Part shown: one piece after another, positions 1 to 64,000 of the stretch | Numbering within the stretch: the first letter of the stretch is position 1 | How the letters are laid out: the number at the start of each line of letters is the position of its first letter | Source: an uncultured bacterium | GTDB taxonomy: Bacteria; Babelota; Babeliae; Babelales; Babelaceae | Direction: 5' to 3' | Assembly (NCBI GenBank): GCA_963713855.1 | Contig: OY970209.1 | Coordinates: 672,001 to 736,000 of the forward strand | DNA length: 64,000 bases | Program-made: the position numbers and the translations under genes | The notes under the pieces: generated by a model | Database searches by the model: none | Told to the model about the DNA's origin: nothing | The model's input: only the letters and a program-made list of their open reading frames with translations

Positions 1-821
1 AAGAAGCACTGAATAAATTGGCGAACTTTCAAGGAGGCGTGCAAGGACTGAGACCGGCGATTTTGCTCATCATAGCCTTGCAAAATGAAGAGCTTTTAAA
101 TCACGTTTTAGATACTTATCCTAAGATTATACGAAAAATGTGGTACGACATATTTGAAGTAGTAGCCTGCACTAAGAATCTTGCACTTTTTAGGAAGGTG
201 TATCTCTATTTACTTGAGCAGCTTGCAAGTGCAAAAGAAGGCGGGTACCTAGCTTTTAGAAATGCTCTTGAGAGAGCCTTATACTGGGCTGTTCTTAGTA
301 GATCTAGATCGATATTCGACTTTATAATGGAAAGAGCGATTGTATACGAAGAAGCATCTGACCTTCGACTTTCACGAGTGGGTGCGATGGTTACCGCCAT
401 ATTGAGGAATAGCAACGGTCAACGTCCACAGGAAGAAGTAACACTTTTGGAGTATTTTAGAGATACTCTAAGAAGAGTAACATATTTGCAGCTTCGGGTT
501 GGAATTTACCGCTTGTTGCCGGGATCTGGCGGACGGAACGAGTTCAGTAATAGGTTGATAGCGGAGGCACTTGGTCGAGAGCTTCCTACCGAGATAGCGC
601 ACAATATTATGAGTTTTGTGCTGGCCCCGGGAAACCCTCCGGTCCCAAGAACAGCTACTATAAGCTCAGAAACGCTGATTCCTTCCTTTAATAATGCCCG
701 TAACGTTTTAGATAGAGCATACCAAGAAATAAGCTCTCCAGCGAGAAAAGCGATTATAGCAATGATACTTGCTATGGTTATAATAAACTTCTGGCCCATT
801 GGCGGATGGTTCTCACATTAG
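1..821 (+). CDS. 3' part of ankyrin-type effector with C-terminal F-box-like motif and hydrophobic tail (paralog of 4316..6286); starts before the window
   Basis: Frame is open back to the window start (EALNKLANFQG). Shares AILLxIALQ, EVxACTxNL, LRRxTYLQL and ELPTEIAHNIMSFV with 4316..6286. Confidence 0.8.
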   Translation, partial: EALNKLANFQGGVQGLRPAILLIIALQNEELLNHVLDTYPKIIRKMWYDIFEVVACTKNLALFRKVYLYLLEQLASAKEGGYLAFRNALERALYWAVLSRSRSIFDFIMERAIVYEEASDLRLSRVGAMVTAILRNSNGQRPQEEVTLLEYFRDTLRRVTYLQLRVGIYRLLPGSGGRNEFSNRLIAEALGRELPTEIAHNIMSFVLAPGNPPVPRTATISSETLIPSFNNARNVLDRAYQEISSPARKAIIAMILAMVIINFWPIGGWFSH

Positions 822-3800
822 CTCATATGATGTTGATGGTTCGGAACCTATGTTTACCATCTCCACTCCACGATGCCGAAAGCGATACTTGTAAATGAGG
901 CAAGAGCTAATTGCAATTATAGCAGCTCCTAACGCCATAGCAGCTGGAACACCTATTGAGACGCCTAGGATAAGGTCAATAGGCACACCACGACCATCGC
1001 CGCTGTTCCCGTTTTGTGATCCAAAAATCTGAGAAATAGATACGTCGTTAGACTGGGAATTTGCTGTCGCAATGATCGGGCTTCCGCTAGTTGCGGGCAC
1101 TGGAGAGAATGCTATGTATACGCATTGCATGGAATTATTTGGTAAAAAATAAGACGTGCTATTAACTAGAGTACCGTTTGTGTTTTGTAAAAGAGCGATA
1201 GTGCTTGAACCACTATTAGCCGTAGCAAAATAAGATGTATCTTGTGAAAGAGCAATGCTAGCTGGTTGCGCGTGTCCTTGAGGTAGCTGTCTGGATTGGC
1301 CATTTGATAAAGTATTACCGGTAACGAGAAAGAGAGAAATGTCATCAGTGCCACTGTTTGCAACTACTATTATGGTATTTCCGGCGCTATCGATATAGGA
1401 GGTAATCGATGAAGGAACCGTCGAAATATTTGGAATTGGCTTTGAGAAGCCCTTACTTAATAGTCCGTTAAGTACCTCAAAAAGAGTAACATCTTGAGAC
1501 TCTGCATTAGCGACGGCCAAGAAATCGTTTGAAGGTGTGAACGTCAAAGCGACTGGCTGTGTAGAATTAATTGGTAACGAATAAGAACGCGGATTTTGAA
1601 GAGCGCCCGCCGCAACTTTAAAAAGGGTAACGTCATTCGAAGCGCTATTTGCTGTGGCAAGATAGACATTATTAGGTGAAAAAGCTACCGCCACGGGCTG
1701 TAAAGAATTGAGGGGCAGCTTATAAGATGTTGCGCTTGAAAGTCTTCCTGACGTTGCGTTAAAAAGCGTCACATCGCTCGAATTACTGTTTGCTGTAGCG
1801 AGGTAAGCATTGTTAGGTGAAAATGCTATCCCTGTCGGCCCGGAAGAACCGTGAGGAAGCAGGTAAGAAATTACCGAATTAAGTGTTGCGTTGCTTGCTA
1901 TGTCAAAGCCAAATAATGTCACATCTGCTGAGTTATAATTTGCCGTGGCCAGATAGTTTCCATTACTTGAAAAAGAAAGTGCACGCGGTTCACTTGATCC
2001 GTAAGGCAGGGGGATAGAAGTAAAAGGTGTAGGAAAATTCGCGCACTTGAAAACTGTTGTTATATAGGGGTTTAAATTGACTGTTATCACATATGAGCTT
2101 GATGGAGAATATACAATCGAAAAGCCATAGGTTGCAGCGTCTGGAAAAGCATAAGAGGCCGCATTTGTAAGTATTCCTCCCTGCTCGACGCTAAAAAGCG
2201 TCACGGTAGGCCCGTTTGCGGTAATCAATTTTGAGCCATCAGGAGAAAAAGCTAGTGACTGTGGACCACGTGCTTTCTGTTGGCCGCTAAGACCCCAGAA
2301 GGTATACGATACGAAACAGCTCCCGATAATGCGCCTCCCGGCTCTACCTGAAAGATCGTCACATCATGAGATTCGATGTTAGCTGTTGCAAGATAAGAGC
2401 CATTGGGGGAAAATGCGACAGAATAAGGATCGAGAGAACCATTTGGTAAGGCGTAAGAGATTGCTCCGGATAAGTCGCCAGCGGCACCAACTTGAAATAT
2501 GCTCACGTCGTTTGATTCAGAATTTGCGGTGGCGAGGTATTTGCCGGAGGGTGAGAAAGCTATTGATATGGGATAGTTGGAGCCTGAAGGCAAGGCATAT
2601 GATGTCTGTCCGGATAAGCTTCCTCCCGGCTCAACGGTAGATATAATAACTTCCCATGATCCGGCATCAATATTGTCGCTCGTGGTAACTAGATATTTTC
2701 CGGATGGTGAAAAGGCTAACGTCAAAGCTCCCTGGTAATATGCTGGTAAAGGATATGATATGCCATTTGTTAATATTCCTTCAGTTCCCACGGTATAGAC
2801 GGTAATATCGTTTGAATTATAGTTAAGTGTTGCAAGATAATTACCCGATGGCGAGAACTGGACCGATACCGGTCCTGATGACGCGTTCGGCAGGAGGTAC
2901 GAAGCACTGTTACTTAATGTTCCTTGCGCATCCGCAGCGTATATCAGCACAGAGTTGGAAAGGCTCTCAGTGAAAGCTACATAGGATCCATTCGGTGAAA
3001 GCGCTATCCATGTAAGGTTTTGTGGTCCGGCCGGCAAGGGATAGGTAACGAGTCCAGACAAGACGCCTCCAGCACCTACTTGAAATATTTCTATACAATT
3101 TGAAGAAGGGTTGCTGACAGCAACGTGTAATCCATCCGGTGAGAATTGTGCCATAGCGGGATTGGAAAATACAACAGAACCTGTCAACGAATAGGTTATA
3201 GGATTTGATAATGCTCCTCCTGTGCCAACTTGAAAGACCGTAACTTTATTCGAAAGGGGATTTGACGTAACAAGATTCGCTCCATTGGGAGAAAAGGCTA
3301 CCGAAGTAGGATAGCTGCTTCCCGGATACGACATACCGCCCGTCAACGTACCGCCCGATGCTACTTGAAATACCGTTACATCACTCGAAGCATTAGCAGT
3401 AGCGAGATATTTCCCATCGAAAGAAAAAGTAACTGATTGTGGATTGACTGAACCAGAAGGTAGCTTATAAGAAATTGCTTCTGTTAATGTGCCTTGTGGT
3501 CCTACATGAAATATCGTCACATCATTAGAACCATCATTGGCGGTAGCAACATAAGACCCATCGGGTGAGAATGCTGCGGCTAACGGGATGGAAGATCCGC
3601 TTGGTAAAGCATAGGACATCTGTCCCGTTAAAATTCCATCAGATCCAACTTGAAAGACGGCGACATTATTTGAAGAAGCATTAGCAGTAACAATATAAGC
3701 TCCATTGGGTGAAAACTGAATTGACTGAGGTTGCACAGAGCCGATCGGTAAGGGATAGGAAATTTCGTTTGATAACGTTCCTGTGCTAACTCGAAATAAG

Positions 3801-4120
3801 GTTATATCGTTTGAAACATTAGCACTTGCAAGATATAAGCCGTTAGGGGAAAATGCTACTCCATAAGGTCCCTGGGAAGTAGTTGGTAATAAATAGCTAT
3901 TTGATGATCCCGTTTTTGCATTAAAGAGAGTCACATTGCTTGAGTTTACATTGGCACTTGCTATATAAGAACCGTCTGGAGAATAGGCGATTCCCATCGG
4001 GTTTATGCCAGCGGGTGATGTATAGCTTGTTCCGGTTAGTCGACAGAGTGCAGGGTGCAACGAAAAGTGAAAAAAACACAAGCTAAGAAACAAAGTGTAC
4101 TTCAAATGAAATGTTAGCAT
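813..4120 (-). pseudogene. Large secreted beta-propeller (WD40/lactonase-like) repeat protein with C-terminal TM anchor, split by a frameshift near 2293-2296
   Basis: ORFs 2252..4189 and 813..2228 share a ~47-aa repeat (SYxLPxGSxxPxxxAFSPxGxYLATANxxSNDVTxF). Adding one G to GGGG joins them (PSGGLSGQQKARGPQSLAFSPDGSKLITAN). ATG at 4120 has GGAG upstream. Could be a sequencing error or a real lesion. Confidence 0.8.
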
Positions 4121-4250
4121 CAAAAAACTCTCCATTTTCTTGACCAGATCAGCAACGGTCCTACTCGATATTGTCGCTGATTTAAGCACGCTGCTATCAG
4201 GTTGTCAAGTTAGGTTCCTACGTGAGAGACATAGAATGGAATGCATTAAA

Positions 4251-4278
4251 TTGACTATTGCAAATTGAGCATTATGCT
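4251..4278 (+). promoter_or_regulatory. Putative sigma70 promoter TTGACT-16-TATGCT
   Basis: Consensus-like hexamers upstream of 4316; the segment is duplicated at 7834. Confidence 0.55.
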
Positions 4279-4315
4279 GATGAGGAGAATATTTTAGTAA
4301 ACAAAGTGAAAACAT

Positions 4316-6286
4316 ATGAAAAAAATACTGATTGGTTTATTGCTGCTTTTCCATGGGGTTGGGATCTGGTGCATGGAGGGACAACCCGCAGAAGATCAGC
4401 CTTTGGGCTATCAACGGCGTCAAGAATTAATGGAGTTACTTGAAAGTGCTGTCAGCGCCGGTAACTTAGAACCTCTTGTTCGGCTTTTCAAAATGCTTAA
4501 GCTTAATTATGCTTCTTATGATGAATATGTACTTGAGACATTCCAAATTGCTGCGAGGGCAGGTCACTTGCATGTCCTTGAGTGGCTTGATCAAAAAGTG
4601 CGCGGTGTTCTTGAAATTGATTCGATTTTTAATTGTGTAACTTGTGTTGCAGCAATAGCGATCACTGCTTCACAAACTGGCCGAGCAGAGTTGTTAGATT
4701 GGCTTGTTTCTTATGGCAGAGAAAAATATGGCTTGAGCGAAGATTTGATTAAGCAGTGGATTATGCACCGGGGCTTTACGTCTCGAGCTTTAGAAGAACA
4801 AAGTGAGGCTTTTGGTGAATTGGCTTGTCTGGAATCTCTAAATACGTTTGTTGAGGCAGCTTTGCAAGGAAGAATTGCGGTTTTGATGTGGTTTAAAGTT
4901 AATTGTCCTTCGATTCTTACTTCCGAATACTTAGATCAAGCCGCATCCGAGGCGGCGGCTTCCTGTCAAGTCGAAACATTAGAATGGTTAGTAGCTCATG
5001 GTGCTAATATAAATATCAGGGAATATAGTGCTCCAATACATGAAGCCGCCGCAGGCCTGGACGACGCATCAAAACATTACCTCAAGTCTTTTGATAGCGT
5101 TATTGATGTTTTTAAATGGCTTTTAGAGCATGGTACTGCAATCGATCACACGTGTCAGAACTCCGCAAGCGGGCCTTGGCAAGCAATTGATACTGCTTTT
5201 GCTTATGCAGTAAGTCCTTCACCATTTTTTAGAGACCGACATATACATTCTTTGCCATTTGATAGCATATTCTGGCTCATTCTTCATGGGGCTTCATCAG
5301 AAGGATTTTTTAACTCCACTCTTCAGTTGAGAAGTACTCCTGGACAGTTCTATGCGGATCGATATGCTGGTAAGCCACTTTTATATGCATTGCTGTTAGG
5401 GGACAATGAGACGGCAAAGAGCGAGTTAGAGATTTTTCAAGGTCAAGACAATGAACTGAAGGAAGCTATCTTGCTCATGATTGCATTGCAACGGGAAGAT
5501 GTACTAGATCGCGCTTTCGGTAAGTATAGCTTGTTTATGGCGGATATTTGGGAAGATATGCTTGAAGTGGCTGCGTGCACCAGAAACCTCAAGCTTTTTA
5601 AAAAAATATACGCATTTATCCTTGGCCAGACTCGAAAGCAGATCGAAGCGGGCAAAGAAGATGCAGAAGAGCGTTTTAGTAGGGCTCTTGAAGTTGGCTT
5701 ACGGTGGAGCGCGATAAGCAGAGCAGAACCACTCTTTTACTTTTTACTTGAAAGAGCGGTAGCGTATGGTCGCGTGCCTGATATACGTCTTTCAGCAGTG
5801 GGATCTATGGTTGCTAGGATATTAAGGTACCACGATCGATTGGCAAGGGAAAACCGAGGAGAATTGCTACAATCGCATGAGTATGCGATGTTTACGCGCA
5901 TGAGAGACTGTCTTAGAAGGGCTACTTATCTACAACTAAGTGCAGGCGTCTATCACACAAGGCCGGGGTTTGATGACGCAAATAATCGGTTAACGAATCT
6001 CATGACACAGATTGCCCAGGGAGTGTCTGAAGAAATAGAAAGACGGGAAATGCCTAGAGAAATAGCAGAGCTCATTATGAGTTTTATATTAGGTCCATCT
6101 AATGCTGAACCGGAGACAAATGTTCGGGAACGTGAAGCTATACATTCATTTAACCCGGGTACTTTATTAGAAACCGCAAGTTCGGCCGTTGAGAATGTGA
6201 TAATATCGCATCCAAGAATAGCGTTTGTGGCAATGATGCTTATTATGTATGCAATGAATGGTTGGACTTCATCTTCAAATATGTAG
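4316..6286 (+). CDS. Secreted ankyrin-repeat protein with C-terminal F-box-like motif and hydrophobic tail
   Basis: Signal peptide MKKILIGLLLLF..WC-MEGQ; ankyrin-like units (LEWLVAHGANIN, PIHEAA, KWLLEHG); EMPREIAELIMSFI. Confidence 0.75.
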   Translation: MKKILIGLLLLFHGVGIWCMEGQPAEDQPLGYQRRQELMELLESAVSAGNLEPLVRLFKMLKLNYASYDEYVLETFQIAARAGHLHVLEWLDQKVRGVLEIDSIFNCVTCVAAIAITASQTGRAELLDWLVSYGREKYGLSEDLIKQWIMHRGFTSRALEEQSEAFGELACLESLNTFVEAALQGRIAVLMWFKVNCPSILTSEYLDQAASEAAASCQVETLEWLVAHGANINIREYSAPIHEAAAGLDDASKHYLKSFDSVIDVFKWLLEHGTAIDHTCQNSASGPWQAIDTAFAYAVSPSPFFRDRHIHSLPFDSIFWLILHGASSEGFFNSTLQLRSTPGQFYADRYAGKPLLYALLLGDNETAKSELEIFQGQDNELKEAILLMIALQREDVLDRAFGKYSLFMADIWEDMLEVAACTRNLKLFKKIYAFILGQTRKQIEAGKEDAEERFSRALEVGLRWSAISRAEPLFYFLLERAVAYGRVPDIRLSAVGSMVARILRYHDRLARENRGELLQSHEYAMFTRMRDCLRRATYLQLSAGVYHTRPGFDDANNRLTNLMTQIAQGVSEEIERREMPREIAELIMSFILGPSNAEPETNVREREAIHSFNPGTLLETASSAVENVIISHPRIAFVAMMLIMYAMNGWTSSSNM

Positions 6287-6345
6287 CGGCATACTCACTG
6301 CACCCATTTAAAAAAACACTTTGTTTTTTGATAAGAAATTATTCG

Positions 6346-6430
6346 ATGCTTTGAATTTGAACCATGAGTATCCAGAAAATGCTTTGAATTTTAGCCATAA
6401 CCTGATAAAATATGGTTTGAAATTCGACCA
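6346..6430 (+). repeat. Three direct repeats ATGcTTTGAAtTtxxcCA at 33-bp period
   Basis: Copies start at 6346, 6379 and 6412, directly upstream of the ATPase. Confidence 0.7.
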
Positions 6431-6442
6431 ACTCGGGGTGCT

Positions 6443-7780
6443 ATGAAGAGATTTATTGACCGCATCCTTTTTGACTGGAAGGAAAAAGATACCAGAAAGC
6501 CGCTTCTTCTACGCGGGGCTCGCCAGGTAGGAAAAACGCATGCTGTTCGTGAGCTTGGTAAATCTTTTGAGGGTTATGTTGAGATCAATTTTGAAGTTAT
6601 GCCTCGCGCAAAAGCGATTTTTGAGAAAGATCTTGCTCCTGAAAGGATTACCCAAGAACTTTCGCTTATTACTGAAAAAAAAATAGTGCCGGGAAAAACG
6701 CTTCTTTTTTTTGATGAGGTTCAGGCTGCGCCAAATGTGATAATTGCGCTTCGTTATTTTTATGAGATGATGCCGGATCTGCATGTCATTGCTGCGGGCT
6801 CACTTCTTGACTTTGCGATTCAAGCAGTTGGTATTCCTGTTGGAAGGGTCGTTTCTCTTTACATGTATCCGATGACGTTCATAGAATTTTTGTATGCTCT
6901 TGGACATGAGCTTCTTGCTGCTGAAATTATGCGCCATACTTTTACCGAGCCAATAGCTCTGTCAGTTCACGAAAAAGCTCTCGAACTTCTTGGTTATTAT
7001 CTTGCTATCGGTGGGATGCCTGAAGTGGTAGCATGTTTTAAAGAAACCAAAAATGCGTTGGAGTGTGCTCTTATACTCCATACGCTTATAGATACTTATC
7101 GCCAGGATTTTGGTAAATATGCGCAAGAATTTCAAGTAAAATATGTAGACCTTTTGTTTAACTACGTGCCTCGATTGCTTGGACAACGATTTAGATATAG
7201 CGCGATTGAGGGCGATTACCGCAAAAGAGAATTGGCTCCAGCTCTCGACTTGCTGGTCATGGCAGGCATTGTACACTCCGTCGTAAACACGGGTGCGCAT
7301 GGTACGCCTTTGGGGGCTGAGGCTGACAGGCAGCATTTTAAAGCAATTTTTATAGATGTGGCTCTTGCCCAGGCTATTCTAGGCGTTAAAATAAGCGAAT
7401 GGATTTTAAACCCCCTCGAGGCCATTGTTAATAAAGGTGCTCTTGTCGAATCTTTCGTTGGCCAGGAGCTCTTAGGTTACAGTTATCCCTATATGAAGGA
7501 GCGGCTTTATTACTGGCAAAGACAGTCGCGCGGAAGTCAGGCGGAGGTTGATTATGTTATTCAAGAAAATGAGCTCATAATACCAATCGAGGTAAAGGGT
7601 GGCAAAAGCTCTACTCTTTTAAGTATGCATGCATTCCTTAATTCACATCAGAGTTCCCCCTTTGGTCTTCGTTTTTCGGTACGTAATTATGCAGCTCACG
7701 AGAAAATACGTTCTTATCCGCTTTACGCAATTGCCGCAGCAATTGGTGGGCCCAGTAAAAGTGGCCGACTAGCTTTGTGA
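6443..7780 (+). CDS. AAA_14 family ATPase with DUF4143 C-terminal domain
   Basis: Walker A GARQVGKT, Walker B LFFDEVQ, GGMPE, C-terminal EVDYV..PIEVK. Confidence 0.9.
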   Translation: MKRFIDRILFDWKEKDTRKPLLLRGARQVGKTHAVRELGKSFEGYVEINFEVMPRAKAIFEKDLAPERITQELSLITEKKIVPGKTLLFFDEVQAAPNVIIALRYFYEMMPDLHVIAAGSLLDFAIQAVGIPVGRVVSLYMYPMTFIEFLYALGHELLAAEIMRHTFTEPIALSVHEKALELLGYYLAIGGMPEVVACFKETKNALECALILHTLIDTYRQDFGKYAQEFQVKYVDLLFNYVPRLLGQRFRYSAIEGDYRKRELAPALDLLVMAGIVHSVVNTGAHGTPLGAEADRQHFKAIFIDVALAQAILGVKISEWILNPLEAIVNKGALVESFVGQELLGYSYPYMKERLYYWQRQSRGSQAEVDYVIQENELIIPIEVKGGKSSTLLSMHAFLNSHQSSPFGLRFSVRNYAAHEKIRSYPLYAIAAAIGGPSKSGRLAL

Positions 7781-7898
7781 GCTATTTTGTCAAAGGACTC
7801 TGATTATAGTTTCTTCAGTGCTAAATTCATTGGTTGACTATTGCAAATTGAGCATGATGCTGATGAATAGATGATTTTAGTAAACAAAGTGAAAATGT

Positions 7899-9865
7899 AT
7901 TAAAAAAGTATTGATGAGCGCATTGCTACTTTTCTATTGAGCTGGCATCTGGTCTATGGAGGGACAACCCACACAAGAGCAAAAGCATCAGAAATTAATA
8001 GATCAGGCTAAAGAGGGCCGGACAATAAATTATGAATTAGTAATGTTACTCAAGGCCGCAATCGAATCTGGTAGTGCAGGGGAGGAATGCATTAGAAAGC
8101 TTAATGTAATTGAGCAGGATAAGGAGTCAGATTCTTACGATGATGAGTATATAGTTTCATTATTCAAAATAGCCGCAGAAATGGGTGAGCTTAGGGTTCT
8201 TGAATGGCTTGATCAAAATATATACCCTATTGATGAGGTTGATAAAAACTATGGTTGTGCAATAAGGATTGCAGCCATAGTAATCGGCGCCGTTCAAGCT
8301 GGCCATCAAGAGGTATTAGATTGGCTTATTTCTTATTGCAGAGAAAAGTATCGCTTCGGCGAAGATTTGACCAAGAAATACATCATCTACCAAGGCTATA
8401 TGAAAACCGCGAGGTCTTCGAGATTCTTAATTTGGGCTATTTTGATATTCTTTTTGAGGCAGCTTACCATGGTAGTATTTCCGTTTTAATATGGTTGAAA
8501 GTTAATTGTCCTTCCCTTCTTACTCCTGACTTTCTAAATGTGGCAGCTTGCTATGCAGATAGAAATCGTCAAATTGAAGCAATAGAATGGCTAGTAGAGA
8601 ATGGCGCTAATATAAATGATAGGGATTGTGAATTTCCCATGCATGAGGCTGCAAATAACCTTAACACCGCTTCAGACCTTTCCGTTGAGTCCTCTAATAG
8701 CGCTGTTGATACATTTAAATGGCTATTAGAGCGCGGTACCCCCATCGATATCAGTAGTATGAACGATGCTGGACCATTGTTGCAACCGCTTGACGCTGCT
8801 TTTTCTAATTTAACAGATGGTACTCGTGGCCAAGATGAGCCTTTTTTATCTTATGACAGCGTATTCTGGCTCGTTCTCTATGGGGCTTCATCGGAAGATT
8901 GTTCTGCATCCGCGTACTGGTTTAGGTTACTGTATGCTTCTAAGCCGCTTCTATTGGCACTATTATTAGGTGAAAATGAGAAAGCAAAGACTGAGTTAGA
9001 GAAGTTTAAAGGCAGAGACCACGAACTTCAGGCAGCTATTTTGCTCATGATCGCATTGCAACGCGAAGAAATACTGGATGCTGCCTTGCAAAGCCATGGA
9101 TCTTCCGTAGAGGATATTTGGGAAGACCTATTTGAAGTTGCAGCATGTACCAGAAATCTTGAGCTTTTGAAGAAAATATATTCATTTGTTTATGGCCAGC
9201 TTAAAGCTGGTAAAGAAGGTGCCGAAGGTTTTAGAAGAGCGCTTGAAGTTGGCTTACGTTGGAGTGTAATTAGTAGAGCAGAACCACTCTTTTATTTTTT
9301 GTTGGAAAGAGCGATAGCGTATGGCCACGCGCCGAATATACGGCTTTCCGCAGTGGGATCTATGGTTACAGGAATAGTAAGGTATCACGATCGGTTGGCG
9401 AGAGAAAATCGAGGAGAATTGCTGCAATCGCACGAGTATGCGATGTTCAGGCGGATGAGAGATTGTCTGAGAAGAGCGACTTATCTACAACTAAGTGCTG
9501 GAGTGCATCACACTCGATCGGGGTTTAATGATGCAAATATTCGGTTAACCAATCTGATAAGAAATGTTGTACATGCAGTGCCGTCAGAACACGAGGAGCC
9601 TCAAGAAATAGCAGTCCGCGAAATACCTCGGGAAGTAGCGGAGCTTATTATTAATTTCATACTAGGTCCTTCTAACGCTCCGCCCCAAACTGTTGCGGAA
9701 ACTCGGGATTTACGGTCACATTTTTTTAATATGGGCATTGCTTCTTTAGAAAGAGTGCGCGATAGCATAGCTAATTTGATAACGTCTCACCCGAGAATAA
9801 CGTTGGTGGCAATGATGCTTATGATGTACGCGATGAACAGTTGGACTTCATCTTCAAATATGTAA
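7899..9865 (+). pseudogene. Disrupted paralog of the 4316..6286 ankyrin/F-box-like effector
   Basis: Start codon reads ATT (7899), in-frame TGA at 7938 in the signal peptide, and a frameshift near 8403-8406 joins ORFs 7956..8489 and 8255..9865. Confidence 0.8.
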
Positions 9866-10004
9866 TGGTTTATTTACTGGGCTGTGTGCAGCTAAAAAAA
9901 TTGCTTCAGTTACTTCTCAACTTAAAAATAATGGCCTCATTATATAAGTAATCTTACCACCATCGAAATCATCTAGGAAAATTTTGAATTGCTTATTTGA
10001 GCAT

Positions 10005-10039
10005 TTACTTGTAAGATGGTAAATAAATCTTACAAGTAA
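10005..10039. promoter_or_regulatory. 13-bp perfect inverted repeat, operator-like
   Basis: TTACTTGTAAGAT-N9-ATCTTACAAGTAA upstream of the CVNH-like gene. Confidence 0.5.
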
Positions 10040-10095
10040 TGCATTATTGATTAAAACTGCTCAAGATCCTTATGGACTTTAGCACGAAGGTATTT

Positions 10096-10635
10096 ATGAA
10101 ACTCTTTTTTTGCACCGTCATGGCATTACTCTGGTTTACGGGTAGCCTTCTTTCAAATATTCAACTGCCTGACGGTGAATATCGTAAAACATGTGACTGT
10201 TCTTTTGAGCACCCAAAACAGCTTGCGTGCTTATGCTTAAAGGACCTTGGAATGCGGGAGTATAGTGAAATTGATCCGGTTACTTGCAGTGGTCAGGAGA
10301 TCGTTAATTCTCAAGGAAAACTGATGTGCCGTCAATACTCACGCGACAGGTTGCCTCAAGGTTCTTATATCGACTCATGTTACGATTGTGCCTATGTGGA
10401 TCCGGACAAGCTTTCATGTCTCTGTCGACGTGTGCATGAGCGCTCCAGTATTGATCCAAGAGTCTGCCAAGATAAAGACATAGTAAACTGCGGTGGGTTT
10501 TTAGGATGTAAAGGCATCTGTGAGCTTCAAGAAAATCGCGATATCCCGAACTTTGCACTTCCTCTTGGAGTGCTTGTCGTCATTGTGTTGTTGTATCACC
10601 TTAAAACTCGACACAAGCTTCACGTACTAGGGTAG
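10096..10635 (+). CDS. Membrane-anchored protein with two CVNH (cyanovirin-N-like) Cys-rich repeats
   Basis: Signal peptide; LPxGxYxxxCxxC..LxCLC..IxNxxGxLxC occurs twice; C-terminal TM followed by a basic tail. Confidence 0.65.
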   Translation: MKLFFCTVMALLWFTGSLLSNIQLPDGEYRKTCDCSFEHPKQLACLCLKDLGMREYSEIDPVTCSGQEIVNSQGKLMCRQYSRDRLPQGSYIDSCYDCAYVDPDKLSCLCRRVHERSSIDPRVCQDKDIVNCGGFLGCKGICELQENRDIPNFALPLGVLVVIVLLYHLKTRHKLHVLG

Positions 10636-11262
10636 ATAAGCACCTGTAGGGCTGAGCGCATCAGATGGAAGCTTTCCTTGATCCATTAACTTCTCTAATA
10701 ATGGAAGATAATATTCATCAGGGGAATCAAAAAAAGATTTTCCAGGATACAAATCAGTTATCTTCGATTCACCTTCCGTCATAAACATTAAAACGGAAAC
10801 ACCCAGAAGTATAACGGCAAACAAAGCATGCGTTCCCAAACAGCCTTTACGTAAATCTGCATCGTATTTACTTACAGCATCTTTATTTCTAACAATGGTT
10901 GCCCAAAAAGCTGTTGTAAGAGCAAAGAAGATCGCAAGTGGTACAGATACAAATGTCCCTCGATTGTAAAAGCCACGTGAATGACTTGCGTGGTACCAGT
11001 CTGTTTTTACCGTTTCAAAAAGCTTTGCAGCTTCTTCTTCAGAGAGAGTTTGGATATGCTTAAACGTGCTGTTTAAGGCATTATTAAAAGTTGTTTCGTT
11101 CCAGTCCCTATTATAAGCAAGCTTGAACTTGTGTAAGTAATCGATAAGCTCAGATGACTCAACTTGACGGCTAGGCGGAGTGGTTGACGCTTGTTGTGCG
11201 CCTAAATGTGTCATCGATGTCATTATAATCGTGGCGTAAAAAATAAATGAACATAGAATCAT
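10627..11262 (-). CDS. Hypothetical exported/membrane protein
   Basis: 211-aa ORF with hydrophobic N-terminus and two TM-like segments. Confidence 0.6.
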   Translation of the reverse strand: MILCSFIFYATIIMTSMTHLGAQQASTTPPSRQVESSELIDYLHKFKLAYNRDWNETTFNNALNSTFKHIQTLSEEEAAKLFETVKTDWYHASHSRGFYNRGTFVSVPLAIFFALTTAFWATIVRNKDAVSKYDADLRKGCLGTHALFAVILLGVSVLMFMTEGESKITDLYPGKSFFDSPDEYYLPLLEKLMDQGKLPSDALSPTGAYLP

Positions 11263-11511
11263 TTTCTTCCTTCGAAAAATAGTACAAAAATAGCTTAACT
11301 CCCTTCATCGTTTTTGCAAATCATGTATCGTGCAAATCGAGATTTAGCTTTAATAATTCTGTCGTAATATTGGGTATTTTAAAGTACTGCAAATTTAAAC
11401 TTGTATGAAAAAGGTGCTTCAGATTTTAAGCCTGAATGGCGAATGCTTGATACGCTGAGGTTTTTCGATATCAGGAAAACGTCTAATATAATAGCATTTG
11501 AATAAGTCGAT

Positions 11512-11540
11512 AGCAGCCCGGCATCTATAGCCGGGCTGCT
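11512..11540. terminator. GC-rich hairpin, probable intrinsic terminator
   Basis: AGCAGCCCGGC-ATCTATA-GCCGGGCTGCT downstream of the 11583 gene. Confidence 0.65.
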
Positions 11541-11582
11541 CTTTTGCTGTAAGTTATGAACGATATGGAAAGAGCCTACGGT

Positions 11583-12827
11583 CTATGAGGCCATGAGTTT
11601 TTGTGCTAGTTCTGTGTCATTGTTTATTGCCCAAACGAGTAACTCCGCTTTTTGATCATTTGAAAGATCTTCAAGTTTAATGTGTTGAGCGCTCAAAATG
11701 GTAGTGAGGTATTTTTTACTTAAAGGCATCGGAAGACGACTGACCGCTATCAGGATTTCCGAACTGCGAGCACCAGCCGAGATCAATTTTATAAAAAAGT
11801 GTTCACGGCCTGATTTTGCAAAAAACATGTCAAACCATTGATCTGCATTGAGCTGGACGCCGGCATTAAGAAGCGCTAAAGTAACTTCTAAAAGCTCGGC
11901 GCGAATAGCAGTTATAAGGTGATATGAGTTAGCTGTTGCTCCTTTTTCGATGAGAAAGAGCGCGTTTTCAGTCTGGCAACGTTCTATTATTCGCAAAAGA
12001 GCATCTTCTGGGATGTCTTCTTTTGATAAAGCGAATTCCTTGAAGGCTTCAAGGGTTTCTTTCTTGTTTTTTATAAGAAGGGCCAAAATTTGCCTTCTGT
12101 TTTCGGAATTGTGCTTAGCTCCTTGCTCGATAAAGAACTTAGCATGTTCCAGGTTTTGCGTACCATAGTTGTGAAGAACTGAGTTTAATGCTTTATTTAG
12201 GTCATAATTCTGCATTTTAAGGATTTTTGAGACAAGCTGGTTACCACACCGTTTATCGAGGTCAAAGGGTTTTTCTGCATCTCTCAACATATCTTGTGGC
12301 AATGTAGGGTAAACGCCCTTTTCAACAAGATCATGGGCCTCTTTGCATCCCTTTGAGTCGAGTGTTTTATAAAAAAGATCTGTATTGTTCTCCTGAATCT
12401 CATTAGCGGTCAAGTGAGCCCCAGCACTTTCAAGCACTTGAACGATCTCTTGATTGCCGTTCTTTTGTGCAAAATAGAGAAGACTCGAAGGTCTATGGTC
12501 CCGGCTGCAGTAATTGTACCAATCATCGTTCTCCGTGCACACTAAAAGCGCGTACTTATACTTATCGAGGCTTTCAGGTGTCGCTGACTCAATAAATAGC
12601 TGTGCCCAATCGAACTTTCCGTCAGCAATAGCATCTCCGATAAGTTCCACGATTCGGGAAGAACTAACTCGCCCACCTAAGCCCATAAGCTTTTGAGAAG
12701 CTTCGAGATTTCTTCCTTCTAGCGATTTGAGAAGAGCATCATTTACTAGTTCATTAGAAAAAGTTTTATTACAAAAGAGAGGTATGAAAAGAAGAAGTGC
12801 TATTAAATGGTGTGATGATTTTCTCAT
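11583..12827 (-). CDS. Secreted protein with degenerate ankyrin-like repeats
   Basis: Signal peptide; recurring LExAGA, FIEQGA, LIEKGA and LLNAG units. Confidence 0.65.
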   Translation of the reverse strand: MRKSSHHLIALLLFIPLFCNKTFSNELVNDALLKSLEGRNLEASQKLMGLGGRVSSSRIVELIGDAIADGKFDWAQLFIESATPESLDKYKYALLVCTENDDWYNYCSRDHRPSSLLYFAQKNGNQEIVQVLESAGAHLTANEIQENNTDLFYKTLDSKGCKEAHDLVEKGVYPTLPQDMLRDAEKPFDLDKRCGNQLVSKILKMQNYDLNKALNSVLHNYGTQNLEHAKFFIEQGAKHNSENRRQILALLIKNKKETLEAFKEFALSKEDIPEDALLRIIERCQTENALFLIEKGATANSYHLITAIRAELLEVTLALLNAGVQLNADQWFDMFFAKSGREHFFIKLISAGARSSEILIAVSRLPMPLSKKYLTTILSAQHIKLEDLSNDQKAELLVWAINNDTELAQKLMAS

Positions 12828-13118
12828 AAAAGTTCCTTTCAACTTAACTACCTGAGTTACAAGCACTCTTAAGCTACCGTTAGAAATAAGAATTTTTCAT
12901 GAAAAACCTTATACCACTAGTATACTTACTATTATGAAATACACAAGTATTCATGAACTTTAGATTCATCGCTAGAACCTGTCTTGAAGACGATCAACCT
13001 AATGCAAGAAAGCGTCGATTCGGCCAGTATCCCGCTCGAAAGCCTTGGTAGATTTTTAGAGCAACTAGAGGTCTTCCAGGTGAATCATAGTTATGAAGAT
13101 GAGCTCTAACTAAATATA

Positions 13119-13157
13119 AACGCTCTGCTAGATTTTCAAAATGCCTAGCAGAGCGTT
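13119..13157. terminator. Hairpin downstream of the DUF1761-like gene
   Basis: AACGCTCTGCTAG...CTAGCAGAGCGTT, 13-bp arms. Confidence 0.6.
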
Positions 13158-13179
13158 AAGAAATTGAAAGCAAATTGCA

Positions 13180-13569
13180 TTACCGGCGTATATACCAGAA
13201 CACTAAAGCAAAAACTGCAAAGCGTGCAACATGATAGCCGGCATCGATTAAAAATGATGTCATGCTGCGGCCAGAAAATTGATAGTTAATGCCAATCGAT
13301 GGCGCAACAAACAGCAAGCCGATAACCAATGCTGCCTTTACTAAATCCGTCAATGAGCTTATGTTTTCATAAAGGTACGCAAAGCCAATAGCACTGACGA
13401 TTGTGTAAAAAAACGAGATAATAAATGGAGCAGTTCCTTTTGATTTGAACTCTTCAACACTCAAACCAAACTCCTTGCGCCACATTGACCCAAACAAATA
13501 AGGAGAGTACCAAAGACTTCCCAGTAAGAAACTTGCAACGCTTGCGATCGCAATTGCTAATATGTGCAT
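13180..13569 (-). CDS. DUF1761 family membrane protein
   Basis: LAIAIASVASFLLGSLWYSPYLFGSMW and FLIDAGYH motifs; four TM segments. Confidence 0.8.
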   Translation of the reverse strand: MHILAIAIASVASFLLGSLWYSPYLFGSMWRKEFGLSVEEFKSKGTAPFIISFFYTIVSAIGFAYLYENISSLTDLVKAALVIGLLFVAPSIGINYQFSGRSMTSFLIDAGYHVARFAVFALVFWYIRR

Positions 13570-13933
13570 ATACCTACCCTTTCGGATTCTGCGTAAAAAA
13601 TTCCACTCACACCTCTTGTCGATAAGCAGTCTAGCACGCCAAAAAAAACAAGCAAGTGCTTGATTCACTACATATACCAATTTATTACACGCGTAAAAGT
13701 GGGTTATGTTTTTTGTTAATTGATACAAAAAAGATAGGGATTGCTTGAACGTATTATTTCATCTGCAACTTTTTTAAAAAGATGTTTTTATACGCTGTCA
13801 AAATGGGCAAGTAGATCACATACTCAGCTTAAAGCCCTAGCCTCAAACTCATAGTATGCGGTAGTATAGGAGGGTTGCTGGTGTGGATTGCCGACAAAAA
13901 CGCGCTTTATTAAATTGAAATAGTGGATGAGCA

Positions 13934-14872
13934 ATGATATACATAATTGTCTTCTGGTATTTGTTCATATTTTTTCAATGCATCGATGGTCTGGCACGGC
14001 AAGAACTATGTAGCGATGTAGTCACGCGGCGCCCTTATGCGAGTCGAAACAGCCACATGTTTCTTCTTAAAAGTAAGGAAACGCAATGGCTCATAAAGCA
14101 GAGAAAAGGTGCTTACGTCGACTCACAGCTGACGCCTGTGCTTGAGACACTGGGTACAAGCATGGCTGAAAGAATTGGTATTATCTGTAATCACGTGCGT
14201 CTTGTTCCAATTAATGCATGTAAAAAATATAAGCGAGCAAAAAATCGGCCAGCTACGCTTCACTCGTTGGTTCCAGGCGTATCACCGCGAGCTACAAAAC
14301 ATATGGCATCGCTTAATATCCATCAGACTATGGAACGACCGTGTGGTAAGAAGTGTGGCTTTACAAGACCGGTCATATCAGGTATGGCACTACATGCTTC
14401 GTTGCCGGCAATTGTAGCGCTTGATACCTTTATTGGTAACAGCGATCGCAGCTCTGTCAACTTACTTTATGATCCCAACACTGATAATTTTTATGCGATT
14501 GATTTTGGATTCAGTTTTAAATCTAATCTTGCAAAGGGGGCATTAGCAACTTTGATCGCGCTTGATGGGTCTCGCGCAGTCTTGTCGCTTTCTGAAGTAC
14601 AAGCACTTACAAAGTACAGGGACACTTTGCAGACGTTGTTGACGGTTTATAGGCCCGAAACAATGATTGCTCAATTTCGTGTTCTAGTAAAGCAGGCTGG
14701 ACTTTTTAGTAAGAGTGCCTCTTTTGCTGAGGGCAAAAAAAAGTTGAAACAAACCTTGGCTCTACATGAACGATTTATGCACGATACGCATCATTCCACA
14801 ACTAAGCTTGTGCGTTATTTAAATGAAGCTTTGCCGCGTTTTCAAGGTCGTATACAACCGGAACCACAGTGA
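13934..14872 (+). CDS. Secreted HipA/PI3-PI4-kinase-like protein kinase
   Basis: WLIKQ (catalytic Lys), helix-C Glu, LDTFIGNSDRSSVNLL, AIDFG; N-terminal signal peptide. Confidence 0.75.
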   Translation: MIYIIVFWYLFIFFQCIDGLARQELCSDVVTRRPYASRNSHMFLLKSKETQWLIKQRKGAYVDSQLTPVLETLGTSMAERIGIICNHVRLVPINACKKYKRAKNRPATLHSLVPGVSPRATKHMASLNIHQTMERPCGKKCGFTRPVISGMALHASLPAIVALDTFIGNSDRSSVNLLYDPNTDNFYAIDFGFSFKSNLAKGALATLIALDGSRAVLSLSEVQALTKYRDTLQTLLTVYRPETMIAQFRVLVKQAGLFSKSASFAEGKKKLKQTLALHERFMHDTHHSTTKLVRYLNEALPRFQGRIQPEPQ

Positions 14873-14882
14873 GGAGTGCATC

Positions 14883-15818
14883 ATGTTAAACAGTAGATCG
14901 GTGTTTTCTATTTTCCTATTTCTTTCTTACGGTCTTGCTTTTGGTGCTAAAAAAGATGGCATCTGCGACGACGTTGTTGCTAAAAATCATTTTGCTGCAA
15001 TGTGTAGTCATATATCTTTGTTGCGTAAAGCAGATCGCTCGCAGTGGCTTATAAAACAGCGCAGAGATTCATCAATAAACGGACAGTTTATATGTGTAAC
15101 GGAAACGCTTGGTGGTAGTATGGCCGAGTTTTTAGGTATTCCGTGCAATAAAGTAAAACTTGTTCCCGCTCATAGTTGTACGAAATATAAGAAATACAAA
15201 AACTATCCTGCGACTTTGCATAATTTTTTACCGGGAAAAATGGCCTGTTATAAACGCGTTAATATTTACCAACCAGTTGGCAAGCGGTGCCGTAATTTTT
15301 GTGGTATGAGTGACGATGTGGTTAAAAATATGTCACAGCATCCAACCTTGCCGCTTATTGTCGCTTTGGACACCTTTATGGGGGGCACGGATCGCGGTTG
15401 CGCAAATGTAATGTACGACGAAAAAACAAACACATATTATGGAATCGATTTTGGTTCTGGCTTTAGTGCGAATTTAGCTGGCATAGCTCTTGAAAATATG
15501 AAACTCATAGAGAGAATGCTCGTCTTTACTCCTGCGCATATTGAGGGACTTACCATTTACCGTAATGCCTTAAAGCGCTTGGTAAATTGGTATAAGCCGA
15601 GTGTTGTGTATGCAAGGCTTGAAAGCCTCGCTCACGAGGCTGGCCTTTTTGCAAAAACGAGCTTCTACACTAAAAATAAGGCAAAGCTTAAAGAAAAGCT
15701 TTCTAGATCTAAAAAATATATCTATGAAAGTTACGCTTCAACGGTGGCCCTCATTCGTTACCTCGATCAAAAGATACCTCAATGGAATGCAAAAGCTAAT
15801 CAACTGCCGAAAGCTTGA
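14883..15818 (+). CDS. Secreted HipA/PI3-PI4-kinase-like protein kinase (tandem paralog)
   Basis: GAGGAG RBS before ATG 14883; WLIKQ, LDTFMGGTDRGCANV, GIDFG. Confidence 0.75.
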   Translation: MLNSRSVFSIFLFLSYGLAFGAKKDGICDDVVAKNHFAAMCSHISLLRKADRSQWLIKQRRDSSINGQFICVTETLGGSMAEFLGIPCNKVKLVPAHSCTKYKKYKNYPATLHNFLPGKMACYKRVNIYQPVGKRCRNFCGMSDDVVKNMSQHPTLPLIVALDTFMGGTDRGCANVMYDEKTNTYYGIDFGSGFSANLAGIALENMKLIERMLVFTPAHIEGLTIYRNALKRLVNWYKPSVVYARLESLAHEAGLFAKTSFYTKNKAKLKEKLSRSKKYIYESYASTVALIRYLDQKIPQWNAKANQLPKA

Positions 15819-16167
15819 TCATGCAAGGGGCATGGTCTACGATGTGTACGCTTTTAGGAAGCGCAAAATGTTCCCTTTTTAACGTAACTGATTGAGTGCC
15901 ATGTTTAAGGCCTTTGCCCGGAATATAAATTGTTTTCTGTTTTCTGGTAAGTGATCGTAATGAACGGCGTAGCCCTCTAAGTGTTAGATTGATTTCTTTT
16001 GGGGCATCCTCAAGAGTTTGGTTTTTACTAAGTTCAATTGATACCTCAAACGGGTATATTGCTTCTACAAGATAGCGGTCGCTCCATAGGGACCAGAGTA
16101 TGTATGCAATAATGCAGGCAGCTACGTAAGAAACACTCTTGCTTTCAAGGGCTATAGTATGCTTCAT
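15796..16167 (-). CDS. Short CdaR/YbbR-like protein
   Basis: N-terminal TM ending LW, then PKEINLTLRG and LPKSVHIVDHAP; overlaps the cdaA-like gene. Confidence 0.55.
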   Translation of the reverse strand: MKHTIALESKSVSYVAACIIAYILWSLWSDRYLVEAIYPFEVSIELSKNQTLEDAPKEINLTLRGLRRSLRSLTRKQKTIYIPGKGLKHGTQSVTLKREHFALPKSVHIVDHAPCMIKLSAVD

Positions 16168-16994
16168 GCCAAGTCCTTTGCACTTTCTTTACCTCTTTCT
16201 GAATATGCGTAGACATTTAACTGCCGAGGCAAGACAAGATAACGTTTTATAAGAGCACATGTGTGCGATGCAGTCAAACCTTCAATGATTTTTCCTTGAA
16301 CGATGCACGAAAATAGTCGTGTTTGTGGCGATAGCGAAAGGACAAAGGCATCTGTTTCTTGGGTTAATATAAGTGCTTTTTTTTGCCATGTGCACAAAGT
16401 TTCTCCACTTGTATCTTTGTACACCCTATTCAAAATGGGATCTGCATTGAACGCCTTTATGCTTCCATTCTTTGTAATCCATACAAAATCGGTATCCTGT
16501 TTTGCGTCGATGATCATCTTAACGAGCTCGCTGTGCATTTGTGCATTAAGAAGATACGCGGGGACGAGGATTTTTTGTAAAGTGTCGTCCCGTTCGATTA
16601 TAAAAGGTATTTCTTTTTGCTTTGCAACGCCATATAGTGAAGCTCTAACGAGTTCGTCGACCCAAAGATAATGGACCGGATAGGGCGGTTTAAGTCTCTT
16701 TGCGCCAAGAGGGTAATTTTGAAGCGTTTGATGATGCGTCATGATGAGTATCATAATGACAACGGGGCTGCCCCATAAAAGAAGTGAGCTTACTACATAA
16801 AGCTGTGTATAGTACGTTATTCCTGTAAGAAAAGCGTAGGCGTAGAAGCTTTTAAGTGGGCGGTAGCTTGTGTCGTGCCGAAGCCAGCTTATAAAATAGT
16901 TGATAAGGTACCAGAGAATACTTATTTCTACAACGTCCTGCCACGCGTAGATGTGCAAAGTATCACGTAGAATGGTCATTAATATTTGTACCAC
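16164..16994 (-). CDS. Degenerate diadenylate cyclase CdaA-like membrane protein (DisA_N domain)
   Basis: WQDVVEI plus three TM helices, IIER, LNAQMHSEL and LTQETDAFVLSLS match the CdaA layout; DGA and RHR motifs are absent. Confidence 0.65.
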   Translation of the reverse strand: MVQILMTILRDTLHIYAWQDVVEISILWYLINYFISWLRHDTSYRPLKSFYAYAFLTGITYYTQLYVVSSLLLWGSPVVIMILIMTHHQTLQNYPLGAKRLKPPYPVHYLWVDELVRASLYGVAKQKEIPFIIERDDTLQKILVPAYLLNAQMHSELVKMIIDAKQDTDFVWITKNGSIKAFNADPILNRVYKDTSGETLCTWQKKALILTQETDAFVLSLSPQTRLFSCIVQGKIIEGLTASHTCALIKRYLVLPRQLNVYAYSERGKESAKDLA

Positions 16995-17059
16995 GGTTAC
17001 CTTTCCTTTAGAAAAACTACTATACTAGAGATGTCTAGCTATATGAAAGATTTGGGTAA

Positions 17060-18106
<1,047 letters not shown>

Positions 18107-18148
18107 CCATGTTAACGTTAAGCCTGCTACAAAGGCGGGATCAAGAAA

Positions 18149-18472
18149 ATGAATGAACAACCTTTGGCACTCGTCTGTAAAGCCGTAAAGTTCTGCCATC
18201 AATTTGACGAGGATGCTTTTTTTGACTGGATAAAAAAAATACCTTCTATAATAAGCTTTGAATATCCTGGCGATGAAGGAATTCGTGATGAGCTACACCT
18301 CACGGTTAAAAGTGCACGCATATCTGATGAAGATCTGAGGGCGATTATCGGATTATTTTGTAAATATGATATTGACATGAGACAGCTGAAAGTTTTCATT
18401 AACGAAGATAATAAATCCTGGATTCGCAAAGACGGTAAGGGATATTGGAATAAGCGGATATTCATTTCGTAA
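18149..18472 (+). CDS. Small hypothetical protein
   Basis: 107-aa ORF with protein-like composition (DEDAFFDWIKKI, LFCKYDIDMRQL). Confidence 0.7.
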   Translation: MNEQPLALVCKAVKFCHQFDEDAFFDWIKKIPSIISFEYPGDEGIRDELHLTVKSARISDEDLRAIIGLFCKYDIDMRQLKVFINEDNKSWIRKDGKGYWNKRIFIS

Positions 18473-18545
18473 ACTACCTGGTGGCACGAGCTAGAGATAG
18501 TGCGGCCGCGCTCATTACACCTCAGGATACTCAGTGGCATATAGA

Positions 18546-18800
18546 TTACCTCCAGGCATCTTTGTGCTTAACTTTTTTTGCGGTTTTGTAATCTCGAATT
18601 TTAGCGGTTGTTGATAAAGCCATATCTTCGCGCCTATCAAGCGCTTCCAAAATTGATTCAAGAGCCATGTAAAAAAGTTTTTGTGATTCTTGATCTGCTT
18701 TTTCATACTCGCGTAAAACTTCAGTTAGATAAGCAATAGCTTCTTGCGGATCCTTTAAAGAGTCAGCCAAAAGATCCTGATATTTTTTACTTGTTGGCAT
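18546..18800 (-). CDS. Antitoxin-like protein, apparently chimeric
   Basis: GGAG RBS. The N-terminus (YQDLLADSLKDPQEAIAYL) resembles addiction-module antidotes; the C-terminus (EALDRREDMALS..HKDAW) resembles RelB-type antitoxin tails. Confidence 0.55.
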   Translation of the reverse strand: MPTSKKYQDLLADSLKDPQEAIAYLTEVLREYEKADQESQKLFYMALESILEALDRREDMALSTTAKIRDYKTAKKVKHKDAWR

Positions 18801-18844
18801 CCCAAAGCTCCTTGTAATCAGATCTAGATAATAACACTTGCCTT

Positions 18845-20956
18845 TTACTTCTTTTGCTCTTTGAATGCAAGCAGCTCTTGTCCAGTTTTAGCTCCATTTT
18901 TTAGCAACAGATCTATAAGTTCCTTTGAAGCGTCTACCTTTAGCGCCATGTCCAAAGGAGTTAGATCATTATGATTAATTGCATTAACTTCAGCATGATG
19001 TGTTAAAAGGAGTTCTGAGAGCAACTCATCTTTGCATGAAACGGCGTAATGTAGCGGGGTATGGCCAAAGGCATCTTTGATAGTAGTGCGAGCATTATAT
19101 TTAAGAAGAAGATGCGTTAAAACTATATTTTGGTGGCTTACCACTAGCATGAGCGGAAAATTTTTGTTACCAAGGTTAGGGTCTGCTCCATGGGACAGCA
19201 AAAGCTCAGCAAGATCATACCTGTCATGAATGAGCGTCGTATAAAGTGGTGTTCCTAAGTCATCTTCCTTCAGTACATTTACGGTTGCTCCATGCTCTAC
19301 AAAAAACTGTGCAACTTCTAAGGGCTGGTTACCGTTAACAGCTTTTATTAAACCATTGGTCGCTGCATTCGCATTTCCTGTTATAACAAGGGGATACTCC
19401 ATGAGGAAATTTTCAATAGCCTTGTGGCCTAATGCTTGCGCAATCATAACGGGTGCTCGTCCGTAGTGGTCTTTTGTCTCAAGATAAGCACCCTCTTCAA
19501 CAATGTCCATGACGGCCTTGATGTCATCTCTTCGGACGGCTGCGAATAATCGTGCATCTAAATCAGTCATGGAAAGGGGTAACAAAAGAGCTTTTCCGCG
19601 TTCTTCAATAACTTTAGCGACAATTACTTCAAGTTCTTTTTTATATTCTGTAAGACCATATTCAGGCATCATATTATAACGATATATTTTTACTTCACTT
19701 TCTGGATTGAGCAAAAAATCATCAGTAACTAGAATACGAGCTTGAATACGATCCATATCTTCGTGATCAATAAACTCGGGATGTTCGCGGTAGAGGTCGA
19801 GGTAGGTTTTGGCATCTAAGGTCGCCGGATCATACGTGCTATCTTTCACCGTTATTATTTTTGAGGGCAGAGTGGATGGCCCACTTAATGGTCTTCCATA
19901 TGCTTGGGCTAAATAGACGTATGTATTAACCTTGTTTACGGGGACAAAGATTTGTAACAAATTGCCGCCGTCCTCTGGAGCAAAGCGCTTAAATAGTAAT
20001 TCTAGCTCTCGTATATATTTCGAATCGAGGTCAAGTGCGTTAAAAATGAGTCCTAAAAGCTGTGCCGGTGGACTTATGCTGGCGTTAGCAGCAAAGTATC
20101 TGAATGTATTTTCACTCCAGTCTAACGAGTTTCCAAATAAAGATATATTAGCAGAGATAAGCAGTTGAACGATCTCGGCAGCGCGATCTCCACGGACCAC
20201 TTTCTTAATGATTTGGGCTAACGTTTTGTTGTATGCGGTAGTGAAAGGCAATCGCATATATTCAAAATTTTGAGGAATTTCTTTTTGATACAGTTGACGC
20301 ATTAGCTCGCGCAATACGTCGTAAAAGAGAATGAAATTTTTATCTTGTGCGTGATAAAAGACGAAATGATCTCTGTGTGCTCGCTCTTTTGCAATGGCGC
20401 GAATGAATAATTCGTTAAACCTTCCCGTTCTTCTTCTTAATTCACGCACAACTTTGCTGTTCAGAAGAGCTTTTTGCAACAGAGGCCTTGCAAGATAGGC
20501 CTCACTTTGCGTCAACGGTAGATCCTTACCTGTCGCTGCAAAAGATAAAAGATCAGTAATGCTTGGAGTTTCGTCTCCATGGGTTTCTATTACCTCCTCA
20601 TGTATAGGAATGAGTAAAGGATTAGGGCTTTTAAGCTTGAATCTAACGGAAAGACGTCCCAGAAGATCATCAACGTACTCGAATACATTTCCCCCTGAGT
20701 ATTTATACCGATCGCCAAAAATCTCAATAAACGTAGATATGTGGTTATAAAGGTGATCAGCATTTGACTTGGTTGCGACATTGGTTGGAGCACTTAAGAG
20801 CCTTCTGACATCGTTTTCGAATGAGCTAATTTTTTGAATAAATTCATCTTCATTAGTAACTACCAAGTCCTCAATTGCACTTTCTGAAATGGGTTTGGTT
20901 TCGCTATAAAGTTTCATACCTGCTATCAGGATCAGCAATATTAAGCACTTTTTCAT
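18845..20956 (-). CDS. Secreted protein with uncharacterised enzymatic-looking domain and C-terminal ankyrin repeats
   Basis: Signal peptide MKKCLILLILIA; clear ankyrin repeats (GTPLY, GHTPLHYA, LTPLDMA). Confidence 0.85.
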   Translation of the reverse strand: MKKCLILLILIAGMKLYSETKPISESAIEDLVVTNEDEFIQKISSFENDVRRLLSAPTNVATKSNADHLYNHISTFIEIFGDRYKYSGGNVFEYVDDLLGRLSVRFKLKSPNPLLIPIHEEVIETHGDETPSITDLLSFAATGKDLPLTQSEAYLARPLLQKALLNSKVVRELRRRTGRFNELFIRAIAKERAHRDHFVFYHAQDKNFILFYDVLRELMRQLYQKEIPQNFEYMRLPFTTAYNKTLAQIIKKVVRGDRAAEIVQLLISANISLFGNSLDWSENTFRYFAANASISPPAQLLGLIFNALDLDSKYIRELELLFKRFAPEDGGNLLQIFVPVNKVNTYVYLAQAYGRPLSGPSTLPSKIITVKDSTYDPATLDAKTYLDLYREHPEFIDHEDMDRIQARILVTDDFLLNPESEVKIYRYNMMPEYGLTEYKKELEVIVAKVIEERGKALLLPLSMTDLDARLFAAVRRDDIKAVMDIVEEGAYLETKDHYGRAPVMIAQALGHKAIENFLMEYPLVITGNANAATNGLIKAVNGNQPLEVAQFFVEHGATVNVLKEDDLGTPLYTTLIHDRYDLAELLLSHGADPNLGNKNFPLMLVVSHQNIVLTHLLLKYNARTTIKDAFGHTPLHYAVSCKDELLSELLLTHHAEVNAINHNDLTPLDMALKVDASKELIDLLLKNGAKTGQELLAFKEQKK

Positions 20957-21161
20957 TTGTGGCCTCAAAAAACAATATTATTTCTTTAATTATAAAATTG
21001 TAAGGCGAAAGTCGCAATTCGTATGATTCTTTTACTTGCTCATCTTGGCGCCCCTTGTGTTTTTCTTTTCTTTGTATAGGCTTTCATACCGTAAAAATTC
21101 TGGGCCGTGCAAAAGAAGATAGCGAGAAGATGCAAGCCTCATCTATTAAAGGTAAAATTTA

Positions 21162-23437
21162 ATGAAAATCGGTGTTTTGCTAAGCGTAGTTTTATGCCTT
21201 CTTGTAAATGCAGAATTGCATGGTGGATGTTCTCTACAATCAGGGATAGCGTATGCTGTGCCTCCAGGTTCAACGGCTACTGGCTCAGTAAGCTTTTCGC
21301 CTTCCGGAGCATACTTGGCTGCTGCTAATAACTCCTCGGCGAATGTGACCATGTTTACCGTGCAAGCGGGTGGAGGCTTAAGCGCTGGCACTTCGTACGC
21401 TTTGCCCGGGGGTTCTTCAGGGCCGGAGCTGGTAGCGTTCTCCCCGGATAACCTATACTTGGCTACTCCTAACAATCTTTCAAATGATGTAACAATATTT
21501 AGCGTTGGAGTGGGAGGAGTTTTGAGCGGGGTATCTCTTATGCTTTGCCTTCTGGTTCAGTTAATCCGTTCTCGGTGGCATTCTCGCCTTCTGGTAGCTA
21601 TTTAGCCACCGCTAATTATAACTCAGCTAATGTAACAATCTTTACCGTAGGGGCAGGAGGAGTTTTGAGTGCTGGAGTCTCTTATGCTTTACCTGCGGGT
21701 TCTACAAATCCTCACATACTCGCGTTCTCACCTTCTGGTGCGTATTTGGCAGTCGCTAATGAGATATCAAATGATGTCACCGTATTTTCCGTATCATCAG
21801 GGGGAACACTTAGTGGAGGTAAATCTTACTCATTGCCGGCCGCTTCGACTAATTGCCGCTCAGTGGCCTTTTCGCCTTCCGGTTTATATCTGGCTACTGC
21901 TAATAGCGCTTCAAACGATGTCACCTTATTTACCGTATTACCGGGCGGGGTCTTAAGCAGTGGCACTTCGTATCCATTACCGACCGGTTCTTCAAATCCC
22001 AACCCATTGGCATTCTCACCGTCCGGCGGATACTTAGCTGTTCCTAATTTCACTTCAAATAACGTAACGGTATTTACCGTGTCAGCAAGTGGAACCTTAA
22101 GTAATAGTACCTCGTATGCTTTGCCCGCAGGTGCCTCAAATCCAACTCAAGTAGCATTCTCGCCTTCGGGGGCATACCTGGCAGCTGCTAATCAAAGCTC
22201 CAATAGTGTAACAGTGTTTGCTACTTTAGATTGTGCTATAAGCTCAGTGAGTCCGGCGACCTCTTATCCTTTACCAGCTGGTTCTCAAGAGCCTGACTCA
22301 GTAGTCTTTTCGCAGGATGGTTTGTATCTTGCGACCGCAAATTATAATTCAAGTGATCTCGCGCTTTTTGAAGTAAGTTCGCAAAGTGCGCTCAGTGCTG
22401 GAGCATCGTACGCTTTACCATTGGGTTCATTATCTTCTGATCTTGCTTTTTCTTCTAATACGTCATATCTTGCAACATCCAATAGCAAATCAAATGATGT
22501 AACACTGTTTAAAGTAGAAGGTGGAAATCTCATTGGAGGTACTTCGTATCCATTACCGGCAGGATCTACGCATCCCGCCTCAATTGATTTTTCCCCCAAC
22601 GATCTTTATCTAGCTCTTGCAAATAGTAACTCAAGCGACGTGACCATATTTAAAGTCGTTGGAGGCGCATTAACTGGTGCTCTGTCCTATCCATTACCAG
22701 CAGGGTCACTAGATCCTGTAGCCGTAGCTTTTGCACCGGATGGCTCGTATCTTGCTACAGCAAATGTTGTTTCAAATGACGTAGCGCTTTTTAACGTGAT
22801 AAATGGGACGTTAAGTAGTATATCTTCTAAGACTTTACCTTCTGGTTCTAATCGGCCGCGGTCACTAGTTTTCCTATCGAACAAAAGTGGCGGTTATTTT
22901 ATCGCTACTGCTAATAGTGATTCGAATGATGTGACCATCTTTCCACTCAATGCGGGCGTATTGAGTGCAGGCGTATCCTATCCATTACCTCTGGGAGCTC
23001 TTGATCCTTTATTTATAGCTGCCTCATTTGATGGCTCTTACCTTGCCACCGCTGATAGTGGCTCAAATAGTATTACCCTTTTGAAAGTTACGGGCGACAT
23101 GTTAGATCAGGGTACCTCTTATTACCTACCGTCTTCGTCAAGCACGGACGTTGCAATAGCATTTTCACCAGTTCTTTCAAGTAGCGGGGACACAGTGCTT
23201 GCAACGGCTAATATTGCCTCAAACGATGTGTCGGTCTTTCCTGTTCTTGGTCCTACGGGAGATGGTGGCAGTCTTCCTCTAGGAGTCATTATAGGAACAA
23301 CGGTAGGAGTACCCGTCGGTCTTGTCGTTTTAACAGCGATAGGTGTAGTTAGTTCTTGGTCAGTCTATAGATGCTTGCATCGGCATCGCCCAAGCAGCGT
23401 TAATTTTGACGGCACCGAATCGGCACAAACTCTTTGA
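21162..23437 (+). pseudogene. Secreted beta-propeller repeat protein with C-terminal TM anchor, frameshift at 21528-21531
   Basis: Adding one G to GGGG restores the repeat LSGGISYALPSGS and joins 21162..21605 to 21545..23437. Confidence 0.8.
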
Positions 23438-23482
23438 ATTTCTGATGATTCTACGGCTAAGGCCAGTCGGCCTACTTTATCA

Positions 23483-23926
23483 TCATTTTCGAATTGCCAT
23501 GATTAACTCATCCTTGCGACGTTTTTGCTCCATTGTATTTTCGGGTAGATGCTGAGCCAAAAGCCATAAGGTTTGACGATTTGGGTTTGGTGATTCCATG
23601 ATCAGTGCAAGATAGGTAAACACGCTTTTGAATTTAGGAAGCGAATGTTGAGGATCGGTGCCAAACTTTTGGTAAAACTCTTGTTGCAAGGTGGCTTGAG
23701 ATGTGTTGGGCAGTAACTGGAATAAAAAAGCAAGCTCTTGCTCTTTTGTAAATCCCAATGGCGCTGTAGAGATTCTAGTTTGAGGGGATTCAAGCAAACT
23801 TTTGTAAGTCTGAGATGGGTCTTTATCTAAAGCATCCGCAAAATCCTTAAGCGTAAAGTTTGTGGCAGCGCTTATAAGTGTGGGCAGCATACACATAACG
23901 AATAATGTACAATTTCTCAATCGCAT
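23483..23926 (-). CDS. Hypothetical secreted protein
   Basis: AGGAG RBS, signal peptide, 147 aa. Confidence 0.65.
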   Translation of the reverse strand: MRLRNCTLFVMCMLPTLISAATNFTLKDFADALDKDPSQTYKSLLESPQTRISTAPLGFTKEQELAFLFQLLPNTSQATLQQEFYQKFGTDPQHSLPKFKSVFTYLALIMESPNPNRQTLWLLAQHLPENTMEQKRRKDELIMAIRK

Positions 23927-24216
23927 TGAAAATCTCCTAGTAAGTTTTATTCTTTAAAATAAATAAAAATATTAACAAATGTCAATAAAATGAGCGCTGT
24001 TTAAAAATTTTGTCGCGATCAAAAAAACTATTTCCGGAACTTTCTCTTGATGGTGTTCTGGGAAGATAAGCATACTGCAAAATAAGCAAATAGATCCTGT
24101 TTTTTTGGGGTCACCCCACGAATACTGAGGAGACATGCATCGGTTTTTCTCCCGTAATACAGAAGGTAACAGAGTAAAGTCGTGTATATAGGAAAATACA
24201 GACATAAGGAGGTTAA

Positions 24217-24828
24217 GTGAAGCCTGGTTTCTTTTTGACGTGTATCTTTATTGGCCAGTTTCTTTTTGCACATGAAGGGCATGACAAAATAACTATAGAA
24301 CAAGAAAGTATTAAGTCGAATGAGTCTCATGATGGCGGTAGACCTCAAACATGGATGCAATGGATGGGTGTTTTTCATTTGTTTTTTTTACACTTTCCCC
24401 TTGCTTTAATTAACATGACTGCTATATCCGACTTCATCTTTGCTCGATATAGAAAAGCTCCATTTAAACAAGCTTCCCGCTTTATGTTAATCGCGGCTGC
24501 AATTTTATCTCCTCTTACAGCTTTTCTTGGCTTAGCATACAGCTATTCGGTTTCTTATTATGGAGTAATGGAGACATTTCTTTTTTGGCACATGTGGCTC
24601 GGAATAGCGTCATCTATTCTAAGTATAGCTGTTGCTCTTATTAGAGAGCTTTTCGGGGTAAATGCTTTTTATTACTGTTGTTTGGTTCTTCTCGTCACGA
24701 CAGTAAATATCACTGCTTTTTTTGGAGGAGAAATGACATTTGGGCCATTCCATTTATATTTCCCTCTTAAAAAAAACTCGCAATCTACAAGTCAAGCGAA
24801 GCAAGCAATCAATAACAAGAGTCATTAA
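24217..24828 (+). CDS. DUF2231-like membrane protein
   Basis: AGGAGG RBS; GVFHLFFLHFPLAL, WHMWLG, GGEMTFG. Confidence 0.75.
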   Translation: MKPGFFLTCIFIGQFLFAHEGHDKITIEQESIKSNESHDGGRPQTWMQWMGVFHLFFLHFPLALINMTAISDFIFARYRKAPFKQASRFMLIAAAILSPLTAFLGLAYSYSVSYYGVMETFLFWHMWLGIASSILSIAVALIRELFGVNAFYYCCLVLLVTTVNITAFFGGEMTFGPFHLYFPLKKNSQSTSQAKQAINNKSH

Positions 24829-24996
24829 TAACGATCGCAAAAACTCTAATAAAAAACTGCACACTTTAGTTGGTACAAGTATCCAGCCTCTGGTGTAACA
24901 GCGTTATACATATCTTATTGATATTAATCCGTAGCAAATGTGTTATCTGCCATGATATGCTCGGCAAAATAATAAAGTAAACAAGGTGATGCCGGT

Positions 24997-26286
24997 ATGA
25001 AAGCTACCATCAAACCTCAGGATTTTGTTTTTTGGTCTATGAGAGACGTTCTGCAGCCTTCCTTAAAGGGGCCGTTAACAGTTGATGTTGTTGTTGTAGG
25101 CGGTGGTATGGCGGGTATTAGTGCTGCTCAATCCTTTGCTCAACAAGGGGCATCCGTTGCCCTTCTTGAAAAAACATACTGTGGCGCCGGTGCAACGGGC
25201 AAAAGTTCTGGGTTTATCATTCCAAACACCGAGTTTTCGCTCGGCGATCTTATTCGTTTTTACGGGCCCAAAGATGCAGGAGTGTTGTGGAAGCTTGTCA
25301 CTGATGGCGTTGAGCATATTAGGTCAACTATAAAAACTCATAATCTTGGCTGCGATTACACGCAACAGGATGCATTTTTAGTTGCCACAAGTGAAAGAAG
25401 TGTGAGTTCTATTTTAAAGCCGGATCAAGCTGCCTATGACGAGTTGTCGTATAAAAGTACTTTATTAAGTCCCGATGAGCTTTTTGAGTATATACAATCC
25501 TCTACGTATTACGGCGGTATTCGCTATGAAAATACCTTTGGCATAAATGGCTACCGCTACTGCCAAGAGCTTAAAAAAGTGCTCATAAAGCAGGGTGTTC
25601 AAATATATGAAGAAACACCAGTTACTGAATTAACTGAGCACGGCGTAAAAACGACTGAAGGTGAAGTTAAAGCCCAACACGTTGTTGTGTGCCTTGATCG
25701 ATTTGTAACAGACTTAGGTAAACTGAAGCATGATATTTTCCATGTGCAGACCTTTTTAACGCTTACCGAGCCTTTATCCGACAGTCAGATTCACGCCATA
25801 TTTCCAAAAGGGCCTTGCATGGTCTGGGATACTAATACGATTTACAATTATTATCGATTGACCGCTGATAATCGCTTAATGGTAGGGGGAGCTGAACTTC
25901 TTTCCACCTATGCTTATAAAGAAAAACATAATAACTATCGTCAGGCTGCTAACCTTCATGCCTATATAAAACGCACATTCCCGCAGCTTTCTGTAGAGTT
26001 CTCCTATATATGGCCTGGTATGTTGGGTATCAGTAAAGATGTTATGCCAATCGCAAGCCAAGACAAGCATATGCCAAATGTCTTCTATGTCGGTGCAGCG
26101 ACAGGTCTTTCATGGGCCGCCGCGTTGGGAAGATACAGCGCCACACGAGTTTTAAAGCGAGACGATGACGTAGAAAGGCTCCTTTCTTATGAGCGTTTTT
26201 CTCGACTTAGTAGGATTGCTTCAATGATTTTTGGAGACCCTTTAACGTTTGCTTTAAATAATTTGCGCAGAGTTGGGACTCTTTAA
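24997..26286 (+). CDS. FAD-dependent oxidoreductase (DAO/PuuB-like)
   Basis: DVVVVGGGMAG, GATGKSSG, QIYEETPV, YIWPG. Confidence 0.9.
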   Translation: MKATIKPQDFVFWSMRDVLQPSLKGPLTVDVVVVGGGMAGISAAQSFAQQGASVALLEKTYCGAGATGKSSGFIIPNTEFSLGDLIRFYGPKDAGVLWKLVTDGVEHIRSTIKTHNLGCDYTQQDAFLVATSERSVSSILKPDQAAYDELSYKSTLLSPDELFEYIQSSTYYGGIRYENTFGINGYRYCQELKKVLIKQGVQIYEETPVTELTEHGVKTTEGEVKAQHVVVCLDRFVTDLGKLKHDIFHVQTFLTLTEPLSDSQIHAIFPKGPCMVWDTNTIYNYYRLTADNRLMVGGAELLSTYAYKEKHNNYRQAANLHAYIKRTFPQLSVEFSYIWPGMLGISKDVMPIASQDKHMPNVFYVGAATGLSWAAALGRYSATRVLKRDDDVERLLSYERFSRLSRIASMIFGDPLTFALNNLRRVGTL

Positions 26287-26377
26287 GCATCCGCTTTTCT
26301 AACTTCAAGTTAACGTAAAAAGTTTAATTGCTTTATCTCATTGGAACCTGCTAGAATGGCCAAAAGGGGGAAATAGT

Positions 26378-26992
26378 ATGAAATTGTTAAAAAGAAGCTT
26401 TGGGGGGCTTACCTGCCATGATTGCTTTCGCGTGGGTGTTTCTTTTTTGATTGGTCTTGGACTATTAGCGCTTTTATTAGTGCCTGCTTATTATTTTTTG
26501 CAACGAGCCCGCCGCGTTGAGGAGGCGTCCGTTGTAAGTACTGTTCAAAAGCTAGCTGCTCTTTTTACTAAAATTAACAAGGACGCGCACATTCTTGGTT
26601 TTGAGCTTGAAAAAACGCCTATTAACTTTCTCACTGTTCGCTCATTTGTAGGCTCTACCGTCGGATCGATGAGTCTTGAGTTTCCTGCAAAGTGGGCAGG
26701 GCCATATAGCCAAGAGACGCCAAAGATTCAGGACCACTACTACTATGTCCTTAAAAATGATCATGGCTATTACATTGTTCCTGGAGATGGTGTTGAGCTT
26801 GAAAAGGGAAAAACAATTGGAAAAGATATTGTCTTAGGTTCACATACACCTATTGAAGAGCTTCTACGCTCCGAGCCCGCGCTTTTGTATGAAGGACAAC
26901 CTCTTATTGTAAAACTTGCTTTAGAGCCCCAACGCACCGAGCTTATTGCCCGTCTTGAAGCGGAAGCATTTGGTACTTACGTCGCCGAATAG
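26378..26992 (+). CDS. Membrane-anchored protein, possibly GspG/pseudopilin-like
   Basis: Degenerate prepilin-like N-terminus (GLTCHD followed by a hydrophobic helix ending VP) and KWAGPY. Confidence 0.45.
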   Translation: MKLLKRSFGGLTCHDCFRVGVSFLIGLGLLALLLVPAYYFLQRARRVEEASVVSTVQKLAALFTKINKDAHILGFELEKTPINFLTVRSFVGSTVGSMSLEFPAKWAGPYSQETPKIQDHYYYVLKNDHGYYIVPGDGVELEKGKTIGKDIVLGSHTPIEELLRSEPALLYEGQPLIVKLALEPQRTELIARLEAEAFGTYVAE

Positions 26993-27480
26993 GTTCTTTC
27001 TCGAACATTGCTTTTCTTAAAGCCACTATGTAGGCGAACGCGAGTTTTTCCTTGAACAGTATCTATCATGAGCGTAGCAAGCTGTGTGGGCTTTTCGTAG
27101 GAGACAATGTATTCAACTGGGTTATTAAAAGAGAGAATAAGTTCCTCACGCCAGCCAAGGCGCTCCATTTCGCGTTTATAAAAACTGAGACACTCATCCG
27201 GTAAAAGCGGGGTCGTATACGCAAAAATGCAACCTGCACCATCAAGCGCTTCTCGCGTTTTTTGTGTGTCAGGGGTAATGCCAAGAGGGAGTGGAACGTC
27301 ACTCCACTTAGCTTCGCACATGCGTAACTCCCCTTTTTTTGCAAGCAAAGTGGGCTTTAAAACACGCGTGCGACACCGTGGAACACACCCCGATAGAATA
27401 AGCAGAGCCGCGTACCAAACTGCGTGCCGAGCTTTGTGCAAGAAATCACTCTGTAGCTTGAGTAGTCTTGTTTGCTTCAC
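26977..27480 (-). CDS. Putative lipoprotein
   Basis: LLILSGC lipobox; DVPLP and [11 protein letters not shown]; start position uncertain. Confidence 0.6.
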
Positions 27481-27841
27481 TCGTCACCTTTTCTTGAATA
27501 CGCGCTGCTTTGCCAACGCGGTCGCGAAGGTAATAGAGTTTGGCTCTACGCACTTGTCCCTGTTTTACTAGACGGATGGCCTGAATTAGCGGTGAATACA
27601 GCGGAAAAATGCGCTCAACCGCTACAGCATGAGCGCTCATGCGGCGTACAGTGAATGTCGTAGAAACACCGCTTTTACGCATGGCTATGACATCGCCTTC
27701 GAACGTTTGAATACGGCTCTTATCGCCCTCAATAACTTTTTGTTCGACAGCTACTGTATCCCCAACCTTAAAATCGGGAAAATCTCGCTTTGGAAGGTCC
27801 ACGCTGTTAATTGTTTCTTTCGTGTGCTTGTTAGTTTTCAT
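27446..27841 (-). CDS. rplS: 50S ribosomal protein L19
   Basis: [34 protein letters not shown]. Confidence 0.97.
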
Positions 27842-29174
27842 AGAAATCCTTTCGAGGAGCTTGATAAAAAGTTTTGATGTTATTGCCAAGCCAGCGGTCA
27901 AAAATAACCGCTGCCGCTGACCGGACCGATAAATGGTTAAATGGTGTAAAGCCTTGAATAGGTGGCAGCATAAACGTGCATTTTTCTAATAAGCTCGGCG
28001 CTAATCCGTGACCCGTGCCTAAAACAAATAAGACTGGTTGTTGCAGCTTCCAAACCGCAGATTGATCATGGTAGGTAATAGGGTTTTTGTGTTTATTATA
28101 TTCCTCTTTCCTCGCTGATGTAGCTATAAGAAGAGGTTCTTTGCCCTCGGCTTTTTGTATAGCTTCAATGACTTCCGATAACGTATGCGCAATTCTTACT
28201 TTGCTTACTGCTTCCTGCCTTTGCTTATTGTAGGCAGTACCTTCCGGAGACATCCAAAAATCAAGAAGGGTCGTAATAATTTTTTGCTGGTCAAGAAGCG
28301 GTGTTACAAGAAAATACTCTTTAAGTCCGTACGTAGAGGAAGCACGAGCAATATCATGAATGTCAATTGAGGTGACCGATGTTTCGCCCTCGCGACTATC
28401 CGGCAGCATAACTTGCGTATGCATAAGTGCAACATAATGAGGAGGTATCTCCTCAAGAACCAACTTTTTTTCATCGTGCGTTAAAACGTGACTCTTAAGC
28501 CAATCAAAGTGGTTCTTTAAGCTGTTTTGAACTGCTTCTTGCCGCCTCCACGCTTCAAGAGCTTTGTGATTGCCCGAGCGAAGGACCTCCGGAACTGCCC
28601 GGTCCTTCCAAACGACCGGCTCGGTATATTCTGGGTGATCAACAAGTGCTCGCGTGAATGAATCGTGCTCAACAGATTGAGCATCACCAACAACGCCCGG
28701 TATAAGACGAGCAAGGCCTTCTATAAGCATCATTGCGGGAAGGTCTCCTCCCATCAGAACTATATTGCCGACAGAAAGCGTTTTATCAGAGTAATACTCC
28801 TCAGCCCTTGCATCAATACCCTCATAGCGAGCAGGCATAAGCATAAGATGTTTATGCTTACAGAGCTTAGCATAGAGCTCTTTGAGCACGTCCTGGTCAA
28901 GTATTTGGCCTTGGGGAGAGAAAAATATTTTAAAAGCCGGACCATGTGCTGATTCCACGTGCTCAACCGCGCGTTCAATGACGTCAGGCTTTATGAGCAT
29001 GCCTGCTCCATGCCCGTACGTTGGTGCATCGATTCGCTGCTTTGATCCTTTAAAGTTTAAGAGGCTAGAAACCTCTATTTGAAGGAGGTTTTGCGCACGA
29101 GCGCGCCCGATAAGGCTTGCATCTAAAAAAGAAGTATAGAGCTCTGGAAAAAGCGTTACAACCGAGATAAACAT
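27831..29174 (-). CDS. trmD: tRNA m1G37 methyltransferase TrmD fused to a second SPOUT RNA methyltransferase domain
   Basis: [23 protein letters not shown]-terminal DIHDIAR...[11 protein letters not shown] domain. Confidence 0.93.
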
Positions 29175-29404
29175 TATTCTGCGCTATCAACAACAAGGTC
29201 TATGGCTTCTGGAGATACAACTTGAACAATAGTGCGTAAAGCTTTAAAGGTTCTTCCTTCGCTACCTATGACGCGGCCCAGGTCTTGAGGCGCAACGCGG
29301 ACTTGTACGACTGCTTTTCCAGCAACATCTACTTGCTGAACAGTCACCTGGTTTGGTTTATCAACAAGCTTTTTAACCAAAAAAGTTATAAGAGTGGTAA
29401 TCAT
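29174..29404 (-). CDS. khpA: KH-domain RNA-binding protein
   Basis: LVDKP, DLGRVIGSEGRT; lies between rpsP and trmD. Confidence 0.88.
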   Translation of the reverse strand: MITTLITFLVKKLVDKPNQVTVQQVDVAGKAVVQVRVAPQDLGRVIGSEGRTFKALRTIVQVVSPEAIDLVVDSAE

Positions 29405-29406
29405 GA

Positions 29407-29655
29407 TTATGTAGCTTGTTGTTTGGTGTAAATCTTATAGATTCTTTTGACTGCATCGCTTATAATAGCACCTTTGGAAATCCAGGCATCTATACGCTCT
29501 TTATGAAACTGTATAACTTTTCCATCTACTGGGTTATACGTTCCAAGATCGTCAAGCGCTTTACCGTCACGCTTATTTCGCACATCCGTAGCCACGATGC
29601 GGTATACCGGGGCATTCTTGGTTCCTATGCGGGCAAATCTAATTTTCACTGCCAT
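29407..29655 (-). CDS. rpsP: 30S ribosomal protein S16
   Basis: MAVKIRFARIG, YRIVATD, KRDG, LGTYNP. Confidence 0.97.
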   Translation of the reverse strand: MAVKIRFARIGTKNAPVYRIVATDVRNKRDGKALDDLGTYNPVDGKVIQFHKERIDAWISKGAIISDAVKRIYKIYTKQQAT

Positions 29656-29684
29656 AATAACTATCCGTTCGTTTAATGGGTACT

Positions 29685-31016
29685 TTACTTAAAAAAGGAG
29701 CGAGCGCCCCCCATCTTCTTAAAAAGCTTAACAAATTGCTGACTTTGTTCAAACTTAGCTAATAATATGTCGATATCCGCCACTTTAACACCTGCCCCTT
29801 GCGCTATTCTACTTTTGCGGCCAGCATTAAGAACCTTGGGCTCAATGCGCTCTTTTCGCGTCATCGATCCTATAATAGCCTTAAACTTCTTAAGCTCAAC
29901 CTCACCTTTTTCGAGCATCTCCTGATTTATCGATAGTGAGCTGCTACCAGGTATATAGCGCATGAGTGATGAAAGTGATCCAAGGCCAGACATCATTGAA
30001 AGCTGATCGGCAAAGTCCTGTAGAGTGATCTTGCCCGATTCTAAAGCGGATGATAATTGAGCCTGTTTTTGGTTGTCAATCTTACTATTGGCTTTTTCGA
30101 CAAGGCTTAATATATCCCCCATATCAAGCATCCGGCCTGCAATCCGCTCAGGCTTAAAAAGCTCCAAATCTGCCGTTTTTTCACCAACGCCCATAAAACT
30201 AACGGGCTTTTTGAGCATATACCGGAAGGCGAATGCCGCACCTCCTCGAGCGTAACTATCCATTTTGGTCAAGATTGCTTCAGAAAAACCGACCATCTCT
30301 TCAAATGCTTGTGCAACCCTAATCGATTCTTGGCCTGTCATAGCATCAAGCACCAGGAAAGCATGCTCAGGAGCTACAATGCTCTTTATTTCTCCAAGCT
30401 CCTCCATGAGCTGCTGATCAACTTGTAAGCGGCCAGCCGTATCAAGAATAAGTACCTGATAGCCTTTTTCTTTACTATAGCGCACTATTTCTTCTGTAGC
30501 AGTTATCGGATCTTTTGATTCCGCTCTATAAAAATCGATGGAAGCATGCTTAGAAAGTGTTTCAAGTTGTTCGATCGCCGCTGGTCGGTAAAAATCTACT
30601 GAGGCTACAAGAATCTTGCACGGTTTTGTATCTTGAGCTTTAATGAATGCAGCAAGTTTGATTGCTGTCGTTGTTTTTCCAGAGCCTTGTAGGCCCATCA
30701 GCATAATTTTTATTGGCGTTTTGAATCTGTAAGTAGTCTCTTTGCCGACACTGCCGCCCAAAAAGTGTACCACTTTATCATAAACAAGCTTTGTAAGGTA
30801 CTCATCAGCCTTGAGCGTTTTTGTGATTGTTTGTCCGGTGATCTCTTTTTTAAGCTCTCCGACAAAGCTCTCGACCACTTGTAAAGGGACGTCTGCTTGT
30901 AGAAGAGCATCACGAACTGCATCAAAAGTCTTATTGACCGTCGCCTCAGTTAAACGAGTGCTTCCTTTTAGGGCAGAAAAAATGGAAGAAAATTTGTTGG
31001 AAAGAAAATCGAACAT
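29685..31016 (-). CDS. ffh: Signal recognition particle protein
   Basis: GLQGSGKTT, DTAGR, TKMD, C-terminal M domain. Confidence 0.97.
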   Translation of the reverse strand: MFDFLSNKFSSIFSALKGSTRLTEATVNKTFDAVRDALLQADVPLQVVESFVGELKKEITGQTITKTLKADEYLTKLVYDKVVHFLGGSVGKETTYRFKTPIKIMLMGLQGSGKTTTAIKLAAFIKAQDTKPCKILVASVDFYRPAAIEQLETLSKHASIDFYRAESKDPITATEEIVRYSKEKGYQVLILDTAGRLQVDQQLMEELGEIKSIVAPEHAFLVLDAMTGQESIRVAQAFEEMVGFSEAILTKMDSYARGGAAFAFRYMLKKPVSFMGVGEKTADLELFKPERIAGRMLDMGDILSLVEKANSKIDNQKQAQLSSALESGKITLQDFADQLSMMSGLGSLSSLMRYIPGSSSLSINQEMLEKGEVELKKFKAIIGSMTRKERIEPKVLNAGRKSRIAQGAGVKVADIDILLAKFEQSQQFVKLFKKMGGARSFFK

Positions 31017-31148
31017 ACAGCCTCTAGAGCCAATTTTGAAACATTTTCATTCAGTATAACATTAATTAGGTGCCAGAGCTACTGAAACAATATCATTTGC
31101 AATCCACGTTAGACTGTTTTTAGAGAAACGTTTTAAGAGGTCCAAATA

Positions 31149-31178
31149 TTGACAATTTGAAATGATATAAGTTAATAT
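31149..31178 (+). promoter_or_regulatory. Putative sigma70 promoter TTGACA-18-TAATAT
   Basis: The same arrangement is conserved upstream of the paralog at 32740. Confidence 0.55.
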
Positions 31179-31210
31179 AATTTAATATTAGGTCAAGATG
31201 ATGAGGGTAA

Positions 31211-32632
31211 ATGATGCTGAAAAAGCTTGTGGGCTTAATATTTCTGACGAGCGGATTCATGCTTTGGTCAATGGAAGGTCAGGATGACCAAGCTCAAGCT
31301 CTCCAAAAACTTCGTGACCAGAAATTATTTGATGCTATAGAAAAAGAGGATGAAAAAAGCGTCGTTGAAGCGATTGATGCCGGCGGCAACGTTAATGCCC
31401 AAATGGAAAACGGCGGTACGCCACTCATGGTGGCGTCCACACACGGGTTGTTGGCGTTAAGGCAGGGTCGTAAGCAAATCATTGAAATCCTCTTGGAGCG
31501 TGGAGCTAAGGTTGACGCTCTGGACACCGGTGGGTGGACCGCTTTGATATATGCACTTTTTTTTGGTCATTTTGGTGTAGCCGATTTTCTTATCAAACGT
31601 GGTGCTAGATCTACGGGATTCATGTTTAAGGAAAGTGATAAAGTTTTTAGAGCTCTTCAAACCAAATTTAATTTTTATCTTCACCGATCAGTTGTCGGAA
31701 GAAGATTAGATGGAGCTCAGGCAGCTCTCAATTTGGGTGCCGATATCAACGGATGGACCATTGGTGACGAAAGGCGCATGGACGCACCAATTGTAACGGC
31801 TGCTCAGTATCGATATATGCCTATGGTTGAACTTCTCGTAGAGCGTGGGGCGAATGTTAATAGTCAAAACCAGCTCGAGCAGTCAGCGCTTTCGTGGGCG
31901 AAATATCACGGAGATGTGCAACTGGTTATGTACCTGGTAGAGCATGGCGCTCAAGTCGAAGGCTTCAGCTTTTCATTTATTATCACAAAACCACTCTTAA
32001 CGGAGATCTTGAATAAAAATGTCGATGAAGTAAAAAGCATTTTAGCTAACCGGTATTATGGCAATATCGAGCTAAATGAAGAAGAAATTGGTGAGGCCTT
32101 GCCGTTGGCTGTGGCTCTTAATGAGCAAGGTATAGTTGATACATTGTTAGCCCATTTCGGTACGTATATAACCAATGAGAGCATCGAAAGATCTTTAATA
32201 AGCGCGATTTCAGCAAAAAATCTAGAGAGTTTTAAGAGATTTTATCTTCTTGCAAGAAAAAAGTTATCTTATGGTGAGTTTAAAAGAGCCGTAGACGCCG
32301 CTTTACTATGGGCAGTAACTTCTCGAGATGGGCCGGTTGTAGGTTTTATCCTAGAGCGTGCTTTTGCTTATAACGAAATAGTCGATCTAAATGTGGCAGA
32401 GGCAGGGCGACGTCTGGCGGAACTGTTAAGAACACCTCTTACGCAAGAAGAGAGAGAAGCATTACAGAGCATTGGAAAAAGTCTTGTGGCAGCACCTAGA
32501 TTACGGGAAATTGCCCGAGCAACTAGTCAAGGAACACCTCTTGAAAGGCTGTTAGGGCTAATACCACAGCTTCCCCCTGAGCTTATAGCTCTTATCTTGG
32601 GGATAACGGTGCAACCTAACCTACCCAAGTAA
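31211..32632 (+). CDS. Secreted ankyrin-repeat protein with C-terminal F-box-like motif
   Basis: Signal peptide then MEGQ; GTPLMVA, GWTALIYA; IPQLPPELIALIL. Confidence 0.85.
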   Translation: MMLKKLVGLIFLTSGFMLWSMEGQDDQAQALQKLRDQKLFDAIEKEDEKSVVEAIDAGGNVNAQMENGGTPLMVASTHGLLALRQGRKQIIEILLERGAKVDALDTGGWTALIYALFFGHFGVADFLIKRGARSTGFMFKESDKVFRALQTKFNFYLHRSVVGRRLDGAQAALNLGADINGWTIGDERRMDAPIVTAAQYRYMPMVELLVERGANVNSQNQLEQSALSWAKYHGDVQLVMYLVEHGAQVEGFSFSFIITKPLLTEILNKNVDEVKSILANRYYGNIELNEEEIGEALPLAVALNEQGIVDTLLAHFGTYITNESIERSLISAISAKNLESFKRFYLLARKKLSYGEFKRAVDAALLWAVTSRDGPVVGFILERAFAYNEIVDLNVAEAGRRLAELLRTPLTQEEREALQSIGKSLVAAPRLREIARATSQGTPLERLLGLIPQLPPELIALILGITVQPNLPK

Positions 32633-32739
32633 GCAGGCAATCTTCAATTATACGCGTTAATCATCTTTTTATGTCGGTATACATAGTAAGCCAGCCTTTA
32701 AGTTTTGAACGATAAGCACATCTACTTGAGAACCTATTA

Positions 32740-32769
32740 TTGACAAATGGAAATAATATGTCTTAATAT
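32740..32769 (+). promoter_or_regulatory. Putative sigma70 promoter TTGACA-18-TAATAT
   Basis: Homologous to 31149..31178. Confidence 0.55.
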
Positions 32770-32795
32770 AAATAAAAATAAGTTTTATAAGGTGA

Positions 32796-34178
32796 ATGAT
32801 GCTAAAAAGGGTAATTGGCTTAATGCTTCTAATAAGCAGCTTTATTATTTGGTCGAACGATGATGAGCAAGCAAAACTGCTTGAAAAACAGCGTGATGAC
32901 AAATTATTTGAAGCTGCAGAAAAAGGAGACGAGTCAAAAGTTGTGGCAGCGGTTAGTCAAGGTGCCCACGTTAATGCCCGGAATGATGATGGGATTACTG
33001 CGCTTATGATCGCAGCTCGAGTGGGGAATTTACCGATTGCCGAATATTTGGTAGACCACGACGCTGACGTTAATATGCGAAATAACAATGGAGTGACTGC
33101 TCTTATATATGCTCTACTGTTTGGTCACGATGCTCTAGCTGACTTTTTCATAGGGCGGGGTGCTTTATTAACCGGATACAGATTTGAGCTACCTGAAGGA
33201 TCCCAGCCCGCTTTTCAGTATCACCTTAACAATTATCTGCATCGATCTATTTACAGGAAAAACTTAAATCAGGTTCGGGCAGCTCTTGATTTGGGAGCCA
33301 ATATTAATAGTAGAAATACTGAAAACACTTTGCGCTATACTCCACTTATAGGCGCTGCTTTTCGTCAATCTCTGCCCATTATTGAATATCTCGTGGAGCA
33401 CGGCGCGGACGTTAATATTCAAAATCCGGATGAGCAAACAGCACTCGATTGGGCTGCTTTTAAGAAAGATTTGCCCACGGTAGAATATTTAGTGGAGCAT
33501 GGTGCTCGGTTAGGAGACACGAGTTTTTCATTTAAATCTAGACCACTCATCACAGCTCTATTGAATAGAAACGGCGATGGCGTAAATAGCCTTTTAGTTG
33601 ACCCGACCAAATTAAATGAAGAAGAGCTTCGAGAAGCGTTACCGTTGGCCGTGGCTCTTAATGACCAAAACACGGTGGATATATTGCTGAGGCACTTTGG
33701 CGACAACATACCGAAAAAGATTATTGAAAGAGCTCTTATAAGCGCAATTTCAGCCCATAATTTACAAAATTTTGAGAGGTTTTATCGTCTTGCAAGAAGA
33801 AACTTATCTGCAAGGAGATTTACTAGGGCGATAGAAAGAGCATTATTGTGGGCGGTCACCCGTAGAAATGAGCCCGCGGTAGGTTTTATACTTGAGCGTG
33901 CACTTGTTTATGGTGAGATACCGGATCTTAATGTGGCAGACGTGGGTCGACACGTGGCAGAGCTATTAAGAACGCGCAGCGACCTTACGCAGGATGAGAG
34001 AGAAGCGTTAAATCGCATTGGAAAAAGTCTTATTGCAGTTCCTCGGTTACGAGAACTTAACTTAGCAGCAGCTCAGAACACAGCGCTAGCAACTCTGTCA
34101 CAGTTAATGCCGAAACTTCCTACCGAGCTTATAGCTCTCATCTTAGGATTAACGGTACGACCTCATTTGCCCAAGTAG
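32796..34178 (+). CDS. Secreted ankyrin-repeat protein with C-terminal F-box-like motif (tandem paralog)
   Basis: GITALMIAA, YTPLIGAA; MPKLPTELIALIL. Confidence 0.85.
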   Translation: MMLKRVIGLMLLISSFIIWSNDDEQAKLLEKQRDDKLFEAAEKGDESKVVAAVSQGAHVNARNDDGITALMIAARVGNLPIAEYLVDHDADVNMRNNNGVTALIYALLFGHDALADFFIGRGALLTGYRFELPEGSQPAFQYHLNNYLHRSIYRKNLNQVRAALDLGANINSRNTENTLRYTPLIGAAFRQSLPIIEYLVEHGADVNIQNPDEQTALDWAAFKKDLPTVEYLVEHGARLGDTSFSFKSRPLITALLNRNGDGVNSLLVDPTKLNEEELREALPLAVALNDQNTVDILLRHFGDNIPKKIIERALISAISAHNLQNFERFYRLARRNLSARRFTRAIERALLWAVTRRNEPAVGFILERALVYGEIPDLNVADVGRHVAELLRTRSDLTQDEREALNRIGKSLIAVPRLRELNLAAAQNTALATLSQLMPKLPTELIALILGLTVRPHLPK

Positions 34179-34243
34179 ATGATTTTGTAAAAGGGAATGC
34201 GAATGGGCATTCAAGAAAGCGTTCATTAGGTGCACCAAGTAAC

Positions 34244-35410
34244 CTATCCGAGCAAACTCTTAAGAAAATCATCCGAAGAAATCGAATCAATCCCGTATGC
34301 ATTAATGTTTTCGTCGAGAGGAAAGTTGACATTACCGGGATAAACTAGGCCAAGGTGATGAAGCTCAAGATCTTCGAGAGCAATACGCATAGATTTTGTT
34401 ACTTTTGGACTATCAGTATACTTAAATTCAAAACCCAGACGTTTTCCTCCTCTCATAAGCAATAAATCTAACTCAGCATCTGCATGTGTTGCCCAGAAAA
34501 AGCACTCTTCTGCTGAAGCTTCGAAGATCCGAATGATTTCTTCTAATGCAAAGCCTTCCCAGAAGGAACCAAGTTTAGGATACGTAAGTAACTGTTCTTG
34601 ATTGCGAATTGTTAGGAGTGCATTTAAAATACCACTGTCACGAAAATAAATCTTAGGTGAGCGCACTTGTCGTTTTTGAATATTCTCGTACCATGGCAAA
34701 AGAATACGTATCATGAATGTTCCAGCTAGAACATCAAGATATTTACCCACATTGTATCTAGATATATTTAAAGATTTACTTATTTCATTTCCGTTAAATA
34801 TTTGTCCATGATAATGAGAGATCATGAGCCAAAACCGGCGCATTTGCTGTGGCGGGATATTAAATCCAAGATTCGGTATATCTCTTTCCAGAAAGCTACT
34901 TATATAACTCTGTCGCCAGCTATAGCTTTTTTCGTCGTTTTCGGCCAGATATGATAAAGGAAACCCACCTCTTAACCATAACTTATTGCTGTTATCCACT
35001 TCAGCAAGTGAAAACGGAGGCAACTCGATATAACCTATACGGCCTGCCAACGATTCGGATGATTGACGCAAAAGATCGCGTGAAGCACTTCCTAAAATAA
35101 GGAATCGCCTGTTCTTCTTTTGCTGATCAATGAGCACGCGCAATATGGGAAAAAGATCGGGCCTTCGTTGTATCTCATCTATAATAATAAGGTCCTTAGT
35201 AATATTTGTAAGTGTACGCATTGGGTTTTCAAGAAGGGCGAGATCCAAGGGATTCTCTAAATCGAGAAAATAAGTATCTTGTGGGAAATATTTTGCCGCA
35301 TAAGCTTTTGCCAAGGTCGTTTTTCCAACTTGCCGTGCCCCAAGAATGCCACAGGCGGAATGGATGCCAAATTGAGCTTCAACCTCCTCGAGATAATGTG
35401 TGCGTTCCAT
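34244..35410 (-). CDS. AAA_14 family ATPase with DUF4143 domain
   Basis: GARQVGKTT, IIDEIQ, LAGRI, RGGFP, ELDL..GFEFK. Confidence 0.9.
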   Translation of the reverse strand: MERTHYLEEVEAQFGIHSACGILGARQVGKTTLAKAYAAKYFPQDTYFLDLENPLDLALLENPMRTLTNITKDLIIIDEIQRRPDLFPILRVLIDQQKKNRRFLILGSASRDLLRQSSESLAGRIGYIELPPFSLAEVDNSNKLWLRGGFPLSYLAENDEKSYSWRQSYISSFLERDIPNLGFNIPPQQMRRFWLMISHYHGQIFNGNEISKSLNISRYNVGKYLDVLAGTFMIRILLPWYENIQKRQVRSPKIYFRDSGILNALLTIRNQEQLLTYPKLGSFWEGFALEEIIRIFEASAEECFFWATHADAELDLLLMRGGKRLGFEFKYTDSPKVTKSMRIALEDLELHHLGLVYPGNVNFPLDENINAYGIDSISSDDFLKSLLG

Positions 35411-35413
35411 AAA

Positions 35414-35555
35414 AAATACCTTGAAATTTGCAAATCCGTTTACATTTTACAAGGTATTTTATTTAAAATCAAGAGAGCTGATCGAGTAAGCGAACCAAAT
35501 GATAAGTCCACTTTACATTTAGTCGGACTATTTGTTAAATCGACTTTACAAATAG
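35414..35555. repeat. Inverted repeat plus 33-bp-spaced direct repeats upstream of the ATPase
   Basis: AAAATACCTTG..CAAGGTATTTT; AAGTCCACTTTACATTTAGT and AAATCGACTTTACAAATAGT with cores at 35511 and 35544. Confidence 0.55.
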
Positions 35556-35796
35556 TTCTGGCTCTGAGAGTTTATAGAGTGCTTCAGTAGGATTTAATCG
35601 CAGATGGCCTGGAAGCGACCGAGAAAATGACCATCTACTCGAATACCCAAAGGGTGCTAACCATATGTTTCATTAGAGCACCTAATCAAAGCCCTTCGAG
35701 AAACTTAAGTAGTTTACGCACGGTGGCGGCTATAGTATCCTATAAAGACTATTTGCATGCAAGGTCTTTCATGTCTCTTTTGAAATCTCTTCTGGT

Positions 35797-37728
35797 ATGA
35801 AAATTAATCACCAGGCTTTTTTTTACAGTTTTATCATTCTCATTGCGCTTATGGCTTATGCTTTGGGAATGCTTTTTTTTGTTACTACGATACCGTGGGT
35901 TGACCTTTCTGCTCTTGAATTTAATCAGTTTGCGATGCCTTCTATACTGCTTGATGATGAGGGTAATGAGTGGGGAAGGTTTCAGCTTGACCGCAGGAAG
36001 GCTGTTCAGCTTAATGCAATGCCGGAGGCGCTTATTGCCGCCTTTTTAACATCTGAGGATCGCTCATTTTTTAAGCACAAAGGCATCTCTGTAAGAGGTA
36101 TTGTGCGCTCAGTGCTTGTTAACGTTCTACGTGGAAGGCGGGTTCAGGGTGCGAGCACCATTACTCAGCAGCTTGTTCGTCTTCTTTTTTTTGATTCTAA
36201 AAAAACGTTTATGAGAAAAATAAAAGAGCAGTTTCTTTCGCTTTCGATAGAAAAGCAGTTTAGCAAAGAAGTCATTTTGGAAGCGTACCTTAATAACATT
36301 TATTTTGGGTGCGGCATTTACGGTGTTCAAGCTGCAAGTCAACGTTTCTGGTCAAAAGATGTGCATGACCTTACATTAGATGAGGCAGCTACTCTAGCAG
36401 CGATTGTTCCGGCACCTATACGGTACTGTCCACTTATAAATCCTCAAAAAACCCGTAAACGTCGAGATCTTATTCTCAAGCTTATGCTCCAGCTTGGCAG
36501 TATTACACAAAAAGAGTATGAAAGTGCGGCTGCTAAGGAAATTACAGTTCAAGCTAGCGATATACGGGGGCATTGTTGCTCACCCCATGCAAGAGAATAC
36601 GTACGTACAATTCTTGAAAATCAGTTTGGCCGATCTGCGCTTTACACTCAAGGCCTTATTATACAAACAACACTTAACAGAAAAATGCAGGAATCTGCTA
36701 CTGCACACTTTAAAAAGCATATCGAGCGATTGAGAAAGACAATAAGCGGTGCTGTAGATGGTGGATTAGTGACGTTGGCTGTCCATGATAGCAGCATTAA
36801 GTCAATGGTAGGAGGCTACAATTTTTCAGCGTCGCAGTTTAACAGAGCCTTAAACGCTAAACGCCAAATTGGCTCACTTTTTAAACCAATCATTTACAGT
36901 GTTGGTCTTGAGAGGGGCGTTATTGACTTTAATGATACTGAGATTGACGAACCGATAACGCTTATGAATGGCAATCGAGTGTGGAGTCCAAAAAACTTTA
37001 ACAAGAAGTTTGAGGGACGTATGACGCTTGCTCATGCGTTAGCTCTTTCCAAAAATACGATCTCAGTTAAAACATTGCTGAAAGTTGGCATGGATAATGT
37101 TATAGCATGTGCTAAAAAGTGCCATCTTGCTCAATACTTAGAGCCTTATCCTTCGTTGGCTTTGGGATGCATAGATGCAACGGTACTTCAAGCAGCTTCT
37201 CTTTTTACGCTGTTTTCACATCAGGGTGTTATGGTTGAGCCGCATTTGATCGACTGGGTTAAGGACTGTTGGGGTAAAAAGCTATGGAGGCACAAAGAGG
37301 TGCGCACCCCAGTTTTAAGTTGGAAAACGAGTAGTAAAATTATGCAGGCGCTTTCGACAGCTTTTGATCGGCTTAAAGACAGGTATCCGCAGCTTTGGGG
37401 GGATGTTAAAGCATTCGGTAAAACTGGAACCACCAACGATTCCCGAACATGCTGGTTTGCGGGCGGTACGCCCTCATACACCACAGCCGTCTATATAGGC
37501 CGTGATGATAATCAGCCTTTAGGAAAAGACGTTTTTCCGAGCACGACCGCATTTGCGTTATGGCTTGAAGTTAATAAGAGCTTTTTGCATGGATCAGATT
37601 TTTTGATCGAGCCTTCGCTAGAGCGCGTTTTGATAGATCCTTTAAATGGCAAACGATTTATACCTAAGAAAAACGAAAAAGCGAAGAATAAGCAGATGCA
37701 ACCCATAAGTATTCTTTTGGCTAGATAA
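35797..37728 (+). CDS. Class A penicillin-binding protein (PBP1A family)
   Basis: EDRSFFKHKG, GASTITQQ, SLFK, SKN, KTGT. Confidence 0.93.
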   Translation: MKINHQAFFYSFIILIALMAYALGMLFFVTTIPWVDLSALEFNQFAMPSILLDDEGNEWGRFQLDRRKAVQLNAMPEALIAAFLTSEDRSFFKHKGISVRGIVRSVLVNVLRGRRVQGASTITQQLVRLLFFDSKKTFMRKIKEQFLSLSIEKQFSKEVILEAYLNNIYFGCGIYGVQAASQRFWSKDVHDLTLDEAATLAAIVPAPIRYCPLINPQKTRKRRDLILKLMLQLGSITQKEYESAAAKEITVQASDIRGHCCSPHAREYVRTILENQFGRSALYTQGLIIQTTLNRKMQESATAHFKKHIERLRKTISGAVDGGLVTLAVHDSSIKSMVGGYNFSASQFNRALNAKRQIGSLFKPIIYSVGLERGVIDFNDTEIDEPITLMNGNRVWSPKNFNKKFEGRMTLAHALALSKNTISVKTLLKVGMDNVIACAKKCHLAQYLEPYPSLALGCIDATVLQAASLFTLFSHQGVMVEPHLIDWVKDCWGKKLWRHKEVRTPVLSWKTSSKIMQALSTAFDRLKDRYPQLWGDVKAFGKTGTTNDSRTCWFAGGTPSYTTAVYIGRDDNQPLGKDVFPSTTAFALWLEVNKSFLHGSDFLIEPSLERVLIDPLNGKRFIPKKNEKAKNKQMQPISILLAR

Positions 37729-37820
37729 GAATCTATCGCACAATCCTTGACTTCCCACTATAAAATATGGTCTTTTGTCTGAAAGAGTAGTTTGATGTTT
37801 ATCTGCTCAGGAAAATAGCC

Positions 37821-39719
37821 ATGTTTAATGTGCGTAAAGTTATTGTTTTTAGCTCGCTTTTTGCCTGTTTTTTTCTAATAAACTGTCAAGATTCCGGTGA
37901 CGTGGGCGGTCAAATGGATGGCACGTTGGATAGCATTAAATCCTTTCCCGAGACGTTTGCGATGGGCTTTGGTTATTGCCCATCAGATTATACGTATAGC
38001 ATGTCTGTGTGGAATGATTTTAGCCAGTCAATCTATGCACGTATCCAATCAGTTGTTTCTGTTCAAGGAGCGAAGTTTAACTCATCAAACGCCGCTTCTA
38101 CGATGATTCAGCCATATTCTTCGGCAAGCGCAAGTACATTTAACGCGGTCCACGTCTGTCATGGCATTGTGCGCATAGATGCTTTAAATCATCAGATTTT
38201 TGCCCGGGGTGTTGATATAGATAAGACCGATAAGAATGTCTATTACTATCACAGCTTTTCTATTGAAGGAAACCCTGAAGCTGAATTCATGGGCCCCGGA
38301 TTTTATGGTGGTCCATATACTCAAACCTCTGAATTTGATGGTGTCTTTTTTAATAATACAACCTACGACGTTTCTTTATCATTCAATTATTCGGCCAACA
38401 ATAAACCGGCAAATTATACACTTATATTAGAAGCAGGCTCGTTTAATCTTTTAAGCTCAGATAGCACGCAACCCCATTCGATCCGAGACGTTACCAAAAC
38501 CGGCTCATTCAGCTTTAACTTGCCTAATAAATCAAAGACGAGTCTTCCTATTAATTCACAAGGGCTTGGCCAAATCTATTGGGACGCCTCAAGCTCAACG
38601 AGTCTTGCGATTCCCCTAACGACCACGTATGAAATGTTTGGTACTTCAAAAAGCGGAGTACAAGTAGGAATACAGGGCTTTAATATGGGAAACCATAACC
38701 AAACGGGAGTACCAATCGTAAAATCGCAAACACCCCCCAAAGGCTTGTCTCCAATACGCGACATAAACCCTATTTTGTGCGAGGTTTGGTGCCAGTCTCC
38801 TGAGCAGTTTTCGTCAAATCAAAAAGCTGATGCACAAACGTTTGCGTACAAAAGTCAGGAACATATTTGGGCAGCATACGCAACGAAGGATTATACCATC
38901 TTTCAAGAATTAACCCCCGCAAAAGTTACCTCTTTTTCACTTATAAGACCTACTGCAAGTGAGTCAAGTTCACGCCTTTATGTTTTTGCTCTTGATAGCG
39001 ATAATCCAGATAAATCTCGCTCTTATTTGCGTCGCATGCTTTCAAACCCCGGCAGTCTTTCAAAGGCTCTTGCTGTTGATATACCTAATCCCGACACTGC
39101 AACAACAACTCAAATAGAAGAAGCTGTGGCTCAGGCTCTCGGCTCAGTAGCTAATGCAACCTTTAACGATAGCGTTACCGGAGTGAAGGGTACGCTTCTT
39201 CTTGCCGATACCTTTTTGGCTTACGGTGGCCGTCAAGACCGCAATCGCTTTTATGAAGTGCTGCCTCCACTTGTAAGTCTTAATAGCCTTTTTGCAAGCA
39301 CAGTCACTTCACAGCTTGATTTGAGCCTCTTCCAGACAGCCGGTGCTACAAGAGATGCAGCTTTTACAGCTGCTACAAACGAGTTCATGCAAAACATCCG
39401 CGCATGGCTTACTACCTTTGCTACCAATTATAAGCCTAAGCAATTTGTAAATAGTACTATCAGTAACGCGCAAAGCTACCAGTCGCAGCTTGAAGCCCTC
39501 GTACCCGAGCTTACAAGCTACCTCAAGACTAAGGGGATGCCGACGCTTTTTACCAATCCCAAAGCAGCCCCTGGTGACAGGCAATTCAATTCCCAAGGCA
39601 TCCAGTCCCTCTATCTTGTACTATTGGGGCCCGTTAGCCTTAAAAATCCTCCCCTATTGCGCCAAGCTGGAACAAACACCTATCTATCTGGGGCTAAGCC
39701 AAAAAATTGGCCTTCTTAA
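37821..39719 (+). CDS. Large hypothetical secreted protein
   Basis: Signal peptide; 632 aa, S/T/N-rich beta-type N-terminal part and helical C-terminus. Confidence 0.75.
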   Translation: MFNVRKVIVFSSLFACFFLINCQDSGDVGGQMDGTLDSIKSFPETFAMGFGYCPSDYTYSMSVWNDFSQSIYARIQSVVSVQGAKFNSSNAASTMIQPYSSASASTFNAVHVCHGIVRIDALNHQIFARGVDIDKTDKNVYYYHSFSIEGNPEAEFMGPGFYGGPYTQTSEFDGVFFNNTTYDVSLSFNYSANNKPANYTLILEAGSFNLLSSDSTQPHSIRDVTKTGSFSFNLPNKSKTSLPINSQGLGQIYWDASSSTSLAIPLTTTYEMFGTSKSGVQVGIQGFNMGNHNQTGVPIVKSQTPPKGLSPIRDINPILCEVWCQSPEQFSSNQKADAQTFAYKSQEHIWAAYATKDYTIFQELTPAKVTSFSLIRPTASESSSRLYVFALDSDNPDKSRSYLRRMLSNPGSLSKALAVDIPNPDTATTTQIEEAVAQALGSVANATFNDSVTGVKGTLLLADTFLAYGGRQDRNRFYEVLPPLVSLNSLFASTVTSQLDLSLFQTAGATRDAAFTAATNEFMQNIRAWLTTFATNYKPKQFVNSTISNAQSYQSQLEALVPELTSYLKTKGMPTLFTNPKAAPGDRQFNSQGIQSLYLVLLGPVSLKNPPLLRQAGTNTYLSGAKPKNWPS

Positions 39720-39874
39720 AGCCCATTCTTTTTTTGCTCTAGATGGTAAAGTGCCAAATAAAGTATACGAATGGAAAATTTATTGATAATTATGCTGTAT
39801 TAATGCTATTTTATTATCATAATGATAGATTTCAATATTGAAATCTATATTTTATTTTTATAAGGAGATACGTA

Positions 39875-40252
39875 ATGAAGTTAACGCTAATAAAAGCTTT
39901 TGTGTTGTTTTTTGCAGCAGCAAGCTCCGTTGCTTTTGCATTAGTACCAGAACTGCAGCCAATTAATATTAACAGGAATAAGGTAGGATTACCTGACAAT
40001 GCTCACTGTTCTGTGTATCATACTAAGCAAGGCCCAGTGATTACCTGTCAGACTATTTTTAAGAATGCGGCCATGAAGCCTACCTGCGCTACATGTACGC
40101 CTGGCTGGTTAAGCTTTGAAAACTATATAGGTACTTTAATGGGTCCTAGTATGGAAGGTCCAGGAAAAACACGCGCAGTGATCTTCTGTGATGGTGAATG
40201 CGTACCAGTTTCTTCTAAAACTGAATCGCCTATATTGCCAGAAATAATTTAA
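39875..40252 (+). CDS. Small secreted Cys-rich protein
   Basis: AAGGAG RBS, signal peptide, six Cys. Confidence 0.7.
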   Translation: MKLTLIKAFVLFFAAASSVAFALVPELQPININRNKVGLPDNAHCSVYHTKQGPVITCQTIFKNAAMKPTCATCTPGWLSFENYIGTLMGPSMEGPGKTRAVIFCDGECVPVSSKTESPILPEII

Positions 40253-40334
40253 GAAGGGACTTGATTAAAGTACCCTTTCTTTCTTGAAACGTGCAACAGT
40301 TAATTGTAGCGTTGTCTTCTGTGCCTGATGTTGC

Positions 40335-40979
40335 TCATCTTGCACTTATTTCTTCGCCGAAAGCTGTTAATAGGTCGCCAAGTTTTTCGATGGCGCAGGC
40401 GGAGGGTTTACGAGTACCGGTTAGAATTTCTTTCCAAACAGTTAAGGCATCATTCAATGAACCCATCGTGTAAGGAGGAGATGTCATATTCAAGTATTCG
40501 TCTTTTAAAGCAACTTTAATGTAATTTGGATCTTTAAATGATACATCTGGAGCTTTGTACCACATTTTCAGGGTCTGGAGTACAAGGTCAAAAATCTCAT
40601 TAAGCTCATTAACAGTTATTTGCGGAGCAGATTGGCGGCGAGAACCAACGTTTTTAATAACATGTGGATTATCAAGTTGATCAGATACCTGACCGAAAGC
40701 TGTGAGAATTGCACCAAGTTTTCTAATGGTTTCTCCGCTTATTTCATATACAGCTTCTTTCTTATTACTCAATATTTCTTGCCAGACTTCTAAATCATGA
40801 TCTAAAGATCCAAGTCCGAAGACCGGGGTTTTTGAGGAGTTATAATTGATATGCTCATTCGAATGTGTTACCAGATAAAAATCATCGTTCCAAAAAGCAA
40901 TTGACTTAACATTTTGCTGAAGAAGGTATCTTATCGTAATTTCAAACACTTCAGAAAGTTCGTTAAAGCTTAGCTTCAC
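40335..40979 (-). CDS. Putative immunity protein made of two tandem homologous domains
   Basis: NELSEVFE..GSLDHDLEVWQEIL..KLGAILTAFGQ repeats as NELNEIFD..GSLNDALTVWKEIL..KLGDLLTAFGE; GTGA overlap with the upstream gene. Confidence 0.65.
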   Translation of the reverse strand: MKLSFNELSEVFEITIRYLLQQNVKSIAFWNDDFYLVTHSNEHINYNSSKTPVFGLGSLDHDLEVWQEILSNKKEAVYEISGETIRKLGAILTAFGQVSDQLDNPHVIKNVGSRRQSAPQITVNELNEIFDLVLQTLKMWYKAPDVSFKDPNYIKVALKDEYLNMTSPPYTMGSLNDALTVWKEILTGTRKPSACAIEKLGDLLTAFGEEISAR

Positions 40980-42067
40980 TCAGCGCCTCTTTCGTGTAAT
41001 ATATCTTTCAATTTCTGTGCTTCTCTTTTATATTTTTCTATTTGCTCGTTTAGTTCATTGATTCTTGTATTAATTCTTTCTTGTCTTTCTTGAGGGTTTC
41101 GTGCATTCTTTAAAAATTCCTTATTATCATGAGCATCGGGCTCTTTTTTGTAATCTTCAAGTTTTTGCTCGTGCTTTCTAACTTGTTTTTCCTGGCCACG
41201 GATTCGTTTTTTAATATTTTCATCGCTTGCGTCTTCCAAATTGTTTTTCGGCGGTTTACCTGTAGCGCTTTGCCCCATCTTATTTTTAGGATCTTTGGGA
41301 TCCTCAGGAATTCCCCCGCTTCCGCAACCGCTTTCATAGGTTGTTCTAAAATCACCGCCGTCAAAGTGCAGATTTTCAGCTTCTTCTATGTAGCTTGGTC
41401 GTGCTGATTCCCCCAAATTGCTCACCCACAAGAGTCCTCCTATACCGCCAATAGCAGCTCCGACGCCGATGGTCAGGGGGCTAAAAAACGAACTCGCAGC
41501 TGCGCCCGCTTCGGCTCCTGCCACAGCACCTTCACCAAACGCCCAGCTAAAAGTTATCGATAATTCAGGCATATGATTATGTACCAAGACGGAGTTTTGC
41601 CCAACAAAGTAACAGCGTGTAGGACTTTCGATTTTTATTTTAAGAAGCACATCGCCAAAACACGTTTCTTCCCATCCTTTGCATTCAATTAACTTTGGCT
41701 TATTGTCTTTGTTGCTTATTAGTAAGTTGCCTTTTTCCAGGTCTACGGCCTTAACCCACTCATTTTTATTGGCGACAAAAAAGCGTGTTGCGCCACCACA
41801 GGTCAGAACTTCCTCACCAATGTATACACGATACAAAGTACGTAGACCGTCAGATGTTTCAGGCTCGATTGCATAAGCTGTAGAAACTTTATTGTCCGCA
41901 AATGTCATAAGCATGTCATATTTAAGAATCTGATTAAATCTCTTATTACCTTGCTCTGTTTGAACAACCGTCCAAAAAGGAAAGCCCTCATCATCATTTT
42001 CTTCTACGTCGGCTGTAAGTTGTATTGCAAAAAACAGTAAAAGGGTGAGAAAATTTCTGCGTAACAT
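40976..42067 (-). CDS. Secreted Hint-domain polymorphic toxin-like protein
   Basis: Signal peptide; Hint motifs GFPFWTVVQTEQG, WVKAVDLEKG, YFVGQNSVLVHN; Gly/Ala-rich hydrophobic helix; charged C-terminal domain. Confidence 0.8.
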   Translation of the reverse strand: MLRRNFLTLLLFFAIQLTADVEENDDEGFPFWTVVQTEQGNKRFNQILKYDMLMTFADNKVSTAYAIEPETSDGLRTLYRVYIGEEVLTCGGATRFFVANKNEWVKAVDLEKGNLLISNKDNKPKLIECKGWEETCFGDVLLKIKIESPTRCYFVGQNSVLVHNHMPELSITFSWAFGEGAVAGAEAGAAASSFFSPLTIGVGAAIGGIGGLLWVSNLGESARPSYIEEAENLHFDGGDFRTTYESGCGSGGIPEDPKDPKNKMGQSATGKPPKNNLEDASDENIKKRIRGQEKQVRKHEQKLEDYKKEPDAHDNKEFLKNARNPQERQERINTRINELNEQIEKYKREAQKLKDILHERGAE

Positions 42068-42088
42068 GTAAGTGTCCTTATGTGAAGA

Positions 42089-42958
42089 TTACTGTATATC
42101 TACTGTTTTCATATTTTGCTTTTCGGAAAGTTTTTTTCTCGCTTTAAAGCATTCGTAAAGAAATCGAGCAAGAGCGTCCGTGTAAACTCCTAGAACGAGG
42201 CCTGGGCGAGCTTCATTGCCAATTCCCTCGATGGAAAACGTTTCTGGCAATAGCCTTCTAAGTACTGCTTCTTGATAATGCACATGTGGGTAACTCGATA
42301 TAACAAGCACTGCCCCTGGCTCAGGGTTTGTCTTCAACCACTCAGCTACAGTATCTTCTGTAGTTGCACGGTGTGCACCTGGGGCTGCTTTACAAGTAAT
42401 AAATTGGAAGGGTACTTTTATGCTGCCAGGCGATGCCATTTTTACTGCTATTTTAAGCATATCTCTTTCATCATCAATGCCCGGATAACCGTGCCTTGCA
42501 AGTTCTTCTTTTTCGATAGTTGTAAGTTTTCGTTGGCCACCTAACATGAGCAGTTGACTAAATTCTAGGCCTTCTTCGGCTTTTCTTTCTAGAAATTTTA
42601 AGCGCTTTAGCATCGACTCAAACGTTGATCCTAAAATCACTACGTACTTATATTTTTTCTTGGTAGGATTTTTCTCGGCGATCATACCTAGGTCTTTAAA
42701 AAGAGGCAATAACACGTTCAGGAGCTTATCGTTGTCATTTTCCTCTATTTCCCACCGTTCGGTACCGGCTTTTCTCAAAAATTCTCTTTGAGTAGCTCTA
42801 ACGATGCTTTCTAGCGTTTTATCGTGCTTAATGTTGAGCTTTGATAGGATTTCAAGAAGCAACGGATTTTCTTCAATTTCTTGTTGTTTCATTTCCATCG
42901 GTCCATAAGTATTTACAGAGTACGCGCTCATGCATACGAGCGCTAATAAGCAAAACAT
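42089..42958 (-). CDS. Secreted hypothetical protein, possibly YdcF/DUF218-like Rossmannoid fold
   Basis: YVVILGST, LMLGGQR, RATTEDT, VLVISSYPHV. Confidence 0.6.
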   Translation of the reverse strand: MFCLLALVCMSAYSVNTYGPMEMKQQEIEENPLLLEILSKLNIKHDKTLESIVRATQREFLRKAGTERWEIEENDNDKLLNVLLPLFKDLGMIAEKNPTKKKYKYVVILGSTFESMLKRLKFLERKAEEGLEFSQLLMLGGQRKLTTIEKEELARHGYPGIDDERDMLKIAVKMASPGSIKVPFQFITCKAAPGAHRATTEDTVAEWLKTNPEPGAVLVISSYPHVHYQEAVLRRLLPETFSIEGIGNEARPGLVLGVYTDALARFLYECFKARKKLSEKQNMKTVDIQ

Positions 42959-42974
42959 GTTCGTGACCTCGCAA

Positions 42975-44018
42975 TTAAGCGGTGTTGATTATAGCATCAA
43001 TATATCGGTACATTTCTTCCGGTGCACGCTCGACTTCTGCTTGGCGGAGCACGTTAAGATAGTCCGGGTATTTTTGTGCCATAGCATAAGCATTATCAAG
43101 CTGGTGACTTGTTGTTTTACTTTCAAGCGGTATTATCAAGGAACGTGCCTTGAAAAAGGCGAGCTCAAACAATGTACCAGCACCGGCTCGTGTAATAACT
43201 AAGTCAGCTGAGGTATAGTAATGTTGAATAGCGGATTTATAGCTAAAGACGGTGGCTGTTACGCCGAGTCGCCTATAGAAATTTTCAACACCTTCCTGTT
43301 GGCTTGGCCCTGTCTGATGGAAAATAATAACGCTTTCCTGTGCGCCATAGTTTACCATACGGTGGCGAATGTATCCTTCGGCAAAGCTATTGAGAAACTC
43401 GGATCCCTGCGAACCACCCATCACGAAAAGAACGCGAGCATTAATCGGAATCTGAAGGTGCATTCTTGCTTCATTTTTAGTGCATTTATCCGATTCACTA
43501 AAGCGTAAGGGGTAAGAAGCCTCCTGTACCTTTTGAGGGCATGTTGTAAATGAAGTTCGCGCTGCAGGAAAGCAGACGTAAATCCGTTGAGCAAAACGTG
43601 CAAGAAACCGTACAGCTCTTCCCGGTACGGCATTAAGCTCATAGAGAGTGAATGGTATATGGAGTACATAAGCTGCTAAACATACGGGAACAGACAAAGC
43701 GCCACCCATGCTTACTACTTCACGAATTTTATGCTTTTTTAAGCTGAAAAGGCATTTTGCAAATGCAAGATGTGCTTTGAATGTAACGTTAAAAACGCTG
43801 TAAAAGTTTGAAAACCGTAAAACGGGGATAGTGCAGTGTGTATCAATCCAGGGAGCCTCTTGTATGATTGTTTTATCAAGGGGGAGGTTATGGGAAAAAA
43901 AGAGGATAGAAAAGCCCTCTTTTTGGCTTTTTCGTGCTAGGGTTAAAGCAGGCAGTATATGACCACCGGACTTGCCACCGACAAACGCTATGCGCTTGCT
44001 AGCGCTTTTTTGCAACAT
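42975..44018 (-). CDS. murG: Undecaprenyl-PP-MurNAc-pentapeptide GlcNAc transferase
   Basis: GGKSGGHILPA, ELNAVPG, GGSQGS, TRAGAGTLFEL, HQLDNA. Confidence 0.93.
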   Translation of the reverse strand: MLQKSASKRIAFVGGKSGGHILPALTLARKSQKEGFSILFFSHNLPLDKTIIQEAPWIDTHCTIPVLRFSNFYSVFNVTFKAHLAFAKCLFSLKKHKIREVVSMGGALSVPVCLAAYVLHIPFTLYELNAVPGRAVRFLARFAQRIYVCFPAARTSFTTCPQKVQEASYPLRFSESDKCTKNEARMHLQIPINARVLFVMGGSQGSEFLNSFAEGYIRHRMVNYGAQESVIIFHQTGPSQQEGVENFYRRLGVTATVFSYKSAIQHYYTSADLVITRAGAGTLFELAFFKARSLIIPLESKTTSHQLDNAYAMAQKYPDYLNVLRQAEVERAPEEMYRYIDAIINTA

Positions 44019-44454
44019 GATTTTTTCCTAAAGCTCTGTTGTAGAATAGGTAAAGAGATTTACGTAGATCTTCATCCTTTACTGCTGCAAGCGCCTGGGA
44101 TTCCGCGGCAGTAAGTGTGTGTTCCTGATAGGCGATATCTTTTGTAACTGGATCGCTTTGCTTTATCGTGATCTTATGTGGTTCAATCAATTTAAACTTA
44201 ATCTGGCGTATGTATGTGCCGCCAAGCGCGGTATTAAGCTGATTGCAGATGGTGCGCGAGAGCAAGTACAGTTCTTGCATCCAATGCACATCATATACAC
44301 CAAGGATAAGCACATCATCCTCTACTTTTTCAAAGCGAACGCGCTTATGAAGTGGTCCAGCTAACTGTTCCCACTTTTGTAGTAGCGTCAAGCGCCAGTC
44401 ACTTTGTGAGCAGGTAAGTAAAGAGTCGAGTAATTTTTTGATTGCTACTGTCAT
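43999..44454 (-). CDS. DciA/DUF721 family protein
   Basis: QKWEQLAG, VLILGV, WMQEL, IRQIKF. Confidence 0.75.
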   Translation of the reverse strand: MTVAIKKLLDSLLTCSQSDWRLTLLQKWEQLAGPLHKRVRFEKVEDDVLILGVYDVHWMQELYLLSRTICNQLNTALGGTYIRQIKFKLIEPHKITIKQSDPVTKDIAYQEHTLTAAESQALAAVKDEDLRKSLYLFYNRALGKNHVAKKR

Positions 44455-44597
44455 ACTTTTTTCCTCTTTGGCCTAGAGGGCAAGCAAGAAACTTATGGAT
44501 GCTCTTATTCATTAAGTAGCTTGAACGTTAAGAGCCCTACTAAGTCATAACAAAGAAGCCAAGAAAAAACAATGCCTATAGAGCAATTTATATCAAA

Positions 44598-44627
44598 CCA
44601 ATCCTCGACGAAGTTGTTGAGGATTGG
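44598..44627. terminator. Hairpin downstream of the GNAT cluster
   Basis: CCAATCCTC...GAGGATTGG. Confidence 0.55.
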
Positions 44628-44642
44628 CAGATTTTAAGTCTT

Positions 44643-45734
44643 TTAATGGATAGCTTTCTGCTCGTCAACAAACAGAGCCTCAGTTTGTCTGAACGTGTCC
44701 ATGGCCAGTGCTTTATCGGTCTCTTTCATTATCTTTTCAATTTGCTCAGGTCTATTAATCCATGCACCCAAGGCTTCTATGTTGTCATCGATGTACTTGA
44801 ATAAGCTCTCGATAGCTTTTTTAACATTAAGATCAAGCTTTTTTTTGCCGAGTATGTCCAAAGCGATTTTGCGTGTAACCTCTTTATCCATATAACGAAT
44901 AAGGTAGTGCCGAACAATTCGAGCTCTAGCCTCAATAGTTAATAGCCCTTTACGATCTGCTGTAAGGTTAGCTATACGATCCGCTATCATTACCTGACCG
45001 AAACCGTTTAAGATCTTCTGTCTTTTTTCATCCGTGAAAGCAGGTGCTTTAGTGTGTAGGTACTTTTTCCACTTGCTCCAGTCAACGTTCTGCCTTTTTT
45101 CAACCTCAAGTTTGAAGGCGACTTGTCCACTGGATTTACCCTCAATGCGATAAGCTTCTTCAACTTCGTTGCTAGCAGACATTTCAGTTAGTGGCACGAA
45201 GCCCTGCTTTTTATGCCAGTTAAAAGCTTGCATATTTGAACTGCTGATTCGAGCCAGGATGGTCTTTACGTTGCTTTGTAGCAGGTCTTCCTTACATGCG
45301 TTAAAAAGCGTGGTTCCAAAACCCTTACCTTGGTGCTTCTCATCAATACCAATGTACGATAACTCTCCGTAGGAATTATCGGACACTGAGTCTGTATCAG
45401 AAAGTAATGCTGATACAACGTCGATCGTCGCATACATCGCTATTCCAATTATGTCGTTATTATCAATAAGGACTTTTGCTCTAGCAGGTTTTGCACCATC
45501 AATCAATGTATGGCCATATGGCGTAAAGGTAAAAAGAAGTGAGTCAAAAAAACCAGAGCAGAGTGCATTAGTTTCTTCAAAAGCTTTCCAGTGTTGTACG
45601 CAAATATCATGTGCAGCATTGTAGTCAGTTTTGTAATTGTATTCTCTTATGGTAGCTGCATGCAGTGTGAAGCAAGCAAGGGCCACCACGATAAAACTAA
45701 GCGTATTGGAGATTTTCTTTAGAGAATTACTCAT
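44643..45734 (-). CDS. Secreted GNAT acetyltransferase with C-terminal helical domain
   Basis: Signal peptide; IGIDEKHQGKGFG (motif A); NMQAFNWHKKQGF. Confidence 0.8.
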   Translation of the reverse strand: MSNSLKKISNTLSFIVVALACFTLHAATIREYNYKTDYNAAHDICVQHWKAFEETNALCSGFFDSLLFTFTPYGHTLIDGAKPARAKVLIDNNDIIGIAMYATIDVVSALLSDTDSVSDNSYGELSYIGIDEKHQGKGFGTTLFNACKEDLLQSNVKTILARISSSNMQAFNWHKKQGFVPLTEMSASNEVEEAYRIEGKSSGQVAFKLEVEKRQNVDWSKWKKYLHTKAPAFTDEKRQKILNGFGQVMIADRIANLTADRKGLLTIEARARIVRHYLIRYMDKEVTRKIALDILGKKKLDLNVKKAIESLFKYIDDNIEALGAWINRPEQIEKIMKETDKALAMDTFRQTEALFVDEQKAIH

Positions 45735-45767
45735 GTGTATCACGATAATTGTCTTCCTATTTTTGTG

Positions 45768-46796
45768 TTAGTGAATTTTGCTGACCTCATCTAGAAGTTT
45801 TTGCAGATACGAAGGACTGTTGATAAGGGCTATTAGAGCTGGCACGTTGTCATCTACGAAGTCGAATAGCCTTTCCAAAGCCCCTTTTACTTCAGGGGTA
45901 ACCTTTGTAAGTCCGAGTGTGTAAGCGATGGTCTTGAGCGTTTTCTCTCTTTCGCTAAAATCTCGAAGATATCGTCGAGCTATGTATACACGTTGCTCAT
46001 AGGTAAATTCAGTTAGGTAAGCTGTGCTCTCAGCTAGCATATGTGCTATTTTACTCTGAGCTAAATCGGATAAAGTATTTTGCTCGGCTGATTGTTCAAG
46101 CTCTTCAGCATCTTCAAGCAAGTGTCCCCTCCACTGATCCCATTTGATGGCGCTTCTCGGCTTCAGTTCTAATTTAAAGGGATCCAGTTTTGAGGCTTCT
46201 GCCTCAAGTCGATAAGACTCTTCAAAAGGGCTAATTGCTGTGACGTGGTCTAGGGGGATAAAGCCTTGCTTTTCTAGCCAGGCTATGTGCGGTCTATCTG
46301 TGCGAACCGCACGTGCTAAAACTGTTTTAACGCCTGGAGATTTTAATAATTCGGCTTTACATGAATTAAAAAGAGCGGTCTTATAATCGCCCTTAACACT
46401 TTTATCAACTGCTATATAGCAAAGCTCTGCGTACGAGTCATCATGAGGAATATTTTTTTTCGTAAGCAGTTTGGCCGCCGGAAGGGGATACGCGTAAAGA
46501 ACAATGCCAACTATTTTTGGCTCATTGAGAATGACCTTGCTCTTTAAGCCGAGTTGACTAGCGTGCTTAGTTTCAAGGTCTGTGAAAGTCAGGAGAAGTG
46601 TATCGAAAATTCCAGAGCATATTGAATCAGTTTCTGCAAAAGATTTCCAATGCTGAACACAAATATTATGCGCTGCCTGATAATCGGTTTTGTAATTGTA
46701 CTTTCTTATTTTAGCAGCTTGAATAGGGATGGTTGCAAAACCGGAAAGTAGAAAAAGTGTCGCATTGAAGGTGCTTTTTAGCTCGAAATACGCCAT
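45768..46796 (-). CDS. Secreted GNAT-like paralog, motif A degenerate
   Basis: IRKYNYKTDY, AELCYIAVDK and WLEKQGF align with 44643; no GxG. Confidence 0.75.
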   Translation of the reverse strand: MAYFELKSTFNATLFLLSGFATIPIQAAKIRKYNYKTDYQAAHNICVQHWKSFAETDSICSGIFDTLLLTFTDLETKHASQLGLKSKVILNEPKIVGIVLYAYPLPAAKLLTKKNIPHDDSYAELCYIAVDKSVKGDYKTALFNSCKAELLKSPGVKTVLARAVRTDRPHIAWLEKQGFIPLDHVTAISPFEESYRLEAEASKLDPFKLELKPRSAIKWDQWRGHLLEDAEELEQSAEQNTLSDLAQSKIAHMLAESTAYLTEFTYEQRVYIARRYLRDFSEREKTLKTIAYTLGLTKVTPEVKGALERLFDFVDDNVPALIALINSPSYLQKLLDEVSKIH

Positions 46797-46815
46797 AAAC
46801 AACGCTCCTTGGGGT

Positions 46816-47868
46816 TTAATGAAGAATGTTTCCAATCTCATCTAGAAGTTTTTGCAGATACTGGGGACTATTAAATAGATCTTCTAGAGCGGGCAAGTTA
46901 GCATCAACGTAATCAAATAGCCTTTCCATAGACTGCTCCATTTCACGGGTAATTGATGTAAGTCCGAACGTGTAAGCAACAATCTTGGATGTTTTCTGCC
47001 TATCGCCAACTCTAAGATATAGTCGAGCGATCGACTGACGTTGATCGTAAGTGAATTCGGTTATATGTGCTGTACCTTCGGCCAATATATGTGCCGATTT
47101 ACTCTGGGCTAAATCGGATAAGATATTTCGTTGCACGGATATTTGGAATTCTTCTGCATCTTCAAGAAAGTGTCTCTTCCAATCGCCCCACTCAACATTG
47201 CTTCTGGGCTCCAGTTCTAATTTAAAAGAATCCTGCTTTGCAGCCTCAGAATCAAGCCGATAAGCTTCTTCAAAAGGGGTGCTTGCAGTTACGGGGTTAA
47301 GGGGGACAAATCCTTGCAGTTCTAACCATGCTTTGTACGCTCTATTTGAGCGAACTACACGTGCTAAAACCGTTTTGATTTCTTGAGATTTTAAAAACTC
47401 CGATTTGCACGAATTAAACAGCGGATTCTTATAGCTACTGTGAGCATTTTTGTCGATGAGTATAACAGTAAGTTCCGCATAAGAATTATCGTTCACAAAG
47501 CTCCTTTTCATAAGCCAGTCATGCGCTGGGATAGGATAAGCATAAAACGCGATGCCCATTATTTTTTTATCTTTGAGAATTACCTTACTCTTTAAGCCGC
47601 TCCCACTTGCGCGCACTGTCGTTGAGGGAGTGTCAGAGAAAGCTAATAAAAAAGTGTCAAACTGCCCGGTGCACGTAGAATCCGCTTCTGCCAAAAATTC
47701 CCATTGTTGACGGCAAAGATAACGAGCTGCTTGATAATCAGTTCTATAGTTATATTTTCTTATTTTGGCGATTTTTTTCGTTTCTTGGGCTTTTATAGAG
47801 ACGGTCGTAAGACCTAAAAGCAGAAAGGCTGAAATATTAATAAACCTTTTTAGCTTGAAATACGCCAT
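46816..47868 (-). CDS. Secreted GNAT-like paralog, motif A degenerate
   Basis: Closely similar to 45768..46796. Confidence 0.75.
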   Translation of the reverse strand: MAYFKLKRFINISAFLLLGLTTVSIKAQETKKIAKIRKYNYRTDYQAARYLCRQQWEFLAEADSTCTGQFDTFLLAFSDTPSTTVRASGSGLKSKVILKDKKIMGIAFYAYPIPAHDWLMKRSFVNDNSYAELTVILIDKNAHSSYKNPLFNSCKSEFLKSQEIKTVLARVVRSNRAYKAWLELQGFVPLNPVTASTPFEEAYRLDSEAAKQDSFKLELEPRSNVEWGDWKRHFLEDAEEFQISVQRNILSDLAQSKSAHILAEGTAHITEFTYDQRQSIARLYLRVGDRQKTSKIVAYTFGLTSITREMEQSMERLFDYVDANLPALEDLFNSPQYLQKLLDEIGNILH

Positions 47869-47901
47869 AAACAAGTCTCCTTATACTACATGATCCGATG
47901 G

Positions 47902-47928
47902 TACACGAAGGCCATAGGCCTTCGTGTA
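47902..47928. terminator. Perfect hairpin
   Basis: TACACGAAGGCC-ATA-GGCCTTCGTGTA downstream of the 47960 gene. Confidence 0.55.
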
Positions 47929-47959
47929 GAGCAATTATAAGCTCACGCTTGCCTGTTAC

Positions 47960-48607
47960 TTAGTAATATCTTTTAATGGTTGTTCGGCTTATTGTCTCGC
48001 ATTCGCCGTCGCGGCAGCTGAATCGACCCACATTGTCGTTTTCATAGACACCTATTTTAGTTCCTCTTGCAACAAGTACATTGATCACATCGCCAGGAAA
48101 CAAATACCAAGCTCTATCAAGTGTATGATCCCAGCACCAGTTAAGGCAGACGCAATAGGCAACCGTATTATCTCTGCGATAGCAGTTTTCGGCGCACTCT
48201 GTGCAGTCCTGTTCTTTATGATGAGGATTTTTTGTTTGGAAAGTGTACGCTTCATCGAATGAGTTTTGAAGTTTATGGTTAACAAGTGAGCCATGGATAG
48301 ACTTTATTGTGTTGTTGTGTTCAACAAAAGCAATGGTATCATCACTTTTTTGAATCACGGTATAACCACTTGCAAAACCCGGGCGATGCCATCCTAATAA
48401 GCGAGCATCTGTAAAGATGGTTTGCTTTTCACCAGCGGAAATCCAATATAACGTCAGCTTTGATGCATCAGATCGTGTAAAGGGTTTATTAAGTGCAATA
48501 AAACCTAAACGCCCACCCGTCTCATTAATAACGGTAAGAATCTGCGCTTTTGTAGCACAAAAAGACATGCTTGCAAAAGCCAGTAATAGTAAGAACATTT
48601 TTTTCAT
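47960..48607 (-). CDS. Secreted protein with Cys-rich C-terminal region
   Basis: Signal peptide MKKMFLLLLAFA; CTECAENC..CVCLNWC. Confidence 0.7.
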   Translation of the reverse strand: MKKMFLLLLAFASMSFCATKAQILTVINETGGRLGFIALNKPFTRSDASKLTLYWISAGEKQTIFTDARLLGWHRPGFASGYTVIQKSDDTIAFVEHNNTIKSIHGSLVNHKLQNSFDEAYTFQTKNPHHKEQDCTECAENCYRRDNTVAYCVCLNWCWDHTLDRAWYLFPGDVINVLVARGTKIGVYENDNVGRFSCRDGECETISRTTIKRYY

Positions 48608-48735
48608 AAGAAATCCTAAATTCCAGATGCTAACAATACTCATATGCTGTTGAAAAACTATCACAATTTGCTTTTATTGTCAAATAAGCATAATGCGAGA
48701 GCTCATACGTAAAAAGCCTTTATTTAAGATAATTT

Positions 48736-49458
48736 TCAAAAGGTCATGCGTGAAAAAAGTGTTCTCCAAAACATTTTTCCACTTCCCGGAAGTGGTGGGT
48801 ACTGAATCATCTCTTGTATAGATTTTGTTTTAGAAAGGGCGTATGAGGCTTTATGTGTGTCCTCTTTTGCAATTGCGGTTTTGTATTCTTGAAGCCAGTA
48901 ATGAGCAATAGTTTCAAGAATGGGCTTTGTCTCTTGTTCTGACGGCATCTCTTTTTCAACTACGGATGCAAAAGTAACCCAAGCCTGTGGATCAGGTTTT
49001 GTAAAAAAGCCACAAAACGTTTCCCATTTTTGAGTATTTTTGTGCTCAAAATGAAGAATGATGCAGCGAGATGTAAGCGTTGGAAGAACTGATTCAAGAG
49101 ACTCTGTCAAAAAAATAAAGTGATATCCAGCTGGGGGTTCTTCAACCACTTTAAGTAACGTATGCGCCGAGCTTGATGAAAGTTTTTCCGTCTCCTGAAA
49201 GACTATGTAGGAGTGCTCCCCCTCAACTACCGAAAAAGAAAGAGAATGAGCAAGCTCGTGCATTTGCTCAACCGTGTAATAATGCTTTTCCGGAACAAGC
49301 CAAAAAAGAAGGTGATGGTGATGAGCTTTAATATGCGTGCAGGTAGGGCAGCTATTGCACCCTTGTTTAGAGCACCAGACCCGCTTTAAATGCTCCTCGG
49401 TATGCTTAATTGTTTCTGAGCGAGGACCTACGAATATATAAGCAGCATGTTGGCGCAT
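48736..49458 (-). CDS. holB: DNA polymerase III delta-prime subunit (divergent)
   Basis: C..GCNSCPTC Zn module, LLKVVEEPP, LPTLTSRC; follows tmk. Confidence 0.82.
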   Translation of the reverse strand: MRQHAAYIFVGPRSETIKHTEEHLKRVWCSKQGCNSCPTCTHIKAHHHHLLFWLVPEKHYYTVEQMHELAHSLSFSVVEGEHSYIVFQETEKLSSSSAHTLLKVVEEPPAGYHFIFLTESLESVLPTLTSRCIILHFEHKNTQKWETFCGFFTKPDPQAWVTFASVVEKEMPSEQETKPILETIAHYWLQEYKTAIAKEDTHKASYALSKTKSIQEMIQYPPLPGSGKMFWRTLFSRMTF

Positions 49459-50102
49459 TATCGTACCTTTTTAAGATCGAGCCACTGGATGGTATACTCA
49501 TACGTTTTTTCTAAAAGACTTTCGGGTGACTGCTCTGCATTGAGAAAGACAACTTCGGGCCTATCAGCAAAAATGGTGTTGAATCCTGTAATGACGGCTC
49601 GATAGAAATCTTTATCTTGAGCTTCAAAGCGCGTGAGTTTTTCTTTACGTGCAATAATTCTTTCCCATGCTTTTTCCGGATCAAGCACGAGATAAAAAAC
49701 GACGTCCGGTTTTATTCCCTGAACGGCCTTATCTATGACCGATTCAAGAAAATTTCTATCCACGCGTCTTCCAAACCCCTGATACGCTCTACTCGAATCA
49801 GCCATTCGATCAGATAGGACGAGCCTTTTTTCGTGTAAAGCGGGCTTTACGACCTCAGCGACATGTTGCGCTCTATCAGCTGCAAACAAAAAAAGCTCCG
49901 CTAGTGGATTAAGTTTAGAAGCTTGGTGCTGCACAAGGTTTCGAATATCTGAGCCTACGCTTGTACCACCCGGTTCTTTAGTCAAAAGAGGTTCAAATCC
50001 TGCTTCTTGCAGTTTTTGGGTTAGTAGTTTTGAAAGCGTTGACTTTCCCGAGCCATCAATGCCCTCGAAAGTTATTAATACTCCACGATCTAGTGTTATC
50101 AT
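49458..50102 (-). CDS. tmk: Thymidylate kinase
   Basis: FEGIDGSGKST, KEPGGT, AADRAQH, SDR, AYQG. Confidence 0.96.
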   Translation of the reverse strand: MITLDRGVLITFEGIDGSGKSTLSKLLTQKLQEAGFEPLLTKEPGGTSVGSDIRNLVQHQASKLNPLAELFLFAADRAQHVAEVVKPALHEKRLVLSDRMADSSRAYQGFGRRVDRNFLESVIDKAVQGIKPDVVFYLVLDPEKAWERIIARKEKLTRFEAQDKDFYRAVITGFNTIFADRPEVVFLNAEQSPESLLEKTYEYTIQWLDLKKVR

Positions 50103-50270
50103 TGTAGTGCTGTTATAGGTTATAAAAGATGATACTACAAAGTATACGCGACTAACTCTTTTTAGAAAAGGTTTGACGGTGAAAATTAGGTCGATGTCTT
50201 TACAGCTCAATCGTTTCCTGTTTGACCGCAAACTTTTCCTGTCAGTGATGGAATAAATCGTAAGGTCGCG

Positions 50271-51806
50271 TTACTTTGATCGTTCGTGGTTTTGGTCAGA
50301 AAACAACTTAAAGTAGTGTTGCGCTTCATTTGGTTTTCCCAAGTCATTATAAAGATTACCCAGTGCCTGCAGGGCGATACCAAATCCTTGGCCAGCAGCC
50401 ATCTTGTAGAAGCGTATTGCTTCTTCTACATTTCCTATTTTTTCGTAGAGCTGACCAAGGTTGTACTGAGCTTTGACATCCTTTAGATCCGCCGCCTTTT
50501 TATAGGATTCTTCTGCTTTTACTAGATTGCCCTGGTTGTAATAGAAAACGCCTAGGTCGGTATGGGCCTGGACTAAGTTTTGATCTGCAGCCATCTTGTA
50601 GTATTTTTCAGCTAGATCGTATTTTCCCGATTGAACGTAGTGAAACGCAAGGTTATATTGTGCTTCAGCTTTTCCGGCATCCGCAGCCATTTTATTAAAT
50701 TTTTCTGCTTTTACTACATCGCCTTTTTTAGTATAGAGTATGCCTAAATTAAAATGAGCATTGACATCCCCTTGATCGGAAGCCATTGCGAAGTACTTTT
50801 CAGCTAGATCATATTCCTCTCGTTCTGCATACAAAACACCCAGGTCAAATTGAGACGGACCATCTCCTTGATCGGCAGCCAGTTTTAAGTAACGTTCCGC
50901 TTCTTGCAAGTTGCCCATTTTCTCATAAACATAGCCCAAACCAGCTTGAGCCACGACATTTTCTTGATCAGCTAACGGTTTGTAGTAGCTTTCTGCCTCT
51001 GATAGATCTCCTTTGTTAGCATAGAGTGCGCCCAGATCAGTGAGTGCCCTGACATGTTTTTGATCTGCGGCCATTTTGTAATACTGTTCTGCTTGTTCGT
51101 GTTTGCCTATTTGGTAAGAAAAATAAGCGAACAAAAATTGATCATTAGCATTTCCGGTTTTGGCGGCCACTCGGTAAAAGTGCTCGAGTTCTGATACATT
51201 AGCCATTGTTTCATAGAGAGAAGGATCATATCCTTGAGCAGCAGCCATCTTGTAGCAGCGTTCTGCCTTTCCTGGATCTCCCATTCTAGAATGGAATACA
51301 CCCAAATTAAACTGAGCGCCGGCATTTCCTCCATCAGCAGCCATTTGCAAGTATTTTTCTGCTTGATCGTATTTTTTTAATCCGATACTGAGAAAGCCTA
51401 GATTATATTGAGCTGGACCGTGTCCGCGATCAGCAGCTATTATCAAATAGTGGTCTGCTTGATCGTATTTTTTTGTTTCGGTAAAAAAGAGGGCCAGTTG
51501 AAATATAGCTGCATTATCTTCTTGATCAGCTGCCATCTTAAGGTATTTTTCCGCTTCTGATAGCTTTCCCATTTTCTTATAAGTGTTGCCAAGCTCAACT
51601 TGAGCATTGACATCACCTTGATCTGCGCGCGTCTTTAATGTTTCTGATTTTTCTTCGTCTTCTGTGCGTAGAATATATTCATCTACGATGTGCTTTTCTT
51701 CCGGATCACTTATATAAGTGGAATTACTGTCACTTGTTTGTGAAATCAGCTGGTGACACGAAAAAAGCATCGCTGAAATTATATTTAACAAAAGTATCTT
51801 TTTCAT
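50271..51806 (-). CDS. Secreted Sel1-like repeat protein
   Basis: About a dozen AQxNLG..AEKYYKMAADQG repeats after a signal peptide. Confidence 0.92.
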   Translation of the reverse strand: MKKILLLNIISAMLFSCHQLISQTSDSNSTYISDPEEKHIVDEYILRTEDEEKSETLKTRADQGDVNAQVELGNTYKKMGKLSEAEKYLKMAADQEDNAAIFQLALFFTETKKYDQADHYLIIAADRGHGPAQYNLGFLSIGLKKYDQAEKYLQMAADGGNAGAQFNLGVFHSRMGDPGKAERCYKMAAAQGYDPSLYETMANVSELEHFYRVAAKTGNANDQFLFAYFSYQIGKHEQAEQYYKMAADQKHVRALTDLGALYANKGDLSEAESYYKPLADQENVVAQAGLGYVYEKMGNLQEAERYLKLAADQGDGPSQFDLGVLYAEREEYDLAEKYFAMASDQGDVNAHFNLGILYTKKGDVVKAEKFNKMAADAGKAEAQYNLAFHYVQSGKYDLAEKYYKMAADQNLVQAHTDLGVFYYNQGNLVKAEESYKKAADLKDVKAQYNLGQLYEKIGNVEEAIRFYKMAAGQGFGIALQALGNLYNDLGKPNEAQHYFKLFSDQNHERSK

Positions 51807-52207
51807 TGTTTACCTAACAAATGGCTTTTTCAAAATTTCAATAATGCTAGAGACCAAGCTTATTATATCATTGAATAAGCTTTTCTAAAATAGTGCCTAA
51901 AATAGTTATGAAATCGCTCAATTTTGTTGAGAGCGACAAATGCGCATAAGGATTTCTCGGTGGGTTTAGATAAGACGTTCTTCAGGCTGGTGAATTTTTT
52001 TATGTACCTCTTTTTTGTAAGCTTTGCTTTTTCTCATAACTCCGGACTTGAAAGAAGGAGAAATGACTCAAATCCCAAAGCTCCAAGTAGGATGATGAGG
52101 GTATAAAAACGAGGATTTCCTCATGAAGACAACATCTTATAAAAACTTTCACGATTTAGCCTGATTTTTGAGCGAGATGGGTAAAGCTCCCTACGCGTTG
52201 ACAATTA

Positions 52208-53608
52208 CTATTCTTTGTGAGCCATTTGGTGGAAGGCTTTAGCCTCGGCTTCGCCAAGCCACGAAAGGTTAATTCCCGCAATTGATTTTACTGACTGAGA
52301 CCCTAATCGCTCACGTAGAAGATTATAGCTATAGAGTGCTTCGAGCTTGTAAAAGGTACTGTCGGGAAAATCTTTGAGATTTTTCAAGCTATGTTTAGTA
52401 TCCCATACGAGATGCCAATTGAATTCGTGTTCGAACGCTCTTGTTTCAAACTCTTTTAGGCGAGCCGTCTTCCATTCTTGATAATCCTTTGCTTGTTGCC
52501 GGTCTTGCCACGCGCTATACACCTTTAAAAAATCGAGAGCACCTCTTGTTTTGGCTGGAATAAAGAAGTTAGCTGTTCTCTCAATAGCGCCTGTTGGAAG
52601 GCATTGTCCTCTTGTGTCCCAATCCCTTAAAGCTTTATTTATATCAATTCCATTTGCTATTAAAAAACCCGCTGTGTAAAGTGCAATTTTAAGCCCAGAT
52701 GGATGAACTGCATCTTCGTTGGCAATGCCGGGAACGCTAAATTGATTGATCATCCATAGAATTGTGTTTAAGTGATTTTTTTCCCATAATTTTTTGAGCG
52801 CGAATAGGTCGGCTTGTTGTTCGATGATTATGGATAGAAGCTTCTTTTGAAATTTTTGAGGATCATCGGGAGGGTTCCAGAAAGGTTCACCTTTTGCAAG
52901 TATTTGATTTATTCTTCTTCCTATTTCACTACTACTATCTATAGCGCGTGTTGCTAAACCGATATAGTGATTTACTGTTTCTGGAATTTGCTTAAAAACG
53001 GGATTCTCAAGATAGAACGTGTAATAATTATTATTCTCTGCATAATGTAGAATTTCAACGTGATTCTTTGCGATGTGGCCTAATTCATGATAAACAGTGT
53101 AGAGGCGATCATCGAGATCGGGGCTAGAACATAGTGCAACAACGCCGATCCCAGCCCAGCCCCCTTTGCCTTTGGTTGAAAGAGGGATTACAGAATGTTC
53201 TATGCCTGAAATACGACGAGCTTCTTCAATAAGTGCTATCTGGCTTGGAGAGGGGTATGAAGCACCGTAGCCTGTCGACGTGTGATACCCTAACTCGATG
53301 CTGTGTTTCTGTTTCTCTTTTAGACGCTCACTTTCGTATACAGGGAATGCTTCATCAGTTACTTCTTGGATCCACGTCTTATCGATATCACTCAAGGAAA
53401 GAGCAGTTGGTCTTTTTAAAAGCTCTCTTAAACTATTGTATGCCTTTAGCGCATAATATTTTTTATAAAAATTATAGTAACTTGTTGATTCCACATCTTT
53501 CAGATTCGAGAGTAGCTCTACTACAAGCTCGGGAAAATTCTCGGGCACGGATGAGCAGGATAGGGTAAAAGTAAGTAAAATAACGATAGCGTATTTTTTA
53601 AAATCCAT
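52208..53608 (-). CDS. Exported HExxH zinc metallopeptidase-like protein (M48-like motifs)
   Basis: YHELGH, EQQADLFA, VHPS; possible lipobox LSC. Confidence 0.65.
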   Translation of the reverse strand: MDFKKYAIVILLTFTLSCSSVPENFPELVVELLSNLKDVESTSYYNFYKKYYALKAYNSLRELLKRPTALSLSDIDKTWIQEVTDEAFPVYESERLKEKQKHSIELGYHTSTGYGASYPSPSQIALIEEARRISGIEHSVIPLSTKGKGGWAGIGVVALCSSPDLDDRLYTVYHELGHIAKNHVEILHYAENNNYYTFYLENPVFKQIPETVNHYIGLATRAIDSSSEIGRRINQILAKGEPFWNPPDDPQKFQKKLLSIIIEQQADLFALKKLWEKNHLNTILWMINQFSVPGIANEDAVHPSGLKIALYTAGFLIANGIDINKALRDWDTRGQCLPTGAIERTANFFIPAKTRGALDFLKVYSAWQDRQQAKDYQEWKTARLKEFETRAFEHEFNWHLVWDTKHSLKNLKDFPDSTFYKLEALYSYNLLRERLGSQSVKSIAGINLSWLGEAEAKAFHQMAHKE

Positions 53609-53992
53609 TCGACGTCCCAAGATTTCTAATCTTTAAAAAAACAGTATTTATTATATATTAATTCATTTAATGAACAATAGTCAATAAAACAACTTAGCTG
53701 AGAATTGCGCGAGGTCGAAAGATATTTTATTTTGTCCGGGGCAAGATCAGTTGAAACACTGATTCTATATAATTCTGATAAGGCTTTTGAATTTGTTCAA
53801 GATGCCGTCATTAGTATTTTAAGCCACTTTTAACAACTAGAGCGGATTACAATATTTTAAAGTCATTTAACTATTTTCGTCATCTTATTGATGGTGAGTC
53901 AAGAATAGTTTATCGAGATTGCGGGGAAAATCTCTATGCACTTGGATTCGAATTAAAGATGAATCGACTGTTCATTATGGGCAGGTTGCTCA

Positions 53993-55191
53993 TTAATTAA
54001 CTAATCTAGCCTGTTCTTCCATAGTAGCCTTAGAAAAACGCTTTTTGAGTAAAAAGATCCCAATTCCGCCAGCGATAGCCAAGATCAAAGCTACTGTTCC
54101 AGCTCCGATGCTGATTCCCACAATACAAGCGGTGCTACAACCGTCACCAGAACTATCTGATGCTAAGTTGCTATGGTTATGCTACCCGTACCCACAAATA
54201 GCCCGTTTACAGTAGCAAGATAAGCACCATTAGGTGAAAAAGCCACTGCTTCAGATACCGTATCGTGTGTATCAAAGACATAAGAAATTGGGCTGCTTAA
54301 ACCTTCAGGCGTTACGGTAAATAGGGTCACATCATTTGAATAAGCATTAGCAGTTGCTAGGCAGCCAGTTGGCGAAAATGCTACTACCAGAGGCTTATCG
54401 GAGCCTGAAGGTAAAATGTACGAATTTTTTTGAGTTAGTAGTCCGTTCACAAATCTAAATAGAGTTACATCACTTGAGCCAGTATTAGCAGTGGCAAAAA
54501 ATAAACCATTTGGAGAGAACGCTACTGATTGAGGCGTGCTTGAAGACAAAGGCAAAGGGGAGGAAGTGCCATTGCTTAAAGTCGCTCCTTCTTCGATTTT
54601 AAATAGGGTCACATCGTTTGAAACTTGATTAGCCGTAACAATATATGAGCTATCGGGTGAAAATGCCAACGAATAGGGGCGAGTAGATTCAGAAGGTAAT
54701 GGGTACGAAGTACCGTTGTTCAAAGTGCCTCCCATTTCCACTTTAAATACTGTCACATCATTGGAAAGCCAATTGGCGGTTGCAAGGAACTTGCCGTTTG
54801 GTGAAAATGTTACACAATAAGGCTCTGAAGATTCTGCAGGCAAGTTGTAGTTTCTTGTATTTGGATCTAATGTGCCGTCCGGATTTACCGTAGATATGGC
54901 TACACCAACAGCACAAGTAGCAAGATATAAGCCGTTCGGTGAAAACTGTATCGACTGATGACTATCGTGGGGGTAGGTCGTGCCGGCATTCAAATTTCCA
55001 TTAGTTAGCGTAAACATTGTCACACTATCAGCATTAGCTGTAGCTAGATAGATTCCATTTGGCGAAAATGCCATGCCTGCTGGGTTCACAACGTTGTCAT
55101 GTAGATCATGGGTGCTTGAAGATGCAACTGAGCAACTTTTAGGCTGTATATTGCTTGCAAAAGAAAGTATTAGAATTAAGAAAATGAGCAT
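53993..55191 (-). pseudogene. Single beta-propeller protein whose C-terminal TM anchor (53993..54169) is out of frame
   Basis: The ORF ends ITIAT*; the shifted frame reads NLASDSSGDGCSTACIVGISIGAGTVALILAIAGGIGIFLLKKRF..LVN*. Confidence 0.78.
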
Positions 55192-55837
55192 TCATTCATC
55201 TCCCTCAAATGAGCAGTTCATGTACCTTCTGTTTTGTGTAAAAACAGCTTTACCATAAGGCATCAGATAAGCAAATAGTACATCAACGCAAATTGTAATG
55301 TGCATCTGGTTGGCTTAAGCTAACTATACGTCATGGGTTTGTCAAGTCGCCAATATGCTGCAGCCTTAAGCGAAATTGCTATTGATAGTTCATAATGATC
55401 AGGAACAAACCTTATCTACTTACTGAAAGAAGTAATGGATAAGGATGTTATGAATGGATGCTGATGAAAGAGGATGAAAGTAAGGCAGCTAAGATTCAGT
55501 GAATAACTCAGTAATTGGACTGCAAATTAATCAAGACGTTGATAAAATTGCGGTGCAAAAGGTCAAGATAAGAGATCTTCTGATTTTAGCTTCAAGCTTT
55601 GGCCGGCTTTGTAAGACCTAGGTCACATTCTGGCAAGTCAAAGCCACCTGTTTAACTCTTGGGGCGTGATTAATAAAAAATAGTGATGAGCTTTTTAAGG
55701 CAATAGTTGCTTAAATCCTGCCGACTTTTTTGCATTTTTATTAAAGTTTAGGGAATGTAAAACGTCATTCGAATGTTCGCGGTAATCAATAATTTTTGTT
55801 ATAGTTACACCGTTATTTTTTGTTGAAAGGACCTCAA

Positions 55838-56278
55838 ATGTGTAATGCAATATTTGTGATTATCATGTGTAGCCTTGCATCGGTAAGCAGCTCTAACTGC
55901 GCAACATTATTTGAGAATGATGAATCGTTTACTTCTGATATCGCCAGGTTTAGTCTGGATAGCTGGGATATTGAAGATAGCTTCGATAAGGTGCTCATTC
56001 TGGGAACCGCTAATGCATTAGTACGTGAAGAAGAGCCTGTAACCGTTAATCACCTTGAGCTTAAAGGCAAACCGGAAATTCTCGAAAAAGTTGTTATAGG
56101 AATTCAAGATGGCGTGCTTGTAATCACTGCACCGGATGGATCAGAGCCTATTGAAATCTTTCTCCGTCTACCCAAAGGGACATTGACTTCTATTCACCAT
56201 AGCGGTAATGGTAGGTATCTATTTCAAGGTGAAAATTTTTCAGCAAATGGCGGCGGCGGATACTTTAACGAGGCATAG
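55838..56278 (+). CDS. Secreted protein, possibly DUF2807/GIN-like fragment
   Basis: Signal peptide; FDKVLILG, IQDGVLVI, LTSIHHSGNG. Confidence 0.5.
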   Translation: MCNAIFVIIMCSLASVSSSNCATLFENDESFTSDIARFSLDSWDIEDSFDKVLILGTANALVREEEPVTVNHLELKGKPEILEKVVIGIQDGVLVITAPDGSEPIEIFLRLPKGTLTSIHHSGNGRYLFQGENFSANGGGGYFNEA

Positions 56279-56531
56279 GAAACTTGCAATAGCTCTCAAA
56301 GAAGCGTTCTATTAGTTGCTGTGGTACCCCATCCTTTTGTGGTAATTGATTTTCCTTGTGTTATAAGGTCCAGGTTTGGGCATTTGATAAGCCAGATTTA
56401 CTCTTCCGCATTTTCCCACCTAATTCCATTTTATTCCTCATTTGATTTTTCAGGAGACATAGACTTAGTATATCGCTTTTGGTATGAGATTTTGCTAATA
56501 TAGTCGCAAAAAGAAGCTTTTAGGAGAGAGT

Positions 56532-58076
56532 ATGTTGATGAGTGAGCAGGAAAAATACTCTCTAACTTTCAAAGAGATACTTGACGATAAGCCGATTTAT
56601 GCTGGTCGGCTTTTGGAGCGAGCAGCTAGGCGCTGGCCGAAACGTACTGCCGTTATATGCCAAGGTGTGCAGCTGACGTTTTTAGAACTTTTTAATGAGG
56701 CGCTCAAAATTAGCGTCCAGCTTTCAAAAGCTGGCATAGGACGACAAAAGCGCGTTATGCTTTTATACGAAAATGCGCTTAATTTTTATAGAGCTTATCA
56801 TGCCGTCTGGCAGATCGGCGCTGTGATAGTGCCTGTCAACACGATGCTCCATCCAAACGAGCTAGCTATTATCATAGCTAATGCGCAACCTGACGGGCTT
56901 ATTATTTCTTCTACACTTTATGAAAAATATAAAAGCGTCATAGAGACAATTCCTTACGTTATGACTACAGCTGATTTAGAACGGTTCGTTCAACAAGGAA
57001 CTGCAGAAGTAAAACTGGAAAGCCTTGAGCCGCAAGAATTGAGTGTAATTCTTTATACCTCGGGTACGACAGGAATACCAAAAGGTGTCATGTTAACCTC
57101 AGAAAATATTCTTGTAAACAGTATACAAGCTAGCGCGCGTTTTACCATCTATCCCACTGACAGTTTTTTGGCCGTGTTGCCTCTTTTTCACAGCTACACA
57201 CAAAATAGCTGTATATGGTTTTCAACTCTTTTTGGTTTAAAAACTATTATTGTTCCAAAGATTGAGCGCAGCATGCTTATTGAGGCATTAGCTTATAATC
57301 CCACAGTCATTTTCGGCATCCCTCAGCTTTATGGGCTTTTTTGTCTTCTTAAAAACTTACCATTTCCAAAAGTGCGCTACTTTATGTCGGGTGGCGATCT
57401 TCTTCCTAATAAAACGCGCATGTCTTTCGAATTGATCTACCGAAGAAAAATCTGTACTGGTTATGGCCTAACCGAGGCTTCGCCGTTTATCTCTATCGAC
57501 ACCGATGACACCTTAAAGGTGCCAGACACGGTTGGTAAGCCGTTTGTAGGCATCGAATGCTCACTTAAAGATGAAGAAGGTGTTGAGCTCCAGTCGAATG
57601 AAACCGGGATTTTATGGGTCAAGGGAAAAAACGTTATGCTTGGTTATCATAACGCTCCAGGGCTTACAAAAGATGTTCTTGTTGACGGTTGGCTTAACAC
57701 GGGTGATATTGCGTACTTTACTCCATCAGGAAAAATAGTGCTTTACGGTCGCCAAAAAGACCTTATTAAAAGTAAAGGTGTCAAGGTGTACCCTCAGGAG
57801 ATTGAAAATGTAATCCTGGAACATCCACTTGTAATAGCAGCAGCGGTAGTAGGTGTGCAGACTGGGGAAGAAGAGATACCAGTTGCGTACGTGAGCGTAA
57901 GAAAACAAGCCTTACAGGATGCGCAAGTTATTGAGGAAGAACTGAGAGTTTTATGCGCGTCGCATCTTGCGACATACGAAATACCGCGCCGTTTTTATAT
58001 TCGCGATACTCTGCCTATGACGACAACCGGTAAGGTCGACAAAAAAGCACTCAAAAGAGAAACTGATGCGCGCTAA
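56532..58076 (+). CDS. Long-chain fatty acid-CoA ligase / AMP-binding enzyme
   Basis: YTSGTTGIPKG, GYGLTE, GWLNTGD, TGKVDK. Confidence 0.92.
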   Translation: MLMSEQEKYSLTFKEILDDKPIYAGRLLERAARRWPKRTAVICQGVQLTFLELFNEALKISVQLSKAGIGRQKRVMLLYENALNFYRAYHAVWQIGAVIVPVNTMLHPNELAIIIANAQPDGLIISSTLYEKYKSVIETIPYVMTTADLERFVQQGTAEVKLESLEPQELSVILYTSGTTGIPKGVMLTSENILVNSIQASARFTIYPTDSFLAVLPLFHSYTQNSCIWFSTLFGLKTIIVPKIERSMLIEALAYNPTVIFGIPQLYGLFCLLKNLPFPKVRYFMSGGDLLPNKTRMSFELIYRRKICTGYGLTEASPFISIDTDDTLKVPDTVGKPFVGIECSLKDEEGVELQSNETGILWVKGKNVMLGYHNAPGLTKDVLVDGWLNTGDIAYFTPSGKIVLYGRQKDLIKSKGVKVYPQEIENVILEHPLVIAAAVVGVQTGEEEIPVAYVSVRKQALQDAQVIEEELRVLCASHLATYEIPRRFYIRDTLPMTTTGKVDKKALKRETDAR

Positions 58077-59160
58077 AAAAAAAGTCCTTCACGTTATATC
58101 AAGCTTACATAGAGGCGGTGCTGAAACTTTACTTGTTATGCTTGTAAATCGCTTAACTGAGTATGAGCATCACGTGTGTTATTTTCATGAAGGTCCCTTG
58201 CGATCAGAGCTTGAAAACGCAGGCATTTCACTCACCCGCATAAAGGGTTTTCTGGCCCCCTATGACCCAATAGGCTTTTACAAGCTTTTAAAATGCGTCC
58301 GTCGCTTTAAGCCAGACGTTATTCATACGTCCTTATGGGCCGCAAATCTTATTGGCCCCTACATAGGTGCGCTGTGCAGCGTTCCTGTCGTAAGCGCTTT
58401 CCATACGCTGTGTGAGCATGAAGGAAAACTACGTACACTCATGGCGCGCTTTGGTGCACTTTCTCCCTCGCGTTTTATAGCGGTGTCTGATGGTGTTGCC
58501 CAATCACTTCAAAGATCGGGACGAGCGTATTTGAAAGAGATTACCCTTATACCAAATGGAATCGATACCTATGCTTTAACCCAAAAAGCTCAACGACCGA
58601 TAGCATACAAGCGGGATCACCTTTTTACCTTTGGGAGTGTTGGTCGCCTTGTTCCCGTCAAAAATTATACGCTTCTTCTTGAAAGCTTTTACGAGCTTAA
58701 AAAGCAGCATAACGCTATTCGGCTAATCCTAGTCGGTAACGGCCCACAAGAGAGCGTCTTGCGAATGCAGGCAAAAAGGTTAGGTATAGAGGATGCTGTA
58801 CTATTTATTGTCAATCAGGAGGCGGCACCTTATTACCACCTTTTCGATTGCTTTGTGCAGCCGTCGCTCTATGAAGGGCTTTCATTAGCACTCCTTGAGA
58901 GCATGGCTCTAGGAGTGCCAGTTATTACGACGAGCGCTCATGGGCAGCATGACGTTATTAAACATCTTCATGATGGGTTCTTGATAAAACCAAATGACGG
59001 TAAAGCGCTGACCGATGCTTTGAGTATGGTTCTCACTGATGATGGGTTGAGGCAGAGTTTTAGGAAGGCTGCTAAAATAACAGTTGCTCAAAACTTCACA
59101 CTCGATACAACAGCGGCTAACTACGACAAGATTTTGAGACAGGTGATGAAGGCCTTTTAA
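58066..59160 (+). CDS. Glycosyltransferase family 4
   Basis: GGAE, IPNGID, VGRLVPVKN, EGLSLALLESMALG. Confidence 0.92.
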   Translation: MRAKKKVLHVISSLHRGGAETLLVMLVNRLTEYEHHVCYFHEGPLRSELENAGISLTRIKGFLAPYDPIGFYKLLKCVRRFKPDVIHTSLWAANLIGPYIGALCSVPVVSAFHTLCEHEGKLRTLMARFGALSPSRFIAVSDGVAQSLQRSGRAYLKEITLIPNGIDTYALTQKAQRPIAYKRDHLFTFGSVGRLVPVKNYTLLLESFYELKKQHNAIRLILVGNGPQESVLRMQAKRLGIEDAVLFIVNQEAAPYYHLFDCFVQPSLYEGLSLALLESMALGVPVITTSAHGQHDVIKHLHDGFLIKPNDGKALTDALSMVLTDDGLRQSFRKAAKITVAQNFTLDTTAANYDKILRQVMKAF

Positions 59161-59165
59161 AAAAT

Positions 59166-59189
59166 CAGAGGGCGATTGCTCGCCCTCTG
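59166..59189 (+). terminator. Hairpin immediately after the GT4 stop
   Basis: CAGAGGGCGA-TTGC-TCGCCCTCTG. Confidence 0.5.
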
Positions 59190-59546
59190 GCCTCATCAAG
59201 GTTCGACCAACTTTACGCGGCTTTTGCTCGCCTTTGAGGCTAGGCCAAAAAGCGGTCGAGCTTTTAAGCACATTTTCTAAAGGCTTAAAAAATGTAGCTC
59301 GAGAGTAGTTAAAACTACAAAGGCCAATGTGACAATGGCCAGGATGGCTTACGACCCAAAGGCCATGAAGCTGCTTGACGACCTAAAGGCCAATCTAGAG
59401 AGATATAAGAGCACATACCGTCTCCTCTTTAAATAAGGATGAAACCGACTATACTTAGGAATTGAACTATTGAAGTATCAAAAATCCTGTTACTAGGGAT
59501 TAAAGTGTAGGCTAAAATAAAAAAAAAGCAAAAACTTTAAAAAACA

Positions 59547-62282
59547 TTGGTAAGTATGTTGAATTTGTTTGTTTCCTTTTTTAGGGCTGTGACGCACCCT
59601 TTCATATTTACAAGCCTTAAACTGTTAATGTTTTCTTTTAAGGTTTATTTCATTGCAGAGCTCTTTAAGGCTAAAATCCATACCAAGGTACCACCGCGGT
59701 TAGGATATTCTTTAATCATTTCGCTTATCATTAACAGTTTAGGCGACGTGCTTGGCATTGTGTATATTGGCCTTAAATACCTGAGCGATTCTTTTTTTAT
59801 TAACGAAGTCGCATCAATATGCAGAAAGCTTACACGTCCTATAAGTATAGCCGAAGGCGTATTATTCGCGTTGTTTATCAATGGCCTTATTCAGTTAGAT
59901 AGGGGAAAGAAACTTTCAAGGACTGCCATAGTATTTTCTACACTTGGGGCTTTTTTGTTATTTTGCCAACTTCTATCTATAACGCTTCCTATAAAGCGTC
60001 TTCAGGTTATGGACACGCTCCTTGACATTGACTTAACCGTATATCGAATTACCATTTTCTACTCTTTGACCGTTCTTGCAACAACTTTGCATCACGCTTT
60101 AAGGTCTATTCGCAGCAACGTCTTACCGCGTATTCTTACCGCACAGCTTAGAGCACTTTTAATGTACGCGTTAACACCCTACGTATCTATTGGATGTATC
60201 ATTTTTCTTATAACGCTTTTTTCAGATATTGGAAAACAAGAGTTTTATCCTATTTTTGGTTTATCTGCTATAGCCGTCAACTATATCTTCTACATCTGCT
60301 CTCGCCGAATCATGAAACTACGCTTTCTTAATTTATATGAGGACGTCCAGGTTAAATACGACAGCGAATTTATTAAGTATTTTAACGATGCTCTTGCAGG
60401 ACTTGCAAAAGCAACTGCCCTCTATCAGGTTGAAACGGTTACCAAAAACTTTGTTAGAGAAGCTTTTGAAATTCCTTTTGAAAAGACCCTTGTGTTTGTA
60501 CGGCCGTTAAGGTCAAATCAAGCTTTGCCAGAACTAGATCTTTATCAGGAAGGTTTACAATTAACGATTGAAAATCATCTTGCCAACGCTCCACAAAATC
60601 AAGCACTGCGTGCCTTATTAGAGCAATCAAAAATTTTGGTATTGGATGACCTTGAATTTACTTACTTTTATCAGCCCGATGAACTTGTAAAAAGAGCTAT
60701 TACGTTTCTCAAAAGTGCTGAAGCAGAAGTGTTTTTGCCTATTTATGACAAGCACTTTTTAATAGGCTACGTTATTGTTTGTCAAGGTGCGCGTGCACAT
60801 AAACTCTACAGCGCTGTTGACAAAGAAGAGATGATCGCCATGGCTATTTATCTTGAACGTGTGATTAACCTGTTGCAGCATGCAAATCCGGAACTCGTGC
60901 TTAAAAAACAAAAAGCACTTAATGACGAGTTAAAGGAAAAAGATCACGAATTGAATCTTTATAAAGATGCGCTTTTAAGCTTCAATCAATATAGACGCGA
61001 TCGTAAAATCGGTATTATACAGTATAAAAATAGGCACTTTAAGTACGTTAATACGGAAGCTCGCCATGTCATACCTATCGATCTTGATAATGAAGCCGGC
61101 CACTATGTCACACAGACACTTAAAGGATTAGGTGATCAAATCAAAGAAGATGGTACAGCTCACGTAACGCTCAGTTATGACCACGAAGGTCACCCACTTT
61201 TTATTCGGGGCATGCCAAATAGCCATGACAGTAGTATCATCTTTATTGTCATGCATGCTGAAATTGGTGACATTCTCAATTACACGCTTCCCACACTATC
61301 AGCGTCGGCCGACTGGGATTACGCCCTATTTTTACAAACGACTAAGGCGGGAAAGAGAATCAATGAGCTTATACCTGGGGCTACGCCGACGATCACTCAG
61401 TTTAAAATGAGTCTTTTGAGGGCTGCAATAAGTGAAAAGCCTTTGTTTTTGCATATTCCTGAGGAAGATGTAGCATTTGTTTCTGACATAATTCATTACA
61501 CAAGCTCACGAACGTACTTTGAGGTTTTAGAGGTTCTGCAACCTGAAAAAAACAATGAGGTGGGCCTTAAGCTTTTGGGAAGTAACCCGCTTTTAGAGCG
61601 GGCACCTAAAGAGCGTCCTTTTTTAGAAAAGCTTAATGCCCTTGGTACATTACTTATTAAGAATATCGATTTACTGCACATAGAAACGCAAATAGCGCTC
61701 GTAGAATACCTGCGGTATGGTTTTTTTCATCCCCTTAGGAGCGACCGGCGAATAGAGACAGATGTGCGACTTATCTTATCAAGCACGAAAGATATTAAAA
61801 GCCTTGTTCATGAGGGCGAGTTTTCATTAGAGCTCGCTGAAGAATTATCCCAGTGGACAATCACTCTTCCGTTAATTAGCCAGCTTCCTATTGCTGAGCA
61901 AGAATCGTTAATAGAAAGCTATAGAAAGCAGATATTGCATAAGGAGGCTGCTCAAACGCTTCTTGAAATTTCACCTAAAGAAAAAGCAAGTATTATCGAA
62001 AGAAAGCCGTCAAGCCTTGACGAATTAAGAAGGTGTGTCCATCTTCTTATAGCATCAAAGGCTGCAAAGAAGAAAATTCCCGAATTTGCACTTGATAATG
62101 CTCCTGTGGCCGCTGATCCGGAGTTGCAAAAAGCTGCTGTTCTTGGTAAAAATGCTCTTAAGGATGCGCGTATTGTTACGATGCTCTGGCACAAATTCAA
62201 AAGCCAAGCAAAAATCGCTCAGTTTTTGGGAGTCAACCGTTCTTCGGTGCATAAGCGCTGCAAGGAATATAACTTATCTTAG
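59547..62282 (+). CDS. Membrane-bound transcriptional regulator: multi-TM sensor, GAF-like region, degenerate sigma54-activator AAA-like domain, C-terminal HTH
   Basis: About seven TM helices; GTLLIKNID, QIALVEYL, DVRLILSS; SQAKIAQFLGVNRSSVHKR HTH. Confidence 0.75.
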   Translation: MVSMLNLFVSFFRAVTHPFIFTSLKLLMFSFKVYFIAELFKAKIHTKVPPRLGYSLIISLIINSLGDVLGIVYIGLKYLSDSFFINEVASICRKLTRPISIAEGVLFALFINGLIQLDRGKKLSRTAIVFSTLGAFLLFCQLLSITLPIKRLQVMDTLLDIDLTVYRITIFYSLTVLATTLHHALRSIRSNVLPRILTAQLRALLMYALTPYVSIGCIIFLITLFSDIGKQEFYPIFGLSAIAVNYIFYICSRRIMKLRFLNLYEDVQVKYDSEFIKYFNDALAGLAKATALYQVETVTKNFVREAFEIPFEKTLVFVRPLRSNQALPELDLYQEGLQLTIENHLANAPQNQALRALLEQSKILVLDDLEFTYFYQPDELVKRAITFLKSAEAEVFLPIYDKHFLIGYVIVCQGARAHKLYSAVDKEEMIAMAIYLERVINLLQHANPELVLKKQKALNDELKEKDHELNLYKDALLSFNQYRRDRKIGIIQYKNRHFKYVNTEARHVIPIDLDNEAGHYVTQTLKGLGDQIKEDGTAHVTLSYDHEGHPLFIRGMPNSHDSSIIFIVMHAEIGDILNYTLPTLSASADWDYALFLQTTKAGKRINELIPGATPTITQFKMSLLRAAISEKPLFLHIPEEDVAFVSDIIHYTSSRTYFEVLEVLQPEKNNEVGLKLLGSNPLLERAPKERPFLEKLNALGTLLIKNIDLLHIETQIALVEYLRYGFFHPLRSDRRIETDVRLILSSTKDIKSLVHEGEFSLELAEELSQWTITLPLISQLPIAEQESLIESYRKQILHKEAAQTLLEISPKEKASIIERKPSSLDELRRCVHLLIASKAAKKKIPEFALDNAPVAADPELQKAAVLGKNALKDARIVTMLWHKFKSQAKIAQFLGVNRSSVHKRCKEYNLS

Positions 62283-63073
62283 ACACGTACCATTTCCCAA
62301 AGTTCTATAAAATCCGTAAATGAGAGTTCTTGCGCACGAGCTCGTGACCACTTTTGAGGTAGAAGCGTAATAGGATAGTGGCTTTGCATCAAGTTATTGC
62401 GCAATGTTCTGCGCCTTTGCTTAAAGCACATTTTCATAAACTGCCAAAACCTTTCTTCATCAGTTATTGGTATAGGATCTTTATTCGGTTTAAAATAAAT
62501 TAGACGAGAGTTTACAGAAGGTGCTGGATAAAATGCTGTTGGAGGTATCGTGCAGAGAGACTTCCATTGAAAATAGTAACCGTAATACAGTGACTGGAAA
62601 GTGCTGTCCCCCGGTTGCGCCAGTATTTTTTGAGCAACTTCTTCTTGAACCATGATGACACCCTCAGCTAAAAGCGATCGGTGGCACTTTAACAGCCTAA
62701 GAAGCGGAAAAGTGATTTGGTACGGTAGGTTTGAAAGGAGTACCCATGGCTTATAAAGATCAAAGCGTTCTTTGAAATCTACCGACAAAATATCCTCGCA
62801 AAAAATGGTAAGCCGGCTATCATGTATCGTCTTTCCAACATACGAAGCCCATTCAGGATCTATCTCAAAAACCCAGAATCTTTCTAGTGGCTTATCGAGA
62901 ATTAACTGCGTCAAAAAACCGTCTCCGCTGCCGATTTCAAAAACTGAGCTTTTATCATTAAGCGTTACCGCTGATAGCATAGTATTAACAACAGTATAGT
63001 CACGCAGAAAATGCTGACCGTACTGCTTTTTAAGAGAAATGCCTTCTATAGCAGGTCCTCTTCTACCTTTCAT
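62279..63073 (-). CDS. rsmA: 16S rRNA dimethyladenosine transferase
   Basis: GQHFL, EIGSGDG, NLPYQI, MVQEEVA, QRRRTLRN. Confidence 0.95.
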   Translation of the reverse strand: MKGRRGPAIEGISLKKQYGQHFLRDYTVVNTMLSAVTLNDKSSVFEIGSGDGFLTQLILDKPLERFWVFEIDPEWASYVGKTIHDSRLTIFCEDILSVDFKERFDLYKPWVLLSNLPYQITFPLLRLLKCHRSLLAEGVIMVQEEVAQKILAQPGDSTFQSLYYGYYFQWKSLCTIPPTAFYPAPSVNSRLIYFKPNKDPIPITDEERFWQFMKMCFKQRRRTLRNNLMQSHYPITLLPQKWSRARAQELSFTDFIELWEMVRV

Positions 63074-63130
63074 GCAAGTTCTTTCGCGCAGTAGTGTTTT
63101 TTTGTAAAAAAACAGTTTAACGTTCAGGGA

Positions 63131-64000
63131 TTATTTTAAGAGTGCTTCTTGGAAAAAGTCCAAGTTTTCTAATACTCGTCCTGCTCCATTAACTACGCAC
63201 AAAAGCGGATTTTCTGCTATATGTATCGGCAAGCATGTTTCTCTGGAAAGAAGCTTATCCAAACCACGTAACAAAGCACCACCGCCTGCAAGCACGATTC
63301 CCTTATCAACAAGGTCTGAAGAAAGCTCAGGTGGCGTGTTTTCAAGAGCAACGCGTACAACTTCAACGATGCTTGAAACTGCTTCCAGCAGAGCTTCATG
63401 CACCTCAGGACTCGTTAAGCGAATTATTTTAGGTACACCCGTCATAAGGTCACGACCGCGAACTTCAGTGGTTTCAATCGGCTCGCTTGGCATTACGGTA
63501 CCTATGCCAATTTTAATCATTTCTGCTGTCCGTTCACCAATAAGTAAATTATATTTACGCTTGATGTAGTTGACGATTGCTCGGTCCATTTCGTCACCAC
63601 CTACGCGTACCGAGCGGCAAAACACCATGTTTTTAAGCGTGATGACAGCAACTTCAGTTGTACCACCGCCGATGTCAACGATCATGCTGCCAGTGGGCTC
63701 ATGAACTGGTAAGCCTGCGCCGATTGCAGCTGCTAACGGCTCTGTAATGATGTGTACCTCTCCCGCTCCCGCATTGCGTGCAGAGTCCTCAACAGCACGT
63801 CGCTCTACCTGCGTAATGCCAGATGGGACACCAATTACCATGCGCGGTTTTGCGAGAGTCCGTCTATTACCGTTAACCTCCCGAATAAAATAACGCATCA
63901 TACTTTCAGCAAGTTCGAAGTTTGCAATAACGCCTTCGCGCATTGGGCGGCAGGCTACAATGCTATCGGGTGTTTTTCCAAGCATTTCTTTAGCCCGTCT
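63131..64000 (-). CDS. mreB: Rod shape-determining protein MreB (5' end outside the window)
   Basis: EPLAAAIGAG, VDIGGGTTEVA, TPPELSSD, GGGALL. Confidence 0.97.
   Translation of the reverse strand, partial: RRAKEMLGKTPDSIVACRPMREGVIANFELAESMMRYFIREVNGNRRTLAKPRMVIGVPSGITQVERRAVEDSARNAGAGEVHIITEPLAAAIGAGLPVHEPTGSMIVDIGGGTTEVAVITLKNMVFCRSVRVGGDEMDRAIVNYIKRKYNLLIGERTAEMIKIGIGTVMPSEPIETTEVRGRDLMTGVPKIIRLTSPEVHEALLEAVSSIVEVVRVALENTPPELSSDLVDKGIVLAGGGALLRGLDKLLSRETCLPIHIAENPLLCVVNGAGRVLENLDFFQEALLK

Follow-up and report, generated by a model that had tools for sequence, protein, structure and literature searches.

Neisseria MafB proteins are polymorphic toxins with a signal peptide and a DUF1020 N-terminal domain; some contain a Hint domain, and they are accompanied by cassette arrays. 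With regard to toxic activity, ColE3 and Ntox21 cut 16S rRNA, and Ntox33 and Ntox37 are predicted RNases. More broadly, toxins that combine a signal peptide with HINT form an established class in the parts of the literature drawn on here (PMC3482391, PMC4725963, PMC11062931). The sections of PMC3482391 considered describe polymorphic toxins with a signal peptide and HINT, list HINT with export through Sec and the type II system (T2SS), and place Ntox21, Ntox35 and ColE3 among the RNase toxins.

Here we describe a gene pair which, we hold with high confidence, encodes a polymorphic toxin and its cognate immunity protein. A preliminary description of the window (the whole 64,000-nucleotide stretch of DNA that was analysed) had proposed a polymorphic toxin with neither an RHS nor a filament stalk. 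That reading is upheld by the Hint domain, the swapped tips and the tip-tracking partner found in our analysis, the toxicity itself being a prediction.

Gene Pair and Genomic Context

The features of the locus, in positions of the window, are as follows.

40976-42067, minus strand: toxin-like gene, ORF of 363 aa
42011..42067, minus strand: likely Sec signal peptide, residues 1-19
41576..41986, minus strand: Hint (BIL/PT-HINT-like) domain, residues 28-164
41423..41575, minus strand: Gly/Ala-rich, moderately hydrophobic segment, residues 165-215
41240..41422, minus strand: variable Pro/Gly/charged linker as read from the sequence, residues 216-276
40976..41239, minus strand: C-terminal toxin-like tip, a predicted helical hairpin, residues 277-363 and stop
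40976..40979, minus strand: GTGA stop/start overlap of 4 nt, read as translational coupling
40335-40979, minus strand: predicted cognate immunity gene (partner), ORF of 214 aa with GTG start
about 40979-40665 and 40640-40338, minus strand: tandem repeats of the partner, ~100 aa each

Both ORFs and their GTGA overlap were thus found as first proposed, the Hint domain falls exactly where it had been placed (residues 28-164 correspond to 41986-41576), and the charged C-terminal tip, 87 aa in length, contains the motif ascribed to it. A Shine-Dalgarno-like motif lies 6-7 nt 5' of each ORF of the pair. Scans of the locus for promoters, terminators and repeats stayed at chance level, except for a repeat reflecting the duplication within the partner. 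The 289-aa gene upstream was considered as a part of the system and rejected: homologues occur in 21 other genomes of the 61 searched, and Hint, tip and partner were found in none of the 10 regions fetched. Two plus-strand genes are convergent with the partner gene, one encoding a Cys-rich protein of 125 aa (39875-40252) and the other a secreted-looking protein of 632 aa (37821-39719), both lacking a Pfam match. On the minus strand, 44643-47874 holds three tandem paralogous secreted-looking proteins of ~355 aa each, with a GNAT acetyltransferase domain in the first and a weak score or none in the other two.

The source genome, a single contig of 1.52 Mb (91% complete), encodes ankyrin proteins, many secreted proteins, ATP/ADP translocases, two secretins, two GspF/PilC-type genes and BamA. 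The producer is a diderm, as BamA and the two secretins indicate, and its genome matches the account of TM6/Dependentiae in the portion of PMC4776705 consulted (small genomes, two gspD copies, type II secretion, translocases); the bacterium is likely a parasite of single-celled eukaryotes. In another genome of the phylum (G009), genes that look GspF- and GspG-like on inspection (L100:413-2079) stand at a distance of 1.6 kb from a locus of the family, possibly by chance.

Signal peptides were judged by eye and with a hydropathy rule, by which 89 of the 99 family members have a hydrophobic stretch 5' of the Hint. The N-terminus of the 363-aa protein reads RRNFL, which is Tat-like, and close relatives have KN at this point. 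As TatC was not found in the source genome, export by Sec is favored and export by Tat was rejected.

A Scaffold Family with Exchanged Tips

Residues 1-215 of the 363-aa protein matched in 55 of 261 genomes of the phylum, taken to be Dependentiae/Babelota, and a family profile matched at 297 places in 109 of the 261 (83 of the 189 good-quality genomes), with six or seven copies in the source genome (G000). This phylum-wide breadth had escaped the preliminary description. Word-indexed protein searches returned only four to five close relatives, and searches of plasmids, phages and viral contigs gave no match to the N-terminal domain. Copies are scattered, and conserved synteny was not seen around them. 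The expectation that related genomes would hold the same N-terminus with swapped tips was borne out: single-linkage clustering of 96 family tails yielded at least 22 tip clusters, a constant N-terminal part being joined to variable C-terminal domains as in polymorphic toxins generally.

Pfam names 32 of 92 tails (Ntox37 in 15, Ntox21 in 9, colicin E3-like Cytotoxic in 6 and Ntox35 in 2), and by these domain matches all 32 are RNase-type toxins, a generalization that covers a third of the tails because the 60 others carry no Pfam name. Database relatives also carry Ntox33, Ntox24 (below the cut-off) and barnase-like tips. A same-strand ORF lies within -45 to +60 nt of 84 of the 92 family toxins, a count taken without a chance control; the 84 downstream genes include matches to CdiI_N (6), CdiI_ImmP (2) and DUF6980 (19).

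Further copies in the source genome illustrate the range of states. A second family member at G000:C1 1265223-1267640 (minus strand) has an Ntox21-like tip, from a cluster with Pfam-named members, and is followed 3' by three small genes that resemble the immunity genes of other tips, one of them standing after a tip fragment; the region is an orphan cassette array. Three more copies, at G000:C1 1478100-1479422 (plus), 1470278-1471450 (minus) and 635625-637250 (plus), comprise one intact gene, whose tip is Ntox33-like, and two that are broken, carry different tips and have partner genes downstream. Two plus-strand genes on the same contig (905411-906043 and 1311346-1312146) encode a signal, a Hint with Gly at position 1 and a hydrophobic tail, and no toxin tip. 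Neither is coupled to a small gene, and one ends Asn-Asn, not His-Asn; they are possibly repurposed or decayed scaffolds.

Fold and Catalytic Residues of the Hint Domain

Taken alone, the 363-aa protein gave no Hint match in Pfam (E<=0.1) or NCBIfam (E<=1), and none by sequence in the PDB. PT-HINT was matched by 44 of the 46 relatives scanned (E<=1e-3), with 30 of the 46 above the curated cut-off, and P0003, which is 50% identical to the 363-aa protein, scores over the curated cut-off of PT-HINT (PF07591). Among the Atlas matches listed, nine of ten were PT-HINT clusters and one a Vint cluster; all are under 0.9 and are therefore leads only. The family Hint profile matched BIL structures in the PDB at E 1e-24 to 6e-22. 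An AlphaFold2 model of residues 20-215 shows a confident all-beta Hint fold up to about residue 165, which matched the BIL 2LWY (E 3.9e-8, target TM 0.83) and many inteins. The Hint assignment, first made from the bare sequence, is therefore substantiated by the PT-HINT matches of relatives and by the likeness of the model to 2LWY. The best match of the family profile was BIL2 of the ciliate Tetrahymena (6Y75/6TMM, E 1e-24), the bacterial 2LWY being found at 6e-22; a link between the Hints of protist parasites and ciliate BILs is possible.

The domain opens Gly-Phe-Pro and closes Val-His-Asn, with His at +1, confirming both the replacement of the Cys nucleophile by Gly and the terminal VHN-His noted in the preliminary description. 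Its diagnostic positions are Gly28 (position 1), Gly91 (B7), Thr94 (B10), Lys (F4), Arg (F13) and His163-Asn164. Of the residues expected in a type A BIL or class 1 intein, Cys/Ser1 and Thr B7/His B10 are absent from the 363-aa protein, and the C-terminal His-Asn is present. Splicing by the class 1, 2 or 3 route was rejected, the nucleophiles being absent (+1 is His and F4 is Lys).

Residues were counted across the family using 30 loci from the search with residues 1-215, 64 further regions and the source genome, giving 104 distinct proteins; five partial Hints were dropped, leaving 99 full Hints. These represent the best-scoring hits of a profile that was itself made from family members, and they come from genomes that are kin. 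Position 1, at a median of 26 residues from the ORF start, is Gly in 97 and Cys or Ser in none (2 unaligned). Block-B His is found in 8 and Gln there in 88; F4 is Asp in 12 and Cys in 1; and the +1 residue is never Cys or Ser, and is Thr in 3. At a mean identity of ~25%, the terminal Asn is present in 99 of 99, the penultimate His in 98 and the block-F His (F13) in 92. Arg at F13 occurs once among the 99, in the 363-aa protein itself. In contrast, Cys/Ser1 and TxxH are kept in all eight complete stalked PT-HINTs found 5' of the same tip in other phyla (seven Actinomycetota, one Acidobacteriota).

Judged by these residues, the family Hint has lost its N-terminal chemistry and kept the set for Asn cyclisation. 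Set against the residue roles given in the part of PMC4031507 used here, the pattern excludes splicing and N-cleavage. The earlier claim that only Asn cyclisation is left, a prediction from residues, is thereby strengthened through conservation across the family. The same source reports, in that part, that F4 Asp, a residue most family members lack, restrains Asn cyclisation in one intein and that not every intein requires His F13, so that C-cleavage in the 363-aa protein is plausible, not assured. We consider C-terminal cleavage likely for the family as a whole and, with somewhat less assurance, probable for this copy. As only a signal peptide lies upstream, the simplest reading would be decay of the N-terminal chemistry with selection acting on C-terminal release.

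A hydrophobic window follows His-Asn in 89 of the 99 family members, and the Gly/Ala segment has a conserved FGxG..G..FGP..G..GG pattern. What had been described as a Gly/Ala hydrophobic helix is indeed a Gly/Ala hydrophobic segment, but no helix was predicted for it: AlphaFold2 modeled the segment without one (pLDDT <50), and its hydrophobicity is only moderate (best 19-residue Kyte-Doolittle mean 1.65). The segment may act as an entry or translocation module. The linker behind it varies in length among relatives, and no receptor-binding domain is evident in the 363-aa protein.

The Tip and Its Partner

The tip was found on 111 of the 152 proteins collected, 96 of the 111 lacking the N-terminal family scaffold. 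Elsewhere it is borne by RHS, PT-VENN, DUF637, CdiA-like and stalked PT-HINT proteins, so that the proposed resemblance to RHS C-termini proved sound, and one C-terminal domain occurs on unrelated scaffolds, a further mark of polymorphic toxins. Its 47 named loci come from Bacteroidota, Actinomycetota, Vibrio, Gilliamella, Planctomycetota, Myxococcota and others. Within the phylum it was detected in 14 of 261 genomes, one being judged spurious. A match in G106 (E 1e-5) was judged a chance match to a coiled coil, and G129:C83 was set aside as carrying a different tip. The same tip also sits on longer proteins of the phylum (about 590-620 aa; L040, L042, L032, L037 and L039, from G199, G129, G131, G151 and G134), some with a Hint and some apparently on other helical scaffolds.

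Across 60 tip sequences, H299, P310, D314, L319 and R335 are invariant. In the predicted structure of the tip (pLDDT 92.7), two long helices pack as a hairpin and the loop is conserved, which is an unusual shape for an enzyme at 87 residues. It matched no family in Pfam, NCBIfam, PHROG or the PDB, and had no match in searches of plasmids, phages and viral contigs; fold searches of the PDB, representative PDB and viral libraries returned generic hairpins only (Z up to 9.2), with no known nuclease fold among them, and do not show a new fold. The tip is best described as a predicted toxin domain without a named family. It is basic as a family (median pI 9.4), the copy on the 363-aa protein being less so (pI 8.2).

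The partner consists of a ~100-aa domain (about 95-100 aa) that has been duplicated in tandem; it is acidic, lacks a signal peptide and matched no named family in the databases searched; its family pI of 4.5 opposes that of the basic tip. A profile built solely from 12 phylum partners places the partner family directly 3' of the tip in 41 of the 47 named loci. As L088 duplicates a seed and L083/L084 are one record entered twice, the independent counts are 40 of 46 (39 of 45). Among the six misses, an ORF of the partner family still lies a short way downstream in four, one case is borderline and one (L090) has another gene. In the phylum, partners occur in 17 of 261 genomes, namely all 13 with a credible tip and four with no detected tip; in one of the latter (G008), the partner sits directly behind the immunity gene of another toxin. 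In G009, a tip-bearing toxin is followed by several partner paralogs and by a second copy that is broken and ends in another tip. Orphan cassettes and immunity arrays are absent at 40335..42067 and present at G000:C1 1265223-1267640 and in G009, G008, G076 and G199. In G173, the gene that follows a family toxin with a colicin E3-like tip (gene at L156:1378-2583, 402 aa) contains ankyrin repeats and, to judge from the coordinates, the partner domain as well; its product is likely a poly-immunity protein.

Modeled as a complex, tip and partner scored 0.85, with 0.00 for the best of three controls; this mark is reached by 116 of 157 solved pairs but by just 2 of the 215 that were mismatched. At least 95% of the contacts recur across the three runs, the pLDDT of the partner is >=82, and the modeled interface, formed by the first partner repeat around its conserved Gly57, covers K302, N315 and R335. 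The model supports binding of the tip by the partner. The proposed co-occurrence of the partner with the tip on other scaffolds is thus confirmed in the independent loci, with binding predicted in addition: a downstream immunity gene tracks the tip, as polymorphic toxins would have it.

Mode of Action and Alternative Readings

Our preferred reading, which we regard as probable, is a stalkless polymorphic toxin, exported by Sec and released by its Hint, that acts in rival bacteria and is neutralized by the partner. After Sec, the 363-aa protein may leave the cell through the type II system or in outer-membrane vesicles; the Hint would cut only after Asn164, freeing a payload of 199 residues that would enter the target cell led by the Gly/Ala segment. 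There, the helical-hairpin tip would poison rivals from inside, possibly through RNA of the translation machinery, the rivals being bacteria met within the protist host; the downstream partner is predicted to mask the tip by binding to it. As separate parts of this reading, we find a bacterial target fairly probable and an RNA or translation target possible, at somewhat short of even chances, the latter because of the invariant His/Asp/Arg/Lys, the basic pI of the family and the RNase-type payloads of its siblings.

The same anatomy could serve a payload meant for the protist host, where it would act on the ribosomes of mitochondria or plastids or in the cytosol, with the partner guarding the producer's own bacterial-type target. 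A stalkless toxin suits a confined space, the genome encodes ATP/ADP translocases and many secreted proteins, and one isolate of the inferred phylum sheds vesicles and replicates with the host mitochondrion wrapped around it, according to the part of PMC6561590 at hand. However, the mitochondrion stays intact in that account, orphan and arrayed immunity genes together with rapid tip swapping fit bacterial arms races, and free-living bacteria carry the same tip-partner pair on scaffolds of the RHS and CdiA-like kinds. The existence of orphan immunity genes favors bacterial rivals over the host, and we consider a host target unlikely. Similarly unlikely is a Hint that has ceased to cleave, in this copy or throughout the family, and now works as a chaperone, a receptor-binding domain or a folded signal for secretion, with the toxin traveling whole or being cut by a protease of the target. 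The loss of every N-terminal catalytic residue, the Arg at F13 that the 363-aa protein shares with its 73%-identical relative P0006, and the two tipless signal-Hint paralogs of the genome would suit such a role, but the retention of Asn and both His at so low a mean identity is hard to explain without chemistry.

Two readings depart further from secreted, Hint-released poisoning of rivals by an active tip. Given its hairpin shape and the invariant Asp close to the turn, the tip might be a non-enzymatic coiled-coil mimic that jams a machine, such as the secondary channel of RNA polymerase in the manner of GreA/DksA-type hairpins, and hhalign against eight GreA/GreB sequences gave a probability of 50%. 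That match is confined to 21 columns in the second helix, so that the acidic turn falls outside it, DksA reached 0.2%, and no Gre or DksA appears among the Pfam or fold matches listed; with profile matches weak or missing, mimicry was rejected as very unlikely. A search for the GreA/GreB N-terminal domain itself found it in none of 31 phylum genomes (the source genome included) and in 9 of 14 controls. An intracellular toxin-antitoxin (addiction) module rather than a secreted weapon would agree with a small coupled gene pair in scattered copies lacking conserved synteny; it is extremely improbable, given the signal-peptide-like N-terminus of 89 of the 99 family members, the toxin-first gene order and tips common to secreted scaffolds.

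The preferred reading, of a Sec-exported toxin aimed at rivals, suggests that bacteria living as obligate intracellular parasites of protists wage war on one another. Extended tentatively, at less than even odds, it would make the family a phylum-wide stalkless toxin platform in which the Hint is a one-way release switch, its N-terminal chemistry lost as nothing lies upstream and its Asn cyclisation retained, perhaps with vacuolar acid as the trigger. The Gly-zipper-led payload would then stop translation in co-infecting bacteria or in host organelles, and the tip would represent a new class of minimal hairpin toxin, found over many phyla with a new immunity family. The Hints (about 140 aa, without the catalytic Cys) would be a natural family, predicted to be cleavage-only, in which Asn cyclisation is uncoupled from splicing and which could serve as a self-cleaving tag. 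An unnamed predicted toxin domain of 87 residues and a predicted immunity domain of 95 residues, found from Bacteroidota to Actinomycetota and Vibrio, are small enough for assay, and a toxin of only about 340 residues offers a simple model for the entry of stalkless toxins.

Comparison with Known Systems

As far as we found, the stalkless scaffold and the toxin domain are undescribed within a known class, that of signal-peptide HINT toxins. Our searches of the open literature returned no published description of this stalkless Hint family, and none of the papers listed combined the name of the phylum with polymorphic toxins; six tip motifs were absent from the full-text literature searched, as was the word "toxin" from the Dependentiae genome papers PMC4776705 and PMC6561590. 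Pfam detected no DUF1020 domain in the 363-aa protein.

Compared with the polymorphic toxins in the part of PMC3482391 considered, the family shares the signal peptide, the Hint ahead of a variable toxin domain, the coupled immunity gene and the orphan cassettes. It differs from these and from PF07591 toxins, as far as that part describes them, in lacking an RHS, FHA or ALF stalk, in placing the Hint at the mature N-terminus with Gly1 and mostly no block-B His, in its conserved Gly/Ala segment after the cut, and in its unnamed tip and immunity protein. In fold, terminal His-Asn and the lack of a +1 nucleophile, the Hint resembles type A BILs (2LWY) and the ciliate BUBL BIL2 (6Y75/6TMM). Type A BILs, however, form an N-terminal thioester and can splice, according to the portion of PMC4031507 used, of which the family should be incapable because it is without Cys/Ser1 and mostly without His B10.

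The PT1-PT9 domains, as outlined in the part of 10.1101/2021.10.19.465003 available, are likewise short tips without Pfam families, carried on many scaffolds with cognate immunity genes. They were compared with the tip by description and through a PDB search, which gave no match to solved complexes, and the tip may be identical to an unsolved PT or a listed candidate of that study. SRLase1, in the section of 10.64898/2026.09.18.752725 considered, is a BECR-like RNase and so unlike the helical tip. The solved PT complexes are presumably in the PDB.

By analogy, the nearest working counterpart would be the ABP/S8-PTS toxins of Gram-positive bacteria, which the part of PMC13460014 consulted presents as secreted, diffusible polymorphic toxins with proteolytic activation and cytoplasmic immunity, as proposed for the family. 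While ABPs rely on a separate, co-secreted serine protease, the family would have its processing built in, and its producer is a diderm.
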